The notes beneath the pieces were generated by a model. It did no database searches and had not been told where the DNA came from. It saw nothing but the letters and a program-made list of their open reading frames with translations. Positions 1 to 64,000 of a stretch of DNA of 64,000 nucleotides are shown here, in pieces (position 1 is the stretch's first letter; every line of letters starts with the position of its first letter). The position numbers and the translations under genes were made by a program. Source of the DNA: Escherichia phage T4. Where the stretch lies: the sequence record OL964735.1, one strand, 5' to 3'.

Positions 1-204
1 TTAATTCATATTACGCTTAATAACTTCAGCAACTTCTAGTAGTTCATCTTTAGTTGCGGTGTCGGATTGAATTTTATCTCTAATATCTTTAAAGCGGGTT
101 TTAAATTCTTCGGCTTCTCCCATATCGAAAAAGCGTTGAATGATTCTATATTCTCGATGAACTGCTTTATCAAAAAGTTCTAAATTTACTTTATATGATT
201 TCAT
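1..204 (-). CDS. small early protein, positional equivalent of T4 rIIA.1 (67 aa)
   Basis: Complete ORF (ATG at 202-204, stop at window edge); early promoter 230-259 directly upstream; lies downstream of gene 60 as in T4. Confidence 0.6.
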   Translation of the reverse strand: MKSYKVNLELFDKAVHREYRIIQRFFDMGEAEEFKTRFKDIRDKIQSDTATKDELLEVAEVIKRNMN

Positions 205-229
205 TTCAATATCCTCATTTGCCCAATTA

Positions 230-259
230 ATTATACCACATCCTTGTGGTAAAGTAAAC
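230..259 (-). promoter_or_regulatory. T4-type early promoter (minus strand -35 GTTTAC at 254-259, 18-nt spacer, -10 TATAAT at 230-235)
   Basis: Exact match to recurring GTTTAC-18-TATAAT architecture; upstream of the 1-204 ORF. Confidence 0.7.
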
Positions 260-791
260 TACTGGCTCATCCATTCTTTACGAAGGTCAGCATTATCTCC
301 CATGAGCATTTCAAAAAGCTCTTTCCAGTTCTCAGGAAGTTTAACAACATCATATACTGGGTTTTGAATCATCTCACGATATTCAGATTTTTCCAAAGAG
401 CCAAGTCCCTTAATATAACGGATGCTATGTTTAGGTAGAGCATCTTTGGCACTCTCATATTCAGCGACTGTATAAAACCATTCTTGTTTTTTACCGACCT
501 GAGCGATGATTACAGGAGTTTTGACAAAGCGAATTCGTCCTTGCTCAAACAATTCTGGCCAATTACTAAAAAATCCGAGCAGAGAAGGATAAATAGAACC
601 TAATCCAATAATCTCTTAATTATGAGGTATTTCTATAGATAGCCCGAAGGCTATCCATCGTGATCTGCGTCTGTCATAATAGCGACATTCGCATAGTTCA
701 TTGAAGAGGATTTAATAGAACGACGAACATTGTTCTGCAATTTATATTTTTTCATATCAACGCTAGAAGAATCAATTTTTACAAATTTCAT
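259..791 (-). CDS. 60: DNA topoisomerase II subunit gp60, translated through a 50-nt ribosomal bypass (codons 1-46 at 654-791, coding gap 604-653, codons 47-160 at 259-603)
   Basis: N-terminal segment MKFVKIDSSSVDM...MTDADHDG ends in GGA followed by TAG (651-653); second segment LGSIYPSLLGFFSNWPELFEQGRIRF... resumes at UUA (601-603); both match recalled T4 gp60. Confidence 0.93.
604..653 (-). other. gene 60 translational bypass (hop) element: 50-nt untranslated coding gap with take-off GGA 654-656 and landing GGA 604-606
   Basis: Minus-strand sequence GGA UAG CCUUCGGGCUAUCUAUAGAAAUACCUCAUAAUUAAGAGAUUAUUGGA UUA read directly; contains the UUCG-loop hairpin right after the take-off codon. Confidence 0.93.
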
Positions 792-1590
792 TATACACCT
801 CATAGAACTTTTCATCAGGAATCCAACCGCGTTTAAATTCATTAAATGCTCGGCCGAATAATTTTGAATTCACAGTTATATTATTAACTGATTTCCATTT
901 AGCAACTCCCGTTCGTTTATAATGATCGGGGTCATATTTCGTGACGTACCATTCATATAAATTTGGTATTAATTTTACAGCCTCTGGATTTGTCGCTGAT
1001 TTATTATACCATGGTTTCGCTTTTTCAAGTTCAGCTGCTTTTGCAGTAGCAGCAACAGTATTTCCAATACCAACTAATTTTTCAGTTTTAATGCGTGGAT
1101 CATTAACATGAAGACGAAAAACTTCGCCCTTTTCATTTTTAAAGCATGTCATGCCTTTAATTCCAGGAAGCTTAACACCTTTATTAACACCGCACCATTC
1201 CTTTGGGTTAAATGATCCTTTAATTAATAAGGCGCATTTACCCGATTTAATACTTCTCATTAAAACTTTATCTTTCATAAAGTTTTTTGACCATTCAGAT
1301 ACTGCTCTTTGATGGTAAATTCTAGCAATTTCATATAATTTACTAGAACGTAAATATTTTTCAGTGTTTAACATTCTATTCATCGCATATGCCATTTCAC
1401 GATTACGATGAATTTTATATAGTAGAAAATGTGCTAAAAAGTGTTCACGAAAAGTCAGTTTCACCAAATTTTCTTTATCATCAGAACCTCCCATTGATCT
1501 TGGAAGGATATGATGAATTTCACCCTTAAATTTAGAAACGCGGGTTTTACCCCGCACTATTAAGTCATTATAGATTTTTTCGTAATTCAC
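772..1590 (-). CDS. mobA: HNH homing endonuclease MobA inserted between topoisomerase genes 39 and 60
   Basis: HNH motif EIHHILPRSMGGSDDKENLV; N-terminus MNYEKIYNDLI like other mob genes; first codon reads GTG; overlaps gene 39 end by 23 nt and gene 60 start by 20 nt. Confidence 0.8.
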   Translation of the reverse strand: MNYEKIYNDLIVRGKTRVSKFKGEIHHILPRSMGGSDDKENLVKLTFREHFLAHFLLYKIHRNREMAYAMNRMLNTEKYLRSSKLYEIARIYHQRAVSEWSKNFMKDKVLMRSIKSGKCALLIKGSFNPKEWCGVNKGVKLPGIKGMTCFKNEKGEVFRLHVNDPRIKTEKLVGIGNTVAATAKAAELEKAKPWYNKSATNPEAVKLIPNLYEWYVTKYDPDHYKRTGVAKWKSVNNITVNSKLFGRAFNEFKRGWIPDEKFYEVYNEICKN

Positions 1591-3118
1591 CTACTGTTAT
1601 CCATTTACCATTAATCTGTACTTCATCATTTTCATTTACGATAATTGTATCGCCATTTAGCTCGAAAGTAAACCACTCGCCATCTTCTTTTTCTTCAAAC
1701 GCTTTTTCACCGAGAACTAGACCAGTGATTGCGCAAATATCAAATAGTTCTTTGTTTTTAAGCATATCTGCATAAGACATACCCCAACTGTTGAGAACTT
1801 TACCACGCAATGGATAACCACCGTGAAGTTCTTTATCACGAACATCAATAAGATATCCGATAGCCGAATCACCCTCAGTCAAGAAAAGAGTAGTATCAGC
1901 ATCTTTACCGCAAAGATTCGCTTTGATATGTTTATGAACCTTAGCTTTAGAAGCCTTTTTAGCTGCTTTAGTTTCTGCTGCTTTTTCTGCCGCCAATTTA
2001 CGAGCCAAAGCAGCTTCAATAATCGGCATTAGAATTGCTTCATTATTTAGAATAGCACGTGAAATCTTTTTAGCATCAAGTTGAATATGACTACGAATTT
2101 CGCCAAATGGAGAAGTCAAACGCTCTTTAGTTTGAGAATCAAATCGCATGTTTTTCATATCACGAACAAACATAACGATAGTCAAACATTCTTTGACACG
2201 TGCTTTAGTCACATCAATTTTGAACTTACGTTTGATTTGTGGAATAAGGTCTTCACAAATATCATCCATAGCGCAGTCAATGTGATGGCCACCATTCTTA
2301 GTATGAATGTTATTGACGTATGTTAATTGACGAAAACCATCCGGTGAACGACCAACCGCAATAGAACAATTTTCTTGCTCTTGAACAATAGCATGTTCAT
2401 CATACTGCCGTGCATATTTCTTAAAATTGCCCTGAACCTTTTTACCATTAAAGGTAAATTGAATATCAGGATAAACTACAGCAAGTGTCTGGAGACGATC
2501 CAGTGTAATGTCAAGATAAACTTGGGACAGCTCATTAGTTTCAAATGACATAAAATCAGGAATGAAAGTAACACGAGTTCCTTTCCATTTTCCAGGAATA
2601 TCTTCCCATGATTTATTTTCCATGCCATTTGAACAACGAACTACAATATTATTTTGACCGTCGCCAGTTTCACCGACAAACATCACAGAAAAAATGTTTG
2701 TCAAACTAGAACCAACACCGTTCATACCGCCGGTGACGCGTTCTTTATCATCACCAAAGTTACCACCTGCTTTTGGAATAGTCCATGCGGCAACAGGACC
2801 AGGAATTTCTTCACCGGTAGGTGTTTTAACCATCGCTTGTGGAATACCGCGACCGTTATCTTCAACTGTTACTTGATTGTTTTTAATAGTAACATTAATT
2901 TTATTCGCGAATTTAAACTTAGTACGAATACCTTCATCTACTGAGTTATCGATAATTTCATCAATAAGCTTAACAAGACCAGGTACATACTGAACACTTT
3001 CCCATTTACCAAACATAAAGCGCTCATGCGTTTCATTAGCAGAAGAGCCAATGTACATGCCACTACGCTTTTTGATATGTTCAATATCGCTCAGAATTTT
3101 AATTTCATTCTTAATCAT
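1568..3118 (-). CDS. 39: DNA topoisomerase II large (ATPase, GyrB-like) subunit gp39, 516 aa
   Basis: Track ORF begins GTG-ATG; ATG at 3116-3118 gives MIKNEIKILSDIEHIKKRSGMYIGS, matching recalled T4 gp39 length and N-terminus. Confidence 0.92.
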   Translation of the reverse strand: MIKNEIKILSDIEHIKKRSGMYIGSSANETHERFMFGKWESVQYVPGLVKLIDEIIDNSVDEGIRTKFKFANKINVTIKNNQVTVEDNGRGIPQAMVKTPTGEEIPGPVAAWTIPKAGGNFGDDKERVTGGMNGVGSSLTNIFSVMFVGETGDGQNNIVVRCSNGMENKSWEDIPGKWKGTRVTFIPDFMSFETNELSQVYLDITLDRLQTLAVVYPDIQFTFNGKKVQGNFKKYARQYDEHAIVQEQENCSIAVGRSPDGFRQLTYVNNIHTKNGGHHIDCAMDDICEDLIPQIKRKFKIDVTKARVKECLTIVMFVRDMKNMRFDSQTKERLTSPFGEIRSHIQLDAKKISRAILNNEAILMPIIEAALARKLAAEKAAETKAAKKASKAKVHKHIKANLCGKDADTTLFLTEGDSAIGYLIDVRDKELHGGYPLRGKVLNSWGMSYADMLKNKELFDICAITGLVLGEKAFEEKEDGEWFTFELNGDTIIVNENDEVQINGKWITVGELRKNL

Positions 3119-3170
3119 CACTTATCCTCGTTTGGTTTCGGGAATATTATACTCCGGTAATCATAAAGCT

Positions 3171-3188
3171 AAAGGCCCGAAGGCCTTT
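3171..3188 (-). terminator. intercistronic GC hairpin (GGCC-UUCG-GGCC on transcript) between 39.1 and 39
   Basis: Plus-strand aaaGGCCcgaaGGCCttt; anchored to 39.1 stop at 3188-3190; weak U-run, likely RNA-stability element or attenuating terminator. Confidence 0.5.
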
Positions 3189-3448
3189 TATTTAAAACGA
3201 ATAGTTGAATCCTTAAAGAACAGCCCAGAACATACTGTTCCTTCTACTTTCTGCCCGGTAGGTCCAATAGCACGAAATCCAGTATGCTGGAAATCATTTT
3301 CAGAGCAACCGAACCAATTATATCCAGTGATTTCAATATTAGTAAAACCACTTGAAGACAAAACTTTGGTTGCATTATCAGCATCAGTACATCCTATTAA
3401 AGACACTGCTAATACTAATGCTGCAATAGAACGATTAATATATTTCAT
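3188..3448 (-). CDS. small lipoprotein-like protein (86 aa), positional equivalent of T4 39.1
   Basis: Signal peptide with lipobox (AVSLIGC); ATG at 3446-3448. Confidence 0.65.
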   Translation of the reverse strand: MKYINRSIAALVLAVSLIGCTDADNATKVLSSSGFTNIEITGYNWFGCSENDFQHTGFRAIGPTGQKVEGTVCSGLFFKDSTIRFK

Positions 3449-3450
3449 AA

Positions 3451-3627
3451 TTACCCTTTAAGCAAGTCGTAAAATCCACCATTCACATGCTTAGGAGCGG
3501 AAACTAACCGAACAGCCAGCCGATGACAATCAGGACATACATCAGTATCTCTTTCAGAAATTTTCTTGATTTTTTCGTATTCTTTTGCACAGTCTTTGGA
3601 TTGACATTTATAATCATAAAGCGGCAT
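3451..3627 (-). CDS. 58-aa zinc-ribbon protein (CxxC...CxxC), positional equivalent of T4 39.2
   Basis: Translated by hand: MPLYDYKCQSKDCAKEYEKIKKISERDTDVCPDCHRLAVRLVSAPKHVNGGFYDLLKG; below the 60-aa track cutoff; fills the gap between goF and 39.1 exactly. Confidence 0.6.
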   Translation of the reverse strand: MPLYDYKCQSKDCAKEYEKIKKISERDTDVCPDCHRLAVRLVSAPKHVNGGFYDLLKG

Positions 3628-3629
3628 AA

Positions 3630-4055
3630 TTATTCCTTAAAGTAAGCTTTCAACATCTGATATAAAGACCACGCCTGATCATTATTTTCAATAGTAACTT
3701 TCATGACTGGGAATTCTGTGAAATCTTCTATTTGTTCTTGCTCTTTCTCTTCCTGCTCTTGCTCTTCAACCGCCTGATATGGATTTTCCACTTCATCAAA
3801 GAACCCAGCTTCGTTAGTAGAGAGCCAGATAAAGTTTTCGTCAAGGATATCACCGCCGGCACAACGTTTGAGTACACCTATGGATGTCATAATTTTAGTA
3901 GGACGCCCAAGATAATCAGCATCTAAAATTTTAAAAGGCTCCATACCTAAACGTCGTGCATAGATTCCGTTATCAGTATGGTCTTTAATAAAATTTTCTT
4001 GAGCTTGTTTATTTTTAAATTGATACCATTTATTAACTTCAAATTTAATAGCCAT
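3630..4055 (-). CDS. goF: GoF (comC-alpha) early protein, 141 aa
   Basis: Length and position match T4 goF; acidic C-terminal region. Confidence 0.7.
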
Positions 4056-4270
4056 TAATAAATTTCCTTCCAGTAAGTTGTGCCGTCTTCAGTAATTTCA
4101 CGAAATACACCATAAATTGGCTGTTTATCACCGACTTTCTCATACACATAAACAGAAGTCAAGTGAGTAAACTTGCTAGTATGTTCCTTTTGAACTACTA
4201 CCAAATTTGGATCAAATAATACATCTTCAAATTCATCATTAGTGCAATTCTGAACAATTTTACGTTTCAT
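4055..4270 (-). CDS. cef: Cef-like small protein (71 aa)
   Basis: Length and position as in T4; 1-nt stop/start overlap with goF. Confidence 0.65.
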
Positions 4271-4440
4271 TACAATTTCCTCATTAATTGAACAGTGGAG
4301 CGATACGTTTCAGAAGAGTATCAACACCTTTAGCGAATTTTCCATTTTATTCTCCAAGTTGTTTTCTGTATCAGTAGTTGATATTGATATAGTACCATAA
4401 TCAACTACTGATGTATATAGTTTTATGAAAAATTTAAACT

Positions 4441-4929
4441 TTATGCATAGAGAGCATTGCTATAGTGTTTAATCCAACTTTCAGGAATGACTTTGTATGT
4501 TCCTAAAAATACCACGTTGTACAACTTAACACCATCTTCTACCCATTGATCGGTAATGTATCCACACATAGCGCGAGTATAAACAACCCTTCCATCATCT
4601 TTAATAAAGTTAAATTCACAAGGAGCAATGAACTTGATAGCCTGACCGAGTTTCCACTTAAAGTCTACACCTACATGCGAAGTATCAATCGTTTCAATTC
4701 CTTTAGCAGGAACAGCTTTTAAAAACGCAGACTCAAGAAATTTCGCACGAACATAGCCAAACTGGGGTTTAGACTTTCCATCTTTAGGAATGATACGCAC
4801 TTTTACTTCAGAATCTTCATCTTTAACACCATGCTTAAGCTGAATGCTTACAACTTCGACCAATTTTCCTGCTGCTTTAGAACGGGATTTATCAGATACA
4901 CGAGCTAATTCACCAATATTAATAATCAT
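4441..4929 (-). CDS. motB: MotB, 162 aa
   Basis: Length and position match T4 motB; paralogous to the next ORF upstream. Confidence 0.7.
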   Translation of the reverse strand: MIINIGELARVSDKSRSKAAGKLVEVVSIQLKHGVKDEDSEVKVRIIPKDGKSKPQFGYVRAKFLESAFLKAVPAKGIETIDTSHVGVDFKWKLGQAIKFIAPCEFNFIKDDGRVVYTRAMCGYITDQWVEDGVKLYNVVFLGTYKVIPESWIKHYSNALYA

Positions 4930-4973
4930 AGTTATCTCTCACTTGTTAAAAAGATTTTATACTCCACGGGACC

Positions 4974-5003
4974 ATTATACTCTGGTCCCAAGAGTTTGTA
5001 AAC
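4974..5003 (-). promoter_or_regulatory. T4-type early promoter (-35 GTTTAC 4998-5003, -10 TATAAT 4974-4979)
   Basis: GTTTAC-18-TATAAT on minus strand; an inverted repeat GGGACC/GGTCCC (4968-4989) overlaps the -10. Confidence 0.7.
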
Positions 5004-5005
5004 TA

Positions 5006-5437
5006 TTAATTCAAAATAGCTACCACTGCACTACGAGGAACTACGGAGTACTCTCCAGCATGAACTACGTTCAGAAGTTCAACGCCATCTTCAATCCATT
5101 GGTCAGTTACCCAACCACCAATCGGATTCGCAAATGGACGACGAATGTAAACTGCCTTACACAACAAATCAGTCGGGTCTTCAGGTTTTTCAATTTCTGT
5201 CAATAGATTAAAATCTTCTTCATAGATGATGAATGATGATACCCTTCCATAATAGTTTCTAATTTCCATGTACACTGTACCAATGAGAATTCCACTATTA
5301 ACACTAATGACAGTAAAAGGATATCCGCCAGTTGTACCAAGAAGTTCCCAAAATTTGCTATCAGTCGTATTCGACATTGTCTGAAAATCAATTTCAGATG
5401 GTTTTTTCATTTGATACGCAGTATTAATTTTAATCAT
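5006..5437 (-). CDS. hypothetical protein (143 aa), paralog of MotB C-terminal region (positional motB.1)
   Basis: Shares ...TDQWIEDGVELLNVV... with MotB ...TDQWVEDGVKLYNVV... Confidence 0.65.
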   Translation of the reverse strand: MIKINTAYQMKKPSEIDFQTMSNTTDSKFWELLGTTGGYPFTVISVNSGILIGTVYMEIRNYYGRVSSFIIYEEDFNLLTEIEKPEDPTDLLCKAVYIRRPFANPIGGWVTDQWIEDGVELLNVVHAGEYSVVPRSAVVAILN

Positions 5438-5447
5438 AATTTTCTCT

Positions 5448-5948
5448 TTAGTTTAAGGTAATAAAGCCTTTTAGTTCGGCATAGGATTTACGGAACATTA
5501 CTTGATGCCCGCCAATGATAACTTGGTCATCTGGTACTTCGTATACAGCAAGATAAAATCCTTTCGAAGCTAATTCTTCACGCTCTTCTCGTGTGAACCA
5601 TTTCATCATATCATATTCGCTAGCAAAAGCAAAATGATAAAGAGCTACAAACCATCCGGGAATATGATATTCTACTCCAACATAATCTTTCTTGAACTTA
5701 GTATTAATTACGATATTAGCATTTTTAACTAATAGTTTGTCTTCGTGCGGCACAGGAATTCTTTTATTATCATTACTATGATGCATAAAATTAGGTCTGT
5801 CATAACCTACATGTAATAACCACTCTTCACTCCATGAATCTATTATACTTCTATACGGCGTTATTTGAACACAAAGATCTCGGCGTATTGTTATAGCGTC
5901 TTCATAATTAAGAATACTAAACGATGATTCAACACGATAAATTTTCAT
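5448..5948 (-). CDS. hypothetical early protein (166 aa from ATG at 5948; positional motB.2)
   Basis: Track ORF starts at TTG inside promoter 5976-6005; first ATG (MKIYRVESS...) has SD GAGGA 7 nt upstream. Confidence 0.6.
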   Translation of the reverse strand: MKIYRVESSFSILNYEDAITIRRDLCVQITPYRSIIDSWSEEWLLHVGYDRPNFMHHSNDNKRIPVPHEDKLLVKNANIVINTKFKKDYVGVEYHIPGWFVALYHFAFASEYDMMKWFTREEREELASKGFYLAVYEVPDDQVIIGGHQVMFRKSYAELKGFITLN

Positions 5949-5975
5949 TTTATTATCCTCAGTAGCTATGGTGTT

Positions 5976-6005
5976 ATAGTACCACAACTAACCGAGGAAG
6001 TAAAC
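5976..6005 (-). promoter_or_regulatory. T4-type early promoter (-35 GTTTAC 6000-6005, -10 TACTAT 5976-5981)
   Basis: GTTTAC-18-TACTAT on minus strand, anchored to dexA stop at 6012. Confidence 0.7.
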
Positions 6006-6011
6006 AACTTT

Positions 6012-6695
6012 TTATCGTTTTGTTGGAAGAGATAGAGGATCGCATTCTTCCTCTGATGGAGCATCTTCAAGACCCATAGCATATCGCAAAGCATACTTCA
6101 TCATCAGGATGTCTTTCGCACAGTCATGAATAGAATCATGTGCAACGAATCCATCTAAAGTTCCCTTTGGAAGAGGACACGTTGTCATATCACGAACAAG
6201 CAGAAGTGCTTCAATTCTAGTACGAATATCACGCTGATTCCAAAATTTACAAGGTTCTAACTTAAATGTATCAAGCTCATTCTCGGAAACGCCGTTAAGA
6301 CGTTGAATATCGCGAATAAGATCGACTAAAATTGGAAAATCAAACGACATTCCACGGCACCAGCCTTGAGATTTCCAAGGATCGATATTATGTGCATTGA
6401 TGTAATCATTAAATTTTGCAATACCGTCGATAGTGCTTACATCTTCATCGGATGGTGCAATATTTTTTCGAGCTTCAGGAGATTGATTCTTCCACCATTC
6501 GATAGTACTTTTAGTAAAAAGACGGTGTCCTTTTTGGCTTTTTAAATCAAATTTGATTTTAATGCCACGTGAAACTAATTCATCGAATGTTTCAACTACT
6601 TCTGGATTAGGGTCAAAAGCAATTACAGCCAAATCAATAACCGCTGCTTTTTCACCACTTCCCATTGTTTCAAAATCTATAATAAAATCAAACAT
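6012..6695 (-). CDS. dexA: exonuclease A (DEDDh 3'-5' exonuclease), 227 aa
   Basis: Length and N-terminus MFDFIIDFETMGSGEKAAVIDLAV match T4 DexA; DEDD motifs. Confidence 0.88.
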   Translation of the reverse strand: MFDFIIDFETMGSGEKAAVIDLAVIAFDPNPEVVETFDELVSRGIKIKFDLKSQKGHRLFTKSTIEWWKNQSPEARKNIAPSDEDVSTIDGIAKFNDYINAHNIDPWKSQGWCRGMSFDFPILVDLIRDIQRLNGVSENELDTFKLEPCKFWNQRDIRTRIEALLLVRDMTTCPLPKGTLDGFVAHDSIHDCAKDILMMKYALRYAMGLEDAPSEEECDPLSLPTKR

Positions 6696-6952
6696 TAAAT
6701 TTTCCTCGCTAAATCACGAATTTGACCTACAGTATAGTCTTGAATATAAACTTTATTAATAGGCTCATCAATAAATTTTGCCATAGATTCAATATCTTTT
6801 TGTATTTCTTCAAGACTGTATACTATCTTTGAAGCTTTTTCGCGAATAGTGATATTTTCAGGACCCGGATTTTCTTGAATGACAACTTTAACATTTGTCA
6901 TAAGAGATTTAAACTGGTACCAACTTAATTCAATCATTAATAATCGCCTCAT
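6695..6952 (-). CDS. hypothetical small protein (85 aa; positional dexA.1)
   Basis: ORF in track; paralogous to adjacent 6930-7190 ORF (LEEIQKDI / LEEIERDL; DYTVGQI / DYVLGEI). Confidence 0.6.
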   Translation of the reverse strand: MRRLLMIELSWYQFKSLMTNVKVVIQENPGPENITIREKASKIVYSLEEIQKDIESMAKFIDEPINKVYIQDYTVGQIRDLARKI

Positions 6953-7190
6953 AAAGATAGCTAATTTCGCCTAAAACATAATCATTGATTGTAACAGTTT
7001 TAACTTCACCGCAAAAGAATTCTAACGCAATTAAATCTCGTTCAATTTCTTCTAATTGAAGCATCAACTTACTAGATTCAATTTTTACAGTTTCACGATT
7101 TTTGCTATAAGCTATTTCATAAATTTCGCTTACTTTATCTTGAAGAAGATAAAACTGATCTTTAGTTATTTCCACGAATAGCTTCCTCAA
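6930..7190 (-). CDS. hypothetical small protein (86 aa; positional dexA.2)
   Basis: ORF in track; tandem paralog of 6695-6952. Confidence 0.6.
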   Translation of the reverse strand: MRKLFVEITKDQFYLLQDKVSEIYEIAYSKNRETVKIESSKLMLQLEEIERDLIALEFFCGEVKTVTINDYVLGEISYLYEAIIND

Positions 7191-7196
7191 ATTTAA

Positions 7197-8516
7197 TCAT
7201 ACATAAAACACATCATAACGACCACGGGTGACACCAACATAAAGAAGTTGTTGAGCTAATTCAGCATCTGCATAATGAATACAAGGCGTATAAATGAAAG
7301 CACGGTCTACAGACATACCCTGCGCTTTATGGAATGTTGATGCAGGAAGTGCTTTCACTTTACTAAACTGTGATTTAGCATCCCAAAAATCACTCCACGG
7401 AGCTTTTCCGCCTTTGTTCCAATTTTTATAAGTTTCTGCTGTTTTACCTAAAAATAGGTTAAACTTATACAATTCTTCGTCAGATGAAATTATTTTAATC
7501 TTTTCACGATAATATTCATCATCGCCATAAGTTTCTACTGTTAAATCCCAATGACGAATTAGATATTCTCCAGGAACACCACGGGCTTTAACAAACGTTG
7601 ATGTATACTCTGCTTCTATAATACGAACTAATTGTCCGTTATTAAAAATAATTTCTGACACAGGCTTTCCATCAATTTTATATGTTTTAATTAATGGTTC
7701 CTGCATTACAATAATTTCACCGACAATAAAATCTTTATCAGTTTCAAAAATCTTTTTACGAATAATGCTATTTAACTTGTCAACAGATTTATTCGTAAAT
7801 GCCATTACGCGATTTTCAAACAAATCATCTAGTGATTTGACGATTGAAAAATAATTTACCATAAAATCGCGTAAAGCGGTATCACCAGTAAATCCACGTA
7901 CTCCATGCCCGTCAACAACTTTATCATAAATCCACTTACCGTTGCGAACGTCAGTAGCTACATCAATAATAGGAGCATTACTGCGTTTAACTTCAGTGAG
8001 TTCACACTGATAAAAATCTTTATGTGTAAAGAATGGACTGATATAAGCAGTATTTTCTCCTGGGTCAACAGGTCTGATTTGCTTATTATCCCCTATTCCA
8101 ATTATAGTACACCAAGGTGGAATAGTTGAAAGCAGAATTTTAAATAGCTTTCTATCATACATTGACACTTCGTCGCAGATTAATACTCTGCATTTGGCTA
8201 AATCAGGTACTTCTTTTTGTTCAAAAAGAACATTTTCTTCATATGTTACTGGGTTAATTTTAAGAATACTATGAATAGTACTCGCTTCTTTCCCTGATAG
8301 TTTTGAAAGAATCTTTTTAGCTGCATGTGTAGGAGCTGCTAAAATAATACCAGTTTCACCCGTAGATATTAAAGCTTCAATGATGAACTTAGTAAGAGTA
8401 GTCTTACCGGTACCAGCAGGTCCATTAATAGTTACATGATGTTTCTTTTCTTTAATAGCCTTCATAACAATGTTAAAGGCATTTTTCTGGCCTTCGGTCA
8501 AATCATCAAATGTCAT
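7197..8516 (-). CDS. dda: Dda DNA helicase (SF1B), 439 aa
   Basis: Walker A GPAGTGKTT; length and sequence match recalled T4 Dda. Confidence 0.92.
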   Translation of the reverse strand: MTFDDLTEGQKNAFNIVMKAIKEKKHHVTINGPAGTGKTTLTKFIIEALISTGETGIILAAPTHAAKKILSKLSGKEASTIHSILKINPVTYEENVLFEQKEVPDLAKCRVLICDEVSMYDRKLFKILLSTIPPWCTIIGIGDNKQIRPVDPGENTAYISPFFTHKDFYQCELTEVKRSNAPIIDVATDVRNGKWIYDKVVDGHGVRGFTGDTALRDFMVNYFSIVKSLDDLFENRVMAFTNKSVDKLNSIIRKKIFETDKDFIVGEIIVMQEPLIKTYKIDGKPVSEIIFNNGQLVRIIEAEYTSTFVKARGVPGEYLIRHWDLTVETYGDDEYYREKIKIISSDEELYKFNLFLGKTAETYKNWNKGGKAPWSDFWDAKSQFSKVKALPASTFHKAQGMSVDRAFIYTPCIHYADAELAQQLLYVGVTRGRYDVFYV

Positions 8517-8824
8517 CGTAAATTCCCTGCAATTGGTATACTAACAATACGCCCAGTATCTAAAATTCGCTGATATAATCTTTGCGTGTCTACGTCAGGC
8601 TTAACATGTTTAACTTCTATTTTATTAAACCAAAATTTACGTGGAGTCTCAACTAATCTTGGAATTCCCTTACCTAAAGCTAATCGATACTGCTCTTTAA
8701 GAGTGGTAAATACTTTATCAGCAATCTTCCATTCAAAAAATACAGCAGGACGATGTTCATCAAGCGGAACTGGCGCTGTAAATCCGTCTTTGTCTCGGTA
8801 AACTATCGCATATACATAAACCAT
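8513..8824 (-). CDS. hypothetical protein (103 aa; positional dda.1)
   Basis: ORF in track; ATGA overlap with dda. Confidence 0.6.
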   Translation of the reverse strand: MVYVYAIVYRDKDGFTAPVPLDEHRPAVFFEWKIADKVFTTLKEQYRLALGKGIPRLVETPRKFWFNKIEVKHVKPDVDTQRLYQRILDTGRIVSIPIAGNLR

Positions 8825-8825
8825 A

Positions 8826-9572
8826 TTATCCTCGGATAAGTTTAAAAATTGAACAATTTAGCGGATATCCTCTTTTCAGTTTAAGTTTATCAATAAAAGA
8901 CAAATTTTGATACCGCTCTACACCTTGAATAATTTTATCACACATATCATATTGCATTTCTGCTTCTGACAACTTTTTCACAATTTTCCAATCCGAGCCT
9001 TTAAGAAGAACGTTCAATTTAACAACTTCAGCGCCTTCTGCTATGCGAGAACCATCAATACGTGCTTTAAGTGCTATAATTCTCAGCTTAATGTCAGAGG
9101 TCTGTTTTGATTTAGAAAGCTGAGAAATGTGTTCAATTCGATTTTCACGTTTTTTCTGTATAGCTTTAATTTGATTATAAGTCTTTTTGATTTTAGCCCA
9201 TTTCTTTTCATCTAAATTTAGTTTATGAACTTTTTTCGCAGATGAACGACCAATTCGCAAAGCAAATAAATCACGCTTTTCAATCAACTCTTCTAAAGTA
9301 TAATCAGAACGAAATGTATTATACTTTTTCTTTACTGCAATAACATTCCCTTTAATGTATCCAACGTTATTATCAAAACGTTCTAATGATAATTTCTCTC
9401 CTTCAATACGATTATCAAAAGGTTCTCCCGAGTAAGCACAAACTTTTTGATCTAAAATGTTCTTAATGTAATTGAAGTCTAAGTTAAAATCTTTAGAACG
9501 TCTTTTTGCAGATGCCTGAGTATGCTCTAAACGACGTTTAATTTTACGAATTTGGTTATTAGACAGCTTCAT
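8826..9572 (-). CDS. srd: Srd-like protein, 248 aa
   Basis: Length and position match T4 srd; basic, helical. Confidence 0.65.
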   Translation of the reverse strand: MKLSNNQIRKIKRRLEHTQASAKRRSKDFNLDFNYIKNILDQKVCAYSGEPFDNRIEGEKLSLERFDNNVGYIKGNVIAVKKKYNTFRSDYTLEELIEKRDLFALRIGRSSAKKVHKLNLDEKKWAKIKKTYNQIKAIQKKRENRIEHISQLSKSKQTSDIKLRIIALKARIDGSRIAEGAEVVKLNVLLKGSDWKIVKKLSEAEMQYDMCDKIIQGVERYQNLSFIDKLKLKRGYPLNCSIFKLIRG

Positions 9573-9608
9573 ATTTTTCTCACATCTTACGGACGGTTAA
9601 CTACTTAT

Positions 9609-9638
9609 ACTATAACATTTTTACTTTAACTTGTAAAC
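9609..9638 (-). promoter_or_regulatory. T4-type early promoter (-35 GTTTAC 9633-9638, -10 TATAGT 9609-9614)
   Basis: GTTTAC-18-TATAGT on minus strand, anchored to srd start and modA stop. Confidence 0.7.
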
Positions 9639-9694
9639 AACTTTATGAAAAATGCTTTAAAACTTTCATGGTATAATGAATCTAAGTCCTTCCA

Positions 9695-10297
9695 TTATAG
9701 ATTAAATCCTTCAAAATCAAGAGTATAGATAGTGTATGTTGAACACTTTTTATACTCATATCTATCTGCAATTCTAAATACACTTCCAGCTGGTATCATT
9801 ACTTCTTGTTCATCTGAAACTAATTCCATATTACGATAACGATGACTATCCGGAAACTTAAAGTTTGGATTGTATTCTTTACAGCGTAGAGCTTTTATAG
9901 CATACTCCTGGAAATTGAATACCATAGGAGCTTTGAATTCAAAAATAACTTGTGTGTTATACTCTAAACCAGAAGCAAAATGTAGAGCTATATTTTTATC
10001 ATATGAAGCTGATACGACTTTATCAAATGTAATAATATCAATTCCTTGATTTAATACTTGTTTAGTCTCAGCTGGAACACCTCTCCAAAGAGGTTTATCG
10101 TTTGGAACCAAACGAGATTTGATTATTTCATTTAACCAAGAATGGTCATCTGGTTTATTAGTAATACAATGAATTAAAAGTTCAATTTCAGATAAATTAA
10201 ACCCTTCAGAAAGTAATTCTTCACGAATAGAAGCACGCACCGATGCATCCATTGATTTTATTTTAAAATCTTTTAGTTGCATTACTGAGTATTTCAT
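9695..10297 (-). CDS. modA: ModA ADP-ribosyltransferase, 200 aa
   Basis: Length and position match T4 ModA; paralog of adjacent ModB. Confidence 0.8.
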   Translation of the reverse strand: MKYSVMQLKDFKIKSMDASVRASIREELLSEGFNLSEIELLIHCITNKPDDHSWLNEIIKSRLVPNDKPLWRGVPAETKQVLNQGIDIITFDKVVSASYDKNIALHFASGLEYNTQVIFEFKAPMVFNFQEYAIKALRCKEYNPNFKFPDSHRYRNMELVSDEQEVMIPAGSVFRIADRYEYKKCSTYTIYTLDFEGFNL

Positions 10298-10917
10298 TCA
10301 ACTACCTCAATATCATAAACTTTAAATGTTCCAAATGAATCGTGTAATTTTTCTTTTGAAATAGAAGTTATTTTATACTTTCCAATTGGAATCATCCATT
10401 CTTGTTCACGCACAATCATCATTAAGTTATCAGTACGCTCTGAATCTAATCCATCAGTATCTTCATACGTGTACTTAAACTCAGTATTAGGAGAAGAAAG
10501 TATAATATCGCTGATATGGTCAGAATAATTAAAAGCTTTATCAGTTTTTAAACGAAGTATTGTTTCAGTGAAATATTCAGCATAAGAAAAAGAACACGCT
10601 GTATGCAAACTAGTAGTAAATGAATCTACCCTGTTCGTTGAAAACACTTCTCCAACTTGTAAATCTTTAATGAGTTCTTTTGTCGATTTTGATATACCAC
10701 GATATAATTGATAAGGCGATTTAGTTAAATGCTTTTTAATGATTTCATTTAAATGCTTATGAAGAGCTTCATTCTTTTTGGCTTCCATACATTGCCAAAG
10801 AACAGACTGCTCAAAGTCAGTAAATTTTTCACAGACCTTTTTATACATATCATATTGAAAATCAACGCTTTCAGCTTTTATAGATAACTGTTCAACATCT
10901 GCAAGATTAATAATCAT
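10294..10917 (-). CDS. modB: ModB ADP-ribosyltransferase, 207 aa
   Basis: Length and position match T4 ModB; ATGA overlap with modA. Confidence 0.8.
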   Translation of the reverse strand: MIINLADVEQLSIKAESVDFQYDMYKKVCEKFTDFEQSVLWQCMEAKKNEALHKHLNEIIKKHLTKSPYQLYRGISKSTKELIKDLQVGEVFSTNRVDSFTTSLHTACSFSYAEYFTETILRLKTDKAFNYSDHISDIILSSPNTEFKYTYEDTDGLDSERTDNLMMIVREQEWMIPIGKYKITSISKEKLHDSFGTFKVYDIEVVE

Positions 10918-10943
10918 GATAGCCTCCGTATACTTCAGAAGCT

Positions 10944-10973
10944 ATCATATCATCGTTAGAAAGGAAAGTAAAC
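10944..10973 (-). promoter_or_regulatory. T4-type early promoter (-35 GTTTAC 10968-10973, -10 TATGAT 10944-10949)
   Basis: Anchored between modB start and the stop of the 10985 ORF. Confidence 0.65.
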
Positions 10974-10984
10974 AACTTTTTGAA

Positions 10985-11167
10985 TTATTTTGCCCAGGGA
11001 GCCCAAGGCGGAGGGTCAAGATGGTATGAAGCTAGTTCTTCTAGAAGAGCATCTGGGGCTTCAATTCCATAATTCTGTAATACTATACGGTACTCTTTCT
11101 TATAATCACTAGAATCATTCTGGTTATTCGTAGAATGATTATCTTCTAACATCTCAAATAAATCCAT
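10985..11167 (-). CDS. hypothetical small acidic protein (60 aa)
   Basis: ORF in track. Confidence 0.5.
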   Translation of the reverse strand: MDLFEMLEDNHSTNNQNDSSDYKKEYRIVLQNYGIEAPDALLEELASYHLDPPPWAPWAK

Positions 11168-11175
11168 ATTAATTC

Positions 11176-11646
11176 CTAGCGATAAAAACCAAATTTACGA
11201 TTAGTTTCAATGATCTTTCTTTCTTCTTCGGACATTCTCCAGCGTAGTCCAACATCAAAATGAGCCCAGACCATCCTAACAAATGCATTTATATCTTTAA
11301 TATCTTCAATAATGAATGTTTTACTTTTAGAAGGTTGACTCGCTAATTTAACTTTATCGTCTTCAAACATGTCAAAAAGACCATATTCATGAGCTCTTTT
11401 ATAGCCTTTAATAGTTAAAGCTTCAGAAGAAGAAAATGGTGAATCTGTATTCTGCAAAATATCTTCAGTATGCTTTATAATTAGAATAATATTTTCTGGA
11501 TATTTTCTTTCTTTTATATCTTTAATTAAAAAATCCGGATTTTCTGCTAAAGGAATAATTAATGAGCAATTTTTATCAAGTGTATTTACTGATTTACCTT
11601 CTTTAGACATAAATTCTATTGAATATAATTTTGCTACTTCAATCAT
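11176..11646 (-). CDS. hypothetical early protein (156 aa; mrh region of T4)
   Basis: ORF in track; ATG at 11644-11646. Confidence 0.6.
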
Positions 11647-11803
11647 GTGATTTCCTTTTGCCTACTAATGGACCGTCAGGAATTTTATTTTCCTGGATAT
11701 ATTTCTCATTTTCTTCCATCATTTTACTGCCAATTTTAAGAAGCAAATCCATTGCTTCATTTGCTTTTGCTTTAGCTTCTTCTAACGTCATATCTTTGTT
11801 CAT
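11639..11803 (-). CDS. hypothetical small protein (54 aa)
   Basis: Hand translation [54 protein letters not shown]; ATGA overlap with upstream ORF and 8-nt overlap with downstream ORF. Confidence 0.45.
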
Positions 11804-12003
11804 GATTTATCACCATAGATGTCTCTCATCAATTTAAGCGCTGAGCGTTCTAGTTTCTTTTCTTTCTCAGCACTAATCATTGATTTCATCCATTCTTCTG
11901 ATTCATTCTGCATTTCTTTATTTGCTTGTTCAACCCAACCGTCATCAATATACATTGAGTTTGGTCTATTGAACCATTCAAGCATCTTCTTCAGAACTTT
12001 CAT
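11800..12003 (-). CDS. hypothetical small protein (67 aa)
   Basis: ORF in track. Confidence 0.5.
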
Positions 12004-12475
12004 TCGTTTTACCTAAAACAATAGTAGGAGCATCGTCAAATTTATGAATTTTTAGCAAATTTGGATTTAAATTATTCCATAAAGAGGTAATAAAATATGA
12101 TAGCGCACTTTCGTCCGTAATTATAAATTTATTTCCTTTATCTATTTTCCAATCATATATTGAATCATATGAATAGAAGGATAACGGTTTATTATTATAA
12201 TATGCTTCAGCAACATCAATATAGTTAGATTTAGTAAATGCTTGAATTGCCATAAATGGAGAATTTTGTACAGTTTCAATAATTCCGATCTTTTTAAGTT
12301 TTATTTCAACATCTTCTGGAATTGGCATTGAAATAAAATCTTCTACTAGATACATATTATTGTCATATCTTTTATCAATCATTACTGCTACAGTAATTGG
12401 AACATCCTTGACAAACGCCATACTAATACTATTGATAGACATTTCAAACAAAATTGCTTCCATAATTTTCCTCAA
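11978..12475 (-). CDS. hypothetical protein (165 aa)
   Basis: ORF in track. Confidence 0.55.
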
Positions 12476-12813
12476 TCACAAGATGTAGATGAACAACTAG
12501 AATCACAAGAACTTCCACATGAATCACCTGCCCATACATGAACAGGAACATTAGTATCATATGAATCAGAACTAGACTGTGTATTCTGTGTGTTAGATGA
12601 TGTAGTAGGTGTTGACCAGCGCCAAGGATTTTTATAATATTCTTGGGCTTCTTCATAAGTCATAGTAACTGCTTCTACTGTTCCATCTCCCATATAAACA
12701 TATTCAACTACAGTTAAAGGAAGGTAGTCATTTGAAATAGGAACTACACCTTCCCCAGGAGTTGTAGAGAAAAAATCCGTAAAGAAACTTTTAAACCAAT
12801 TAAAGATAAACAT
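12472..12813 (-). CDS. hypothetical protein (113 aa) with Ser/Cys-rich C-terminal tail
   Basis: ORF in track; C-terminus ...[18 protein letters not shown]. Confidence 0.5.
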
Positions 12814-13019
12814 TACAAAAAGCCTCTTTTGAATTCGACTTGCTTCTCACCATAATCATATCGAATCTCTGCATTAAATTCGACAGAACCATCTGCGTAC
12901 ATCATAAATGAATGCACAACAACTTCTGTAGACCATGGTTGTAGTTCATATTTCTTCATTACATGTCGTGAAATGATAATATCTAAATCTTCATTTGGTT
13001 TAATCCAACGATTTAACAT
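12813..13019 (-). CDS. hypothetical small protein (68 aa)
   Basis: ORF in track; ATG at 13017-13019. Confidence 0.55.
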   Translation of the reverse strand: MLNRWIKPNEDLDIIISRHVMKKYELQPWSTEVVVHSFMMYADGSVEFNAEIRYDYGEKQVEFKRGFL

Positions 13020-13045
13020 AGTACTCTCCTCTATAAGATAATTCT

Positions 13046-13075
13046 ATTATACCATACTCATTTTGGAAAGTAAAC
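13046..13075 (-). promoter_or_regulatory. T4-type early promoter (-35 GTTTAC 13070-13075, -10 TATAAT 13046-13051)
   Basis: Coordinates anchored to ORF start at 13019 and soc stop at 13118. Confidence 0.7.
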
Positions 13076-13091
13076 CATTTAAATGAAAAAA

Positions 13092-13109
13092 GGACTCCCG
13101 AAGGAGTCC
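13092..13109 (-). terminator. Rho-independent terminator downstream of soc
   Basis: Stem GGACTCC / GGAGTCC with CGAA loop, followed on the transcript by UUUUUU. Confidence 0.8.
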
Positions 13110-13117
13110 TTGAGTTA

Positions 13118-13360
13118 TTAACCAGTTACTTTCCACAAATCTTCATTTGCAGCAATCCATTCAGTACGTTGATTTTCTTCATATACTGTAGAATATGCTG
13201 CTTTTTCTGAAGGGAATGTCTGGTAATGAGCGCCAGAAATTTTGTGAACGTCAGAATAAAGAGGGAAAGCTACAGAAATTTCCTTTCCTTCAATTTTCTT
13301 ATTTCCATCTAATTTCTGCTCAAATGTTTTGATATTAACATAACCGCGAGTACTAGCCAT
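13118..13360 (-). CDS. soc: small outer capsid protein Soc, 80 aa
   Basis: Sequence MASTRGYVNIKTFEQKLDGNKK... matches recalled T4 Soc; late promoter upstream, terminator downstream. Confidence 0.92.
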   Translation of the reverse strand: MASTRGYVNIKTFEQKLDGNKKIEGKEISVAFPLYSDVHKISGAHYQTFPSEKAAYSTVYEENQRTEWIAANEDLWKVTG

Positions 13361-13389
13361 GTAATTCTCCTTTATTTAAATTACATGAT

Positions 13390-13397
13390 TATTTATA
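13390..13397 (-). promoter_or_regulatory. late promoter TATAAATA for soc
   Basis: Minus-strand TATAAATA 30 nt upstream of the soc ATG, overlapping the segF stop codon. Confidence 0.75.
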
Positions 13398-14067
13398 CAT
13401 CTTCTTTTCTGAATAAGTAAATTAAATTCTTAAGAGCCGAACTTGTTACATCATATTTTCCTTTAAGCGCCTTTACAACCGGGCCTGTTGCTGGTTTACC
13501 TAAAGAAACCCATAACTCGTGTATTTCGCTTTTAAGTGGTTCATGCCAATGCGGTGCTTTTCTTTGCGCCCTTGAAGTTCCTTCTGAAATCTTTTTATTT
13601 CCGCCATTCGAATAAAACTTTTTCATTACTTCAGATTGCCGAGCTTTTCTTTCTGCCCTATTTTGGGCTATACGTTGTGAATTCTTCATCCGAGTTTTTG
13701 TTTCAGGATTGTTTAATCTAAGTTTATGTTCTAATCGTTGTTGCTCAGTCCATTTTCTTCCTTCTCCACCCTGACCACCAGGAGAAATATTAATGCAAGT
13801 ATCTGGGTGTTTACGTTTTAATGCAGATATTAGCTCACGTTCAACTTCATATGATTTTTCTCTAGAACCATGGCATTTTGACCATCGTATTTTATAATTA
13901 AATCCATACTTACGATATATGTTCCATAGTATTTTACCTGAACCCGGATATTTATCATTATATGGATTTACAATAAATGATTCATGTTTCCCAGCGTACC
14001 AAAAGACGCCTTTCGGCGTCCTAACTTTTACTATATATGTTCTATAAAATTTTTGTTTAATATCCAT
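13393..14067 (-). CDS. segF: GIY-YIG homing endonuclease SegF, 224 aa from ATG at 14067
   Basis: GIY-YIG-like motifs (TYIV ... VFWYAGKH); between 56 and soc as in T4; track ORF starts at an upstream TTG. Confidence 0.8.
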   Translation of the reverse strand: MDIKQKFYRTYIVKVRTPKGVFWYAGKHESFIVNPYNDKYPGSGKILWNIYRKYGFNYKIRWSKCHGSREKSYEVERELISALKRKHPDTCINISPGGQGGEGRKWTEQQRLEHKLRLNNPETKTRMKNSQRIAQNRAERKARQSEVMKKFYSNGGNKKISEGTSRAQRKAPHWHEPLKSEIHELWVSLGKPATGPVVKALKGKYDVTSSALKNLIYLFRKEDV

Positions 14068-14572
14068 TATCTTGACGTTCAAAATTATGTTTGTTCTTCA
14101 GATAATAAAGTTTAAAGATTTCTTCCGCATTCATTCCAAGGCCAACAAACATATTTAATACGAAATGAAATATATCCACAAGCTCAAATTTAATTTCGAG
14201 CTGGTCTTCGGGGGACATTTCATCAATGCGTTTTTCTTGCGCTTCAATATAACGTGCTTTCCATTTTTTCCATACAGCAGAAGCTTCTTTTTCACCACGT
14301 GACATTTCACCAAGAGAAGTCAGAAGTTCGCGGAATTCATCATCAATACAGTCTTTTTGTTCACGCATCCAAGAAACAACATCACCGGCAGTTTCTAATT
14401 TATCTGGATGATAGCAGTATTCGCGGACATTAGCCAAACGAATCTGTAAAGACCGCTGCATATCAAGCATAACTTGCAGCGGATCTTTTTCATCACCGAG
14501 AATATCCCAGTATTCATTTTGAGCTTTATCAACACCTTCGATCAAATGAGCACATTCATTAAAGTGAGCCAT
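14057..14572 (-). CDS. 56: dCTP pyrophosphatase (dCTPase) gp56, 171 aa
   Basis: Track ORF begins at TTG; ATG at 14570-14572 gives MAHFNECAHLIEG..., 171 aa as recalled for T4 gp56. Confidence 0.85.
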   Translation of the reverse strand: MAHFNECAHLIEGVDKAQNEYWDILGDEKDPLQVMLDMQRSLQIRLANVREYCYHPDKLETAGDVVSWMREQKDCIDDEFRELLTSLGEMSRGEKEASAVWKKWKARYIEAQEKRIDEMSPEDQLEIKFELVDIFHFVLNMFVGLGMNAEEIFKLYYLKNKHNFERQDNGY

Positions 14573-14632
14573 TAGTTTTCCTTTCAATTCATTAATAAGT
14601 TAAATAATTATATCATTTGAGTATGTAAGCAA

Positions 14633-15421
<789 letters not shown>

Positions 15422-15524
15422 TCATTTATTGCAGCAAAAATGAATTATACAATTCTTCATCATATGTATTTGATAGTAATACTAACACGTTTTGCGATAA
15501 ATATTAATTTAAAGGAGGATATAT

Positions 15525-15725
15525 ATGGTACAAAAATTAATGGCACTTGTTAATGCCATAAAAGGTAATAAGAAACGTATAGCTTTTACTATTTCTGCTA
15601 TGGTAGGAATTTTACTCTGGAACTTTATTTTATCACCTGTTGCAATTGCACATGGTGTTAATATTCCAGTAGTTACTCTTGATACATTCGTAGATTTAGC
15701 ATTTGCTTTAGTTGGGTTAATTTAA
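15525..15725 (+). CDS. hypothetical small membrane protein (66 aa), the only plus-strand gene candidate in the window
   Basis: Strong SD AAAGGAGG 15511-15518, 6 nt before ATG 15525; two hydrophobic segments; sits in the 310-nt dam-61 gap; stop TAA 15723-15725 interlocks with the gene 61 stop in the palindrome TTTAAA. Confidence 0.55.
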   Translation: MVQKLMALVNAIKGNKKRIAFTISAMVGILLWNFILSPVAIAHGVNIPVVTLDTFVDLAFALVGLI

Positions 15726-16750
15726 ATCTTAGCATATTTAGATAGCCGCATTTTAGCCATTAACCCCTGGGCAATATTATTTTTCATATATTCCATAATT
15801 TGTTCAGGGGTTGCACCTTCCTTTCTAATCATATCATTAACATCTTTTGATTTCCAGGGAGATTTATCCCAAAACATAACCCTTTCTCCTGCATCAACTA
15901 ATTTAGTCATTCGTTTAATAGTGTCAGGGTGACGAGGTTCATTATCTAAGACCCACACACGTCTATCTTTAAATGGAACAACTTCTAGGTCTAATTGACC
16001 GCCCGTAATAGCTATACCATTTTCAATAAAAAGTGAATCTATAGGTCCTTCTAGAACATATACATCACCATCTTTAACTCGTTCGACTCCATAGATTTTT
16101 GTTGCCTCAGGATAAGCTTTGATGGTGATATATTTTTGAGGAGCATCTTTCTTTAATGCACGTCCTTGAAAAGACTCAGCTTTTCCATTAGCATTATAAA
16201 TTGGAATAACAAGACGAGGCTCAGAAATTTCCTTTTTGTATGTTCCCGGTGCTATGCTATTAACTAATTTAGGCCATTCGGTTGTAAACCAAAGATATTT
16301 CCATTTATCCTTTGGAATACAACGAGCTTTTACGTATTTTATAATTGGATGGTCTTCCGCCAGTTTATCTAATCTAACACATGACGGAAGAGATTTAATT
16401 ATTTTCTTCTCGGGTTGTTTAGGAAGTTCTTTAGGTTTTTCTATTGGACGACTTTTACCTTTTTCTTTTCTTATTTCAAAGATATACTCACGATATAAAT
16501 CGGGTTCAAACTCCTTTAAATATATTCCGATTGGTGCATGATAGTTACAGTTATAACAATGAATATTTCCTTCATTATTATCACCATAATACCATCCACG
16601 GGCTTTATTCTGGTCGGTTTTTGAATCTCCACAAACAGGGCATCTAAACCGTAATTTAAAAGTTGAACTATTATTTACTTGTGTGAATTTAGGTAAATGA
16701 GCTAATGCACGGTATGCAAACTCATTATCAATCCAAGGTATTGATGACAT
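15722..16750 (-). CDS. 61: DNA primase gp61, 342 aa
   Basis: Zinc-finger CPVCGDSK...C..C; length and sequence match recalled T4 gp61. Confidence 0.92.
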   Translation of the reverse strand: MSSIPWIDNEFAYRALAHLPKFTQVNNSSTFKLRFRCPVCGDSKTDQNKARGWYYGDNNEGNIHCYNCNYHAPIGIYLKEFEPDLYREYIFEIRKEKGKSRPIEKPKELPKQPEKKIIKSLPSCVRLDKLAEDHPIIKYVKARCIPKDKWKYLWFTTEWPKLVNSIAPGTYKKEISEPRLVIPIYNANGKAESFQGRALKKDAPQKYITIKAYPEATKIYGVERVKDGDVYVLEGPIDSLFIENGIAITGGQLDLEVVPFKDRRVWVLDNEPRHPDTIKRMTKLVDAGERVMFWDKSPWKSKDVNDMIRKEGATPEQIMEYMKNNIAQGLMAKMRLSKYAKI

Positions 16751-16752
16751 TT

Positions 16753-16917
16753 TTACTCTTCTTTTTCTTTAGATTCCTCTTTTTTCTTTTTAGGAATCTG
16801 TTCAGGACCTTTATTTACTACAGCGCCTGATGTTGTTCCAGTAGAGATATTTTCAGGATTACCACCTGAATCTCCAGCGACCATATCTTCTTTGATAAAT
16901 TCTTTAAATGTTTTCAT
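16753..16917 (-). CDS. hypothetical 54-aa protein (positional 61.1) with capsid-targeting-sequence-like N-terminus
   Basis: Hand translation MKTFKEFIKEDMVAGDSGGNPENISTGTTSGAVVNKGPEQIPKKKKEESKEKEE; coordinates anchored to gene 61 start and the stop of the 16919 ORF. Confidence 0.5.
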   Translation of the reverse strand: MKTFKEFIKEDMVAGDSGGNPENISTGTTSGAVVNKGPEQIPKKKKEESKEKEE

Positions 16918-16918
16918 A

Positions 16919-17545
16919 TTAACCTCTATTCATAAAAGCATTAAAAATTTGGTCATCAATAGAAACATTTACTTTAGGCTGTTTTTCAGATGGCAATTCA
17001 TATCCACATATTACAATTTTATGATCAATATCAAAATACACAGAAGCAATATGATTAATGATATTTTCAGTAAAGTCTAAATCAACATCAATATCTTTTT
17101 GACCAAAGCCCAAAGGATAAATAATGCGAGTAATTCGATTATCTTTAACAAAGATTCCACCGACATACTCTGTGCTGCGTTTAAAGTCTACACGCCGACG
17201 AAATGAAAAATATTCAGGCTCTTTATGAGCTCGGCTCATAGGACACAACGAATAACTAGAATAAGAGATGTCAAATCCTACGCCTTCAATATGAACTAAA
17301 TTGTCATGATTAAACCAATTATAATCATATGCCAAGTCCATTAGATTGTCATATGTGAAAGGCACCGGATTAACATCATTGGTCACAAGCATATAATTAG
17401 CAACTGCTATAATTTCATTATTTTTAACGAATACAAACCGTGATTGATGCGAATGGCCTGGACCTGCGTTTTCACGATTAATGATATAACACTGGGCACC
17501 TTTATATTTGTACGTGTCTTTACACTTGTGCATTTGATAAAGCAT
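16919..17545 (-). CDS. hypothetical protein (208 aa; positional 61.2)
   Basis: ORF in track; member of the 61.x small-gene cluster. Confidence 0.65.
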   Translation of the reverse strand: MLYQMHKCKDTYKYKGAQCYIINRENAGPGHSHQSRFVFVKNNEIIAVANYMLVTNDVNPVPFTYDNLMDLAYDYNWFNHDNLVHIEGVGFDISYSSYSLCPMSRAHKEPEYFSFRRRVDFKRSTEYVGGIFVKDNRITRIIYPLGFGQKDIDVDLDFTENIINHIASVYFDIDHKIVICGYELPSEKQPKVNVSIDDQIFNAFMNRG

Positions 17546-17838
17546 TATTCACCTACCACTTCAGCGATGATATTTTTGTTATTAAAGTTTTTATCGCAAT
17601 ACAGAACATAATTATACTGCATTACACCACCAGACTTAAGCTGTTTTTGCACTTCAGCTTTCATTTCAGGACGATCACGCTTAACGATATTCATAATATC
17701 TGCTTCAATTTGAGTTTCAACCTCAGTCTGATCCGCAGTCATAGACCATTCGCACAAATCTTTATCATAACCTGCCATAGCAGGCTGAGCAGCACAAGAA
17801 GCTAAAGCAAAAATTGTAGCAAAGATGAATTTTTTCAT
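17545..17838 (-). CDS. sp: Spackle periplasmic protein (97 aa)
   Basis: N-terminal signal peptide MKKFIFATIFALASCAAQPAMA; size and position match T4 sp. Confidence 0.8.
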   Translation of the reverse strand: MKKFIFATIFALASCAAQPAMAGYDKDLCEWSMTADQTEVETQIEADIMNIVKRDRPEMKAEVQKQLKSGGVMQYNYVLYCDKNFNNKNIIAEVVGE

Positions 17839-17898
17839 GATAATCTCCTCAGTAGTTTATGTTTATATAGTATCTCAATTTCCAACAAAAGTAAACAG

Positions 17899-18156
17899 TT
17901 ATTTTAAAATTTCTGCGTAATCACATGTTACAAACTGTTTCTCTAACTTGACGATTTTACGAAAGTATCTTTTGCATTGGCGAATCTGCCTCTTCGTAGG
18001 GCGAACAGCAAACTTAATAAATTCCACTCGACCAAATGGAGGGCTTTCTTCTGCTGGAATATCTAACACCAATTCCCACGTATCTGCAATAAGTGCTTTG
18101 AATTGCGTATTTTTCCTGACGTTATACGGAGTAGGTTTAAATAAAACAATATGCAT
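17899..18156 (-). CDS. hypothetical basic protein (85 aa; positional 61.4)
   Basis: Track ORF starts inside dmd; ATG at 18154-18156 (MHIVLFKP...) has SD GAGGA and sits 1 nt from the dmd stop. Confidence 0.6.
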   Translation of the reverse strand: MHIVLFKPTPYNVRKNTQFKALIADTWELVLDIPAEESPPFGRVEFIKFAVRPTKRQIRQCKRYFRKIVKLEKQFVTCDYAEILK

Positions 18157-18157
18157 A

Positions 18158-18340
18158 TTATCCTCGGCAATCCACTTCACATACTTTCTTGTCATCAATG
18201 AAAGCTTTAACTAATGCTTTATTAACTTCAGCATATTGAGTAGTAGCCCATTGAACGTCATCTTTCATCATTGTGATTTCTTTAGTAAACATGCTTTCAT
18301 TCTTAAACCACCCCATAAAAACTACCTTTACCAATTCCAT
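18158..18340 (-). CDS. dmd: Dmd (discriminator of mRNA degradation; antitoxin against host RnlA/LsoA), 60 aa
   Basis: 60-aa ORF MELVKVVFMGWFKNESMF... matching recalled T4 Dmd; directly downstream of gene 41. Confidence 0.8.
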   Translation of the reverse strand: MELVKVVFMGWFKNESMFTKEITMMKDDVQWATTQYAEVNKALVKAFIDDKKVCEVDCRG

Positions 18341-18369
18341 AACAATCTCCTCATTTAACCGACAAGACT

Positions 18370-18399
18370 ACTATACCATAGTCTTGTCAGCTTGTAAAC
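18370..18399 (-). promoter_or_regulatory. T4-type early promoter (-35 GTTTAC 18394-18399, -10 TATAGT 18370-18375)
   Basis: -35 overlaps the gene 41 stop codon; inverted repeat GACAAGACTA/TAGTCTTGTC flanks the -10. Confidence 0.7.
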
Positions 18400-19826
18400 T
18401 AAAATTTTAATTCATTCGCCAAAGCATCTAACTGAGCTCGAGTCGATTCATTTCTTTGATAGCGATTCTGCTCAGCCTGAATCTGTTGTGAACCTGCTAC
18501 TTCGTTCACTTCAGTTGGAGTAGAATCTTGTTCAATTTCTACCCATTTTTGATTTCCTTTTTGAACACCCATCAAAAACTTATTCCACTTATTCTTATCA
18601 CCATATCGTGATTTGATTTGCTTAATGAGTTGTTGTTCAGCAGCTGCTAGCTCCTCGGTTTCAATGACCGCAAGCATAAAATCGGCTGTTGCTGGAAGAC
18701 CGGCAGATTCTGCAATATCGCTCATGTTAACATCGGAAGAGTCCCAAGCTTGTTTACCAACCTGTGCTGCAGTCCAAAGAACAGTTTCGGTTTCAACAGC
18801 CAGAGCACGTAATTCCTCTGCAATAGCTTTAACAGTTGTGTAACTATTTTCTGAATAAACTCTAATGCGGCAAGATTTACAAATACCTAGATAGTCGACA
18901 ATAATGATTGTTGGAACAAAATTCTTCTTGAGCTTCAATTCGTTTAAAAGTGATCGAAATGTATTAGCGTCTGCTCCACCAGTAGGATACTGTTTAACGA
19001 TTAAACGACCAAGAGTAGATTTCTCACGCCATTTTTCCATTTTTCCTTTATACTCAGCGTAAGAAATATGCCCATCATCAATGTCATCAAGAGAAACATC
19101 AAGCATATTAGCGTCAATACGTTTAGCACAGACTTCTTCTGCCATTTCCATGGAAATGTAAAGAACATTATGTCCGAGCTGTAAATAATCTGCCGCTAAT
19201 GAACACAATCCTAATGATTTACCAACGTTAACGCCAGCCATTAAAACGTTCAGTGTTCCAGTTTCAGCTCCGCCTTTCGTAATTTTGTTCAGAATTCTGA
19301 GTTTAAATGGAACCTTACGAGCTTTATTCATATAAGATAGCCAACGTGCTTCGTAGTCATCCATCCAATCATGACCAACGTAACTATCAAATGAAATTGA
19401 TAATGCCTGGCGCATGATGTCAGGAATAGCACCAACATCCGGCATTTTCTTATTTCGTTTTTCCGGAGGAAGCTCAGCATTAGTTTGAATTTCGATTATT
19501 TTAGACGTAGCATTAAACATCGCCCTTTGCTGAACATATTTTTCTGTTTCTTTTACTAACCAGCTGTGGTCTTCCGGAGAATCAGCCAGTTTTGAAATAA
19601 GTGTTTTTACACCAGAATATTCTGTTTCAGTAAATGAACTATTTTCTAATGCAACATTTAACGCATTAATAGATGGAACGCTATGGTACTCATTAACATG
19701 AGATTTAATTAATTTGAATGTATTTTTAGCTGGACCACTTTCAAAATATTCTGAATCCATATATGGCCAAACTTTTGAAAAATAAGCTTGATCAAATATG
19801 AGATGAGAAAGAATAATTTCTACCAC
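18399..19826 (-). CDS. 41: replicative DNA helicase gp41 (DnaB-like), 475 aa
   Basis: Length and N-terminus MVEIILSHLIFDQAYF match T4 gp41; first codon reads GTG with SD AAGGAG 4 nt upstream. Confidence 0.9.
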   Translation of the reverse strand: MVEIILSHLIFDQAYFSKVWPYMDSEYFESGPAKNTFKLIKSHVNEYHSVPSINALNVALENSSFTETEYSGVKTLISKLADSPEDHSWLVKETEKYVQQRAMFNATSKIIEIQTNAELPPEKRNKKMPDVGAIPDIMRQALSISFDSYVGHDWMDDYEARWLSYMNKARKVPFKLRILNKITKGGAETGTLNVLMAGVNVGKSLGLCSLAADYLQLGHNVLYISMEMAEEVCAKRIDANMLDVSLDDIDDGHISYAEYKGKMEKWREKSTLGRLIVKQYPTGGADANTFRSLLNELKLKKNFVPTIIIVDYLGICKSCRIRVYSENSYTTVKAIAEELRALAVETETVLWTAAQVGKQAWDSSDVNMSDIAESAGLPATADFMLAVIETEELAAAEQQLIKQIKSRYGDKNKWNKFLMGVQKGNQKWVEIEQDSTPTEVNEVAGSQQIQAEQNRYQRNESTRAQLDALANELKF

Positions 19827-19835
19827 ACTTACTCC

Positions 19836-20198
19836 TTAAAAGAATTTAAATTTTTTCTTTGACCTTTTATTAAATGCATCTTGCAGTTGCATTGTAATAC
19901 ATTTTTCTACATGAGGAGCTAACTCAGCTTTTCTTTCTTGGTCAAGAACAGCAAAGTCCATTACAACCTTTCCATCAACCCAATCCAGTTTAGTTACATA
20001 CACTATATGCGTAGAACCATCTTCTAGTTTAATGACAATCTCCTGGATAACATTTTCCATAGCAGATTTAATTATCTTAAGAGACTCATTAAAAAGACGT
20101 TCTTTTCTTTCTTCTTCCCCCTCCGAAGAGGGGGATTCATCGATAATTTCTAGATCTAAATCTAAATCATCTTTATTCATTAAATTCTTCCATATCAC
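19836..20198 (-). CDS. 40: gp40 head vertex assembly protein (120 aa)
   Basis: Position between uvsX and 41 and size match T4 gene 40. Confidence 0.75.
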   Translation of the reverse strand: MIWKNLMNKDDLDLDLEIIDESPSSEGEEERKERLFNESLKIIKSAMENVIQEIVIKLEDGSTHIVYVTKLDWVDGKVVMDFAVLDQERKAELAPHVEKCITMQLQDAFNKRSKKKFKFF

Positions 20199-21348
20199 TT
20201 AGCTGTTCGAGGTCAGTTTCTAAATCAGCAGCTGATTTACTTTTACTTTCTGGAGATTTAAATTTTTCAACCTTTGAGTTAATCAATTCATCAACTTCAG
20301 CTTCAACAATTTCATTACTATCAATAGCACCTAACTGATAAGCACGTTTAATAGCATCTCGGAATGGTTGATGCTTAAATAAAGGACCCCAGAATGTAGT
20401 GCAGTTGGTATCTTTTGCACGCCAAGATTTTTCTTCGCGAATCATCTCGCCAGTTTCTTCGTCAAGAAATTCACGAGCATACCAGCCATTTTTAGGTTTT
20501 ACCACGAATCCTAATTCTAGAGCCATATCTAACAATCCAGAATAAGGATCGATACCACCGTCAAATTTAACATCAATAAAGAATTTACTTTTTTCTTTAA
20601 CGGTACGAGATTTTTCTACATTTAGAACAAATTGATACCCCTGAAGATCAGAACCATCTTTAATCTGGCGTTTACCGATAATGAATACGGTATCAGCCGA
20701 ATACATCGGTCCAGTACCACCTCCCATAACTGTTTTACTAAACATTTCTTGTGTTTCGTATGTATGGTTAATAGCAATACATGGAATATTTTTAGTACTA
20801 AAATAGGGAGTTACGATACGAAATAAGCTTTTCATTGTTTTAGCTCTAGTCATATCACTAACAACTTTTTCATTTAAAGCATCTTCAGTTTCTTTCTTAG
20901 AAGCTAAGTTACCAAGTGAATCGATAAAAACGACTACCTTTTCGCCGCGTTCAATTGCATCCAATTGATTAACCATGTCAATACGTAATTGCTCAAGTGA
21001 TTGAACCGGAGTATGAATTACTCGTTCTGGATCGACTCCCATAGACCGCAAATAAGCAGGAGTAATACCAAATTCACTATCATAAAACAAACATACTGCA
21101 TCAGGATATTGACGCATGTAAGATGACACCATTGTTAATCCAAAGTTTGATTTAAATGATTTTGATGGACCTGCCAAAATTAACAGACCAGATTGCATAC
21201 CACCAGTAATTTCACCAGAAAGTGCAATATTCATCATAGGAATTTTTGTTCGAACTACATCTTTTTCATTAAAGAATTTAGATGCTGTTAATTCTGCAGT
21301 CAATTTAGAAGTAGAAGCTTTAATCAAACGAGATTTTAAATCAGACAT
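20173..21348 (-). CDS. uvsX: UvsX recombinase (RecA-like), 391 aa
   Basis: Sequence MSDLKSRLIKASTSKLTAELTASKFFNEKDV... matches recalled T4 UvsX. Confidence 0.93.
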   Translation of the reverse strand: MSDLKSRLIKASTSKLTAELTASKFFNEKDVVRTKIPMMNIALSGEITGGMQSGLLILAGPSKSFKSNFGLTMVSSYMRQYPDAVCLFYDSEFGITPAYLRSMGVDPERVIHTPVQSLEQLRIDMVNQLDAIERGEKVVVFIDSLGNLASKKETEDALNEKVVSDMTRAKTMKSLFRIVTPYFSTKNIPCIAINHTYETQEMFSKTVMGGGTGPMYSADTVFIIGKRQIKDGSDLQGYQFVLNVEKSRTVKEKSKFFIDVKFDGGIDPYSGLLDMALELGFVVKPKNGWYAREFLDEETGEMIREEKSWRAKDTNCTTFWGPLFKHQPFRDAIKRAYQLGAIDSNEIVEAEVDELINSKVEKFKSPESKSKSAADLETDLEQLSDMEEFNE

Positions 21349-21356
21349 ATAATACC

Positions 21357-22022
21357 TTATAGTAGTGTTCTTGTTCCACGAAATACTTCGAGCATTCTTG
21401 CATAAGATTTATTTGGAAATCCAGCTTCAATTGCTAATTTTTTAAGCTTAATAGCACCGGGTTTTCCAGAGTTTTCCCATATTTCTTTAATCTTTTCAAT
21501 GTTATCCCACATTATTGGGTCACGTTTATGTGATGGTTTATTTCTATTATAACCATATGGATTATTAAGCAAAGCTTCTTTTCGTTTTGCTTTAGTTTCT
21601 TCTGACTGCTTTTTGCCTAGCTGGGCTTTCCGGCAAACATCACTAAATCCAAGATGTTTTGGTTTTCCTTTTTGAGCTTTTGAAATTTTTTCTTTGGTTT
21701 CTGATGAAACTCTATAACCAATTCTTCTACCACCCTCTCCACCAATTTTTAAATTATAAGTCATAGGATCATTTACCACATCTATTGTTACTAATTCTCT
21801 TTCAGCATCACGGGCTGATTTAAAATCTTTATAAAACCCAAGAATGCTTAAATTAAAATTTTTCTTACCATACTTTTTCTTGGCTTGTGCTAATAAAGTT
21901 CCTGATCCCATATAACCATCATTTAAATCATCGGTTGAATGAGTTCCATAGTAAATTTTATTATTAACTAAATTAGTTATAACATAAGTATAATTATATT
22001 TCTTTTCTTTATGTCTTTTCAT
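21357..22022 (-). CDS. segA: GIY-YIG homing endonuclease SegA, 221 aa from ATG at 22022
   Basis: GIY-YIG motifs (YTYVITN ... KIYYGTH); between uvsX and beta-gt as in T4; track ORF starts at TTG. Confidence 0.8.
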   Translation of the reverse strand: MKRHKEKKYNYTYVITNLVNNKIYYGTHSTDDLNDGYMGSGTLLAQAKKKYGKKNFNLSILGFYKDFKSARDAERELVTIDVVNDPMTYNLKIGGEGGRRIGYRVSSETKEKISKAQKGKPKHLGFSDVCRKAQLGKKQSEETKAKRKEALLNNPYGYNRNKPSHKRDPIMWDNIEKIKEIWENSGKPGAIKLKKLAIEAGFPNKSYARMLEVFRGTRTLL

Positions 22023-22186
22023 GTCATTAATCAACTGCTATTCGATGAACTTCTCTCTTTTCTAATCAATATAACAAAAGAAGTCCCAAAAAGCAAACAG
22101 ACCTAAACCGATAATAAGCAATAAAGGTCCTAACATTTATTCCACCGGTTAAAGATAAATAACTTTCTAATAATAGTTCATAATTT

Positions 22187-23242
22187 TTATAAATCAATAG
22201 CTTTTTTGAACGCATCTTGCCATTCGGCTTTCTTTGCACGGGTTTTATTTAAAATATCATGTTGAATAGAAAGCATCTCTTTACGCAAAACATCACTGTG
22301 TTTTAACTCATTGACTCTATCAATGAGTTCAGCACGATTATTTACATAAAAACGAGCATCATTAATAATTCGATGTTTGGTATCAAATTCTTCGTCAATT
22401 AGCATCACTGCATCAGATGCCATTGTTTCCCAGACGCGTAAGGTAATAAAGTTGTCATTATAATTCTTGTCACCAATAATTAATGCAGCAATAGCTTGAC
22501 TATTCTTTTCAGATACCATGTTCATAGGAATTTTTCCAGTGAACACCGGAGCTTTGGTCCAAGGATATTTAGGATTTTTAAACTGTTTTTCTCGTGCATT
22601 GCCAAAAAACTCAATATTTAAACCGGTGTCAAATAAGAATTCTACCATCTTGGATTCGCGTTGACCGGACCGAAATGAACCGCCATAAATAACATCCAAA
22701 GTTTTCTTGGTAGGCTTAGATAATTGAAAATCGTTCATATGAATTTTATATTGTTCAATAGGAAAATATTCAAATTCAATAACATTATCAACTTTCTTAT
22801 GCGCAGCCTTAGCAATGTCTAAATTTATACCTTGGGAAATCACTTTAATTGGTGATTTAATTAATAGCTCTTCTTCAGTGTACAAATATGCCCATGGTCT
22901 ATTTTTAACATTTGGCCAAGACTGCGAAAACGGCAAACGTATATCTGTAAATAAATAATAAATTTTACTTTTGTATTTTGCCATAAATTTTTGCGCAGAT
23001 AAAATTGCTAAATTAGGTTTACCGCCAAAAAAGTTAATAGAAGAATTAACAACTATCAAACGGTCATAATCATTAACATCTACTTCATCAAAAGATTTAG
23101 TGTAAACACCATTTTTAAGAGAAATAATGTCGACATTAAGACCCATTTCAGAAATAACTTTAAAAAGATAAATAGTTTCAGAAGATGGAACAGTTTTAAA
23201 ATTAATAACATTATTACCCATATTAATTATAGCAATTTTCAT
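22187..23242 (-). CDS. bgt: DNA beta-glucosyltransferase, 351 aa
   Basis: Length, position and N-terminus MKIAIINMGNNVINFKT match T4 beta-gt. Confidence 0.9.
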   Translation of the reverse strand: MKIAIINMGNNVINFKTVPSSETIYLFKVISEMGLNVDIISLKNGVYTKSFDEVDVNDYDRLIVVNSSINFFGGKPNLAILSAQKFMAKYKSKIYYLFTDIRLPFSQSWPNVKNRPWAYLYTEEELLIKSPIKVISQGINLDIAKAAHKKVDNVIEFEYFPIEQYKIHMNDFQLSKPTKKTLDVIYGGSFRSGQRESKMVEFLFDTGLNIEFFGNAREKQFKNPKYPWTKAPVFTGKIPMNMVSEKNSQAIAALIIGDKNYNDNFITLRVWETMASDAVMLIDEEFDTKHRIINDARFYVNNRAELIDRVNELKHSDVLRKEMLSIQHDILNKTRAKKAEWQDAFKKAIDL

Positions 23243-23265
23243 ATTATTCCTTTTATGTTAAACGA

Positions 23266-24006
23266 TTAAGCGTATTTTCCTACATAATCTTTTTTCGAAA
23301 TATGTGTTTCGCCAGTTTTCCACCAATGATCAACCAAATAAAAATGACGAGAATACACATGTAGGCTTCCAACATTCCATATAATGGAACCTGCTTTATA
23401 CTGGCGAGTTGAATCACCTGCATTCAAATCAGATACTAATTTATCTAATACGTATTTTTGCCATGCATAATCATTACGGAATCCGAAGACCACGTCATTT
23501 GAGCGCATGTTAACAACCGCATTGATTTTCTTGTCACGAATCAGGTATTGTACTGTATTCGTGCACATGAAATCTGACATACCATCTTTATTATAGTCAA
23601 ACTGCATAGATGGACGAGTATAAATCATGATACCACGTCGAGAATCAGGATTTTGACCAAGTTCAGCTAAACACATGTCATACTGAGCATAGTTATCTTC
23701 TGACCAGATAGCCCAACCATAATTCGAGTTAATTTCACCTTTAGAAGATGCTACTTGTTGCCAAATCTTCGGTGTTTCACCCGGAATATCTTTAACGAAC
23801 AAGCTTTTAGATTTATACCATTCAAGTTCACGCTGAATGTATTCATCATTAAGAGCGCCAAAAATAAACGGTTCATCTGCTACAAATGATGCGCCAATAA
23901 TTTCAATAGTTTTAACACCTGTTTTATCAACTACGAAATCTTTTTCTTTTAATGCAAGCCCCAAATGAAGACGGATTTCTTCAACTGTCATAGAGTCACT
24001 AATCAT
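23266..24006 (-). CDS. 42: dCMP hydroxymethylase gp42, 246 aa
   Basis: Thymidylate-synthase-like fold, 246 aa, T4 position. Confidence 0.9.
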   Translation of the reverse strand: MISDSMTVEEIRLHLGLALKEKDFVVDKTGVKTIEIIGASFVADEPFIFGALNDEYIQRELEWYKSKSLFVKDIPGETPKIWQQVASSKGEINSNYGWAIWSEDNYAQYDMCLAELGQNPDSRRGIMIYTRPSMQFDYNKDGMSDFMCTNTVQYLIRDKKINAVVNMRSNDVVFGFRNDYAWQKYVLDKLVSDLNAGDSTRQYKAGSIIWNVGSLHVYSRHFYLVDHWWKTGETHISKKDYVGKYA

Positions 24007-24159
24007 TTAAACCTCAATTGATACATTCATATTTAACTTGTAACAGTAATAAACTCCAACCTAAAATAATAGTTGGAATCATAAGAGGAACCGTTACACT
24101 ATAGTATATACTTATTATAATCATCAAGATTAAAAGCAATGCTGCTATAATTTTGCTTT

Positions 24160-24411
24160 TCATTCCTTCTCTCTGATGATAATTACCTGATTTGGCTGCG
24201 CAGACTTTTTAGTTTCACCTGCAATTGACCAAATAAATGTAATAAACCAACCAATAATTGACCAGTTAAACAGTAAAGATGCGAAAAAGATTCCTACTGT
24301 CGATTTTGACCCACGCATCAAGGCGATAAACCATGGAAGCATGTATATAATAATAGCCAACACGCCTGAAACTAAAACCATAAAAATTGAACCTGCTACT
24401 AAAGTTTCCAT
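24160..24411 (-). CDS. imm: Imm superinfection immunity membrane protein, 83 aa
   Basis: Two transmembrane segments; size and position match T4 imm. Confidence 0.85.
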   Translation of the reverse strand: METLVAGSIFMVLVSGVLAIIIYMLPWFIALMRGSKSTVGIFFASLLFNWSIIGWFITFIWSIAGETKKSAQPNQVIIIREKE

Positions 24412-24418
24412 GTTTTCC

Positions 24419-24799
24419 TCACTTAGTCAAATTTTTTACACATGAATTATAAGAATTCACTACATACTCCATCGGAGCGTTTTTACCTGTACGCCACTGG
24501 TAATTATTAGCCCAATTTGCCCAAAGCTCAGCGCAGTAGTTTTCAATTTTTTCTTCGCGTGTAATTACATCTGAATTACGATATGCTTGAGCAGATTCAT
24601 CTGGACGAATAGCTTCGTCAAAATTCGCCTGCATTTGTTCTACTGTCTGTTTTGGAGCTTCTTTATAACACTTGACATTAGGATTATAAAATTTGCTTGA
24701 ACAGTTTACAATTTTTCCTACATCAGACTGATTTACTACCGGTCCTTGAGCTACACAACCAGCAAGACCTAATGCAATAACCAAAATAGCGATTTTCAT
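24419..24799 (-). CDS. lipoprotein-like protein (126 aa; positional imm.1)
   Basis: ATG at 24797-24799 with SD GGAG; signal peptide with lipobox LAGC; track ORF starts at TTG. Confidence 0.65.
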   Translation of the reverse strand: MKIAILVIALGLAGCVAQGPVVNQSDVGKIVNCSSKFYNPNVKCYKEAPKQTVEQMQANFDEAIRPDESAQAYRNSDVITREEKIENYCAELWANWANNYQWRTGKNAPMEYVVNSYNSCVKNLTK

Positions 24800-24836
24800 T
24801 TCATTCTCCAAATCCGTATCAGTAGTTGATAGTTGT

Positions 24837-24866
24837 ATAGTACCATGGAAGAACAGTCTTGTAAAC
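24837..24866 (-). promoter_or_regulatory. T4-type early promoter (-35 GTTTAC 24861-24866, -10 TACTAT 24837-24842)
   Basis: Anchored between imm.1 start and gene 43 stop. Confidence 0.7.
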
Positions 24867-24954
24867 AGTTTTGTGAAAAAATTTTTAGGGAATCCAAAGG
24901 GTCCAGAATCATCTCTTTTTCATAAGTATAGATTTATATTACTTGTATGAAAAA

Positions 24955-24970
24955 GGGACCTGGAGGTCCC
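24955..24970 (-). terminator. Rho-independent terminator downstream of gene 43
   Basis: Stem GGGACC / GGTCCC followed on the transcript by UUUUU. Confidence 0.8.
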
Positions 24971-24983
24971 TAGATTTATTCTA

Positions 24984-27680
24984 TCAGCCAAACAGGAAGT
25001 CTAACGAAGCTTTTTCTTCATAGTCCATGCCAGCCGATTCACACATACCCGCAAGCGGTTTAACAAACGATTTTTGGAACAAAGTTGAGTGGTCAATCCA
25101 AGATAGCACATCAGAACGAATTTCTTTTGGAAGTTCTGTACCCGATGGCCAAGCAATGCACTTGTCACCAAATGGATTTCCTTCACGTAATGGAAGAACC
25201 ATTACTTTATTTCCATCCAAAATTGGAGCTACACCTAAACCGCTAACAGCTCGACGATAAGTTAGCACACCACGAATATGGAACGGGCATTTAAATCCTG
25301 GCCAACCTTTATCATCATATTTCGCTATATCGTTCGCAGTTTTTACTTCAGCAATAACTTTATAGTCAAGTTGACGATATTCTTTCTCGAAGTTCTTGTA
25401 GTATTCTTGGACAGACTCTTCACCTTCCTGAAGAATACGACGAATACTTTCTTCGAGAGCTTCTTGCACTGCTTTTGGTGTTGAACTCTGCTGAGTTTCC
25501 ATACCCATGATTTTTAGATGCGGTTCAGCAAATCGCTTATCTTCCATATCATAAACGTTCAGAGCATAACGCTTTTTCGCTTTCCAAAATCCACCAACGC
25601 CCTTTGAACCAAGCGGAGGGCAAGAAATAGCTTCACGGTCCATATGCATCAGATGCTCGCGGTTATTCATATAATCACATAACTCACGATATGCAACATC
25701 AATCATAGGTTCCATCTTTTTCTTACCGAACTGATTCATGAATTCAACCAAATCGTTCTGCTCTTTGAATCGGTCAAGACCAACTTTTTCAATAACTTTA
25801 TCTACGCAAACATATACCGAATCAGTATCACCTGCTGCAATGAAATCTTCATCATTAGTTCCGCATACTTTATTCAGATATTCATTAATTTTACGAGCAA
25901 TCCACTGAATACCGACTTGGCCGAAAATTGTGATAGCAGTAGCATTTCGCAAATCATAGTAACGGAAATGAATATTACCAAGAGCACCATAAAGACTGTT
26001 AATGAGAATTTTACGGTTCAGCTGATTTGTATTAGCAAGTGTAGCTGCTTTTTCACATTCTTCAATCAGACTATTGAGAACAGATTCGGTGTAATTCGAT
26101 AGTTCATTTAAGAAATCATCACTGAACTTAACATATCGTTCAACTTCTGGTTTAGTTGAACAAGACCCTGCGCCTTTCATAATAATCTTTTTAATAGCTT
26201 CGGCATTCATTTCTTCAGCGAACATTTTCTTTTTCCAGTCTTTACGCTGGAAAAATACTTTAGCGATTTCCTTTGGAATGATACCTTCTTGATGTTTATC
26301 ATACATCCATCCATTCGGAGAACAAGAATATTCATCACTCGGTTTAGGAGCTGTTCCTGCGATATATTCATGAATTGGATGAACTTTAAACTGACCACGA
26401 ATAGTTTCAGGACTAATGTTAACCTGGCGAATAATGCTCGGATACAGAGACGTCAAGTCAAAACTCATAATGTATCGACGTGCAATTGGTTTAGGTTCAA
26501 ACACAAATGCACCCGGAAAACTCTGTTTAACGTGCGAACCTTGTTGAGGAATAACCTTATGTTCACCTTTCAATGAGTTAAAAATAATAGCATCCCAAGT
26601 TTTAATAGGACTCATTACACCAGAAAAAGGCATTTTAGCGTAATAAGACATACTTAAAACTAGATCGATAAACCCACGAATTTTATCGATTGCTTGAACT
26701 GATTCTACGTCAATGATGTTATAACTAATGTATCGTTGATGATTAGTCTCACGAAGTTTATTAATAGGACCGTCGTATGGTAATTTACCTTTTTTGGTTT
26801 CATGTTGAGCAACTGATTCCAAAGAGAATGACGGCAAATTAGTAAAAGCGAATTTCTTGTACAAATCTAAATAATCAAGAATAGATACGCCATCAATAGA
26901 ATAAATTTCTTTGCTACCGTACATATTTTGAATTAGTTTAGATTTTACCCGACCGATTGGAGAGAAACGTTTCATACTACGTTCACCCAGAATCATTTTA
27001 ACACGATTCATGATATACGGAACGTCAAACCCCTCAATATTCCAACCAGTAAAAATAGCAGGTCGTTTCTGTTCCCAAAGATTGATATATTCCATGAGCA
27101 TATCACGCTCATTATCGAATGGCATATAAATTACTCGGTCAAGAATTTCTTGAGGAACTTCATCACCACCTTCACAGTCAAGCTTAGCAGCTAACTTTGC
27201 ATCCCATTTTGATACTGAACCGTACATTGAATTCAAAAGGTCGAAAACATAAAAACGATCGTCAATTGAATCGTAATGAGTGATAGCATCAATTTCATAT
27301 TCTGCTTTCATTGGGTCAGGAAATTTATCACCAGTAACCTCAATGTCACAGTTAGCTACACGAACAAATTTTCGGTCATAAACAATTTCTGAACCATATG
27401 TATCACTTATATAAGCGAGTTTAAAATCGTTCATACCGAGAGCTTCGAGACCGATGTCTTCCATTCGCTTCATCCAATCTCGAGCATCTTTCATTGATGG
27501 AAATTTTTGAGGAGCGCAGTTTTTACCATAGATGTCTTTGTATTTTGACTCTTCCTTACAATGCCTAAACATAGTTGGAAGATATTCTACTTCACGGGTA
27601 CGTTCCTTTCCATTTTCATCAATATAACGTTCAACAATGTTATTTCCGACTGTTTCAATAGAGATATAAAATTCTTTCAT
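24984..27680 (-). CDS. 43: DNA polymerase gp43 (family B), 898 aa
   Basis: N-terminus MKEFYISIETVGNNIVERYIDENGKERTREVEYLPTMFRH and length match recalled T4 gp43. Confidence 0.95.
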   Translation of the reverse strand: MKEFYISIETVGNNIVERYIDENGKERTREVEYLPTMFRHCKEESKYKDIYGKNCAPQKFPSMKDARDWMKRMEDIGLEALGMNDFKLAYISDTYGSEIVYDRKFVRVANCDIEVTGDKFPDPMKAEYEIDAITHYDSIDDRFYVFDLLNSMYGSVSKWDAKLAAKLDCEGGDEVPQEILDRVIYMPFDNERDMLMEYINLWEQKRPAIFTGWNIEGFDVPYIMNRVKMILGERSMKRFSPIGRVKSKLIQNMYGSKEIYSIDGVSILDYLDLYKKFAFTNLPSFSLESVAQHETKKGKLPYDGPINKLRETNHQRYISYNIIDVESVQAIDKIRGFIDLVLSMSYYAKMPFSGVMSPIKTWDAIIFNSLKGEHKVIPQQGSHVKQSFPGAFVFEPKPIARRYIMSFDLTSLYPSIIRQVNISPETIRGQFKVHPIHEYIAGTAPKPSDEYSCSPNGWMYDKHQEGIIPKEIAKVFFQRKDWKKKMFAEEMNAEAIKKIIMKGAGSCSTKPEVERYVKFSDDFLNELSNYTESVLNSLIEECEKAATLANTNQLNRKILINSLYGALGNIHFRYYDLRNATAITIFGQVGIQWIARKINEYLNKVCGTNDEDFIAAGDTDSVYVCVDKVIEKVGLDRFKEQNDLVEFMNQFGKKKMEPMIDVAYRELCDYMNNREHLMHMDREAISCPPLGSKGVGGFWKAKKRYALNVYDMEDKRFAEPHLKIMGMETQQSSTPKAVQEALEESIRRILQEGEESVQEYYKNFEKEYRQLDYKVIAEVKTANDIAKYDDKGWPGFKCPFHIRGVLTYRRAVSGLGVAPILDGNKVMVLPLREGNPFGDKCIAWPSGTELPKEIRSDVLSWIDHSTLFQKSFVKPLAGMCESAGMDYEEKASLDFLFG

Positions 27681-27683
27681 AGA

Positions 27684-27716
27684 TATTCCTTAGTTTATAG
27701 CCCGAGTTATTAGGCT
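27684..27716 (-). promoter_or_regulatory. gp43 translational operator: hairpin (5-bp stem, 8-nt loop) plus Shine-Dalgarno just 5' of the gene 43 ATG
   Basis: Transcript ...AGCCU AAUAACUC GGGCU AUAAACUAAGGAAUAUCU AUG; stem 27699-27716, SD 27687-27691. Confidence 0.7.
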
Positions 27717-27740
27717 CTTGATATATTATACTCCAAATAA

Positions 27741-27754
27741 GGGGCCGAAGCCCC
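27741..27754 (-). terminator. GC hairpin (GGGGC-UUCG-GCCCC) between regA and gene 43
   Basis: Plus-strand GGGGCcgaaGCCCC directly after the regA stop; U-rich 3' side. Confidence 0.6.
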
Positions 27755-27758
27755 TTGC

Positions 27759-28127
27759 TTAATTACCAATCGTATATTTAGGAACGAGCTTCCATTCATG
27801 TTTTTGTTTAAAAGAAATAACTCGGAAGTTATTAGTTAAATCTTTCATAAAAGTTCTTTGACCAGGAACGATTTCAATTAGTCCCCAATCTTCTAATAGC
27901 CATGCAATCGAATCACGACGAACTTCATCTTCTTCTGTCATTTCAACTTGACGACCATCCATACGAAGCATTTCTTTAAAATGAACGATATAGTATAGTC
28001 CTTTTTTCTGAAGAATATGACAGGACTGATATAGAACTTTATCTTTATTATTAGCAATTCCCATACGAGTCAAAGTTTCTTTTACTTTCAGAAAATCTTC
28101 AGGTTTTTTAAGAGTAATTTCAATCAT
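27759..28127 (-). CDS. regA: RegA translational repressor, 122 aa
   Basis: Length, position and sequence match recalled T4 RegA. Confidence 0.9.
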   Translation of the reverse strand: MIEITLKKPEDFLKVKETLTRMGIANNKDKVLYQSCHILQKKGLYYIVHFKEMLRMDGRQVEMTEEDEVRRDSIAWLLEDWGLIEIVPGQRTFMKDLTNNFRVISFKQKHEWKLVPKYTIGN

Positions 28128-28128
28128 T

Positions 28129-28692
28129 TTACCATTCCAATGCTAGTTTTTTGAGTTGTTTCTGTTCTTTTACGTTCTTAGTCACTTCTTTCAAAAAATC
28201 ATCCGTGACTAAACCTTTTAGTTCTTTTAATACTAAAGGAAGTTTTCCATTTTTAGTAAGAATTGATTTATAGTTAATTGCATCATTTGTATTAACTTGA
28301 TACCGCTTAGCAAGTAACTTAATAATCAATACTTCGGTGGAATCTTCAACCAGTTTTGCCCATTTACCATATCTTTTACCACGAGGAACTGCAGCCATTA
28401 GATAATTAAAATGAGCTTCATCACTTAAGCCTGATCCAATTAAATTCATAGCATATACAGCTGGCATACACTCTGGAAATTGTGATAATGCATTTTCAAC
28501 CATGAATTTTGAATAATCTTTTTGAGCAATAGAGCATTTAGTTTTATTATTAATAGCTCCAATTATTTCAAAAAATTCATTTTCTGCTTTTTCTTTAAAA
28601 GAATCAGCAGCGGATTGGACAGCTGTCCAATCTTTTGAATACCAAGCAACTTGATGCTCGTTTAATTGAATATCATCTTTAAATAAGCTCAT
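28129..28692 (-). CDS. 62: clamp-loader subunit gp62, 187 aa
   Basis: Length and position match T4 gp62. Confidence 0.9.
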
Positions 28693-28693
28693 A

Positions 28694-29653
28694 TCACTTC
28701 CACTGCATTTCGCATGCTAATTGAATGAAAAGATAAGCTAAATGCAATTCAGTATTAGCTGCAATACCATGATACTGATTATTTTCGCCGACAATTTCGT
28801 ACATACGAATAATACTTTGTGGAGTTACACGTGAATAGATTTCTTCGGCAAGTTTACCCACGAACCACGAATAATCAGCCGCATATTTTGGTGCTAAAGC
28901 TCTGAGTTGTTTAACATCTTTATTTTTGAGAGACTCAAGAACATCATCAATAGCACCACGATCGTTAGTAACCAGTGATAAAATACCAGCATCCAAAACA
29001 CCTTTAGACGAATAACTATCGAGCTCGCCAATAGTTTTACGAAAATCAGGAAAATTCTTTTTAACCAAAGCTGCTACAACTTTCATATCAGCTATAGCAA
29101 TTCCTTCATGCTTGCAGATTTCAGTCAATCGACGAATCATCTGCTTCATCATTTCAATTTTATCTTCATCAGTTGGTTGACCGAATGTAATAACTCGGCA
29201 GCGTGACTGAAGCGGTTTAATAATACCATCAATATTATTAGCAGTAATAATAATACTACAGTTTGAACTATAAGCTTCCATAAAGGAACGAAGATGTCGC
29301 TGAGACTCTGCTAACCCTGAACGGTCAAATTCATCAATAACGATTACTTTTTGACGACCATCAAATGAAGCGGCGCTGGCAAAATTAGTCAAAGGACCAC
29401 GAACGAAATCAATTTTACAATCTGACCCATTCACAAACATCATATCAGCATTTACATCATGACATAATGCTTTTGCTACAGTTGTTTTACCTGTTCCTGG
29501 AGAAGGAGAATGAAGAATAATATGTGGAATCTTACCTTTACTTGTAATAGATTTAAAGGTTTCTTTATCAAAGGCGGGAAGAATACATTCATCGATAGTA
29601 GATGGACGATATTTCTGTTCAAGAATGTGTTCTTTTTCATTTACAGTAATCAT
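28694..29653 (-). CDS. 44: clamp-loader ATPase gp44, 319 aa
   Basis: ATG at 29651-29653 gives [22 protein letters not shown]...; Walker A GTGKTT; track ORF starts 5 codons upstream at TTG. Confidence 0.92.
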
Positions 29654-29688
29654 AATTTCCTCATTCAAGTTTTAGTGTAAATTATAAA

Positions 29689-29700
29689 GGGCCGAAGCCC
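29689..29700 (-). terminator. intercistronic GC hairpin (GGGC-UUCG-GCCC) between genes 45 and 44
   Basis: Plus-strand GGGCcgaaGCCC; no strong U-run, likely RNA processing/stability element. Confidence 0.5.
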
Positions 29701-29704
29701 TCTA

Positions 29705-30391
29705 TTAAAAATCGTGGGTAGAATCAGCTTCAAGAGCTACCACATAATTCGCGTGTTCACCTTCAAATTTAGCAGCACCTTGTTTACCTTTTGCCCAAAG
29801 CAGAAGTTTATAATTTCCTGGTTGCATTTTCATATTTGCCATATTGATAATGAAATTAAATGTATTTTCACCATCATAATCACCAAGAGTCAAAGAATAT
29901 TTAACACGGGTCAGAGCAGAATCTTCTACTTTATTAAAACCGTTAATTACGATTTTACCTTCTTTTACCGTGATAGCAATTGTATCAATTTGCAGACCAC
30001 GAGATACACGCAACAGCTGTTGAAGGTCTTCAGCTTTAATTTCAGTAACAGCAGATGCTACCGGGAATGGAATTGGTTTATTAGGAGCAACTACTGTACT
30101 CGGATCGGCTGCTGGCCAAAAAATTGTTGAGCGGGCATCAGCAATTTTAATATTTCCATCTTCTGACTGGGAAATTTCTGCATCATCATTAACTAAAGAC
30201 AGAATACCGAGAAAACCGTTCAAATCGTAAATTGCTACATCAAAATCAATAACGTCAGAAATATTTGCTTCCGCATAAGTTGTACCATTAACTGCGCGAG
30301 TCATAATAAATTGACCGGATTTAAGCATAATACCAGAGTTAATAGTAGCGAAATTTTTAAGCAGAGCAGTAGTATCTTTAGACAGTTTCAT
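29705..30391 (-). CDS. 45: sliding clamp gp45, 228 aa
   Basis: Sequence MKLSKDTTALLKNFATINSGIMLKSGQFIM... matches recalled T4 gp45. Confidence 0.95.
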   Translation of the reverse strand: MKLSKDTTALLKNFATINSGIMLKSGQFIMTRAVNGTTYAEANISDVIDFDVAIYDLNGFLGILSLVNDDAEISQSEDGNIKIADARSTIFWPAADPSTVVAPNKPIPFPVASAVTEIKAEDLQQLLRVSRGLQIDTIAITVKEGKIVINGFNKVEDSALTRVKYSLTLGDYDGENTFNFIINMANMKMQPGNYKLLLWAKGKQGAAKFEGEHANYVVALEADSTHDF

Positions 30392-30422
30392 GTAATTTCC
30401 TTCAATTCAAATGAGATTTAAT

Positions 30423-30447
30423 TTTATAACTAATTTAATAAAGCAAT
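30423..30447 (-). promoter_or_regulatory. putative MotA-dependent middle promoter for gene 45 (MotA box ATTGCTTTA 30439-30447, -10 TATAAA 30423-30428)
   Basis: Minus-strand ATTGCTTTA 10 nt upstream of TATAAA; overlaps the rpbA stop codon. Confidence 0.5.
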
Positions 30448-30836
30448 TAACGATTAAAATCAGCCGCAATTGTTTCCGCAACAATTTGAGCAGCAACAAT
30501 TAGACGTTCATCTGCATTACCGCAATAATCATCTTCAAGGCGTTCACCACATGAAGTCATAATAAATTTAGCACCGGCGTTTAGGGATTCTGTAGTATGT
30601 TTGCGCATTAGTTCAATCCATTTATTACTTACTTCACGATCGATAGCTTCATAATACGCATGACGAGCAGGTGCAGATTTAATTTTGTTCTGAATAACTT
30701 CCATTGCGTTATCAGAAAGAGACAAAACCCATGCTCGACGAATTTTATTTTGGTTTTGTGGATTTGATTCAGAACGCACGTGTTTTGGCTGAATATCTTT
30801 TACATCAACAGTATAATTCACAGTAATTTTAGTCAT
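30447..30836 (-). CDS. rpbA: RpbA RNA-polymerase-binding protein, 129 aa
   Basis: Length and position match T4 rpbA. Confidence 0.8.
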
Positions 30837-30845
30837 AATACACCT

Positions 30846-31034
30846 TTAGTCATAATAATCAGTAACAGTCCAAGCTTCATTTCTATTGGACATTATTTTT
30901 GTATATTCTGCTTTAAATGCATTCCTAAGCATAGATTCAGTAACTATATGCTCTTCATTAGAAAAATTATTTCTCAGAATATATCGTTTTATTTCAGGAA
31001 TAGTTAATAGATGCTGTCCAGTTGAATATTCCAT
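30846..31034 (-). CDS. hypothetical small protein (62 aa; positional 45.2)
   Basis: ORF in track. Confidence 0.55.
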   Translation of the reverse strand: MEYSTGQHLLTIPEIKRYILRNNFSNEEHIVTESMLRNAFKAEYTKIMSNRNEAWTVTDYYD

Positions 31035-31089
31035 GTTTTTCCTCCATAGAGATTATACTCTAATAAATTAAAGCATAATCTCTTATAAA

Positions 31090-32772
31090 TTAAACCATTA
31101 CAGTAAATCGACCAACTTTCTTCATTTGAAGATGCTGACCATATTCTTGCGGGTCATGGTCTTTATGCGAAATTATAAAAACGTTAGTGTTTTTCATTGA
31201 ATTTATAATATTAGCTACACCTTTAATACCTTCGGCATCAAATGACCCATCAAACACTTCATCAAGAATTAATGTACTAATACTAACACCAGATACGATA
31301 GAAGCAATATCACGCCAAGTAAATAAAAGAGCAATATCGATTCGTGCCTTTTCACCTTCACTAAATGAAGCATAACTAAAATCTTCACGACCACGGGATT
31401 TAATTGTCTCATTAAATTCTTCATCTAATGTAAACACATAATCCGCTTCCATTATTTTAAGATAATGGTTAATCTGCTTATTAAATAATGGAATGTACTT
31501 TTTAATAATAGCACCTTTAATACCAGAATCTTTGAGCATATCAGTCAAAATTCCTCGGTGGTATTTTTCCATTACTAAATTAGTTTTTGTCTTAACAATT
31601 TTATCAAGTTCTTCTTGAAGCAGTGCTATTTCATCAGCATGGTCAATAAACTCAGAAGATGCTTTTTCTATAGCCGCTTTAACTTTTTTAGCTTTATCTA
31701 CTGCTGCGATCAGAGATTGCTTTTTATTGCGAATATCATTTGCCAACGACTGCTGGGTTTTAATATTATCTCGGTATTCATCAACAAGAACTTTTAAATT
31801 ATCACGATGTGTTGAAAGCTGTTCAAACGAATGTGTGCATTCAGAAACTTTATCTTTAATTTTAGAAACAACTTTATCACCGGAACTCAATTGTGACAAA
31901 CAGGTTGGACATAATCCACCTTCGTGATACATATTAATGACTTTATTATACGAGTCAATTTTTGATTTAATTAAAAATGCTTCTTGACCGATTTTATTAA
32001 ATGCATCAGTCGGGTCTTCGTCCAAAACAATATTAACTAATCTTTCGTTAGCTTCTTCTATTTCCGATTTTAGCGTTCTAGCTTCTTTTGCCAAATCATC
32101 ATACATATTTTGTAGACGAGTAAGGTTGTCACCCGTTAATTTTTTCTGGCGTTCAACATTATCATTATATATTTTAATTTGTTGGATAATACTATCTTTT
32201 TTAACATCAAGCACTTGGTTCTGCGAATTTAATTCACGTATTAGTGCTTTATTAAGCTTATCCATTTCAGCTAATGTTCCTACCTCAAGCAGGTCTTCCA
32301 CAAGCTTTCTTCGCGCAGGGGTCGACAAACCCATGAAAGGGGTATACCCTGCTGTACCAAGGACAACAATCTGCTTGAAACTGGCATATGACATTCCGAT
32401 AAGCTGTTCAAATTCTGCTTGGAAATCTTTACTGCTGGCAGATTCATTAAGACGTGTACCGTTAACGGTGATTTCGAAAACGTTTGGTTTTTGTCCTCTT
32501 TTGATATAGTACTTTTTCTCATCATATTCCATCCACAGTTCAACTAAAAGTTCTTTCTTATTTGTGCTGTTTATTAATTGACCTTTCTTTACATCGCGAA
32601 ATGGCTTACCAAAAAGCCCAAATGTGATGGCTTCTAGCATAGTAGACTTACCACCGCCATTTCGTCCAGTAATAAGAGTTTTTTGAACCTTATCTAATTG
32701 AATGTCAATCCCATTTTGACCAACTGACATTATATTTTTATATTTTACTCTATTAAGTTTAAAATTCTTCAC
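31090..32772 (-). CDS. 46: recombination nuclease subunit gp46 (Rad50/SbcC-like ATPase), 560 aa
   Basis: Walker A GRNGGGKST, coiled-coil middle, signature/Walker B at C-terminus; length matches T4 gp46. Confidence 0.92.
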   Translation of the reverse strand: MKNFKLNRVKYKNIMSVGQNGIDIQLDKVQKTLITGRNGGGKSTMLEAITFGLFGKPFRDVKKGQLINSTNKKELLVELWMEYDEKKYYIKRGQKPNVFEITVNGTRLNESASSKDFQAEFEQLIGMSYASFKQIVVLGTAGYTPFMGLSTPARRKLVEDLLEVGTLAEMDKLNKALIRELNSQNQVLDVKKDSIIQQIKIYNDNVERQKKLTGDNLTRLQNMYDDLAKEARTLKSEIEEANERLVNIVLDEDPTDAFNKIGQEAFLIKSKIDSYNKVINMYHEGGLCPTCLSQLSSGDKVVSKIKDKVSECTHSFEQLSTHRDNLKVLVDEYRDNIKTQQSLANDIRNKKQSLIAAVDKAKKVKAAIEKASSEFIDHADEIALLQEELDKIVKTKTNLVMEKYHRGILTDMLKDSGIKGAIIKKYIPLFNKQINHYLKIMEADYVFTLDEEFNETIKSRGREDFSYASFSEGEKARIDIALLFTWRDIASIVSGVSISTLILDEVFDGSFDAEGIKGVANIINSMKNTNVFIISHKDHDPQEYGQHLQMKKVGRFTVMV

Positions 32773-33032
32773 AAAAGATTCCTTTTAATGTATCTTTTAG
32801 ACCATTCTATCATATCATCATAATCTAAAAAGTATTCATCAAATTCAGCCATGCAAACAACGCCTTGTGCTGTTTTTGATGTGATATAAATTATTCCAAC
32901 ATATCTAGAATCTTCTTCGGTATAATCAATATTTGCTATGAATTCATCATTAATGTCAAATGTCGAAAACTTCACAGTATGCATCCTTAATACAAGATAC
33001 AGCCATATCTCGTAATGATTTAGGTGTGTCAT
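32769..33032 (-). CDS. hypothetical small protein (positional 46.1; start uncertain)
   Basis: ORF in track; overlaps the next ORF by 77 nt, so the real start is probably an internal ATG. Confidence 0.5.
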   Translation of the reverse strand: MTHLNHYEIWLYLVLRMHTVKFSTFDINDEFIANIDYTEEDSRYVGIIYITSKTAQGVVCMAEFDEYFLDYDDMIEWSKRYIKRNLL

Positions 33033-33219
33033 TATCTAAAATGTTGAAGTTAAAAGATACAGCCCAGTCAGTGCAGACAGTAACCTTTTTAATACAATTA
33101 TCTTCAACCTCTAACGGTTCAAACCAGTATTCAATAATTTCTTTATGACCAATATCATCTTTTACTTCACATTTAAAATGCTGACTCATCATAACATTTT
33201 TAAATTCATCAAAAGTCAT
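32956..33219 (-). CDS. hypothetical small protein (87 aa; positional 46.2)
   Basis: ORF in track; ATGA overlap with gene 47. Confidence 0.55.
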   Translation of the reverse strand: MTFDEFKNVMMSQHFKCEVKDDIGHKEIIEYWFEPLEVEDNCIKKVTVCTDWAVSFNFNILDNDTPKSLRDMAVSCIKDAYCEVFDI

Positions 33220-34235
33220 TGTGTTGCCTCTACATATAGCTGATTTGCATATTGAATAAGTGCTTCACGGTCAGAATCAGTGATGTCTGGAATTGCATTA
33301 ATATACTCTTCCATTAATGTCTGAAGCGATTGAACTTCAACTTCTTCACTGTCATCTGACTCGACAGAGTTATCAATCTTTGACACAACTCGTAATGAAT
33401 GCACAACTTTTTCTAGTTCAGATTCGAACTTCGTCAGATTTTTGTCTACTTCAGTTACTATAACACGTACTGATAGATTTGTAAAATCTTTATAGTCAAT
33501 TTTTCCTTTAAATGGATAATGAATTCTACGATGCCAGGTAGTATTGTTTGGAATAAATTCCGTTCGTTCTGTTTCTGTATCAAACATCCAGAACCCACGA
33601 GGGTCATTCTCGTCACCTGCGGTTAGTGTCCATGGTGTCCCAATATATCTGACGTTTGCAGCCTCAGAAATAGTATGGAAGTGACCAGACCACACTTCTT
33701 TATAAGTCTTAAGGAAATCGGGTTCAAGACCATGAGATTTCATTCCTTTATAAAAATAAAATCCATTCAGTTCCCAGTGACCAACACAAAAAGAAGCAGA
33801 TGAAGTTTTGATATGCTCAAGAATTTCACCAGTATTTTCTTCGCACATCCAAGGAATCAAATCAATCAAACACCCGTCAAAATCTACTGTAGTAGGCTTA
33901 TCATACACTTTAACATTAGGATATTTAGCCAAAAGCTCAGTAGAAGCATTTGGATGCATTACATTTTTATAGTGGAGATCGTGATTTCCTACAATAGTGT
34001 GTAATGTAATTCCAGCATCATCAAGCGTTTGAACTATTTCACGGGCAAACTCCATAGTTTTATGTGTGATCGCTTTTCGCACATCAAAAATATCACCGTA
34101 TTGAATCCAGGTAGTAATTCCATTTTTCTTAGAATATTCTATCGCTTGCTTAATTCCATCAATTTGAATACCGCGAATCCACTCATCATCAGCTTTAACG
34201 CCTAAATGCCAATCACCTAAATTTAAAATTTTCAT
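33216..34235 (-). CDS. 47: recombination nuclease subunit gp47 (Mre11/SbcD-like), 339 aa
   Basis: Calcineurin-like phosphoesterase motifs (GDWH..., GNHD); length matches T4 gp47. Confidence 0.92.
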   Translation of the reverse strand: MKILNLGDWHLGVKADDEWIRGIQIDGIKQAIEYSKKNGITTWIQYGDIFDVRKAITHKTMEFAREIVQTLDDAGITLHTIVGNHDLHYKNVMHPNASTELLAKYPNVKVYDKPTTVDFDGCLIDLIPWMCEENTGEILEHIKTSSASFCVGHWELNGFYFYKGMKSHGLEPDFLKTYKEVWSGHFHTISEAANVRYIGTPWTLTAGDENDPRGFWMFDTETERTEFIPNNTTWHRRIHYPFKGKIDYKDFTNLSVRVIVTEVDKNLTKFESELEKVVHSLRVVSKIDNSVESDDSEEVEVQSLQTLMEEYINAIPDITDSDREALIQYANQLYVEATQ

Positions 34236-34395
34236 ATATCAAGAACCGTCATTGAAATGCAAAATAAAATTATTGAAATAAATCCATCTGGAGTGCTAAA
34301 GAACCCAATCCAACATGCTCTAGTGAATAGATAAAATGCAAGAAAAAGTATCACATATCCAAGAAATATCATTATATCAAACTCCGTATAAAGCT

Positions 34396-34413
34396 AAAGG
34401 GCCGAAGCCCTTT
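34396..34413 (-). terminator. GC hairpin (GGGC-UUCG-GCCC) after the alpha-gt stop
   Basis: Plus-strand aaaGGGCcgaaGCCCttt overlapping the alpha-gt stop codon. Confidence 0.5.
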
Positions 34414-35614
34414 ATTTTGTAATAATGTCAAACTGTTCTTTAAAGCAGAAGCTTGAATCTTGATGCTGATACAAAAATTCATATGCTTTTTCTCGCTCAC
34501 GGTCATAAAGAGCTCGGTCAGATGACAGTTCTTTAATACGTTCAAATGTTGATTCCATATCATTTTCATCAAACCAAATGATACCGCTATCATGCGAGGT
34601 CAAAGGAGTATTATCAACACGGAATTTTAAATTTTCGCCAGTAGATTTCCAAAATACCGGAATTGTTCCACATGCACCAAGCTCGAGATGAGTATATTCG
34701 AGTGAGCGTTGTAAGTATTTCTGGTTAAGTTTACTCAACTGATATCCAAAGCCAGATTTACTCATTCGTTCAAGCATTTCACTATTAATATAACAATCTA
34801 GGATTTGTGCCGGTTGATTCGGCGCGAGATTCATTTTATCAATCTCACGATTACCGTAATATTCATACGGAATACCTTTTTCCTTAATTGCAATAAAAGC
34901 AGGGGAACGTTCCAGACCTTCCATTACAGTGGATTTACCAGCAGGTTTTAAGAATTTTTCATGAAAATCAAACATCTGGTAAAAACCTTTCCATGTAGTC
35001 GTACGACCAATCCAACGGTTGATATTCATGTTAATTTCAGAAACATCTTTCCAATAAGTTGACCGAACCTTCACAATATCCATAGGAGGCTGAAAATTAT
35101 ATACTGTCGGTGCTTCTTCAATATCATCAAACAGAGAAACAGTTTCTGGATACCATTCTTTCATCAGAACTTTATTAAAATCACCATTATCAGAATGGCT
35201 AAAAATAACATCAGCTCGACGAACAGTTTCTTCTAATCCCAAATTTCGACGCAAAGAAAGAACAGAATGATCATGCTGATAAACTACAACACGAATAGAA
35301 GGTTTAATATTATCTAAAAGTTTTTTATAGTTATTAATCGTAGCTTCTTGAACGGAAGTAGCAGGAACAGAATTAATAATTAGAATATCACAATCATTTA
35401 CTAGCTTAAGTGCTTTATCGTATTCTTTAGCTAAAATAACTGGAATTGAAAATGATTTGTGGTCATGAGAACTTGTACGAGTAAATGATTTATCTTTAGC
35501 ATAAACCAAAGTTACTTCATGACCATTTTTAATAAACCAATCACGTTGCTCGAGTGAGAATTTTGTTACACCACAACCTTCAAGACCTCGAGCCATAAAA
35601 ATGCAAATACGCAT
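34412..35614 (-). CDS. agt: DNA alpha-glucosyltransferase, 400 aa
   Basis: Length and position match T4 alpha-gt. Confidence 0.88.
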   Translation of the reverse strand: MRICIFMARGLEGCGVTKFSLEQRDWFIKNGHEVTLVYAKDKSFTRTSSHDHKSFSIPVILAKEYDKALKLVNDCDILIINSVPATSVQEATINNYKKLLDNIKPSIRVVVYQHDHSVLSLRRNLGLEETVRRADVIFSHSDNGDFNKVLMKEWYPETVSLFDDIEEAPTVYNFQPPMDIVKVRSTYWKDVSEINMNINRWIGRTTTWKGFYQMFDFHEKFLKPAGKSTVMEGLERSPAFIAIKEKGIPYEYYGNREIDKMNLAPNQPAQILDCYINSEMLERMSKSGFGYQLSKLNQKYLQRSLEYTHLELGACGTIPVFWKSTGENLKFRVDNTPLTSHDSGIIWFDENDMESTFERIKELSSDRALYDREREKAYEFLYQHQDSSFCFKEQFDIITK

Positions 35615-35672
35615 AGTTTTCCTCTTTTCATTTAATAAATCATGTAAATAATATTTTATTTTCTATAAAACG

Positions 35673-36467
35673 CTACGAATAGGCCCAAACATATCCATAA
35701 GCAATTTTGCTTTTTCCAGATATGCACTTTTTAATATTAGACATGCATCCTTTAACGGATACAGCTGCGTCTTTAATTCTAGGAAATACTCGTAATAATT
35801 TTCCAGTAGTATCATATTGAAATACTGGCACATTTCTTTTCTGAGTTATCCCACGTTTAGATTTAGACATTTTTTGTTTAGTTGCATTAGACATCCTAGA
35901 GGGCTTTCCTATGTTATCAGAATAATAATATTTCCATTGAAATCCTCCAGCGGTTTTCCTTTTACCATCTACACATTGTTTAATTGAAGTTGAACAGCTA
36001 TATGACATATCTTCTGCAGCATCTGTAATACATCTATATTTGCGAATAAAATTTCCATTTAAATCATATTGATAAATTGGTTTTCCAGCATTTCGTCTAG
36101 CGTTAGACATGTATTTTTTATTATCATCATCTTTCCAGAACTCTTTCATGCTTTCCGATATTGAAGAAGATACAGCTGTTTTAATCCATCCATACATTTT
36201 ATTATTTAGTCTTGTTCCGTCAGAACTATAACACATCATACGAATAGCTAAAGCCAATTTAGGAAGTCTATAAATTTTAAATAATAATAAATGCGCGGTA
36301 AAATGTTCTTCTGGTGTCAAAAGAACTAAATTAGTTTTATCATCTGTACCACCCATACATCTAGGAATTATATGATGTGTTTCAGTATAGTATGTCAAAA
36401 GACTTTTATCATTGCCTCTGTTTAGTCCTTTTTCGATCAGTAAATTATATATGTTTAAATAATTCAT
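35673..36467 (-). CDS. mobB: HNH homing endonuclease MobB, 264 aa
   Basis: N-terminus MNYLNIYNLLIEKG and HNH motif HHIIPRCMGGTDDKTNLV. Confidence 0.8.
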   Translation of the reverse strand: MNYLNIYNLLIEKGLNRGNDKSLLTYYTETHHIIPRCMGGTDDKTNLVLLTPEEHFTAHLLLFKIYRLPKLALAIRMMCYSSDGTRLNNKMYGWIKTAVSSSISESMKEFWKDDDNKKYMSNARRNAGKPIYQYDLNGNFIRKYRCITDAAEDMSYSCSTSIKQCVDGKRKTAGGFQWKYYYSDNIGKPSRMSNATKQKMSKSKRGITQKRNVPVFQYDTTGKLLRVFPRIKDAAVSVKGCMSNIKKCISGKSKIAYGYVWAYS

Positions 36468-36502
36468 TTTAGTTTATTTTACCAAAAAATTTATAAAGCA
36501 AT

Positions 36503-36522
36503 ATAGGAGCCGAAGCTCCTAT
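36503..36522 (-). terminator. GC hairpin (GGAGC-UUCG-GCUCC) downstream of the 36519 ORF
   Basis: Plus-strand ataGGAGCcgaaGCTCCtat. Confidence 0.5.
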
Positions 36523-36710
36523 CCACATAATACGCCATACAGAGGCTCGTTAGAACTTTTAAATTTTATGCGCTTATATGTTATAGTTCCTTCTGCTTTA
36601 GCTTTATCATGAGCCTCTTTAAAGCGTCTCATCATTTCCTCTCTAGAGGAACGAATTTTATTATAATCTATTTCAGAAGTCGGATGTTCATCTTTCACAG
36701 TTGCCACCAT
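36519..36710 (-). CDS. hypothetical small protein (63 aa)
   Basis: ORF in track. Confidence 0.5.
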   Translation of the reverse strand: MVATVKDEHPTSEIDYNKIRSSREEMMRRFKEAHDKAKAEGTITYKRIKFKSSNEPLYGVLCG

Positions 36711-36901
36711 TTTTTGACTTGATAAGAATCAACCCACACTTTCATATTAGGGTCTGCTCTTACAATAGGAGGATTAACTTCTTTGATTGAACTATCACGG
36801 TATTCTTTTTCAGAAATTTTCACGCAAAGATGACCATTCAAAGATTCAGTAAATCCTGCATTAATTTTAAGACGCTTGAATTTTACGTGTGTAAGCATCA
36901 A
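36695..36901 (-). CDS. hypothetical small protein (68 aa)
   Basis: ORF in track. Confidence 0.5.
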   Translation of the reverse strand: MMLTHVKFKRLKINAGFTESLNGHLCVKISEKEYRDSSIKEVNPPIVRADPNMKVWVDSYQVKKWWQL

Positions 36902-37184
36902 TCATATCCTCAATCTGCGATCTAGTAGTCTTCCAAAGAATACTGATGAGTTCATCGTTATATGGCTGTTTTAGAATATCCCGACTTTTCTTGATAGCAT
37001 ATTCGTATTGAGCAAAATTATTATTTTCAGCTGCGATCTGAGCGTGCTTATAAAGACGATTCAGTTCGCGTTTGTTTTTAGACAATAACTTATTTGCTTT
37101 TCTTTCTGCTTCAAGACGGTTCTTTTCTTCAATAGAAGAAATAAGCTTTTCCACTTCATCATTAATTTCGGGTTTATCAGTCAT
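36867..37184 (-). CDS. hypothetical protein (105 aa)
   Basis: ORF in track. Confidence 0.5.
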   Translation of the reverse strand: MTDKPEINDEVEKLISSIEEKNRLEAERKANKLLSKNKRELNRLYKHAQIAAENNNFAQYEYAIKKSRDILKQPYNDELISILWKTTRSQIEDMIDAYTRKIQAS

Positions 37185-37185
37185 A

Positions 37186-37431
37186 TTATTTCTCTAATAT
37201 AAAATAAAAATCATCATCTGTTAAATGATACCGATAGTTTAATTCTACACCATTAGATTTAAAAGCGGTATCATACGGATTTTCTGGATCAATATCAATG
37301 TCAAGAGCTAAAACTTCCCTGAGATACATTTTAAGTAAATAGGGAATAGCTTCAACTTCAGGTATTTCTTCCAAGAATCCGGAGAGGTTAATCGTTAGCC
37401 TCATATAAAAAATCCAAACTAGGAGAATCAT
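37186..37431 (-). CDS. hypothetical small protein (81 aa)
   Basis: ORF in track; overlaps the gene 55 end. Confidence 0.5.
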
Positions 37432-37945
37432 CTACAACACTTTTCTTTTCAGCCCCCGGTGTTCTATAGGTTGATTCTTCGTAATGCGTCATTTTATCAT
37501 AGATGTCTTGAATAAAAGTTTCATCTACTAACGCAACCATATCGTCGTCACGGCTGTCATAGACATTGTGAACGAAGTAACTATATTTCTTTGCAACTTC
37601 CTTACGTTCTTTTTTAATACGTTGGACGAATGCATTAAAACAAGCTTGAGTTATATACGCATGTGGGTTTTTATATTTCGTTTCATCAAAATTGTGAAGC
37701 CCCTTAATAGAAGCTTCTATACCATCTGCAATCATTTCTTGTTTCCAAGACTGGGTGTATCCTGAAAAGTTGAAACGTTTAGATAAGCCTTCTGCAATAA
37801 GCATAATGGCTAATCCGATAGTATCATTCTGACGAACTACTTTATTTGGGTCTTTATTATTTGCTAATTCTGTTTTCCAATCAATAATAGCTTGTAAAAG
37901 CTCTTTATTGTTTACGTAATTATATTTAGGCTTAGTTTCTGACAT
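37388..37945 (-). CDS. 55: late-transcription sigma factor gp55, 185 aa
   Basis: ATG at 37943-37945 gives [24 protein letters not shown]...; SD GAGGTG upstream; matches recalled T4 gp55. Confidence 0.9.
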
Positions 37946-38027
37946 TTTCACCTCTTAGCTCAATTCATAGATCTATTATATCATAATATTTGAAGACCTA
38001 TCTTAAAGCATAGAGGATGAATCAATT

Positions 38028-38243
38028 TCAAGCATTCATCAGATTAGCCGCTCCAAGAGCTGCATCTAGTGAATCAAATTGGTCAACATATTCAATTAAT
38101 TCGCCGTAATTAGCGTATAACCACCATTGGCTAAATTCATACTCAAGGATGAATCCATTTCCTTCAATTTGAGTTAAACCAATGCCATTTGTATTTACTT
38201 CATACCCAGCGAGACGTAAATCGTTAATAAGAGCTTCGTTCAT
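38028..38243 (-). CDS. hypothetical small protein (71 aa)
   Basis: ORF in track. Confidence 0.5.
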   Translation of the reverse strand: MNEALINDLRLAGYEVNTNGIGLTQIEGNGFILEYEFSQWWLYANYGELIEYVDQFDSLDAALGAANLMNA

Positions 38244-38245
38244 AA

Positions 38246-38572
38246 TTATACCTTAGTAATTTTCAGGTCTGCAAATTTTTTCTTGCGTTGATTTTTCATG
38301 CGACGAATAGTTTTATCGGAAATTTCATGCTTTTGATAAGCTTTAGATTCTACACCAAAAGCTTTAACATCAAATTCTGACAAGATATATTGAACCAACA
38401 ATTCACGGACAGTATTGCGTCCAATCTTCTGATCATTCTGTTTCATCGTTTGATGAAGCTCTTTTTCCCATTTATCCAAAATTTGAGGAGTTACAATATC
38501 GCCTTTTTCTAGCAAAGAAACTACTTTATCATATGCGTAAGAATTGATGGCGTTTTTAATTTGAATAGTCAT
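38246..38572 (-). CDS. hypothetical protein (108 aa)
   Basis: ORF in track. Confidence 0.5.
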   Translation of the reverse strand: MTIQIKNAINSYAYDKVVSLLEKGDIVTPQILDKWEKELHQTMKQNDQKIGRNTVRELLVQYILSEFDVKAFGVESKAYQKHEISDKTIRRMKNQRKKKFADLKITKV

Positions 38573-38610
38573 ACATTATCCTCAATTACGTTAAAATTTT
38601 ATTATCCAAA

Positions 38611-38626
38611 AAGGGCCGAAGCCCTT
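38611..38626 (-). terminator. GC hairpin (GGGC-UUCG-GCCC) after the 38625 ORF
   Basis: Plus-strand aaGGGCcgaaGCCCtt overlapping the ORF stop. Confidence 0.5.
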
Positions 38627-38825
38627 AGCTAAACTTTTTGGCACCCTTCCAGCCTTCGTACATCATTGCGACTGACAATGACAAAGCTCCTTCACATGCT
38701 GCATACTTATTATTCCAGAACCAATTTAGAAAAACTTCATCCTCAATACCGTTGTGTTTCATGTTCTGGAAAAATTTGGCGCGTTCTTCAGCAATTCGCT
38801 GCGATAATTTAGATTCAGGATTCAT
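38625..38825 (-). CDS. hypothetical small protein (66 aa)
   Basis: ORF in track. Confidence 0.5.
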   Translation of the reverse strand: MNPESKLSQRIAEERAKFFQNMKHNGIEDEVFLNWFWNNKYAACEGALSLSVAMMYEGWKGAKKFS

Positions 38826-38957
38826 TTAAATTTCCCAATTGCCATTTTCATCAATAAATTTAATCCAGTCATTTACTGACCACTTGGTCGTATCGCCTTT
38901 TGGAGTAACATTTAAAGTGTATAGCCCTTGCTTAAAAAGCATGCGTTTGATATTCAT
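38826..38957 (-). CDS. hypothetical 43-aa protein (start moved to ATG with SD GAGGA)
   Basis: Track ORF overlaps the upstream ORF by 77 nt; internal ATG at 38955-38957 removes the overlap. Confidence 0.4.
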   Translation of the reverse strand: MNIKRMLFKQGLYTLNVTPKGDTTKWSVNDWIKFIDENGNWEI

Positions 38958-38964
38958 ATTTTCC

Positions 38965-39303
38965 TCAGCTGTAACGATAACACTCGTTTGATTTACGTTT
39001 AGCAACTCGTTGAGAAGTATTATAATCAAAATCATCATCAATGTAAACTGATTTTTTCAACTTTCTTACTTCACCGCGTAATTGACGATTTAACTCATCT
39101 TTAACTTCTGAATCAATACCTTTCATTCTACGCCATTTATCTGAGCGAAAAATGTTTTCAACCATATCTTTATGACTTACCCCATCAGGAGCTTTACGCT
39201 TTCCGAAATAGTCATAATCACGCACTTTTAAGTCTTTACGACGATACGTTTTACCCATGGAGTTTAATTTCCTTAGCAACTGAACTAAATACAGCACGAT
39301 CAC
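38965..39303 (-). CDS. hypothetical basic protein (112 aa)
   Basis: ORF in track. Confidence 0.5.
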   Translation of the reverse strand: MIVLYLVQLLRKLNSMGKTYRRKDLKVRDYDYFGKRKAPDGVSHKDMVENIFRSDKWRRMKGIDSEVKDELNRQLRGEVRKLKKSVYIDDDFDYNTSQRVAKRKSNECYRYS

Positions 39304-39433
39304 AAATCATACGTTTATGTAACTTGAGTATAAGATAGTAAACATCAAAACCATTTACATAAGTAACACGAACAACATTACCATTCACGAGATAATACTG
39401 TCCCTTTTTAATCTCTTTATCAACCACAACCAT
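39251..39433 (-). CDS. hypothetical small protein (60 aa)
   Basis: ORF in track; ATG at 39431-39433. Confidence 0.5.
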   Translation of the reverse strand: MVVVDKEIKKGQYYLVNGNVVRVTYVNGFDVYYLILKLHKRMICDRAVFSSVAKEIKLHG

Positions 39434-39463
39434 ATCAATTCCTCAAAGGTAATTCATATGTTA

Positions 39464-39493
39464 ATAATACCACGGTTTGAACTTGTTGTAAAC
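39464..39493 (-). promoter_or_regulatory. T4-type early promoter (-35 GTTTAC 39488-39493, -10 TATTAT 39464-39469)
   Basis: Anchored between the 39433 start and the nrdH stop. Confidence 0.65.
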
Positions 39494-39574
39494 AACTTTG
39501 TGAAAAATATTTTAGGGAATGATAAGAAAGGAACGATAGCTTAGAATGGTAATATACAGAATGTGAGAAAGAAA

Positions 39575-39587
39575 GGCCCAGAGGGCC
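39575..39587 (-). terminator. short GC hairpin (GGCCC-AGA-GGGCC) after the nrdH stop
   Basis: Plus-strand GGCCCagaGGGCC 5 nt below the nrdH stop. Confidence 0.45.
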
Positions 39588-39591
39588 CGTC

Positions 39592-39900
39592 TTAATCTTC
39601 TATGATATCTCTATCATATCCAAGTGAAATGAGAGTTTCTTTGAAGTGTTTAATGTTCTTTTGTCTAGAATCATTAATGAAAATGACTGGATAACGAATG
39701 TTAAGAGATGTGAATCCAGCGCGTTTAGCAAGAGATACAATCAGCGGACGATCATACTCAATCTTACCATTATTTGTAAGAACTTTATAGAAAGTAAAAG
39801 GAGCATTGAGCTCCTTTAGAAGTTTTGTAACTGATTGACATCCAGGACAACGACCTACTTCATCTGGAATTCCATAGACTTCAATCTTATTTTGTTTCAC
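39592..39900 (-). CDS. nrdH: glutaredoxin-like protein NrdH, 102 aa
   Basis: CPGC redox motif near the N-terminus; upstream of nrdG. Confidence 0.75.
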   Translation of the reverse strand: MKQNKIEVYGIPDEVGRCPGCQSVTKLLKELNAPFTFYKVLTNNGKIEYDRPLIVSLAKRAGFTSLNIRYPVIFINDSRQKNIKHFKETLISLGYDRDIIED

Positions 39901-39902
39901 AA

Positions 39903-40115
39903 CTATTCCTTACTAAGAGCAGCATTCAGCTTGTTAGTAATTTTATCCAGACGCTCATTGAATTCACTAGAAGATAAGCCCTTTTCTGGAGAAATCAAAC
40001 TAATCACGAAAAATATAGCAATAAAAGGAATAAGGAAAATAGCTCCAACTGCCATAAACAGAAAGAATGTTACAGTTGTAAGAAAATCAGCTAAACCTTT
40101 ACGAAATTTATACAT
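39903..40115 (-). CDS. hypothetical small membrane protein (70 aa)
   Basis: ORF in track; one long hydrophobic segment. Confidence 0.5.
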   Translation of the reverse strand: MYKFRKGLADFLTTVTFFLFMAVGAIFLIPFIAIFFVISLISPEKGLSSSEFNERLDKITNKLNAALSKE

Positions 40116-40233
40116 TTACATTTACCTTTAATTGATTAACCAAGCATTGATAAGCACTAAACTATACTGCGAATAAAATTCTGGACCAAAATGAAAAATC
40201 ATATCATTTATAGTATCCATAATGTAATTCAAT

Positions 40234-40704
40234 TTAATCATGTTTCCACACCCCATCGGTATTTGACCAAAGTCGCTGATTATCTGATCCTCGCCACAGC
40301 TTTTTGGTCGGAAGATTTTTCTCATACTTCCCATCAATAATAACATCAACATATTTAAGCATTTCTAGTTGTTTAATATCTTCAAACTTATATCCTGTCC
40401 ACAACCAGATATCTTTCTCCGGAAATCTTGCTTTAACCCAAGAAACTAAATTTGAAATCTCTTCTCGGTTCTGTGGATAAAGTGGGTCACCGCCGGTTAA
40501 GGTAAGGCCTTGGATATACGATTTGCTTAAATGGGACGCAAGTTCTTTAACGGTATTCATAGTGAATAACTGTCCGTTACGAGCATTCCAAGTACTACGA
40601 TTATAACAACCTTCGCATTTATGCAAACATCCAGTGACGAAGAGAACGACCCTACATCCAGGGCCGTTAACGAAATCGCATGGATAAATTCTATCATAAT
40701 TCAT
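40234..40704 (-). CDS. nrdG: anaerobic ribonucleotide reductase activating protein NrdG (radical SAM), 156 aa
   Basis: ATG at 40702-40704 gives MNYDRIYPCDFVNGPGCRVVLFVTGCLHKCEGC...; track ORF extends upstream from TTG into mobC. Confidence 0.88.
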   Translation of the reverse strand: MNYDRIYPCDFVNGPGCRVVLFVTGCLHKCEGCYNRSTWNARNGQLFTMNTVKELASHLSKSYIQGLTLTGGDPLYPQNREEISNLVSWVKARFPEKDIWLWTGYKFEDIKQLEMLKYVDVIIDGKYEKNLPTKKLWRGSDNQRLWSNTDGVWKHD

Positions 40705-41326
40705 CTTTATATTTCCAAGTATATCCCTTATGAATAGATTGAATTCCTTTGCAACATTTATAAACAGCAGAATGAAAAAATCCTGCATTTCTTATTTCAG
40801 TTGCTCCAGTTAGTTCTATTGTATTTCCGTCTGGTGAATAGCCAATAACCGTTTTGGTGTTAAAGCGATTTCTAGAACTATTTTTGATATGCTCTTTATG
40901 ATTAGTAGACAAAGTTCTTCCTGTTAGCCCATCAGATATCCTTTTTCCAAAATCATCAGGAAGAGTTACTTTAGACCTAGCTATGCTCATTAGCTTCTTA
41001 GTTTTATCGCTTCTTTTTGCGCCACGCTGATTTTCAAATTTCTTAGCTTTTGCATACGCGTATTGTGAAGAAGTAACTTTTCTATGCTTACTATTACTCA
41101 TTATCCAATATGCATCATACATCTTTCCACCATATATTTTAGCCAATAAATGGTGAGCAGTATAGTGGGCCTTATAAGTTAAAAATACTAAGTTGTCTAA
41201 ATCATCTGAACCACCCATACTTCTTGGAATTATATGATGAAGTTCATACCCGGCTTTAGTTTGACGGGGCTTAGATGGGTGTTCAGCAGAATTAACTAGA
41301 TTTGAATAGATTCTGTCATAATTCAT
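40694..41326 (-). CDS. mobC: HNH homing endonuclease MobC, 210 aa
   Basis: N-terminus MNYDRIYSNLVNS and HNH motif HHIIPRSMGGSDDLDNLV; between nrdD and nrdG. Confidence 0.8.
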   Translation of the reverse strand: MNYDRIYSNLVNSAEHPSKPRQTKAGYELHHIIPRSMGGSDDLDNLVFLTYKAHYTAHHLLAKIYGGKMYDAYWIMSNSKHRKVTSSQYAYAKAKKFENQRGAKRSDKTKKLMSIARSKVTLPDDFGKRISDGLTGRTLSTNHKEHIKNSSRNRFNTKTVIGYSPDGNTIELTGATEIRNAGFFHSAVYKCCKGIQSIHKGYTWKYKDEL

Positions 41327-42602
41327 TGGTGCTTAACCCTATGCATGATTTCTTTATTTTTACCGAGATTAAATCCGCGTTCGTTCGGATTTCCCAAATA
41401 ACCACATGTTCTTCTTATGGTATTCATCTTTTTAGGATCAGTTTCTCCACAAATAGAACAAACAAATCCGTTTTCAGTAGGAGTCATTTCATGGGTACTT
41501 CCACATGTAAAACATTTATCTACTGGCATATTAACACCAAAATAATCTAAATGCTGTGCAGCATAATCCCACACGGCCTCAAGACCTTTTAAGTTATTTT
41601 TCATATCAGGAAGTTCAACATAAGAAATGTGACCACCTGTCGCAATGAAATGATATGGCGCTTCACGAGAAATCTTTTCAAACGGAGTAATATTTTCTTC
41701 TACTGAAACATGGAAACTGTTAGTGTACCAGCCTTTATCGGTAACATCTTTTACGCTTCCATATTTTTCTGTATCGAGTTTACAGAAGCGATAACACAGG
41801 TTTTCAGCAGGAGTCGAATATAAACTAAAAGCAAATCCGGTTCTTTCAGTCCACTGTTTAAGATGAGCATTCATTTTAGTTAAAATTTCTCGTCCAATAT
41901 CACGACCGACAAGAATATTCAATTCGTGAATACCAATGTATCCTAAAGACACTGAACTTCTACCGTTTTTAAATAACTCAATTATGTCGTCATCAGGTTT
42001 AAGACGAACCCCGAATGCACCTTCTTGGTAAAGAATAGGAGCAACAGTAGCTTTAACTCCTTTTAAGGAACTAATTCTACACATCAAAGCTTCAAAACAT
42101 AAATCCATTCGTTCATTAAATAGCTCAACAAATTTCTGTTCATTGAACTGTGTTCCAATATAAGAATCTAACGCGATGCGAGGAAGATTCAGTGTTACAA
42201 CACCAAGATTATTGCGTCCATCAAGAATTTCATTGCCAGTCGAATCTTTCCATACGCTCAAGAAACTACGGCAACCCATCGGAGAAACAGGAACAGATGA
42301 ACCAGTGATAGCTTTATTGTTCTTAGCTGAAATAATATCAGGATACATCCTTTTGCTTGCGCACTCTAGAGCAAGCTGTTTAATATCATAGTTCGGATCG
42401 TCTTTATAAAGATTAACACCTTCTTCAACGAACATAACAAGCTTAGGGAAAATAGGAGTTATCCCATCACGACCAAGACCTTTAATACGATTTTTCAGAA
42501 TTGCTTTCTGAATCATTCGTTCAGTCCAGTCAGTTCCCGTACCAAATGTAATTGTTACAAAAGGAGTCTGTCCGTTTGAACTGAATAACGTGTTCACTTC
42601 AT
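41323..42602 (-). CDS. nrdD: anaerobic ribonucleotide reductase NrdD, exon 2 (codons 181-605)
   Basis: Joining 43636 to 42602 gives ...AYE-Y-EVNTLFSSNGQ... and a 605-aa product; C-terminal glycyl-radical region. Confidence 0.85.
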
Positions 42603-43635
42603 CAATGTGTTCAGTAGAGTTCGCTACTTCTCTACCCGTTTATATGAAACAATGTAATTTGGATAATTGTCATCTAAACACAAATCTTTAATACGACTTG
42701 GGTGGAGTTTTAAATCTTTAGCAGCATCCACAAATGATTTATAGATATTGTCATTTATTTTAACATATTCTGGGACGGGATGAATTGTTATTTTTATATC
42801 TATAACATTTGGATGATTACTAACCTGTTCTTCAGAGCATTTAAGAAATTTTGCAGCTGATTTAAAACTTCTAAATTTATTTCCGGATTTTAAAGCTATA
42901 GAAACAGTCTTTTTAGCCGTTCTACTACCAATATTATTTTTAACATGAGCTTCACTTCTACTATTATTTTTATAATGCTCAATCAATTTCTCTCGTATCT
43001 TATCTTTATGTTTTAAAGATAAGATTTTACCTTTATGGGCATTACTAAGTTTTTGCTTATGTTCTTCTGAATCCGGATATTTGTTAAATTTATATCCACC
43101 TATAGATTTATTAAGAATAAATTCGTTATTAAAATATTTCCTAATAAGCATTTCTTCATGTTTAAGGGCCGATTCATAAGAATCAAAAACTTGAAGAATT
43201 ATCCACTTAGCTTTATAATCTTTAAGCTTTTCTTTAACAAGCTTAGATGACGAATTGTATTCTTTCCAATTTGTATCTTTACCATATATAGTTTTGAATT
43301 TTTTAAAACCTATATAAAAAGACTTATCAGGAAATCTTACCATATAGGTAAATGCTACAGAATTGGCAATTTTTAAGCTTTTTCTTAATTTCCATTTCAT
43401 CGTTTCACCTCGTATTCATATTTATACGAGGATAAACAGCTGCATGTCACCATGCAGTTCAGACTATATCTTCAACTCTTAGAGTTGTCTGCCGTTTCGG
43501 GTCGCTTGACCCTACTCCCTTACATTCATCAGGGATAGTCGTTGGGCATTTACAGCTACTGCTGATTTAGCAACGGATTGTCTCAGTGAGAGTTTCCCGT
43601 TTTAGGCAGATTTTACATGAGCTTGACTTACGTTA
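42603..43635 (-). mobile_element. group I self-splicing intron in nrdD (1033 nt) carrying the I-TevII ORF
   Basis: 5' exon ends in U (43636), intron ends in G (42603); the 1033-nt length and restored frame match the known T4 nrdD (sunY) intron. Confidence 0.85.
42624..43400 (-). CDS. I-TevII: intron-encoded GIY-YIG homing endonuclease I-TevII, 258 aa
   Basis: Entirely inside the nrdD intron; GIY-YIG-like motifs (FTYMVRF ... SFYIGF). Confidence 0.85.
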   Translation of the reverse strand: MKWKLRKSLKIANSVAFTYMVRFPDKSFYIGFKKFKTIYGKDTNWKEYNSSSKLVKEKLKDYKAKWIILQVFDSYESALKHEEMLIRKYFNNEFILNKSIGGYKFNKYPDSEEHKQKLSNAHKGKILSLKHKDKIREKLIEHYKNNSRSEAHVKNNIGSRTAKKTVSIALKSGNKFRSFKSAAKFLKCSEEQVSNHPNVIDIKITIHPVPEYVKINDNIYKSFVDAAKDLKLHPSRIKDLCLDDNYPNYIVSYKRVEK

Positions 43636-44173
43636 ACTCATAAGCTTGGAATGCATCGTATACGTCTTTTTCTGTTTTAGATTGAGCATAATTCAACGCA
43701 TCAGCGATTTGCCATTTTTCTGCATCCTCAATATGTTTTGCATAGGTGCGTTTAACATAAGGAGAAAGTACTTTATCTACATTCGCAAAAGTCGTTCCGC
43801 CGTATTGGTGAGAAGCAACTTGCGCAGTAATTTGTGCCATAATTGCAGTAGCAACTCCAATTGATTTAGGAGTTTCAATCTGCGCATTACCAAGCTTAAA
43901 TCCGTTTTCAAGCATTCCTTTTAAATATACTAAACAGCAATTAGTAAATGGAAGAGCAGGGGAATAATCAATATCATGCACGTGAATAATTCCGCTTTCA
44001 TGCGCTTTCATAATAAAAGACGGGACCATATTTTTGGCAATGTGTTTAGACACAATACCAGCCATAAGGTCCCGTTGAGTTGGAAAAACACGAGAATCTT
44101 TATTAGCATTCTCGTTTAAAAGGTCTTTATTAGTTTTATGAATTAATCCTTCAATTTCTTTTTCAATTGTCAT
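43636..44173 (-). CDS. nrdD: anaerobic ribonucleotide reductase NrdD, exon 1 (codons 1-179 plus first base of codon 180)
   Basis: N-terminus MTIEKEIEGLIHKTNKDLLNENANKD...; the ORF would hit a stop 2 codons into the intron. Confidence 0.85.
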
Positions 44174-44643
44174 TTTAAACTCTTTCTAAGCTGCTTCTTG
44201 AATGAAGCTATTAATTGTGTTTTGGTGTCAGATTCATTATATTCAAATCCTCTTTGAAGCATCTCGGCCATCATTTCCTCTTTTCCTAAACGAGAAAATT
44301 CCTTTGATTTATCTCCAACAAAGTTAGGGTGAATATTATTTTGGGTGTAATCGGATTTTAAATAAGTAAGTAAATTTTCTAACCATTCAAGATAATCAAC
44401 ACCTTGTCCCTTTAAGCCAGAACGATTAAATTTATGCTTCATTTGACCTTCTGCAGCATTGCATAGATTACAAAGCAATCCACGCACCTTTCCTGCTTTT
44501 GGTCCATTTAATTCATGGTCATGGTCGAGGTGATTAGCTTGAACATCAGGATTTAGTTCTCGTTGGCAAATTAAGCATTTACCGTTTTGTGCATCATAAA
44601 ATTTCTGTTTTTCTTCTTTGTATAATTTGCCAGTCAATAACAT
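44170..44643 (-). CDS. 49: endonuclease VII (Holliday junction resolvase) gp49, 157 aa
   Basis: Length and Zn-binding Cys cluster (CLICQ...C..C) match T4 gp49. Confidence 0.88.
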   Translation of the reverse strand: MLLTGKLYKEEKQKFYDAQNGKCLICQRELNPDVQANHLDHDHELNGPKAGKVRGLLCNLCNAAEGQMKHKFNRSGLKGQGVDYLEWLENLLTYLKSDYTQNNIHPNFVGDKSKEFSRLGKEEMMAEMLQRGFEYNESDTKTQLIASFKKQLRKSLK

Positions 44644-44684
44644 AATAAACCCTTACCTTAAATAGATAAGGGTATTTATTATTT

Positions 44685-45170
44685 TCAAGTATTGTAAAAC
44701 ATTTGATGCAATCGCTTATATTGCTGAATCATTCGGTCAGAAAAAGAAATTTGAGTTTCAAGCCATTCAATGTACTCTGCGGCAGCTTGCATTAAATTTC
44801 CTTCATAGCCATCGTTATTTTCTTGTGCAGCTAATTTAGCTAATGCGTATGAAATACGTTCACCTTGAAAATCGGCTTTAGGCTTCTGAACAACTTGATT
44901 AGTTCGCTCTACAACTTCTTCAATTTCGCCATTTTCTACTGATTCAGTATTCCACAAACACCAATACGTAATTGGCTTATCGTAGATGTTAATAATCTTT
45001 CCATCAGAAAGTTCAATTTCAATAATTCCAGTGTCAGGCTCTATATCATCTTCACATTCTTTTACAAGTTCACGAACTTTAAAGACAGTACCTGCACTAA
45101 GTTCCGGCCAGTAATTACACAGCCCTGTATCAGCACGATTAATTCTAAACCATTTATCTACTGTAATCAT
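44685..45170 (-). CDS. pin: Pin (Lon protease inhibitor), 161 aa from ATG at 45170
   Basis: Position next to gene 49 and size match T4 pin; track ORF extends 6 codons upstream from TTG. Confidence 0.65.
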   Translation of the reverse strand: MITVDKWFRINRADTGLCNYWPELSAGTVFKVRELVKECEDDIEPDTGIIEIELSDGKIINIYDKPITYWCLWNTESVENGEIEEVVERTNQVVQKPKADFQGERISYALAKLAAQENNDGYEGNLMQAAAEYIEWLETQISFSDRMIQQYKRLHQMFYNT

Positions 45171-45328
45171 GTCCCATCTCCATATCAATTAAGTCATTTA
45201 TCGTTGGTTCATTATACACCGTTTCTTCATCAGTGTAAACCGGTTCTTCCGGCTCTGGCTCTACAGTTTCCCATCTAGCCGCCCACCAAGGTTTTATAGC
45301 GTAATCCATTCTCGTACTGTCTGAGTTA

Positions 45329-45514
45329 CTACACGTTCTCGAAGCTCAACCAGTTCAACCGATATTGGCATTTACCATCTTGCACCCAGTCTTCTATTTC
45401 GATAGGTTTAAGATAGTCGGAAAAATCGAAATCATAGTTTTCCGAAAATGCATCATGGTCTTCAATGATTTCGCTCAGAACTGCATCAACATCTAATTTA
45501 TTTTCAATATTCAT
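45329..45514 (-). CDS. hypothetical small acidic protein (61 aa)
   Basis: ORF in track. Confidence 0.5.
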   Translation of the reverse strand: MNIENKLDVDAVLSEIIEDHDAFSENYDFDFSDYLKPIEIEDWVQDGKCQYRLNWLSFENV

Positions 45515-45717
45515 TTTTCACACCACCAACTGCTTACTTCAAAATCGGGTTCGCCATGTTCCCAGAACCAGGGGCCGATAGGAATCCACTTACCTTCATC
45601 GGTGACGTCATATTCTTCGGATTTAGCTAACCAAATCATGTATTCATAGAGTTTATATTCCAGGTCGCCTTCTGTTCCATCGCCTAGAAAAATAATTTGT
45701 TCATTTAATTCTATCAT
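45511..45717 (-). CDS. hypothetical small protein (68 aa)
   Basis: ORF in track; ATGA overlaps on both sides. Confidence 0.5.
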   Translation of the reverse strand: MIELNEQIIFLGDGTEGDLEYKLYEYMIWLAKSEEYDVTDEGKWIPIGPWFWEHGEPDFEVSSWWCEK

Positions 45718-45977
45718 TTAAAGTATTCCCGCAATTGGTCAAATCCACCAATATGACTTCCATCAGGAGCAAATACCTGAGGCATTGTTAAGCCGATTTG
45801 AGTATCACGACCTAGTTTAGTCAGAAGCTCAGCAATTTTCTCATCATCAAAAACACCTTTTTCCGGCATAATGTTGATAAATTCAAACGGCTGTTTCTTC
45901 ACAGTCAAAAGACGTTTTGCATTATCGCAATACACACATTTATGAATGTTGCTATCATAACCATATACTTTAAACAT
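45714..45977 (-). CDS. nrdC: glutaredoxin NrdC, 87 aa
   Basis: Sequence MFKVYGYDSNIHKCVYCDNAKRLL... with CVYC active site matches recalled T4 NrdC. Confidence 0.9.
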   Translation of the reverse strand: MFKVYGYDSNIHKCVYCDNAKRLLTVKKQPFEFINIMPEKGVFDDEKIAELLTKLGRDTQIGLTMPQVFAPDGSHIGGFDQLREYFK

Positions 45978-45978
45978 A

Positions 45979-46221
45979 TTATTCCTTAATTCCTAGTACT
46001 TGTTTAAAAGTCTCGTCGTAATCAAGACTTTGGCCCGTTTGTTCTTTATGCTTGTATATAATATCACTTACTTCTGATAGCATATTTTTATATGAACGAG
46101 TTAAAGCAGATTTAAGCACGCTGTATCTATCAGGAAATTTACCGTGTTCATTATAATAAGCTATTGCTAATTCACGGACTGCCTTTTCAGCAGTCTCCAT
46201 ATATTCTTTACGCTTTGTCAT
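45979..46221 (-). CDS. hypothetical protein (80 aa from ATG at 46221; nrdC-proximal cluster)
   Basis: Track ORF (127 aa) overlaps the next ORF; internal [18 protein letters not shown]... removes most of the overlap. Confidence 0.5.
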
Positions 46222-46522
46222 TTTCTTCTCGGTCAAATCGGTGTTTACAATGGCGACATTTATAACGAAGATTATTAGTCTGCCAATGGACCAATTGCAC
46301 CTGTTCAGTTCCACATTCAGGGCAATTAGGAACGTTTTTAGAAGCCCTTTCGCGACGTTCAACCATGACCATTACAGAATCCCAATTAACAGGAGGGCTA
46401 TAATCATCACAACCATAAATCTTTCCACGCATTTCCAGATCGTCTTCTTCACCAGCCATAATAATTTTAATTAGACTAGAATTACTTGAAGCTGCAATGT
46501 CTTCTAATAGACGCTTTTTCAT
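46208..46522 (-). CDS. hypothetical zinc-ribbon protein (104 aa)
   Basis: CPECGTEQ ... CRHCKHRF double CxxC pair. Confidence 0.55.
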
Positions 46523-47445
46523 TTCAATACCTCAATAGCATTACGTAAACCATTTGCTTTGGCGGTTAAATCCTTAAGAACTTTAGTATGCTCTTCAATC
46601 TGTTTTTCAACTTCAATCAAACGGGTACTGAGATATTCGCGTTCTTCTTTCATAGTATCATTCCCATGATTGGGCTTTGGCGTAGGTTTAAATTTATTAG
46701 GGTCCTTTAACTTAATAACAACTTTAGTTTCAAACAGTGAAAGACCATAATTCGTATTATCATCAAAGGATTCAACTACGTCCATTTTAGACAATAACGT
46801 ACGAAGATTATAAGTCAAAGAACGAATCGTTTTATTATGTTTATTAGCTTCACATGGTTTCATATATGGAAGATTTTTATATATTTCATGCGGAGCACAA
46901 ACAATAATTAACAATTCAAATGGTCCATTCTGTGATGATGGAATGAATTTAGCCGTAACCCAATCTTTTACATTTACATTAATAGTACGATCATCGCCAT
47001 GACAAAACAGTCTACGAGAATGCTTAAAAAGCATATTCACATTATTATTAAATTCGTGTGAAAACTCACTGGCAAATTTTTCTTTACTATCTTTAGAAAA
47101 CCATTCTTCTAAATAAGTTCTTTTCACGTCGTTAATAATATTAAATGTAACAACATTATCATTTGATACATTAGTCTCAATGTAGCTTGGATACATAAAT
47201 TTTTTAACATTATTAACAGCTATCACAGAAGATAGTAATCGGGAACGTTTGAACCACTCGAGCAAAGAACCAAGAGAATGTGAATACGCATTTTGTGTAT
47301 CTTTACAAATATGGTTTTCCCATCCAATATAGTCTAAAAAATCACGAAGAATATTATTGATTACTTCTCTATGTCCTTTCTGATAATCACGATGTTTAGT
47401 AATAAGACTGTCAAAATAATCAATATAATGTTTACGAGTTTTCAT
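46519..47445 (-). CDS. hypothetical protein (308 aa), member of a 4-gene tandem paralog family with C-terminal coiled coil
   Basis: ORF in track; C-terminal heptad-like region ...[31 protein letters not shown]. Confidence 0.6.
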   Translation of the reverse strand: MKTRKHYIDYFDSLITKHRDYQKGHREVINNILRDFLDYIGWENHICKDTQNAYSHSLGSLLEWFKRSRLLSSVIAVNNVKKFMYPSYIETNVSNDNVVTFNIINDVKRTYLEEWFSKDSKEKFASEFSHEFNNNVNMLFKHSRRLFCHGDDRTINVNVKDWVTAKFIPSSQNGPFELLIIVCAPHEIYKNLPYMKPCEANKHNKTIRSLTYNLRTLLSKMDVVESFDDNTNYGLSLFETKVVIKLKDPNKFKPTPKPNHGNDTMKEEREYLSTRLIEVEKQIEEHTKVLKDLTAKANGLRNAIEVLK

Positions 47446-47499
47446 GTTCTTCTCACTTGGTTAATGATTTATACTCCGAGCCATCCTTGGCTTTAAATT

Positions 47500-48501
47500 T
47501 TACTTAATTAACTGCAAAGCTTGTTCTAGACGATCAAGACGATTAACGGATTCTTCCCAAATCTTTTTAGCCTGCTCATATTCTTTCTGCGCTTTATTAG
47601 AAATTTCTAGAACTTCTTTATAAGCTTTTTCTAGTGCAATAACTTCTGGACGAATTTCTATCGGTTCAGGTGAATCATCAAGACATTCCATTAGTTCCTC
47701 AAGGGTAGTTTCTTCTTTAGGAGTATTCACAATTTCATCACATTTTTGTTGGTAAATTTCTTTACTAGTAGGTGAATAAGCACATTTCACTTCACGAAGG
47801 CTAATTACGAGTTTATATCCTTCCCAACCGCATATATTCTTAAAAGGATATGTATGAATATTTTCTACTGTTTCCATACAAAGTAATGCGGTCTCTAATT
47901 GACGAGTTATAGTGCTAGCAATTGAGAAAAATTTATTAATATTCTTTTGGTTAGTTTCTGGTGTAAAAAATCCATAATTCACAAAAATAGATACTTTATT
48001 TTTATCAAGTTCATATTCTTTTATGATAATCATATCAGAAGCCAAAGGATGAATTTGACGATAATCGCCATAACATAATTTAGAAGCTGATTTTAGAATT
48101 TGCTTCTTGAAAAGTCTGAAATTACTAATCCAACGACGAGTAAAAATATTCTCAGGGTCTTCTTTATTATTGAGATGATAAGAATTAACATCACCGAACC
48201 AATTATATCCTACTACATCTTTAGTTCGTTTAATTTCTTTCCCAAAATTACCAAGAATATCCCGATTAACCAAATATGAAAGAAGACGAGACTCTTTAAA
48301 GGTTTTCTTGATAACATCTTTATCTACACGGCTAGAAATTTTACGAATTTCATGAATAAATTTAGTAGAAGAAACAATACTTGCATCAACACTATTGAGC
48401 CACTGATTGATAATAGAAAGAACGCTATTTTGGCCAAACATCGGTATAGCTTTATCATCAATAACGCTATTGAATGATTTGATATATTCGTTACGAGTCA
48501 T
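47500..48501 (-). CDS. hypothetical protein (333 aa), paralog family member
   Basis: ATG at 48499-48501 (MTRNEYIKSF...) with SD GAGGAG; shared motif RRWISNFRLFKKQILKSASKL; track start TTG lies inside promoter 48530-48559. Confidence 0.6.
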   Translation of the reverse strand: MTRNEYIKSFNSVIDDKAIPMFGQNSVLSIINQWLNSVDASIVSSTKFIHEIRKISSRVDKDVIKKTFKESRLLSYLVNRDILGNFGKEIKRTKDVVGYNWFGDVNSYHLNNKEDPENIFTRRWISNFRLFKKQILKSASKLCYGDYRQIHPLASDMIIIKEYELDKNKVSIFVNYGFFTPETNQKNINKFFSIASTITRQLETALLCMETVENIHTYPFKNICGWEGYKLVISLREVKCAYSPTSKEIYQQKCDEIVNTPKEETTLEELMECLDDSPEPIEIRPEVIALEKAYKEVLEISNKAQKEYEQAKKIWEESVNRLDRLEQALQLIK

Positions 48502-48529
48502 ATTAATCTCCTCAGTAGAAAGTAAGAAC

Positions 48530-48559
48530 ATTATACCACATCCTTGTGGCAAAGTAAAC
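48530..48559 (-). promoter_or_regulatory. T4-type early promoter (-35 GTTTAC 48554-48559, -10 TATAAT 48530-48535)
   Basis: Anchored between the ATG at 48501 and the stop at 48559; near-identical to the promoter at 230-259. Confidence 0.7.
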
Positions 48560-49581
48560 TAGTTCAGTGCATTTAGTGCATTGTTCAGTTTAGAACGTTG
48601 CTTTGTCAGATTTTGAACCCTTGACTGAGCTTGTTCTAACGCCTTTTCAGCTTCTAGCACTTCATTGGTCGCTTTAACTAATTCAGCATCTACTGCCTTA
48701 AGAGACTTCTCAATCGCATCCGCGTGCCATTTTTCAACAGGTTTAAGACTTGGATTTTCAACAGGAAGAAAATTCACTTTATTGAATTTCCATGCATCTT
48801 TATTACCTGAGCTATACATCCAAAATTTAGGATCGTTTGATAAGTAATTAGATAAATTTAAGTTATCTTGCACTTCTTGCTTTTTCTCTTGTGTGACTTC
48901 GTCCTTTCTCAAAAATTCATATTTAAATGAAACGATCATATCAAGTTCATATGATGTTGTATCTAACTTAAATCGTTCAAAACGAGGTAAAATCTTAGAT
49001 TGAACAGCAGCAACAACATCCATATACTTAAATGCTTCTGTCAACTGCGATTTAAGGCATTCGCAAATTGAAAGAGAATTTTTTGTATTAGGTTTAAAGC
49101 TAATTCGTGCAGTTCTATTATTTTCTTTTAACGGTCTTACTTCCATCTGAAGAGTATAACCATCAAATTTCAGATTCTTTAAGTTAATGTCAGAGCCTTT
49201 TAATCGACTAGCAGTAGACAAAATTTGCTTTAATTGTCTACGGAACAGAGCAATAAATCTCCATTCAATACGATAATGATTTGGATTGAAAAATCCAGAT
49301 GATAAATCGACCTTACTTTGACCAACGCCTTGAACAAATAGAGGATTTTTATAATCAATAGTTTTACAGAAATCGGTGAGCTGTTCACGAGCAGTCATTT
49401 GAGTAATATACCCTGCTTTACTAAAATTACGCACCCATTCACTGCTATTCGTATACTTAAAGTGATGAATAACACGATTAACTTTATCAGGGTCTAAATT
49501 ATTTTCACACAAAAATGTCATAACATCACGAGTATAGCTGGCATTACGAACCATATCTTCAATTTGAGAACGAGTTTTCAT
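48559..49581 (-). CDS. hypothetical protein (340 aa), paralog family member
   Basis: Shared motif EWRFIALFRRQLKQILSTASRLKG; C-terminal coiled coil. Confidence 0.6.
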   Translation of the reverse strand: MKTRSQIEDMVRNASYTRDVMTFLCENNLDPDKVNRVIHHFKYTNSSEWVRNFSKAGYITQMTAREQLTDFCKTIDYKNPLFVQGVGQSKVDLSSGFFNPNHYRIEWRFIALFRRQLKQILSTASRLKGSDINLKNLKFDGYTLQMEVRPLKENNRTARISFKPNTKNSLSICECLKSQLTEAFKYMDVVAAVQSKILPRFERFKLDTTSYELDMIVSFKYEFLRKDEVTQEKKQEVQDNLNLSNYLSNDPKFWMYSSGNKDAWKFNKVNFLPVENPSLKPVEKWHADAIEKSLKAVDAELVKATNEVLEAEKALEQAQSRVQNLTKQRSKLNNALNALN

Positions 49582-49589
49582 GGTGTTCC

Positions 49590-50504
49590 TTAAGATTTAA
49601 GTAAATCAACAATTTTAATTAACTTTTCACGCTCAGATTTAGCTTTACTACTCAATCCAGATAGTCTGAAAATTTCATCATCATATTGTTGAATAGAAAT
49701 ATTCAGCTCTTCAATTTGCTTATTAAAATAATCAATTTGTTCAGAATGTTTTTCGTTACTACGAACTGGTACAGGTTTTGTAGGCAATTTAGTTGAACTG
49801 GATTCATTCGGGCGATAAATTAAAATGCAATTTGAACCAATCGGGCATTTAGCACCAGATGAATATTCTAACGTTCCAGCTTCTTTTAAAACTTCAAAAG
49901 CTAAACAGAGATGATGCCCCATATTAACATAATCAGTAGAGCGAGCTCTGATGTAATAATCATCTCCACGAGTGCTAAATTTAAAGCATTTAAGGTCTTC
50001 TGTATTATTAGTTTTAAAAATCATTTGTTTATCTAGACCTTTAGCCAATCGAGCACCTAATGCTAATAATCGTCGTTGATTTTCCCACAAATCTGCGATC
50101 ATTTGGTCAAATGATAATTTCGGCATTAGCCGACCATAAAGGTCATATCCTTTATTATAATTGCGAAGGATTTCACTCGCATTAATACGAGACAACGCTC
50201 CAATTTTATTAAGGGCTTTCATAATACGATTAGATAAACTCATTCCAGACCCGTTTGTTCGCTGTAAATGTTTTTCTAATCCAAATCCAATATCAACTTT
50301 AAATTTATCTAAAATTTCAGCATGAACATCTCTGTCAATAACATTCAAATCCAAAGTTGGGTTAAATCTATGAAAAAATTTATCTGGCTCTCCACGACGT
50401 AAAACAGTCCATTCATTCATCATTTTTTTATTAACTAAAGATTTAATTACTGCGTTGACATTATTAATTACTACTGACATATTTTCCTCACTCAATTTTA
50501 CCAA
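49590..50504 (-). CDS. hypothetical protein (304 aa), paralog family member
   Basis: Shared motif LWENQRRLLALGARLAKG; C-terminal coiled coil. Confidence 0.6.
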   Translation of the reverse strand: MVKLSEENMSVVINNVNAVIKSLVNKKMMNEWTVLRRGEPDKFFHRFNPTLDLNVIDRDVHAEILDKFKVDIGFGLEKHLQRTNGSGMSLSNRIMKALNKIGALSRINASEILRNYNKGYDLYGRLMPKLSFDQMIADLWENQRRLLALGARLAKGLDKQMIFKTNNTEDLKCFKFSTRGDDYYIRARSTDYVNMGHHLCLAFEVLKEAGTLEYSSGAKCPIGSNCILIYRPNESSSTKLPTKPVPVRSNEKHSEQIDYFNKQIEELNISIQQYDDEIFRLSGLSSKAKSEREKLIKIVDLLKS

Positions 50505-50889
50505 TTACGCGGAATAAGATTGAACAGACTATATAAGTACCACATATAGATTGAACTAATGCCATTCCAAAGAACCAAACAATATTATCAAACCATGTCT
50601 GTTTTACGTCGAAAGGACGTAAACTTACAGTAATATTATCACCTTTTTCTATTGAAGAATACATCTCTGGGGAAATATATTCACTAAATCTATAACCGTC
50701 TTTGAGTTCATATACAGCAATAAACGATAAACTAGACCCCTTTCCTTGAGTTCCTGTAAGGGTATTAACTACAGTAACATCATAATCTTTATAATGCATA
50801 TAATCATTAATTGCGTAATAACCATATGCAATTACTATACATAAACAACATATCAATAAATTCAATCTTTTAATTATCAACTGTTTCAT
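50488..50889 (-). CDS. hypothetical membrane protein (133 aa)
   Basis: N- and C-terminal hydrophobic segments. Confidence 0.55.
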   Translation of the reverse strand: MKQLIIKRLNLLICCLCIVIAYGYYAINDYMHYKDYDVTVVNTLTGTQGKGSSLSFIAVYELKDGYRFSEYISPEMYSSIEKGDNITVSLRPFDVKQTWFDNIVWFFGMALVQSICGTYIVCSILFRVIGKIE

Positions 50890-50944
50890 AATAATCTCAA
50901 TTAAAAGGGCTTAGAACCATTATACCATCCTTGGTATAAAGCGG

Positions 50945-51472
50945 TTATGCGAGTACCGTATTTAACCGTTCTTCAAACTTCCGAAGAGTGTTCTGGCGTT
51001 CAGCTCTTTGCTTTTTGTAAGTTTCAATACGCTCTGAAATGAGAGTGTATCGTTCATTTACTGATTCTTTCATAAAATCAGGAATTTCACGAGAAGCTTT
51101 AATCTCGTCAAATTTATCAATAACAGCTTGCTCTTCAGCAATTAAGTTATCATACATCAAAATATCTTTCTTGATGAACTCAATATCTTCTTGAGTTACA
51201 CGAGATAATTTAGATGCTTTATCCTTTTTGTACTGTTCGTTAGTATCACGAGACCAGTGTAATGTACGATTTTTATTCGTATTCTTGTAAATTTCTACAA
51301 TACCAATCTCATCGATAATAACGATCCAATTCCAACGGGATTTGTAAATTTGTCCTCCATTAACAGTGATTTCACCTCCGATTGAGATGTCATTAAAGAA
51401 CTTGCTTTGTGCTTCTGATTTAAATTTACCATCGTTGTAATTTACCAGGTTGAAAATATCTTTAGCGTTCAT
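50945..51472 (-). CDS. hypothetical protein (175 aa from ATG at 51472)
   Basis: ATG MNAKDIFNLV... with SD GGAGG; track start lies inside promoter 51501-51530. Confidence 0.55.
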   Translation of the reverse strand: MNAKDIFNLVNYNDGKFKSEAQSKFFNDISIGGEITVNGGQIYKSRWNWIVIIDEIGIVEIYKNTNKNRTLHWSRDTNEQYKKDKASKLSRVTQEDIEFIKKDILMYDNLIAEEQAVIDKFDEIKASREIPDFMKESVNERYTLISERIETYKKQRAERQNTLRKFEERLNTVLA

Positions 51473-51500
51473 TTTGTGTTCCTCCGTAGTTGATAGTTGT

Positions 51501-51530
51501 ATAGTACCACAGAGGAACGGTCTTGTAAAC
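51501..51530 (-). promoter_or_regulatory. T4-type early promoter (-35 GTTTAC 51525-51530, -10 TACTAT 51501-51506)
   Basis: Anchored between the ATG at 51472 and the stop at 51533. Confidence 0.7.
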
Positions 51531-51532
51531 AA

Positions 51533-51847
51533 CTAAAAGAAACTTCTTTCACAATTTTTTCCACTGAACCAAGCGCTCACTGCTTTCTTAGTTTCAGGAG
51601 CAGTGTTATCCATAAACCATTCAAAGGCAGCCTTTTTATGATTCTGGAGGGCTTCTCGGGCTTTAATCTGCTCACGGTCTATTAACACTAACATATGAGC
51701 CTTTCTTGTCACCAGGGGCTTCTTATGATTTTTTGAATACTCCCAATCATTTGTCCATCGCATCGTTGTTGCGAATTGAAATACAGCTTCTTTAATCTTA
51801 GTTTCGTAAATTTCACGAGCCTTTGAGTATAACATCATTACCTCCAT
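51533..51847 (-). CDS. hypothetical protein (104 aa)
   Basis: ORF in track. Confidence 0.5.
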   Translation of the reverse strand: MEVMMLYSKAREIYETKIKEAVFQFATTMRWTNDWEYSKNHKKPLVTRKAHMLVLIDREQIKAREALQNHKKAAFEWFMDNTAPETKKAVSAWFSGKNCERSFF

Positions 51848-51937
51848 TTACCAGTTTAATTCTAGTCATCTTTTTGATGGCAGTCCATATAATCTATTTC
51901 TGAACTGCCTTTTTGTCTTAGAAGGCCTCTTATGAAT

Positions 51938-52906
51938 TTATTTCAGAAGAGTAACCGTAGCGATTTCTTCCCAACCGTTTTTGTCGGTCATAATAAAGTC
52001 AGCAAGATAAAGTGCAGTACGCAGTGAAACATTACGTAAACGGTTAACATTGACTTTCATCCATGATAATGCTTTATAAGTTTCTTCATCAGAAAGACCA
52101 CGCTTTTGCATCATGTCGGTTGAAAGAATAACATCTTCAACCCTGACCATAATTTCTTCATTAGTGTGAACACCCAAATCCAAATAAACTGAGCGGGACA
52201 CTAATGCTTGTAAATGTGGAGCAAGTTTAGTACCACGGTCTAATTCGCGGTCAATGTCAACGTTTGTGATAAAAACAATTGTTCCTTTAAATTCAAACTC
52301 ACGCTCAATGCCTTTTTCTTCTAAGTAAGAAGATGCAGTGCTCCAGCAGACTTTACGGGTCTCTCCAGTGTCCAGAGCAGCTTTCAGAAGATTAAGAATG
52401 TCCATATCAGAGAAAACATCCACATCATCAATCAAAAGGACAGAATTCTCTTCACGATTATTCCAAAGCTGTTCATAAAGACCGATACCAGAGATTTTAC
52501 CGTTAATGCTTTTATACTCAATGTATCCAATATCATTTGCTTTATTCAAAGCTTTATCTAAAGAATATGTTTTACCAATACCCGCCGCACCAGAGATAAT
52601 TAATGAACGAATATTTCCGTTAATAATACCATTCGTCATCATTCCCATAACATTAAATCTTTTATTAATGCGGGTTTTCATATCTTCATATGATTCTTTA
52701 ACTTCTTCAACTTTTACACCATCATATGAAATGTCTGATTTGTAAACCCAAACACCGCGACGTTTACCGTCAATTTCAACAAAAACTTTACCATCTCCTT
52801 GTGCATCTACCGGAGCATTATCAGGGAACCATTCACCTAAGAGCTCAAAAGTTCCAGAGATTTCTTTACCGAAGTAGATACCCTTATTGATAGTTACAGT
52901 TTTCAT
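51938..52906 (-). CDS. P-loop NTPase of unknown function (322 aa from ATG at 52906)
   Basis: Walker A GAAGIGKTYS and Walker B LLIDDVD; ATG MKTVTINKG... with SD GGAG; track start is TTG. Confidence 0.65.
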   Translation of the reverse strand: MKTVTINKGIYFGKEISGTFELLGEWFPDNAPVDAQGDGKVFVEIDGKRRGVWVYKSDISYDGVKVEEVKESYEDMKTRINKRFNVMGMMTNGIINGNIRSLIISGAAGIGKTYSLDKALNKANDIGYIEYKSINGKISGIGLYEQLWNNREENSVLLIDDVDVFSDMDILNLLKAALDTGETRKVCWSTASSYLEEKGIEREFEFKGTIVFITNVDIDRELDRGTKLAPHLQALVSRSVYLDLGVHTNEEIMVRVEDVILSTDMMQKRGLSDEETYKALSWMKVNVNRLRNVSLRTALYLADFIMTDKNGWEEIATVTLLK

Positions 52907-52940
52907 TTTATTCTCCAAATCCGTATCAGTTGATAGTTGT

Positions 52941-52970
52941 ATAGTACCATAAAGCTTTATGCTTGTAAAC
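52941..52970 (-). promoter_or_regulatory. T4-type early promoter (-35 GTTTAC 52965-52970, -10 TACTAT 52941-52946)
   Basis: Anchored between the ATG at 52906 and the stop at 53021. Confidence 0.7.
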
Positions 52971-53000
52971 CGTTTTGTGAAAAAATTTTGAAATAAAAAA

Positions 53001-53018
53001 GGGAGCCCGAAGGCTCCC
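53001..53018 (-). terminator. Rho-independent terminator after the 53021 ORF
   Basis: Stem GGGAGCC / GGCTCCC with CGAA loop, followed on the transcript by UUUUUUAUUU. Confidence 0.8.
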
Positions 53019-53020
53019 TA

Positions 53021-54067
53021 TCATTTATAATAACTTCGATGGTTTTCAAGATAAACCCTCTCAAGGAAGTCATCCCAGAAACTCATGTCTACTTTTTGCT
53101 GCATACCGTTCTTAGAAGCTTCAGTAGATGCTGCTTCTACTTGATCGACCACATCTTCCAAAAACTCTTGAACGGTTTTAAATGGATGCTTACCCAACTT
53201 CACGTCGAGAATAAATGGAGCATCTTGGAGTGGATAAACCAAGTCACCAGTTTTGTAAATTTCCAATAGTTGAAGTCCACCACGACAAGCATGGCTCAGA
53301 GCTTTCCAGTCAATGCCTTCATTGGCTTCGGCCTTACGAGCACGTTCGCCGTATTCAGCATCTAATTTGTTCAGTGACTGCTTAAGCTCAATAAGAGAAA
53401 GCGTTGTCTGATATTTACGACCCAACACTGTGTAAAACGTTTGTGGGCCTGTTTTCTCATGATTATGGAACACCCATTCACAGAATTCGTTTTCTGGAAG
53501 ACGATGCTTAATATCTTCAACTTTAGTACGACGCTGCTTAATGGAACCATCTTCTTGGTAATCAACCCATTGCTCAGGGATTTGATTAACTACTTTCAAT
53601 ACATCGCGTAATGCAGCCAAACGAGAACCCTTGACGCCGTATTTAGAAGCTTGCTTGCGGACATATCCTAAATATGATTTCATGTTAGTCGTATAAAAAC
53701 GAGAACGGTTGTCTTGAATAAACTTCCACACATCAGGCAAATCGGATTTAACCACTAGTTCAGGTGGAGTGTGGAGCATATCCAATGCTACAGTTTCACC
53801 ATCTGCTGCTAATTTAAAGAAATACTTAAGACTATACAATTCGTGGTCAATATCATCTTTAGTGTTTTTAGATGATGTGTTGTTGGTATTTTTACTCATG
53901 TGCTCTTTGACGTTTCCAATAAGAATATCGCGAGCAGGAGGAACAAAGATTTCTTTAAAATCTACATCAGATTCTGGAGTAGAAGTTCCATAAAGATGAC
54001 TACCAAAATAAGACTTAACTACAGTTTTCATTATTAGACCTTTCATAATCTTCATTAAATTGTACAA
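53021..54067 (-). CDS. nucleotidyltransferase-fold protein of unknown function (up to 348 aa; probable ATG start at 54031)
   Basis: N-terminal motif GSHLYGTSTPESDVDF fits the Pol-beta-type NTase signature G[GS]x9-13DxD. Confidence 0.6.
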   Translation of the reverse strand: MYNLMKIMKGLIMKTVVKSYFGSHLYGTSTPESDVDFKEIFVPPARDILIGNVKEHMSKNTNNTSSKNTKDDIDHELYSLKYFFKLAADGETVALDMLHTPPELVVKSDLPDVWKFIQDNRSRFYTTNMKSYLGYVRKQASKYGVKGSRLAALRDVLKVVNQIPEQWVDYQEDGSIKQRRTKVEDIKHRLPENEFCEWVFHNHEKTGPQTFYTVLGRKYQTTLSLIELKQSLNKLDAEYGERARKAEANEGIDWKALSHACRGGLQLLEIYKTGDLVYPLQDAPFILDVKLGKHPFKTVQEFLEDVVDQVEAASTEASKNGMQQKVDMSFWDDFLERVYLENHRSYYK

Positions 54068-54794
54068 TCAATCGATGATAATTAGATTTTGGATATCCTA
54101 ATTTACTTATATAAGTTCCGAATGACCCACGTTTAGGTCTATTTAATTTAATCCATAACTTATAAAGTAAGTCATAGTCTTGCCAATGTTTACCAGTTCT
54201 TTGTCTAATTTTAGATGAATTTGATTGTTTCTTTTTAGTTTCAAAATTATTCAAAGATTTTTTGACTGCAGCAGAGTGTTTTTCTTTAACTCCCGGTCGT
54301 TTAAAAGCAGCTTTCACCCCTTTAGATATTTTTTCTTTAACTTCCGGTTTGTTTTGTGCTTCTAACTGGGATTCTGAAATTTTAGCCCTTATTTCAGGAA
54401 GACTTAATGTTATCGAACGTTTTTCTCTGTATTCATTAGACTTCCACATTTCTTTCATTGTATTAGAATGTATTTTTGAAAATTTTTCTCTAACTAACTG
54501 ATATCCTCTTGAAGTTAATTTGAGATTTCTTCCTAAAGAATCTTCTCCAAAATTATAAAATGACCACCATGCATAAATTAATCCAGGCGAATTGTAATGA
54601 ATTTTAGCTAAAAGCCAATGGGCTATAAAATGCTCTCTAGCTGTTAATAAAACTAGATTATCAGAATCATCATTACCACCAATACAAGATGGAATAATAT
54701 GATGCTTTTCCGTATAAAAATTTAATTTAGATTTATCTAATTTTCTGAGTTTTCCTTTCTTAATTAAATTATTATATACTTTAGTATAATTCAT
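54015..54794 (-). CDS. mobD: HNH homing endonuclease MobD, 259 aa
   Basis: N-terminus MNYTKVYNNLIKKGK and HNH motif HHIIPSCIGGNDDSDNLV. Confidence 0.8.
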   Translation of the reverse strand: MNYTKVYNNLIKKGKLRKLDKSKLNFYTEKHHIIPSCIGGNDDSDNLVLLTAREHFIAHWLLAKIHYNSPGLIYAWWSFYNFGEDSLGRNLKLTSRGYQLVREKFSKIHSNTMKEMWKSNEYREKRSITLSLPEIRAKISESQLEAQNKPEVKEKISKGVKAAFKRPGVKEKHSAAVKKSLNNFETKKKQSNSSKIRQRTGKHWQDYDLLYKLWIKLNRPKRGSFGTYISKLGYPKSNYHRLIVQFNEDYERSNNENCS

Positions 54795-54868
54795 TGGTTC
54801 TTCGTCTCATTTAATTTTGCTTTGCATTTATAACACATGTCTGTTCCACTTGAAATAAACATATTTCC

Positions 54869-55414
54869 TCACTTTGAAATCATAGTTGGAATAACAGAAT
54901 CAAGATAAGTCTTTAGTGCAATAGCTTCGTCTTTGTTTAATGTAATGATATGTGATCGAAAATCATCAATTTGACGAATAGATACTACATCTCCCTCTTC
55001 ATAGCATTTTGAAACATTTAAAATAGTTTCATCATTCTGATTACAGGAGTTAGTAATAATAGCATTACATTTTTTAAACCATTTTAAATTATGTTTTCTT
55101 TTAGTAGAATCATAAAAATATTTAATGTTAGTTATAAAATTATCCCAATTATTAATTGATAAGCACATTGACTCGCTTTTAATATTAAATCCTGGGCATG
55201 AAGAATAAAAATGAATTTTATGCTCATCATTAATGCTTACAATTTTATCAGTGTAAGCATATTCAATTTGGGTTAAACGAACAATTTCGCTAGGCGTAAA
55301 ATATAACATGTCATCTTCTTGCGTCAAACGATACATGTTATTTACTTTTTCTATAGCCAATTCACCAAAAAGTGGACTAACTTCTAATACTAGTCGTTTC
55401 GCCTCGCTCATCAT
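54869..55414 (-). CDS. hypothetical protein (181 aa; positional mobD.1)
   Basis: ORF in track; ATG at 55412-55414. Confidence 0.55.
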   Translation of the reverse strand: MMSEAKRLVLEVSPLFGELAIEKVNNMYRLTQEDDMLYFTPSEIVRLTQIEYAYTDKIVSINDEHKIHFYSSCPGFNIKSESMCLSINNWDNFITNIKYFYDSTKRKHNLKWFKKCNAIITNSCNQNDETILNVSKCYEEGDVVSIRQIDDFRSHIITLNKDEAIALKTYLDSVIPTMISK

Positions 55415-55518
55415 TACATACTCCTCTGAATCATATTAATAATGTTATTCACCAGATTATAAGTAAACATTGGGTAATTATATTGAATCATCACATATAT
55501 AACAAACAAAACTTTCAT
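55414..55518 (-). CDS. hypothetical 34-aa hydrophobic peptide, first ORF of the early transcript from promoter 55547-55576
   Basis: Hand translation MKVLFVIYVMIQYNYPMFTYNLVNNIINMIQRSM; SD AAGGAG 6 nt upstream; TAATG overlap with the next ORF. Confidence 0.4.
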   Translation of the reverse strand: MKVLFVIYVMIQYNYPMFTYNLVNNIINMIQRSM

Positions 55519-55546
55519 TCTCTTCTCCTTGGCAGTTGACAAGATT

Positions 55547-55576
55547 ACTATACCATAATCTTGTCAACTTGTAAAC
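55547..55576 (-). promoter_or_regulatory. T4-type early promoter (-35 GTTTAC 55571-55576, -10 TATAGT 55547-55552)
   Basis: Inverted repeat TTGACAAGATT/AATCTTGTCAA flanks the -10. Confidence 0.7.
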
Positions 55577-55578
55577 CA

Positions 55579-55752
55579 TTAAATGACGTTTTCGATAAAA
55601 TTTTGAAGCTTTGTATGAGCATCAACCATGATTTTCATTTCTTCCTTGGCAAAAGCTGTGCCTCTTTCCCGAGAAGAACATTCATAGTCAGAAACTGCAT
55701 TAGCATATTCTTCAATTAGCTTCATTAAAAACATCTGTTTTTCAGTTTTCAT
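55579..55752 (-). CDS. hypothetical 57-aa protein, member of small helical paralog family
   Basis: Hand translation MKTEKQMFLMKLIEEYANAVSDYECSSRERGTAFAKEEMKIMVDAHTKLQNFIENVI; SD AGGTGGA. Confidence 0.5.
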   Translation of the reverse strand: MKTEKQMFLMKLIEEYANAVSDYECSSRERGTAFAKEEMKIMVDAHTKLQNFIENVI

Positions 55753-55936
55753 TATTCCACCTAATCATTTCAAGATATTGAACTAACTTAGCTTTGGATT
55801 TATCCAAATCCCTTTTAGCTGCTTCTATACCGTCGTATGAATATCCTTCACAATGCTCAACTGCTAATTGATATGAATCTATTTCAATATCATGCGCTAA
55901 TTTAATGATTTTTTCAAACTGTTCGCGTGTTAGCAT
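55742..55936 (-). CDS. hypothetical 64-aa protein, member of small helical paralog family
   Basis: ORF in track; MLTREQFEKIIKLAHDIE... Confidence 0.55.
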   Translation of the reverse strand: MLTREQFEKIIKLAHDIEIDSYQLAVEHCEGYSYDGIEAAKRDLDKSKAKLVQYLEMIRWNNEN

Positions 55937-55938
55937 AC

Positions 55939-56121
55939 TTAAACTCTCGTATTATGATCGATAATTTCATCAAGAAACATATCTAACGCTTCTACAGCAT
56001 TATTAACTTTAGCTTCAAATTCTTCAATACCTGATAAGGCAAAGTTAATGCGTTCCTCATCTGCTTTACGAATTAAAGCTACCAATTCCTTAATTTTATC
56101 CGCTTGTTCGATACTAATCAT
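55939..56121 (-). CDS. hypothetical 60-aa protein, member of small helical paralog family
   Basis: [19 protein letters not shown]... chosen over the upstream track start. Confidence 0.5.
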   Translation of the reverse strand: MISIEQADKIKELVALIRKADEERINFALSGIEEFEAKVNNAVEALDMFLDEIIDHNTRV

Positions 56122-56309
56122 TATTCCACCACATATGAAAGAGAGAATATTGCACACGCCATGTGAGTTGCAACTTCATCACACATATTATAACGTTTCT
56201 TAAGAAGTTCTACAAGTTCTTCACTAGTAACTTCATCCATGTCGACGAAAAAATCACCATTAATGATGACGTAGATATTTCCTTCTTGATTGAGTGCTTC
56301 AATTTTCAT
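56121..56309 (-). CDS. hypothetical 62-aa acidic protein
   Basis: Track ORF starts at TTG inside promoter 56338-56367; first ATG ([10 protein letters not shown]...) has SD GAGGAG 6 nt upstream. Confidence 0.5.
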
Positions 56310-56337
56310 GATGTTCTCCTCTTTATCCGATGGTTGT

Positions 56338-56367
56338 ATAGTACCACAGCTCAAACGGAAAGTAAAC
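56338..56367 (-). promoter_or_regulatory. T4-type early promoter (-35 GTTTAC 56362-56367, -10 TACTAT 56338-56343)
   Basis: Anchored between the ATG at 56309 and the stop at 56406. Confidence 0.7.
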
Positions 56368-56384
56368 CGGTAAAATGAAAAAAA

Positions 56385-56400
56385 GTCTCCCGAAGGAGAC
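56385..56400 (-). terminator. Rho-independent terminator after the 56406 ORF
   Basis: Stem GTCTCC / GGAGAC with CGAA loop, followed on the transcript by UUUUUUU. Confidence 0.8.
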
Positions 56401-56405
56401 TAATG

Positions 56406-56792
56406 TTATTCGAGGGAAAGAAGATACTTACTCTGGTAAAACATTCCAGTAATATCATCTATCGTGCTTTGGATGGCTGGAGGCATTTCTTTATAAATGC
56501 TGTTAGATTGGTCTAGTATGCGATCAATCATTTTAATTGTGTCGGTAGGAAGTTTACTGGCATCTGGAATTGAAGGCGTGTATTTTCGACCAGAATACCC
56601 CAAATATTGCTCACCAAATTTATCAATCAAATCTGGCAACTCGGAAAAAATAAAATCGTATGCTTTGTGTCTAGCATAACTTTTAGTTTCAAAATGTGCA
56701 GAATGAAAATAAGCTTGTGCAGCCATTAATAAACCTAAGTATTCATCTGCCTTTGAAGGTTTTCCACTTTGTGAAAAGTCGCTGAATTTCAT
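56406..56792 (-). CDS. hypothetical protein (128 aa)
   Basis: ORF in track; ATGA overlap with rI. Confidence 0.55.
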   Translation of the reverse strand: MKFSDFSQSGKPSKADEYLGLLMAAQAYFHSAHFETKSYARHKAYDFIFSELPDLIDKFGEQYLGYSGRKYTPSIPDASKLPTDTIKMIDRILDQSNSIYKEMPPAIQSTIDDITGMFYQSKYLLSLE

Positions 56793-57082
56793 TCAGTCTC
56801 CAATTTAATGTTCATAATTCTAGCGTATGATTGTGCCATCTCCGCGCCTCGCTCTATACATTCAAAATCAGAAGAGCACGGGTCATTTTTATAGGTCGTT
56901 CTCATAAAACTATAGAATTGTTCAGACGATTCTACGCTTTTATTTTCAAAAAGCATATAAACGTGCCTAATACCAGATTCCATAAATTTATCAAAATGAG
57001 GATCGACATTCGCTTCAATCGATGGAGATAAAACAAATGACAATCCTAGCATGGCAAAAAGTGCTGTTGCTTTTAAGGCCAT
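56789..57082 (-). CDS. rI: RI lysis-inhibition antiholin, 97 aa
   Basis: Sequence MALKATALFAMLGLSFVLSPSIEANVDPHFDKF... with signal-anchor matches recalled T4 RI. Confidence 0.9.
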   Translation of the reverse strand: MALKATALFAMLGLSFVLSPSIEANVDPHFDKFMESGIRHVYMLFENKSVESSEQFYSFMRTTYKNDPCSSDFECIERGAEMAQSYARIMNIKLETE

Positions 57083-57094
57083 AAAGGCCTCCTA

Positions 57095-57307
57095 TCATTT
57101 TTGTCCTGTATTTACTTTGTGCCGATGCACGGCCTTAACTTTATCAAGGTATTTTTCAAAATTTCGCAATCTAGTATAGTCTGCCGGAGATTGGTTGAGT
57201 GATACTTCTCGACGCAAAGCTGAAATGATATTTCCAACTTCCCTACGAATTTCATCTAATTGAAGAACAGTAAGATTGCGAAGTTGCTTTTCAGTTAATT
57301 GTAGCAT
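57095..57307 (-). CDS. hypothetical small protein (70 aa; positional rI.1)
   Basis: ORF in track. Confidence 0.5.
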
Positions 57308-57349
57308 ATATACCCCTTTAGTTAGATAAACCTATTTATAACTTTTGCA

Positions 57350-57931
57350 CTAACCGAGCTTTTTAGTTAATTCATTCCAATGTTTTCTACACAAAGAAAC
57401 ATAAATTTCATCACCAATACAAATTTGATTACCTTCTTTAACTGGTGTTCCATCTTCCATTAATCGAGCTGTCATAATCGCTTTTTTACCACAATGACAA
57501 ACTGCTTTTAGTTCAATAAGTTTATCTGCAATCGCTAAAAGTTCTTTAGAACCTTCAAATAATTTTCCAGCGAAATCAGTCCTTAGCCCATAAGCCATAA
57601 CAGGAACATTATATGTATCAACAATTCGGCTCAATTGATGCACCTGTTCAGTTTTTAAAAACTGAGCTTCATCTACAAATACGCAATGAATATCTTTTTG
57701 TGCTTCAGCCCATTTATAGAACTCGAAAATATCCATATCATCTGTAATAATATTCGCTTCCTGCTTAATTCCAATGCGAGAAACGACTTCACAGACAGAA
57801 TCGCGAGTATCAATAGCAGGCTTAAGAACTAATACACTCATTCCACGTTCTTTATAATTATGTGCAGCAGTCAAAAGAGAAGCAGATTTTCCAGCATTCA
57901 TTGCTGCATAAGTAAAAATTAAACTCGCCAT
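57350..57931 (-). CDS. tk: thymidine kinase, 193 aa
   Basis: P-loop AAMNAGKSASLL and Zn-ribbon CxxC...CxxH at the C-terminus; matches T4 Tk. Confidence 0.92.
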   Translation of the reverse strand: MASLIFTYAAMNAGKSASLLTAAHNYKERGMSVLVLKPAIDTRDSVCEVVSRIGIKQEANIITDDMDIFEFYKWAEAQKDIHCVFVDEAQFLKTEQVHQLSRIVDTYNVPVMAYGLRTDFAGKLFEGSKELLAIADKLIELKAVCHCGKKAIMTARLMEDGTPVKEGNQICIGDEIYVSLCRKHWNELTKKLG

Positions 57932-57932
57932 C

Positions 57933-58121
57933 TTAGTCCTTAGTTAAATTTTCTAAATATGTTTCTAAATCATTTTCAGCTTTATCGATAGATTTTACTA
58001 ATTCGTAATATGTTTCGGCATCTCCATATTCAGAAGATATTTCAAAAGACAAATCCTTTTCTAAACTAATAATTTCACCAACTAAAAATAATATTTCGTT
58101 CTTTTGTTCGCGAGTAATCAT
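57933..58121 (-). CDS. hypothetical 62-aa protein, member of small helical paralog family
   Basis: MITREQKNEILFLVGEI... Confidence 0.55.
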   Translation of the reverse strand: MITREQKNEILFLVGEIISLEKDLSFEISSEYGDAETYYELVKSIDKAENDLETYLENLTKD

Positions 58122-58309
58122 AAGGAATTTATATAATCAATGAGTTCTTGTTCTTTATTATCGAATTCTTTAGAAAGTTCTTCGTACTCGTTTGCGCTAA
58201 AAGGACCGCATTCATTACAAACTTTTTCCAATTCACTATTTTTATCCATAACTTCGTGGATAAGAGAAAAGAGTGTGTCTTTTTGTTCTTTGCTTAAACT
58301 CATAACCAT
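58118..58309 (-). CDS. hypothetical 63-aa protein, member of small helical paralog family
   Basis: M..SLSKEQKDTLFSLIHEV...; ATGA overlap with the previous ORF. Confidence 0.55.
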   Translation of the reverse strand: MVMSLSKEQKDTLFSLIHEVMDKNSELEKVCNECGPFSANEYEELSKEFDNKEQELIDYINSL

Positions 58310-58527
58310 GTCACCTTTAAGCAGTATTCTTCTACATGCTGTTTACGACCTTTCTTATCAATAAAGGTATATTCAACGAATGTTCCAATGTAGTCTTTAT
58401 CTACATCATGTGGACTATTAATTGGACATTTAGTGCGACAAATGCGTTCCCATTGACGAATAATTACTGCCTTATTCTTTGGGTCATATGGATGTGGATA
58501 ATGTATATTCATAATAATGGTTCCCAA
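58300..58527 (-). CDS. hypothetical small protein (75 aa)
   Basis: ORF in track. Confidence 0.5.
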   Translation of the reverse strand: MGTIIMNIHYPHPYDPKNKAVIIRQWERICRTKCPINSPHDVDKDYIGTFVEYTFIDKKGRKQHVEEYCLKVTWL

Positions 58528-58976
58528 TCAACAATCACAATTTCTAATTTAGAGGAATATGTATCTAAAATCCCCTCAATAATATCCCAGTTCCCTTTAC
58601 CTATGCCTGCACCAATCCTAGGCATATAGATTGTAGGTTTAATCAGTTTATTTTCACCAAACTCATTTAATTCTAACATACAATTCATTAAAGCGGAATA
58701 CTCAAAATTTGGCCCTGGTTGAAATTGAGTATAAAGATTGAAGCAGTAAGCTTTATGAGTCCTAAAGTATTTTTCATAGACTGAGTAAGAACCGAGTTTA
58801 GTTACATCACCCCATTCAGTCTGTAATTTATCAGCTTCCAAAATTTTAGGGAAAGCTTTGGTTAATTGACCCGCTACGCCTGAACCCATAGTATGAAAAC
58901 AATTACATCCATGTGCAATATTTTTACCTTCAGCGAAAAGGGCGACAATATCGCCCTTGATATATTTTACAATCAT
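58509..58976 (-). CDS. macro-domain-like protein (155 aa), putative ADP-ribose binding/hydrolase
   Basis: N-terminal KGDIVALFAEGKNIAHGCNCFHTMGSGVAGQL resembles the macro-domain GDI...AAN...GGGV.GAI signature. Confidence 0.55.
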   Translation of the reverse strand: MIVKYIKGDIVALFAEGKNIAHGCNCFHTMGSGVAGQLTKAFPKILEADKLQTEWGDVTKLGSYSVYEKYFRTHKAYCFNLYTQFQPGPNFEYSALMNCMLELNEFGENKLIKPTIYMPRIGAGIGKGNWDIIEGILDTYSSKLEIVIVDWEPLL

Positions 58977-59320
58977 CTAGTACTCAATCCTCGATTATAA
59001 GAATCTACCAAACGGTCAACCATTGAATGACAAGCGGCTTTATCTTTCTCCTCCGCAACTGAACATTCTAAGGTATTCCACTTTTTAGCATATCGTTTTA
59101 ACAATGTATCGTTTTTGTATCTGCTTGATTTATCTCTTTCTCCGTCTTTATATGCATATATTAATTTCTGTGCAAATTCAGCTTGGCATGCCTTATTTTT
59201 CCCACAATAATCTGCCGCAGTGCGGTTTACATATTCTCTAATTTCAGTATATGATGTATCTGCTGACGCAGAAGCAGAAAATGAAATTAATCCTATACAT
59301 AAAACCAAAATTTTAGTCAT
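58973..59320 (-). CDS. secreted small protein (115 aa) with signal peptide and 4 Cys
   Basis: Signal peptide MTKILVLCIGLISFSASASA; ATGA overlap with neighbours. Confidence 0.55.
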   Translation of the reverse strand: MTKILVLCIGLISFSASASADTSYTEIREYVNRTAADYCGKNKACQAEFAQKLIYAYKDGERDKSSRYKNDTLLKRYAKKWNTLECSVAEEKDKAACHSMVDRLVDSYNRGLSTR

Positions 59321-59858
59321 TTACTATTTCCAAAAGTTTATTATTTTTAAGGTAATTAGCCTTTTCTAGGACTTCAGAAGCATATTTAGAACCTGCTTTA
59401 ACATTCCATCCCGAATTATAAGAGGATATTGCTTTTCTTATATCGCCCTTATGTATATTTAACCAATAAGAAAGTTCAATGTACGCCCAGGAAGCTGAAT
59501 TGGATCGTTTATTCAACATTCTTTTTATTTCAGCATCGGTCATATTATAACCAAGTTCCTTAACTCTTGCTCGCATAGTAGGCAAATAATTTTGGAACAT
59601 TCCGTAGGCGTGATGCTTTGGTTTAGATTTTAAATTAACTCCGCCAGAGCTTTCTTGCCATAAAATGGCAGCCATTATATGACCTAATCCGCTCTTGTGG
59701 ATATTTTTGTGTGTTTTATATTTTCCATCCTTAGAAAATTGTTCCCCGAATTGATACGCGTAACGCATGTTATCGAGTTGGACATTACTGAAAGTATGCT
59801 CGGAGCTATGTGCCATCATTGAAATGGCCAATAGACCAGCGAGTAGTGCTTTTCTCAT
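59313..59858 (-). CDS. periplasmic soluble lytic transglycosylase (SLT)-like protein, 181 aa
   Basis: Signal peptide MRKALLAGLLAISMMAHS; SLT motifs ES (LWQESSG), GMFQ, SYNSG. Confidence 0.7.
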   Translation of the reverse strand: MRKALLAGLLAISMMAHSSEHTFSNVQLDNMRYAYQFGEQFSKDGKYKTHKNIHKSGLGHIMAAILWQESSGGVNLKSKPKHHAYGMFQNYLPTMRARVKELGYNMTDAEIKRMLNKRSNSASWAYIELSYWLNIHKGDIRKAISSYNSGWNVKAGSKYASEVLEKANYLKNNKLLEIVND

Positions 59859-59865
59859 GCTTACC

Positions 59866-60327
59866 TCATTGAGTTTTAATTACTGCTTTAGAAGCCTTTC
59901 CTGGTAAACGACGACTGTTGATAATTGCCATCCTACATTGAAGTGACGGGTCTTTGAACTTCTCGTTAGGTTTACAAACTGTAAATCCAAGCCAAAGATT
60001 TCCATCTGTGATTTCTAAACGTCCAGGACGATATTCAACCCCATCAATAAAATCCTCGTCAATGTCAGGACGCGGAGGCATACTCAGGAATTCATTAACT
60101 TCTAAAACATGGTCTTTTATTTTATGGAATAATTCAAAAACGTATGTCTCATCAATCTCCCGTTGAATTGCGCGATCAAGAAGATGTTGAGAATATTTTA
60201 GATGAAACGATGAGACTCCTGCTGCTTTTGATGCCTCACGAATCTCATTGTTAATTTGACGAAACTCCGACTCAAAGTGACGACGAAGCTTATTTCGACG
60301 GATAAAAACTTCTGTATTGATAGTCAT
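59866..60327 (-). CDS. regB: RegB sequence-specific endoribonuclease, 153 aa
   Basis: Length, position and N-terminus MTINTEVFIRRNKLRRHF match recalled T4 RegB. Confidence 0.88.
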   Translation of the reverse strand: MTINTEVFIRRNKLRRHFESEFRQINNEIREASKAAGVSSFHLKYSQHLLDRAIQREIDETYVFELFHKIKDHVLEVNEFLSMPPRPDIDEDFIDGVEYRPGRLEITDGNLWLGFTVCKPNEKFKDPSLQCRMAIINSRRLPGKASKAVIKTQ

Positions 60328-60354
60328 GTTATTCTCCTCTTAACTGATAGAAAA

Positions 60355-60384
60355 ATTATACCACAGTCAAGAGGAAAAGTAAAC
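60355..60384 (-). promoter_or_regulatory. T4-type early promoter for regB (-35 GTTTAC 60379-60384, -10 TATAAT 60355-60360)
   Basis: Anchored between the regB ATG and the stop at 60387. Confidence 0.75.
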
Positions 60385-60386
60385 AG

Positions 60387-60665
60387 TTATTCTTTAAATC
60401 TAATCAATTTATTCATAGACTTTGAAACTTCGGCACGAACCTCATGTAGATTTTTGAGCTGTTCAAGACGCTGCGTATAGTAAGCAATTTCATCTTCTTC
60501 GAGACAGTCCTGCGAATCTTCTTTAAGATAACGTGCATAGTCCTGGAAAGCGTTACGGACTACTTCCTGGAAGTCATCAAGACTTTGAATTTTCTTAGGA
60601 GCAACAGATACACGACGAGGGGCAGTATAATACTCATAACCAAACCCTGCGCTTAATTGAGCCAT
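60387..60665 (-). CDS. hypothetical 92-aa protein (positional vs.3)
   Basis: [16 protein letters not shown]... forms a TAATG overlap with the upstream ORF stop. Confidence 0.55.
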
Positions 60666-60931
60666 TAGTATTTTTCCTCTGGTTGGAACACTGCACGACA
60701 AGCCCACATACTGGCTTCTTTGAGTTTCGTTTTAGCAATAGTTAACTGATCGAGACTTTCAGCATAATTCTTCGCGAATTCACAGTCTTCGCAATTATCT
60801 AGTGCTTCCCAGAATTCATCATATAAAGCATCAAAGATAAGTCCTAAACGAACTTCAGCGTCTTTAATAGCATTTACTTTACCGATTTTCTCTTCAGTAT
60901 GTGGTTTATAACCCTTAATATCTTCAATCAT
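60665..60931 (-). CDS. hypothetical 88-aa helical protein (positional vs.4)
   Basis: [18 protein letters not shown]... with SD GAGGAAG. Confidence 0.55.
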
Positions 60932-61145
60932 ATTTGACTTCCTCACCAGTACATAAATCGTATTCAACTAAACGAATAGGTTCATGAATGCCATAGCCTT
61001 GAACAGAAATTTCTGTCGTAGGATAAATTCCATCAATATCACCCATATTCCACGCTTCATTAAATTGCTGTTCGCCTGAGTTACTAAACCACTCGGCGAA
61101 AGCATTTAGCACATCTTCAGAACCTTCAATAATTATCTTTGCCAT
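60924..61145 (-). CDS. hypothetical small acidic protein (73 aa; positional vs.5)
   Basis: ORF in track. Confidence 0.5.
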   Translation of the reverse strand: MAKIIIEGSEDVLNAFAEWFSNSGEQQFNEAWNMGDIDGIYPTTEISVQGYGIHEPIRLVEYDLCTGEEVKYD

Positions 61146-61507
61146 TACAAACTTTCAGTAAAGGTACGAGCGATAACGTCGCGCTGCTGTTCCGGAGTCA
61201 GAGAGTTAAAGCGAACTGCATAACCGGATACACGGATGGTCAGCTGCGGATATTTTTCCGGATGCTTAACTGCATCTTCCAGAGTTTCACGACGCAGAAC
61301 GTTAACGTTCAGGTGTTGACCACCTTCAATTTTAACTGTAGGTTGTGGCTCAATTTCAATTTCACGGGCATGCAAACCATAGAAAATTTCTGGGTCTACA
61401 AAAGAGTCCTCTTTAAAGGTTTTAGAGACAATAATTCGTGCTTGAATACCATCTTCAAAATAAATAGTACCTTTATGTGTGCCTTCAAGAATTTGATATG
61501 CTTTCAT
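61145..61507 (-). CDS. autonomous glycyl-radical cofactor (GrcA/YfiD-like) protein, 120 aa (positional vs.6, T4 Y06I-like)
   Basis: C-terminal [29 protein letters not shown] glycyl-radical motif; the 3' half is GC-rich with host-like codon usage. Confidence 0.8.
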
Positions 61508-61514
61508 ATAAACC

Positions 61515-61844
61515 TCAATTAGAAAATAAATTTATCCAAGATTGTTCTTTAATTAAAAATGGCTCAGAATCATATGCCATTAAACTTTGCGTAATTAATC
61601 CTTTAAAAGGTCCATCAATAAATTCCATGGTAAAATATGGAATTTTATTCATTAGCCGTGCATTAGGAGCAGTGCACAAAACTCTGCATCCTTTGAATAC
61701 GCCTTTTTGTAATTTGTATTGCTTGGGATAAAATTCGCTCAAAATGTTATTTTTTGCCAAAATTTCAAAATGATTCACCAATTTATTTTTAATAGTTTTT
61801 GGCGAAAAATAAAGATATTCGAAAAGCTGAGTGTCTGTCATCAT
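61515..61844 (-). CDS. hypothetical protein (109 aa from ATG at 61844; positional vs.7)
   Basis: [13 protein letters not shown]... forms an ATGA overlap with the upstream ORF stop. Confidence 0.5.
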
Positions 61845-62491
61845 TGCATTCCGATTACGAAAAACTGTGGACGAGTAATACCACCAATGCAACATTTACT
61901 ATTACAGCAGTAGTGTACGGTGTCAATATGGACACTATAAATCTTATCCATATCAGGAGATTTGACAGGCTCATCAATTATATACAAAATTCGCGAAAGC
62001 TTTAAACCTCTGAACTTGCTTCCTTTATTACCAATAAAACTGCGTACAGAATCAGTAAATAAACGAAAACGTATATCATCATTAGAATAACGCGAAAATT
62101 CCTTTTTGATGTTATTTGCAGAAATTTTAGCATAAGCTGAAGTATTAGAAAGAACAATAACTGTTCCGCCATCATACAACCAATTAGCAGCAAAGTTAGT
62201 CACAGCAATTGATTTACCGGATTGACGTCCACCATCTAGTCGAAGTGTACAATACTGTTTAAGTAAGTCTTCAAATGGCGGGATATATTCGTTTTTACAA
62301 ATTTCTTCTACTCTAGCATCAGAATGGTGTGTAAAAGCATTCATCAGGGATAGATAAGGACCAGTTAAAAATGTTCTCATTTCTTCTCTATAAGTTTGGG
62401 CCATTCCGTGGCGCATGAATTGTCCATTTCTGTATTTACCCATTACCGCGCTTGGGCTCGACCTTATTACAGGTTGGCGGGAATCCCTCAT
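61841..62491 (-). CDS. P-loop NTPase-like protein (up to 216 aa; start uncertain; positional vs.8)
   Basis: Walker A LDGGRQSGKS and Walker B-like ILYIIDEP; several candidate ATG starts. Confidence 0.55.
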   Translation of the reverse strand: MRDSRQPVIRSSPSAVMGKYRNGQFMRHGMAQTYREEMRTFLTGPYLSLMNAFTHHSDARVEEICKNEYIPPFEDLLKQYCTLRLDGGRQSGKSIAVTNFAANWLYDGGTVIVLSNTSAYAKISANNIKKEFSRYSNDDIRFRLFTDSVRSFIGNKGSKFRGLKLSRILYIIDEPVKSPDMDKIYSVHIDTVHYCCNSKCCIGGITRPQFFVIGMQ

Positions 62492-62517
62492 ATAATCATG
62501 AGGTCCAGGTTGTTCCC

Positions 62518-62883
62518 TTATGCATAAATCGCCTTACCGTAGTATTTGTACCAAGTAGGACGTTGTGCAATTTTTTCATCTAAACGAGCTTGTGATATAG
62601 CAATAGAAGCTTCATGGGGAATATAATCACCACGGAATTCCTGAGGAATATCACTAATATCCTGGACTGTAGTATCCTTGATATTAAAACCACGTTTTAA
62701 ACATTCAGCTATAAGCTCAATTTGACGTTTACGTAAGAACTCGAGCTTATCGTAAAAGAATGTAACATGACCTGCGCCAAGGATAAAAGTAGGACTGATT
62801 TTAAAATCACGAACACGTTTACCGTTAGCAACATGCTTACGAACTGCACCAAAAACACGCGGCAATTCACGATATTCAGCCAT
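62518..62883 (-). CDS. denV: endonuclease V (pyrimidine-dimer DNA glycosylase) DenV, 5'-truncated: 121-aa ORF equal to residues 18-138 of canonical T4 DenV
   Basis: [30 protein letters not shown]...YGKAIYA is identical to recalled T4 endo V from Met18 on; in-frame upstream codons read stop-T-D-Q-H-L; ATG overlaps the ipII stop (TAATG). Confidence 0.8.
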
Positions 62884-63197
62884 TAAGTGTTGGTCAGTTT
62901 ATCTTTAATTGCTTTAGCTGCTTCGATAGCCGCTTGCTGAAGGTCATCCATAGACATGCCGAACTTAGAAGCAAAGTTATCAATTTTCTTTTCGACGGCA
63001 TTCAAAGGCTTGGCCTGTTTACCTTCATTAGCGCCAGGAAGAGCGAGAATACGCTCTCTGTCAATATAAAGGCTTACAAGTTTCTTACGGTCTTTATCGG
63101 GCAAATCATGAAATGAATGGGCCTTTTTATTTACAGCGGCTTCTAATTTACCTGCGCCCACTCGCGCTTCGGCAATAAATTCTTGATATGTTTTCAT
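62883..63197 (-). CDS. ipII: internal protein II (IPII), 104 aa, with capsid-targeting N-terminus
   Basis: N-terminus [11 protein letters not shown] shared with IPIII; position upstream of denV. Confidence 0.85.
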
Positions 63198-63248
63198 ATG
63201 TTTCCTTTAAATGTAAATATTTTTATTATTCTATCCTAGAATTGTGAT

Positions 63249-63278
63249 AATATATTCACAATTCTAGGAGTTGTAAAC
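63249..63278 (-). promoter_or_regulatory. T4-type early promoter for ipII (-35 GTTTAC 63273-63278, -10 TATATT 63249-63254)
   Basis: Perfect 13-bp inverted repeat CCTAGAATTGTGA / TCACAATTCTAGG (63235-63268) brackets the -10. Confidence 0.65.
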
Positions 63279-63312
63279 TGCTTTTATTTAAGCGTCCCAA
63301 GTATAAGCTTTA

Positions 63313-63894
63313 TTAAGAATTACCACGGGCTGCATTAGCAACGGCGTAAGCGTACTGAATATTAGCGTCTTTAAACTTACCTTTAGAGGTATCTATTTCT
63401 GCCTTAAAGCCGCCTTTAGTCATAACATCGGCAAATTCTTTACGGAAAGCCATTGCATCAAGACCTTTCCATGATGATTTATGCTTGGCAAATTCAAGAC
63501 CTGCGAAGTTGACAGCTTTAGCCAATTTATTATCAATGACCCATTTACCGGCTTTAGGCACAAACTTCGGGCCTTTCTGTTTAGAGAACAGTTTTAAATT
63601 CCAGCGGCGAAGGTCTGCATCAGCTTTAACAAATTCTGAGTCTAAGTTACTAGCAACAACATCTTCAATATGAGCAAATTTAAGTCCGTCAACTTCAATA
63701 TTTAAATCGGTACGCCAGCGAAGTCCTTCCCAAGCGAAGGCTTTAAAGTCGGAAGCCTTTGTAGCTAAGTACCGTTCAATAGGAGCTGTTTTAGGGTCAA
63801 AGCCGTTTCCTGATCGGTAGGTCCACTCATCTTTGTTAATGCCTTTGGCCTTTACTACAGAAGCTTCGGCAATAAATTCTTGATATGTTTTCAT
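63313..63894 (-). CDS. ipIII: internal protein III (IPIII), 193 aa, with capsid-targeting N-terminus
   Basis: N-terminus [18 protein letters not shown]; length matches T4 IPIII. Confidence 0.88.
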   Translation of the reverse strand: MKTYQEFIAEASVVKAKGINKDEWTYRSGNGFDPKTAPIERYLATKASDFKAFAWEGLRWRTDLNIEVDGLKFAHIEDVVASNLDSEFVKADADLRRWNLKLFSKQKGPKFVPKAGKWVIDNKLAKAVNFAGLEFAKHKSSWKGLDAMAFRKEFADVMTKGGFKAEIDTSKGKFKDANIQYAYAVANAARGNS

Positions 63895-63948
63895 ATGTTT
63901 CCTTTAAATTATTTTAATTAGTAATTGTCTATTCAAGTAATTGTGAAT

Positions 63949-63978
63949 ATACTATCACAATTCCAAGAGAAAGTAAAC
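63949..63978 (-). promoter_or_regulatory. T4-type early promoter for ipIII (-35 GTTTAC 63973-63978, -10 TAGTAT 63949-63954)
   Basis: Inverted repeat ATTGTGA/TCACAAT flanks the -10, mirroring the ipII promoter. Confidence 0.6.
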
Positions 63979-64000
63979 AGCTTTATAGATTTTTATACGC

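Follow-up and report, generated by a model that had tools for sequence, protein, structure and literature searches.

How does a gene of a lytic phage come to read as phage DNA over one half of its length and as the DNA of its host over the other? The question is raised by vs.6 (Y06I) of Escherichia phage T4, which our ORF list places at 61145..61507 on the minus strand (120 codons plus a stop) of the 64,000-nt stretch of record OL964735.1 that was analysed, here called the window. A preliminary description, made from the sequence alone, had presented this ORF as a mosaic gene in which a phage N-terminal domain is fused to a captured module of the host glycyl-radical protein GrcA, and had proposed that its product repairs oxygen-damaged glycyl-radical enzymes. 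The GrcA-type peptide quoted there is the exact C-terminal end of the vs.6 translation. It had also pointed to a described T4 homologue, Y06I; the biology is indeed known, but Y06I is vs.6 itself and not a separate homologue. Gene, family and function had all been described before: vs.6 is annotated in T4 records, and its RefSeq name is 'autonomous glycyl radical cofactor GrcA'.

The gene lies within a co-directional run of small genes (denV, vs.8, vs.7, vs.6, vs.5, vs.4, vs.3, regB), and its neighbours vs.5 and vs.7 belong to PHROGs of unknown function. This neighbourhood is shared in the two other Tevenvirinae checked, with the order vs.7-vs.6-vs.5-vs.4 in RB69 and vs.7-vs.5-vs.6-vs.4 in CC31. 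Read directly from the sequence, the vs.6 stop TAA overlaps the vs.5 start (TAATG, within 61145..61151, minus strand). On inspection, the GAGG at 61513..61516 (minus strand), 5 nt upstream of the vs.6 ATG and overlapping the vs.7 stop codon, is its probable Shine-Dalgarno sequence. A promoter and terminator scan around vs.6 returned sites no more numerous than in shuffled sequence, and Rfam gave no RNA-family match in or around the gene.

Extent and origin of the 3′ block

Nucleotide alignment to E. coli grcA, the check that had been proposed for locating the recombination junction, places it after gene nt 178. Downstream of this point, 178/178 nt are identical between the two genes (vs.6 nt 179-356, grcA nt 200-377), forming a 178-nt block at 61152..61329 on the minus strand that encodes residues 60/61-119, the glycyl-radical domain. 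The phage-type 5′ part (61330..61507, minus strand; gene nt 1-178, residues 1-59/60) shows 49% nucleotide identity to grcA. A maximum-chi-square analysis sets the breakpoint after the same gene nt 178, with identity of 0.49 to the left and 0.99 to the right, a value that 0/1000 permutations reach; at this position identity in control homologues steps from 0.54 to 0.79. The sharpness of this breakpoint bears out the reading of vs.6 as a mosaic gene. At the 3′ end, beyond the identical block (61145..61151, minus strand), positions 61150-61151 differ and are followed by TG and the stop TAA. Both differences are synonymous and fall in the last two sense codons, which are AGT TTG in T4 and AGC CTG in E. 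coli.

A match to the block is present in every one of 5,426 complete E. coli genomes (5,426/5,426). When the whole 64-kb window was compared with these genomes by megablast, the block was the sole E. coli-like segment, accompanied by an echo of 79% identity in pflB. Because the nucleotide identity of the block is 79% to pflB as against 100% to grcA, we regard grcA, and not pflB, as the donor.

Base composition and codon usage change with the alignment, as the contrast between an AT-rich 5′ half and a GC-rich 3′ half with E. coli-style codons had suggested. GC content is 0.49 in the block compared with 0.34 in the 5′ half, which is AT-rich and follows T4 codon usage, and GC3 is 0.41 compared with 0.19, which ranks the block among the top 2% of 59-codon windows taken from T4 ORFs. 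All five leucine codons of the block are CTG (7% of leucine codons in the T4 ORFs of the window) and all three proline codons are CCG (16% of proline codons in the same ORFs). The codon log-likelihood of the block under T4 usage falls in the lowest 0.6% of 59-codon T4 windows, and the chance of drawing the same 59 codons under that usage is about 1e-29. Taken alone, GC3 makes the block a moderate outlier. A high-GC3 ORF at 4844-5206 on the plus strand proved to be an antisense artefact.

Identity to the host gene is also far higher than protein conservation gives, and the outcome that the preliminary description had named as refuting it is clearly absent. We counted codons identical to E. coli grcA among identical residues having synonymous alternatives, and obtained 58/60 for the T4 block and 23-31 of 48-58 for phage-type 3′ halves from CC31, Slopekvirus, Krischvirus, T5-like and Aeromonas phages. 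Three IMG/VR phages (L107-L109) encode the identical 60-residue peptide, yet only 32-34/59 of their codons agree with those of the host grcA that matches them best (L090). Since homologues whose peptide is identical or similar agree with the host at only about 50% of these codons (23-34 of 48-59 overall, against 58/60 in T4), protein conservation cannot account for the block.

The same comparisons help to place the donor. Between hosts, 47/60 codons of Citrobacter grcA and 34/58 of Salmonella grcA are identical to those of E. coli. Of the last 183 nt of vs.6, 181 are identical to E. coli and 179 to a cryptic Escherichia clade; among the 80 species sampled, no grcA from outside Escherichia exceeds 168; host grcA genes compared with E. 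coli over 183 nt give 181 for Escherichia sp., 170 for Citrobacter and at most 169 for all others. These values support an origin of the 3′ block from host (E. coli) DNA, with transfer running from host to phage. From the same counts we infer that the donor was an Escherichia, after its split from Citrobacter and Salmonella. Nucleotide identity, codon usage and an identifiable donor lineage thus agree with the earlier proposal that a fragment of a host gene had been acquired.

A converted patch in an older phage gene or a fusion

The 5′ half of vs.6 is itself related to GrcA. Its N-terminal 60 residues alone match GrcA residues 28-67 by BLASTP with 35% identity over 40 residues (E = 5e-6), and hhalign comparison of profiles built from eight phage and nine bacterial GrcA N-halves gives a probability of 95.7% (E = 1e-8, 61 columns, 28% identity), with the end-to-end alignment of the N-half profiles covering GrcA residues 2-67. 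By tblastn, homologues of vs.6 occur in 1,588 phage records and are nearly all full-length; they are carried by numerous genera of Straboviridae, by T5-like Demerecviridae and by jumbo Yersinia phages. Conservation of the C-terminal 60 residues is extreme across all of these phages and the hosts. At the nucleotide level, Karamvirus CC31, Slopekvirus, Krischvirus, T5-like and Aeromonas phages have a 3′ half with phage-type codons that is about 70-80% identical to any sampled host gene. Members of PHROG 1209 (in CC31, Slopekvirus, RB43-like, Krischvirus, T5-like and Aeromonas phages) share the architecture of vs.6 and the conserved radical domain, but their phage-type 3′ halves match the closest sampled hosts at only 129-154/183 nt and 20-38 of 46-60 codons, whereas that of T4 is a verbatim host copy.

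Phage-type sequence is found on both sides of the block. Immediately 5′ of it T4 reads GTT AAA ATT where the host reads GTT CGC GTT; AAA ATT precedes the block in Mosigvirus and Jiaodavirus too (with GTA for the preceding valine in Jiaodavirus), and CC31 has AAA GTT. On the 3′ side T4 has AGT TTG, and GAG AGT (T/C)TA is common to Mosigvirus and Slopekvirus. A GrcA-like N-half, full-length relatives and phage-type flanks together indicate that the ancestral phage gene already had both halves. Thus, we consider it very probable, from comparison of the sequences, that vs.6 is a pre-existing phage homologue of grcA whose radical domain (about codons 61-118) was overwritten by host DNA, leaving a gene-conversion patch. 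The block has the marks of such a patch: synonymous identity to its donor in excess, sharp breakpoints with recipient-type flanks, and a donor lineage that can be identified. It does not have those of a mobile element or homing-endonuclease cassette; we found no direct or inverted repeats flanking it, the locus contains neither an endonuclease nor a transposase gene, there is no insertion with respect to relatives, and gene length and order at vs.6 are unchanged in the relatives examined.

The joining of an unrelated phage N-terminal domain to a captured grcA fragment, as first proposed, would readily produce the sharp break in composition and identity at gene nt 178/179, and Pfam sees only the C-terminal Gly_radical domain. 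We nevertheless find a fusion very improbable, and this part of the preliminary description does not hold, as the N-half aligns with the GrcA N-half throughout (by both BLASTP and hhalign), sister phages combine the same two-part architecture with phage-type 3′ codons, and phage-type codons persist 3′ of the block.

Recurrence across phage genera and the manner of exchange

A parallel case is found in Klebsiella-infecting Jiaodavirus (Shinkou, JD18 and more than 100 others). The N-half of these phages is orthologous to that of T4 (131/180 nt identical in Shinkou), and their 3′ block has a GC content of 0.56 and encodes the Klebsiella-specific residues L77 and E81. Over 168 nt this block shows 97.6% identity to grcA from the Klebsiella pneumoniae/variicola group; its identity to E. 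coli grcA is only 85-89%. The 5′ junction falls at the same codon as in T4, and on the 3′ side, some seven codons short of the stop, the block gives way to the phage-type sequence ACT TTC ACA GAG GCA CTA. A Klebsiella-type block at the 5′ junction of T4, in phages of Klebsiella, implies that replacement occurred more than once.

An E. coli-type block is carried by about 620 phage records, Tequatrovirus and Mosigvirus among them, at 95-99.5% identity and always starting from grcA nt 200. Between T4 and Mosigvirus, the N-half is identical at 157-159 of 177 nt and at 39-41 of 51-52 codons capable of synonymous change, and the genes flanking vs.6 are 68-78% identical between T4 and RB69; in the core block, identical codons range from 52/56 to 56/56. 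Relative to RB69 and RPN187, T4 differs at 0-1 of 55-56 synonymous-capable codons in the block and at 10-11 of 51-52 in the N-half (Fisher p = 0.0004-0.002); for two other Mosigviruses the same contrast gives p = 0.03-0.05. As the block is less diverged than the N-half and flanks, we take the E. coli-type block to be younger than the split between the genera of T4 and RB69: either each acquired it separately, or it was renewed from the host or moved from phage to phage. Additionally, host-like and phage-like alleles are mixed in the last three codons among relatives of T4 (GAA/GAG, AGC/AGT, CTG/TTG/CTA), a pattern that conversion tracts with variable ends would produce. Killian, a Tequatrovirus, has ten scattered differences in the block and an N-half nearly identical to that of T4; the differences fit neither a specific other donor nor alleles of phage type.

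Host matching is not general, because no counterpart was found for two further hosts: with Salmonella and Enterobacter grcA as queries, no host-matched phage block was recovered, and the best matches (84-86%) were E. coli-type phages. Phage-type blocks are also retained in RB43-, RB49- and T5-type phages of E. coli. On present comparisons, host-to-phage conversion of the block thus appears recurrent, not universal. Two sets of IMG/VR candidates were set aside, as the contig L124, taken for a Yersinia-type phage block, is host chromosome (grpE-ung-grcA) beside a prophage, and loci L164-L174, taken for vs.6, are pflB C-termini.

These comparisons bear on several other accounts of the block. Contamination by host reads or a chimeric assembly would be expected to leave just such a perfect 178-nt match to the propagation host; its probability is nonetheless negligible, because the block is in frame with the same junctions in hundreds of independently sequenced phages, bears lineage-specific substitutions and has its own version in Klebsiella phages, and because the protein product of vs.6 has been studied biochemically. 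Several T4 genome records are 100% identical to a 701-nt query around vs.6, and the separate 8-kb T4 record X04567 also carries the block. We give only a very slight chance to one ancient capture of a whole grcA, after which the 5′ half drifted and selection held the 3′ half host-like with no later recombination. The extreme conservation of the C-terminal residues in all phages and hosts would fit such a history, as would the step in identity that controls show at the same position. However, selection on the protein yields only about 50% codon identity even where the peptide is 100% identical (L107-L109), the T4 block is nearer to E. coli than Citrobacter or Salmonella grcA is, Klebsiella phages with an orthologous N-half have a Klebsiella-type block, and between T4 and Mosigvirus the block has changed far less than either the N-half or the flanks.

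A closer competitor, though still an unlikely one, is a single E. coli conversion in an ancestor common to Tequatrovirus and Mosigvirus, with nothing but ordinary divergence since then and the Klebsiella block as the only other event. The 5′ junction lies at grcA nt 200 in all of the roughly 620 E. coli-type phages, substitutions specific to lineages are scattered within the block, and the contrast between N-half and block is marginal in two of the Mosigviruses. Against this, the blocks of RB69 and RPN187 are nearly identical to that of T4 when set beside their N-halves and the 68-78% identity of the flanks, the 3′ boundary alleles are a patchwork among close relatives, and a block's distance from E. 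coli does not follow the divergence of the N-half, as Killian illustrates. On balance, we lean towards the view that the vs.6 radical domain is a recurrent target of host-to-phage conversion in T-even phages, with about 160-180 nt overwritten independently in different phage genera, from the phage's own host genus in each case (Escherichia in Tequatrovirus and Mosigvirus, Klebsiella in Jiaodavirus) and the sequence refreshed in some lineages.

T4 breaks down host DNA, which contains cytosine, and recombination with the host should accordingly be infrequent. In the sequence of events that we propose, an ancestral phage gene would have encoded both halves with phage codon usage, and its conserved 3′ half, which has about 70-80% identity to the host gene grcA, would have recombined with host DNA during infection, so that E. 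coli sequence replaced codon 61 to about codon 118. Similarity at this level, kept by protein conservation, may have been the only substrate for exchange. The tract would extend exactly as far as phage and host are homologous, from codon 61 at its 5′ end to a few nucleotides short of the stop at its 3′ end, and two independent events may share a 5′ junction because homology ends there; in Jiaodavirus, Klebsiella grcA would have replaced the same stretch separately. Exchange could have proceeded by homeologous recombination, or a phage 3′ end could have copied a host fragment and then re-annealed to phage DNA. Recombination-dependent replication in T4 works with invading 3′ ends, and copying of this kind would explain how a sequence from cytosine DNA ended up in modified phage DNA.

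Function of the encoded protein and meaning of the block

The product of vs.6 is a GrcA-type protein by several measures. It matches Pfam PF01228 (Gly_radical) at 66.8 bits against a cutoff of 22.2, GrcA in PDB 6owr with E = 8.6e-42 (the phmmer alignment covers GrcA residues 28-127) and PflB residues 697-759 (PDB 1cm5/1h16) with E = 5e-26, and its C-terminal 60 residues agree with GrcA residues 68-127 at every position. Over its full length it matches PHROG 1209, labelled 'unknown function' in PHROGs v4. The codon for Gly95, in the motif RVSGYAV, lies at 61223..61225 (minus strand); in the alignment it corresponds to Gly102 of GrcA and Gly734 of PflB, the residue that bears the radical. The radical role of this glycine is known from work on PFL and YfiD (PMC8683613). 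The score against the NCBIfam GrcA equivalog TIGR04365 (spare_glycyl; 153.3 bits, aligned residues 20-120) is below its cutoff of 170 because the N-terminal 20-60 residues have diverged. The protein fits the structural definition of GrcA, being small and stand-alone, with an N-terminal region and a glycyl-radical domain and without a catalytic barrel.

Like E. coli GrcA/YfiD, vs.6 is a stand-alone protein of about 14 kDa with an N-terminal region homologous throughout and the RVSGYAV motif inside the identical C-terminal segment; it differs in length (120 aa compared with 127 aa), in the absence of the conserved NSFWLLD motif from its N-half, and in lying in a small early-gene run of a lytic phage and not adjoining ung. 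With the C-terminal domain of PflB (697-759) it shares the same domain and motif, this being the piece that vs.6 or GrcA replaces after cleavage at Gly734, but PflB is an enzyme of 759 residues and vs.6 is without its catalytic barrel.

The proposed repair of oxygen-damaged PflB agrees with published work. As reported by Wagner et al. (2001, BBRC 285:456; cited in PMC8683613), YfiD and Y06I both receive their glycyl radical from the PFL-activating enzyme and reactivate oxygen-cleaved PFL, so that Y06I has the same biochemical activity as GrcA/YfiD; as of that 2021 JBC paper (PMC8683613), the two were the only validated spare-part proteins. The conservation of vs.6 and its Gly_radical domain were noted in 2006, and Nolan et al. 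(2006) suggested a role in nucleotide metabolism. During infection, the host activase PflA would install the radical on Gly95, and the activated 14-kDa protein would dock onto host PflB that oxygen has cleaved at Gly734, restoring PFL activity. T4 shuts off host gene expression, and having done so it would supply the spare part itself.

The phage ribonucleotide reductase NrdD had also been suggested as a possible target of repair. Its C-terminal exon, at 41323-42639 of the window on the minus strand, carries the motif RRTCGYLG and a tail unrelated to vs.6, and we found no similarity between vs.6 and the T4 NrdD C-terminus (BLASTP E = 1.7). NrdD is likewise cleaved by oxygen at its glycyl radical site, and in Aeromonas phage PX29 vs.6 sits inside the cluster nrdD-nrdG-vs.6-nrdC-nrdH. 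These observations, together with the role in nucleotide metabolism suggested by Nolan et al. (2006), would fit a spare part made for phage NrdD and activated by NrdG, not one for host PFL. We judge this improbable: the motif and tail of NrdD differ from those of vs.6, the vs.6 domain is identical to that of GrcA and clearly similar to PflB residues 697-759, a domain overwritten more than once from host grcA suits a partner in the host (PflA/PflB), and Y06I reconstitutes cleaved PFL (PMC8683613). A plausible link to nucleotide metabolism is indirect. The electron donor of T4 NrdD is formate, the product of PFL (PMC4390871). By keeping PFL running under fluctuating oxygen, vs.6 would sustain the supply of acetyl-CoA/ATP and of formate, the latter feeding NrdD and hence anaerobic dNTP synthesis.

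In the literature that we searched, neither the block identical to the host nor its Klebsiella parallel is described; an earlier mention elsewhere is possible. A comparable pattern exists in the cyanophage genes psbA and psbD, which, in work of Zeidner from 2005 and Sullivan from 2006, reportedly exchange patches with the host gene and show mosaic composition in one ORF. As in that case, vs.6 is a phage copy of a host metabolic gene with host-exchanged sequence inside one ORF; the gene, hosts and phages are different, and the T4 patch is exact (178/178), bounded by homology and coincident with one protein domain.

The value of these findings is evolutionary, as vs.6 offers an unusually clean natural case of host-to-phage gene conversion in a virulent phage, with junctions that can still be read. 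The block is a strong host-genus signal for T-even phages, and host prediction by exact matching would link T4 to E. coli because of it. If conversion is indeed recurrent, the block would record the long-term host of a phage lineage. It would in that case also show directly that recombination with the host chromosome still takes place in strictly lytic phages, whose DNA is modified and which destroy that chromosome.

Block type across phage lineages

Phage records from the homologue search (H47, H63, H59/H192, H183, H154 and H107) allowed the type of the host-like 3' part of vs.6 to be compared with isolation host. Tequatroviruses obtained with Yersinia, Proteus, Citrobacter or Salmonella as isolation host have either the E. 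coli-type block or a vs.6 protein that shares 98-100% identity with the T4 protein, and the Klebsiella-type block, the grcA-like counterpart carried by Jiaodavirus phages, is found in 'Salmonella phage PSE-D1'. Thus, the block type of vs.6 tracks phage lineage rather than isolation host.

Klebsiella phage vB_Kpn_AM_K4 (PP355766.1), classed as Straboviridae, carries a Klebsiella-type block, and its vs.6 is nearly the same as that of 166-kb Jiaodavirus phages, matching at 169/180 positions in the phage-type 5' part (N-half) and 178/183 in the 3' half. Its 288.7-kb record is an odd length for a Jiaodavirus-type lineage and may be a composite assembly. The IMG/VR 'viral' contig IMGVR_UViG_2706794630_000006 places grpE, ung and grcA next to an apparent prophage gene. 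We reject its full-length, Yersinia-like grcA as a phage-borne copy; positions 1-3294 include a host chromosome stretch, on which grcA is a bacterial gene accompanied by grpE and ung.

Genes around vs.6

The neighbouring vs.5 (window 60924-61145, minus strand) is a 73-codon open reading frame, a length common to the window, RB69 and other relatives. It is annotated as 58 codons in the T4 reference NC_000866/AF158101, where the compared interval (NC_000866.4, 2900-3160) lacks one C and carries an AT/TA swap relative to the window; the reference probably reflects either a frameshift in the sequenced strain or a mistake from early sequencing. On the other side, vs.7 (window 61515-61895, minus strand) has a possible ATG start that gives 126 aa; RefSeq lists 109 aa, and the older record X04567 gives both options. 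The shorter form is favoured because the PHROG match to the 126-aa frame spans only residues 18-126.

A gene-neighbourhood link between vs.6 and the class III ribonucleotide reductase is present in Aeromonas phage PX29 but not in T4, where 19 kb separate them. In PX29, anaerobic nucleotide-reduction genes enclose the vs.6 homologue in an nrdD-nrdG-vs.6-nrdC-nrdH cluster (859-4447 of the compared locus), with the end of nrdG overlapping the homologue by 23 nt.

Variant vs.6 genes in Tequatrovirus

In Escherichia phage Killian (vs.6 at 218-580 of its locus), the N-half is identical to that of T4 at 175/177 positions, and the 178-nt block carries 10 dispersed synonymous differences, which match neither any other sampled host nor phage-type alleles. 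They may stem from a patch that is older and has not been refreshed, from a donor outside the sampled hosts, or from sequence quality.

Escherichia phage OES_C-2 (229-585) encodes a 118-aa protein, its N-half being shortened by a two-codon deletion. This gene ends in AGC CTG, the most host-like 3' end observed, with 184/185 identity to E. coli grcA. Indels are tolerated in the N-half of vs.6, while the block remains host-identical.
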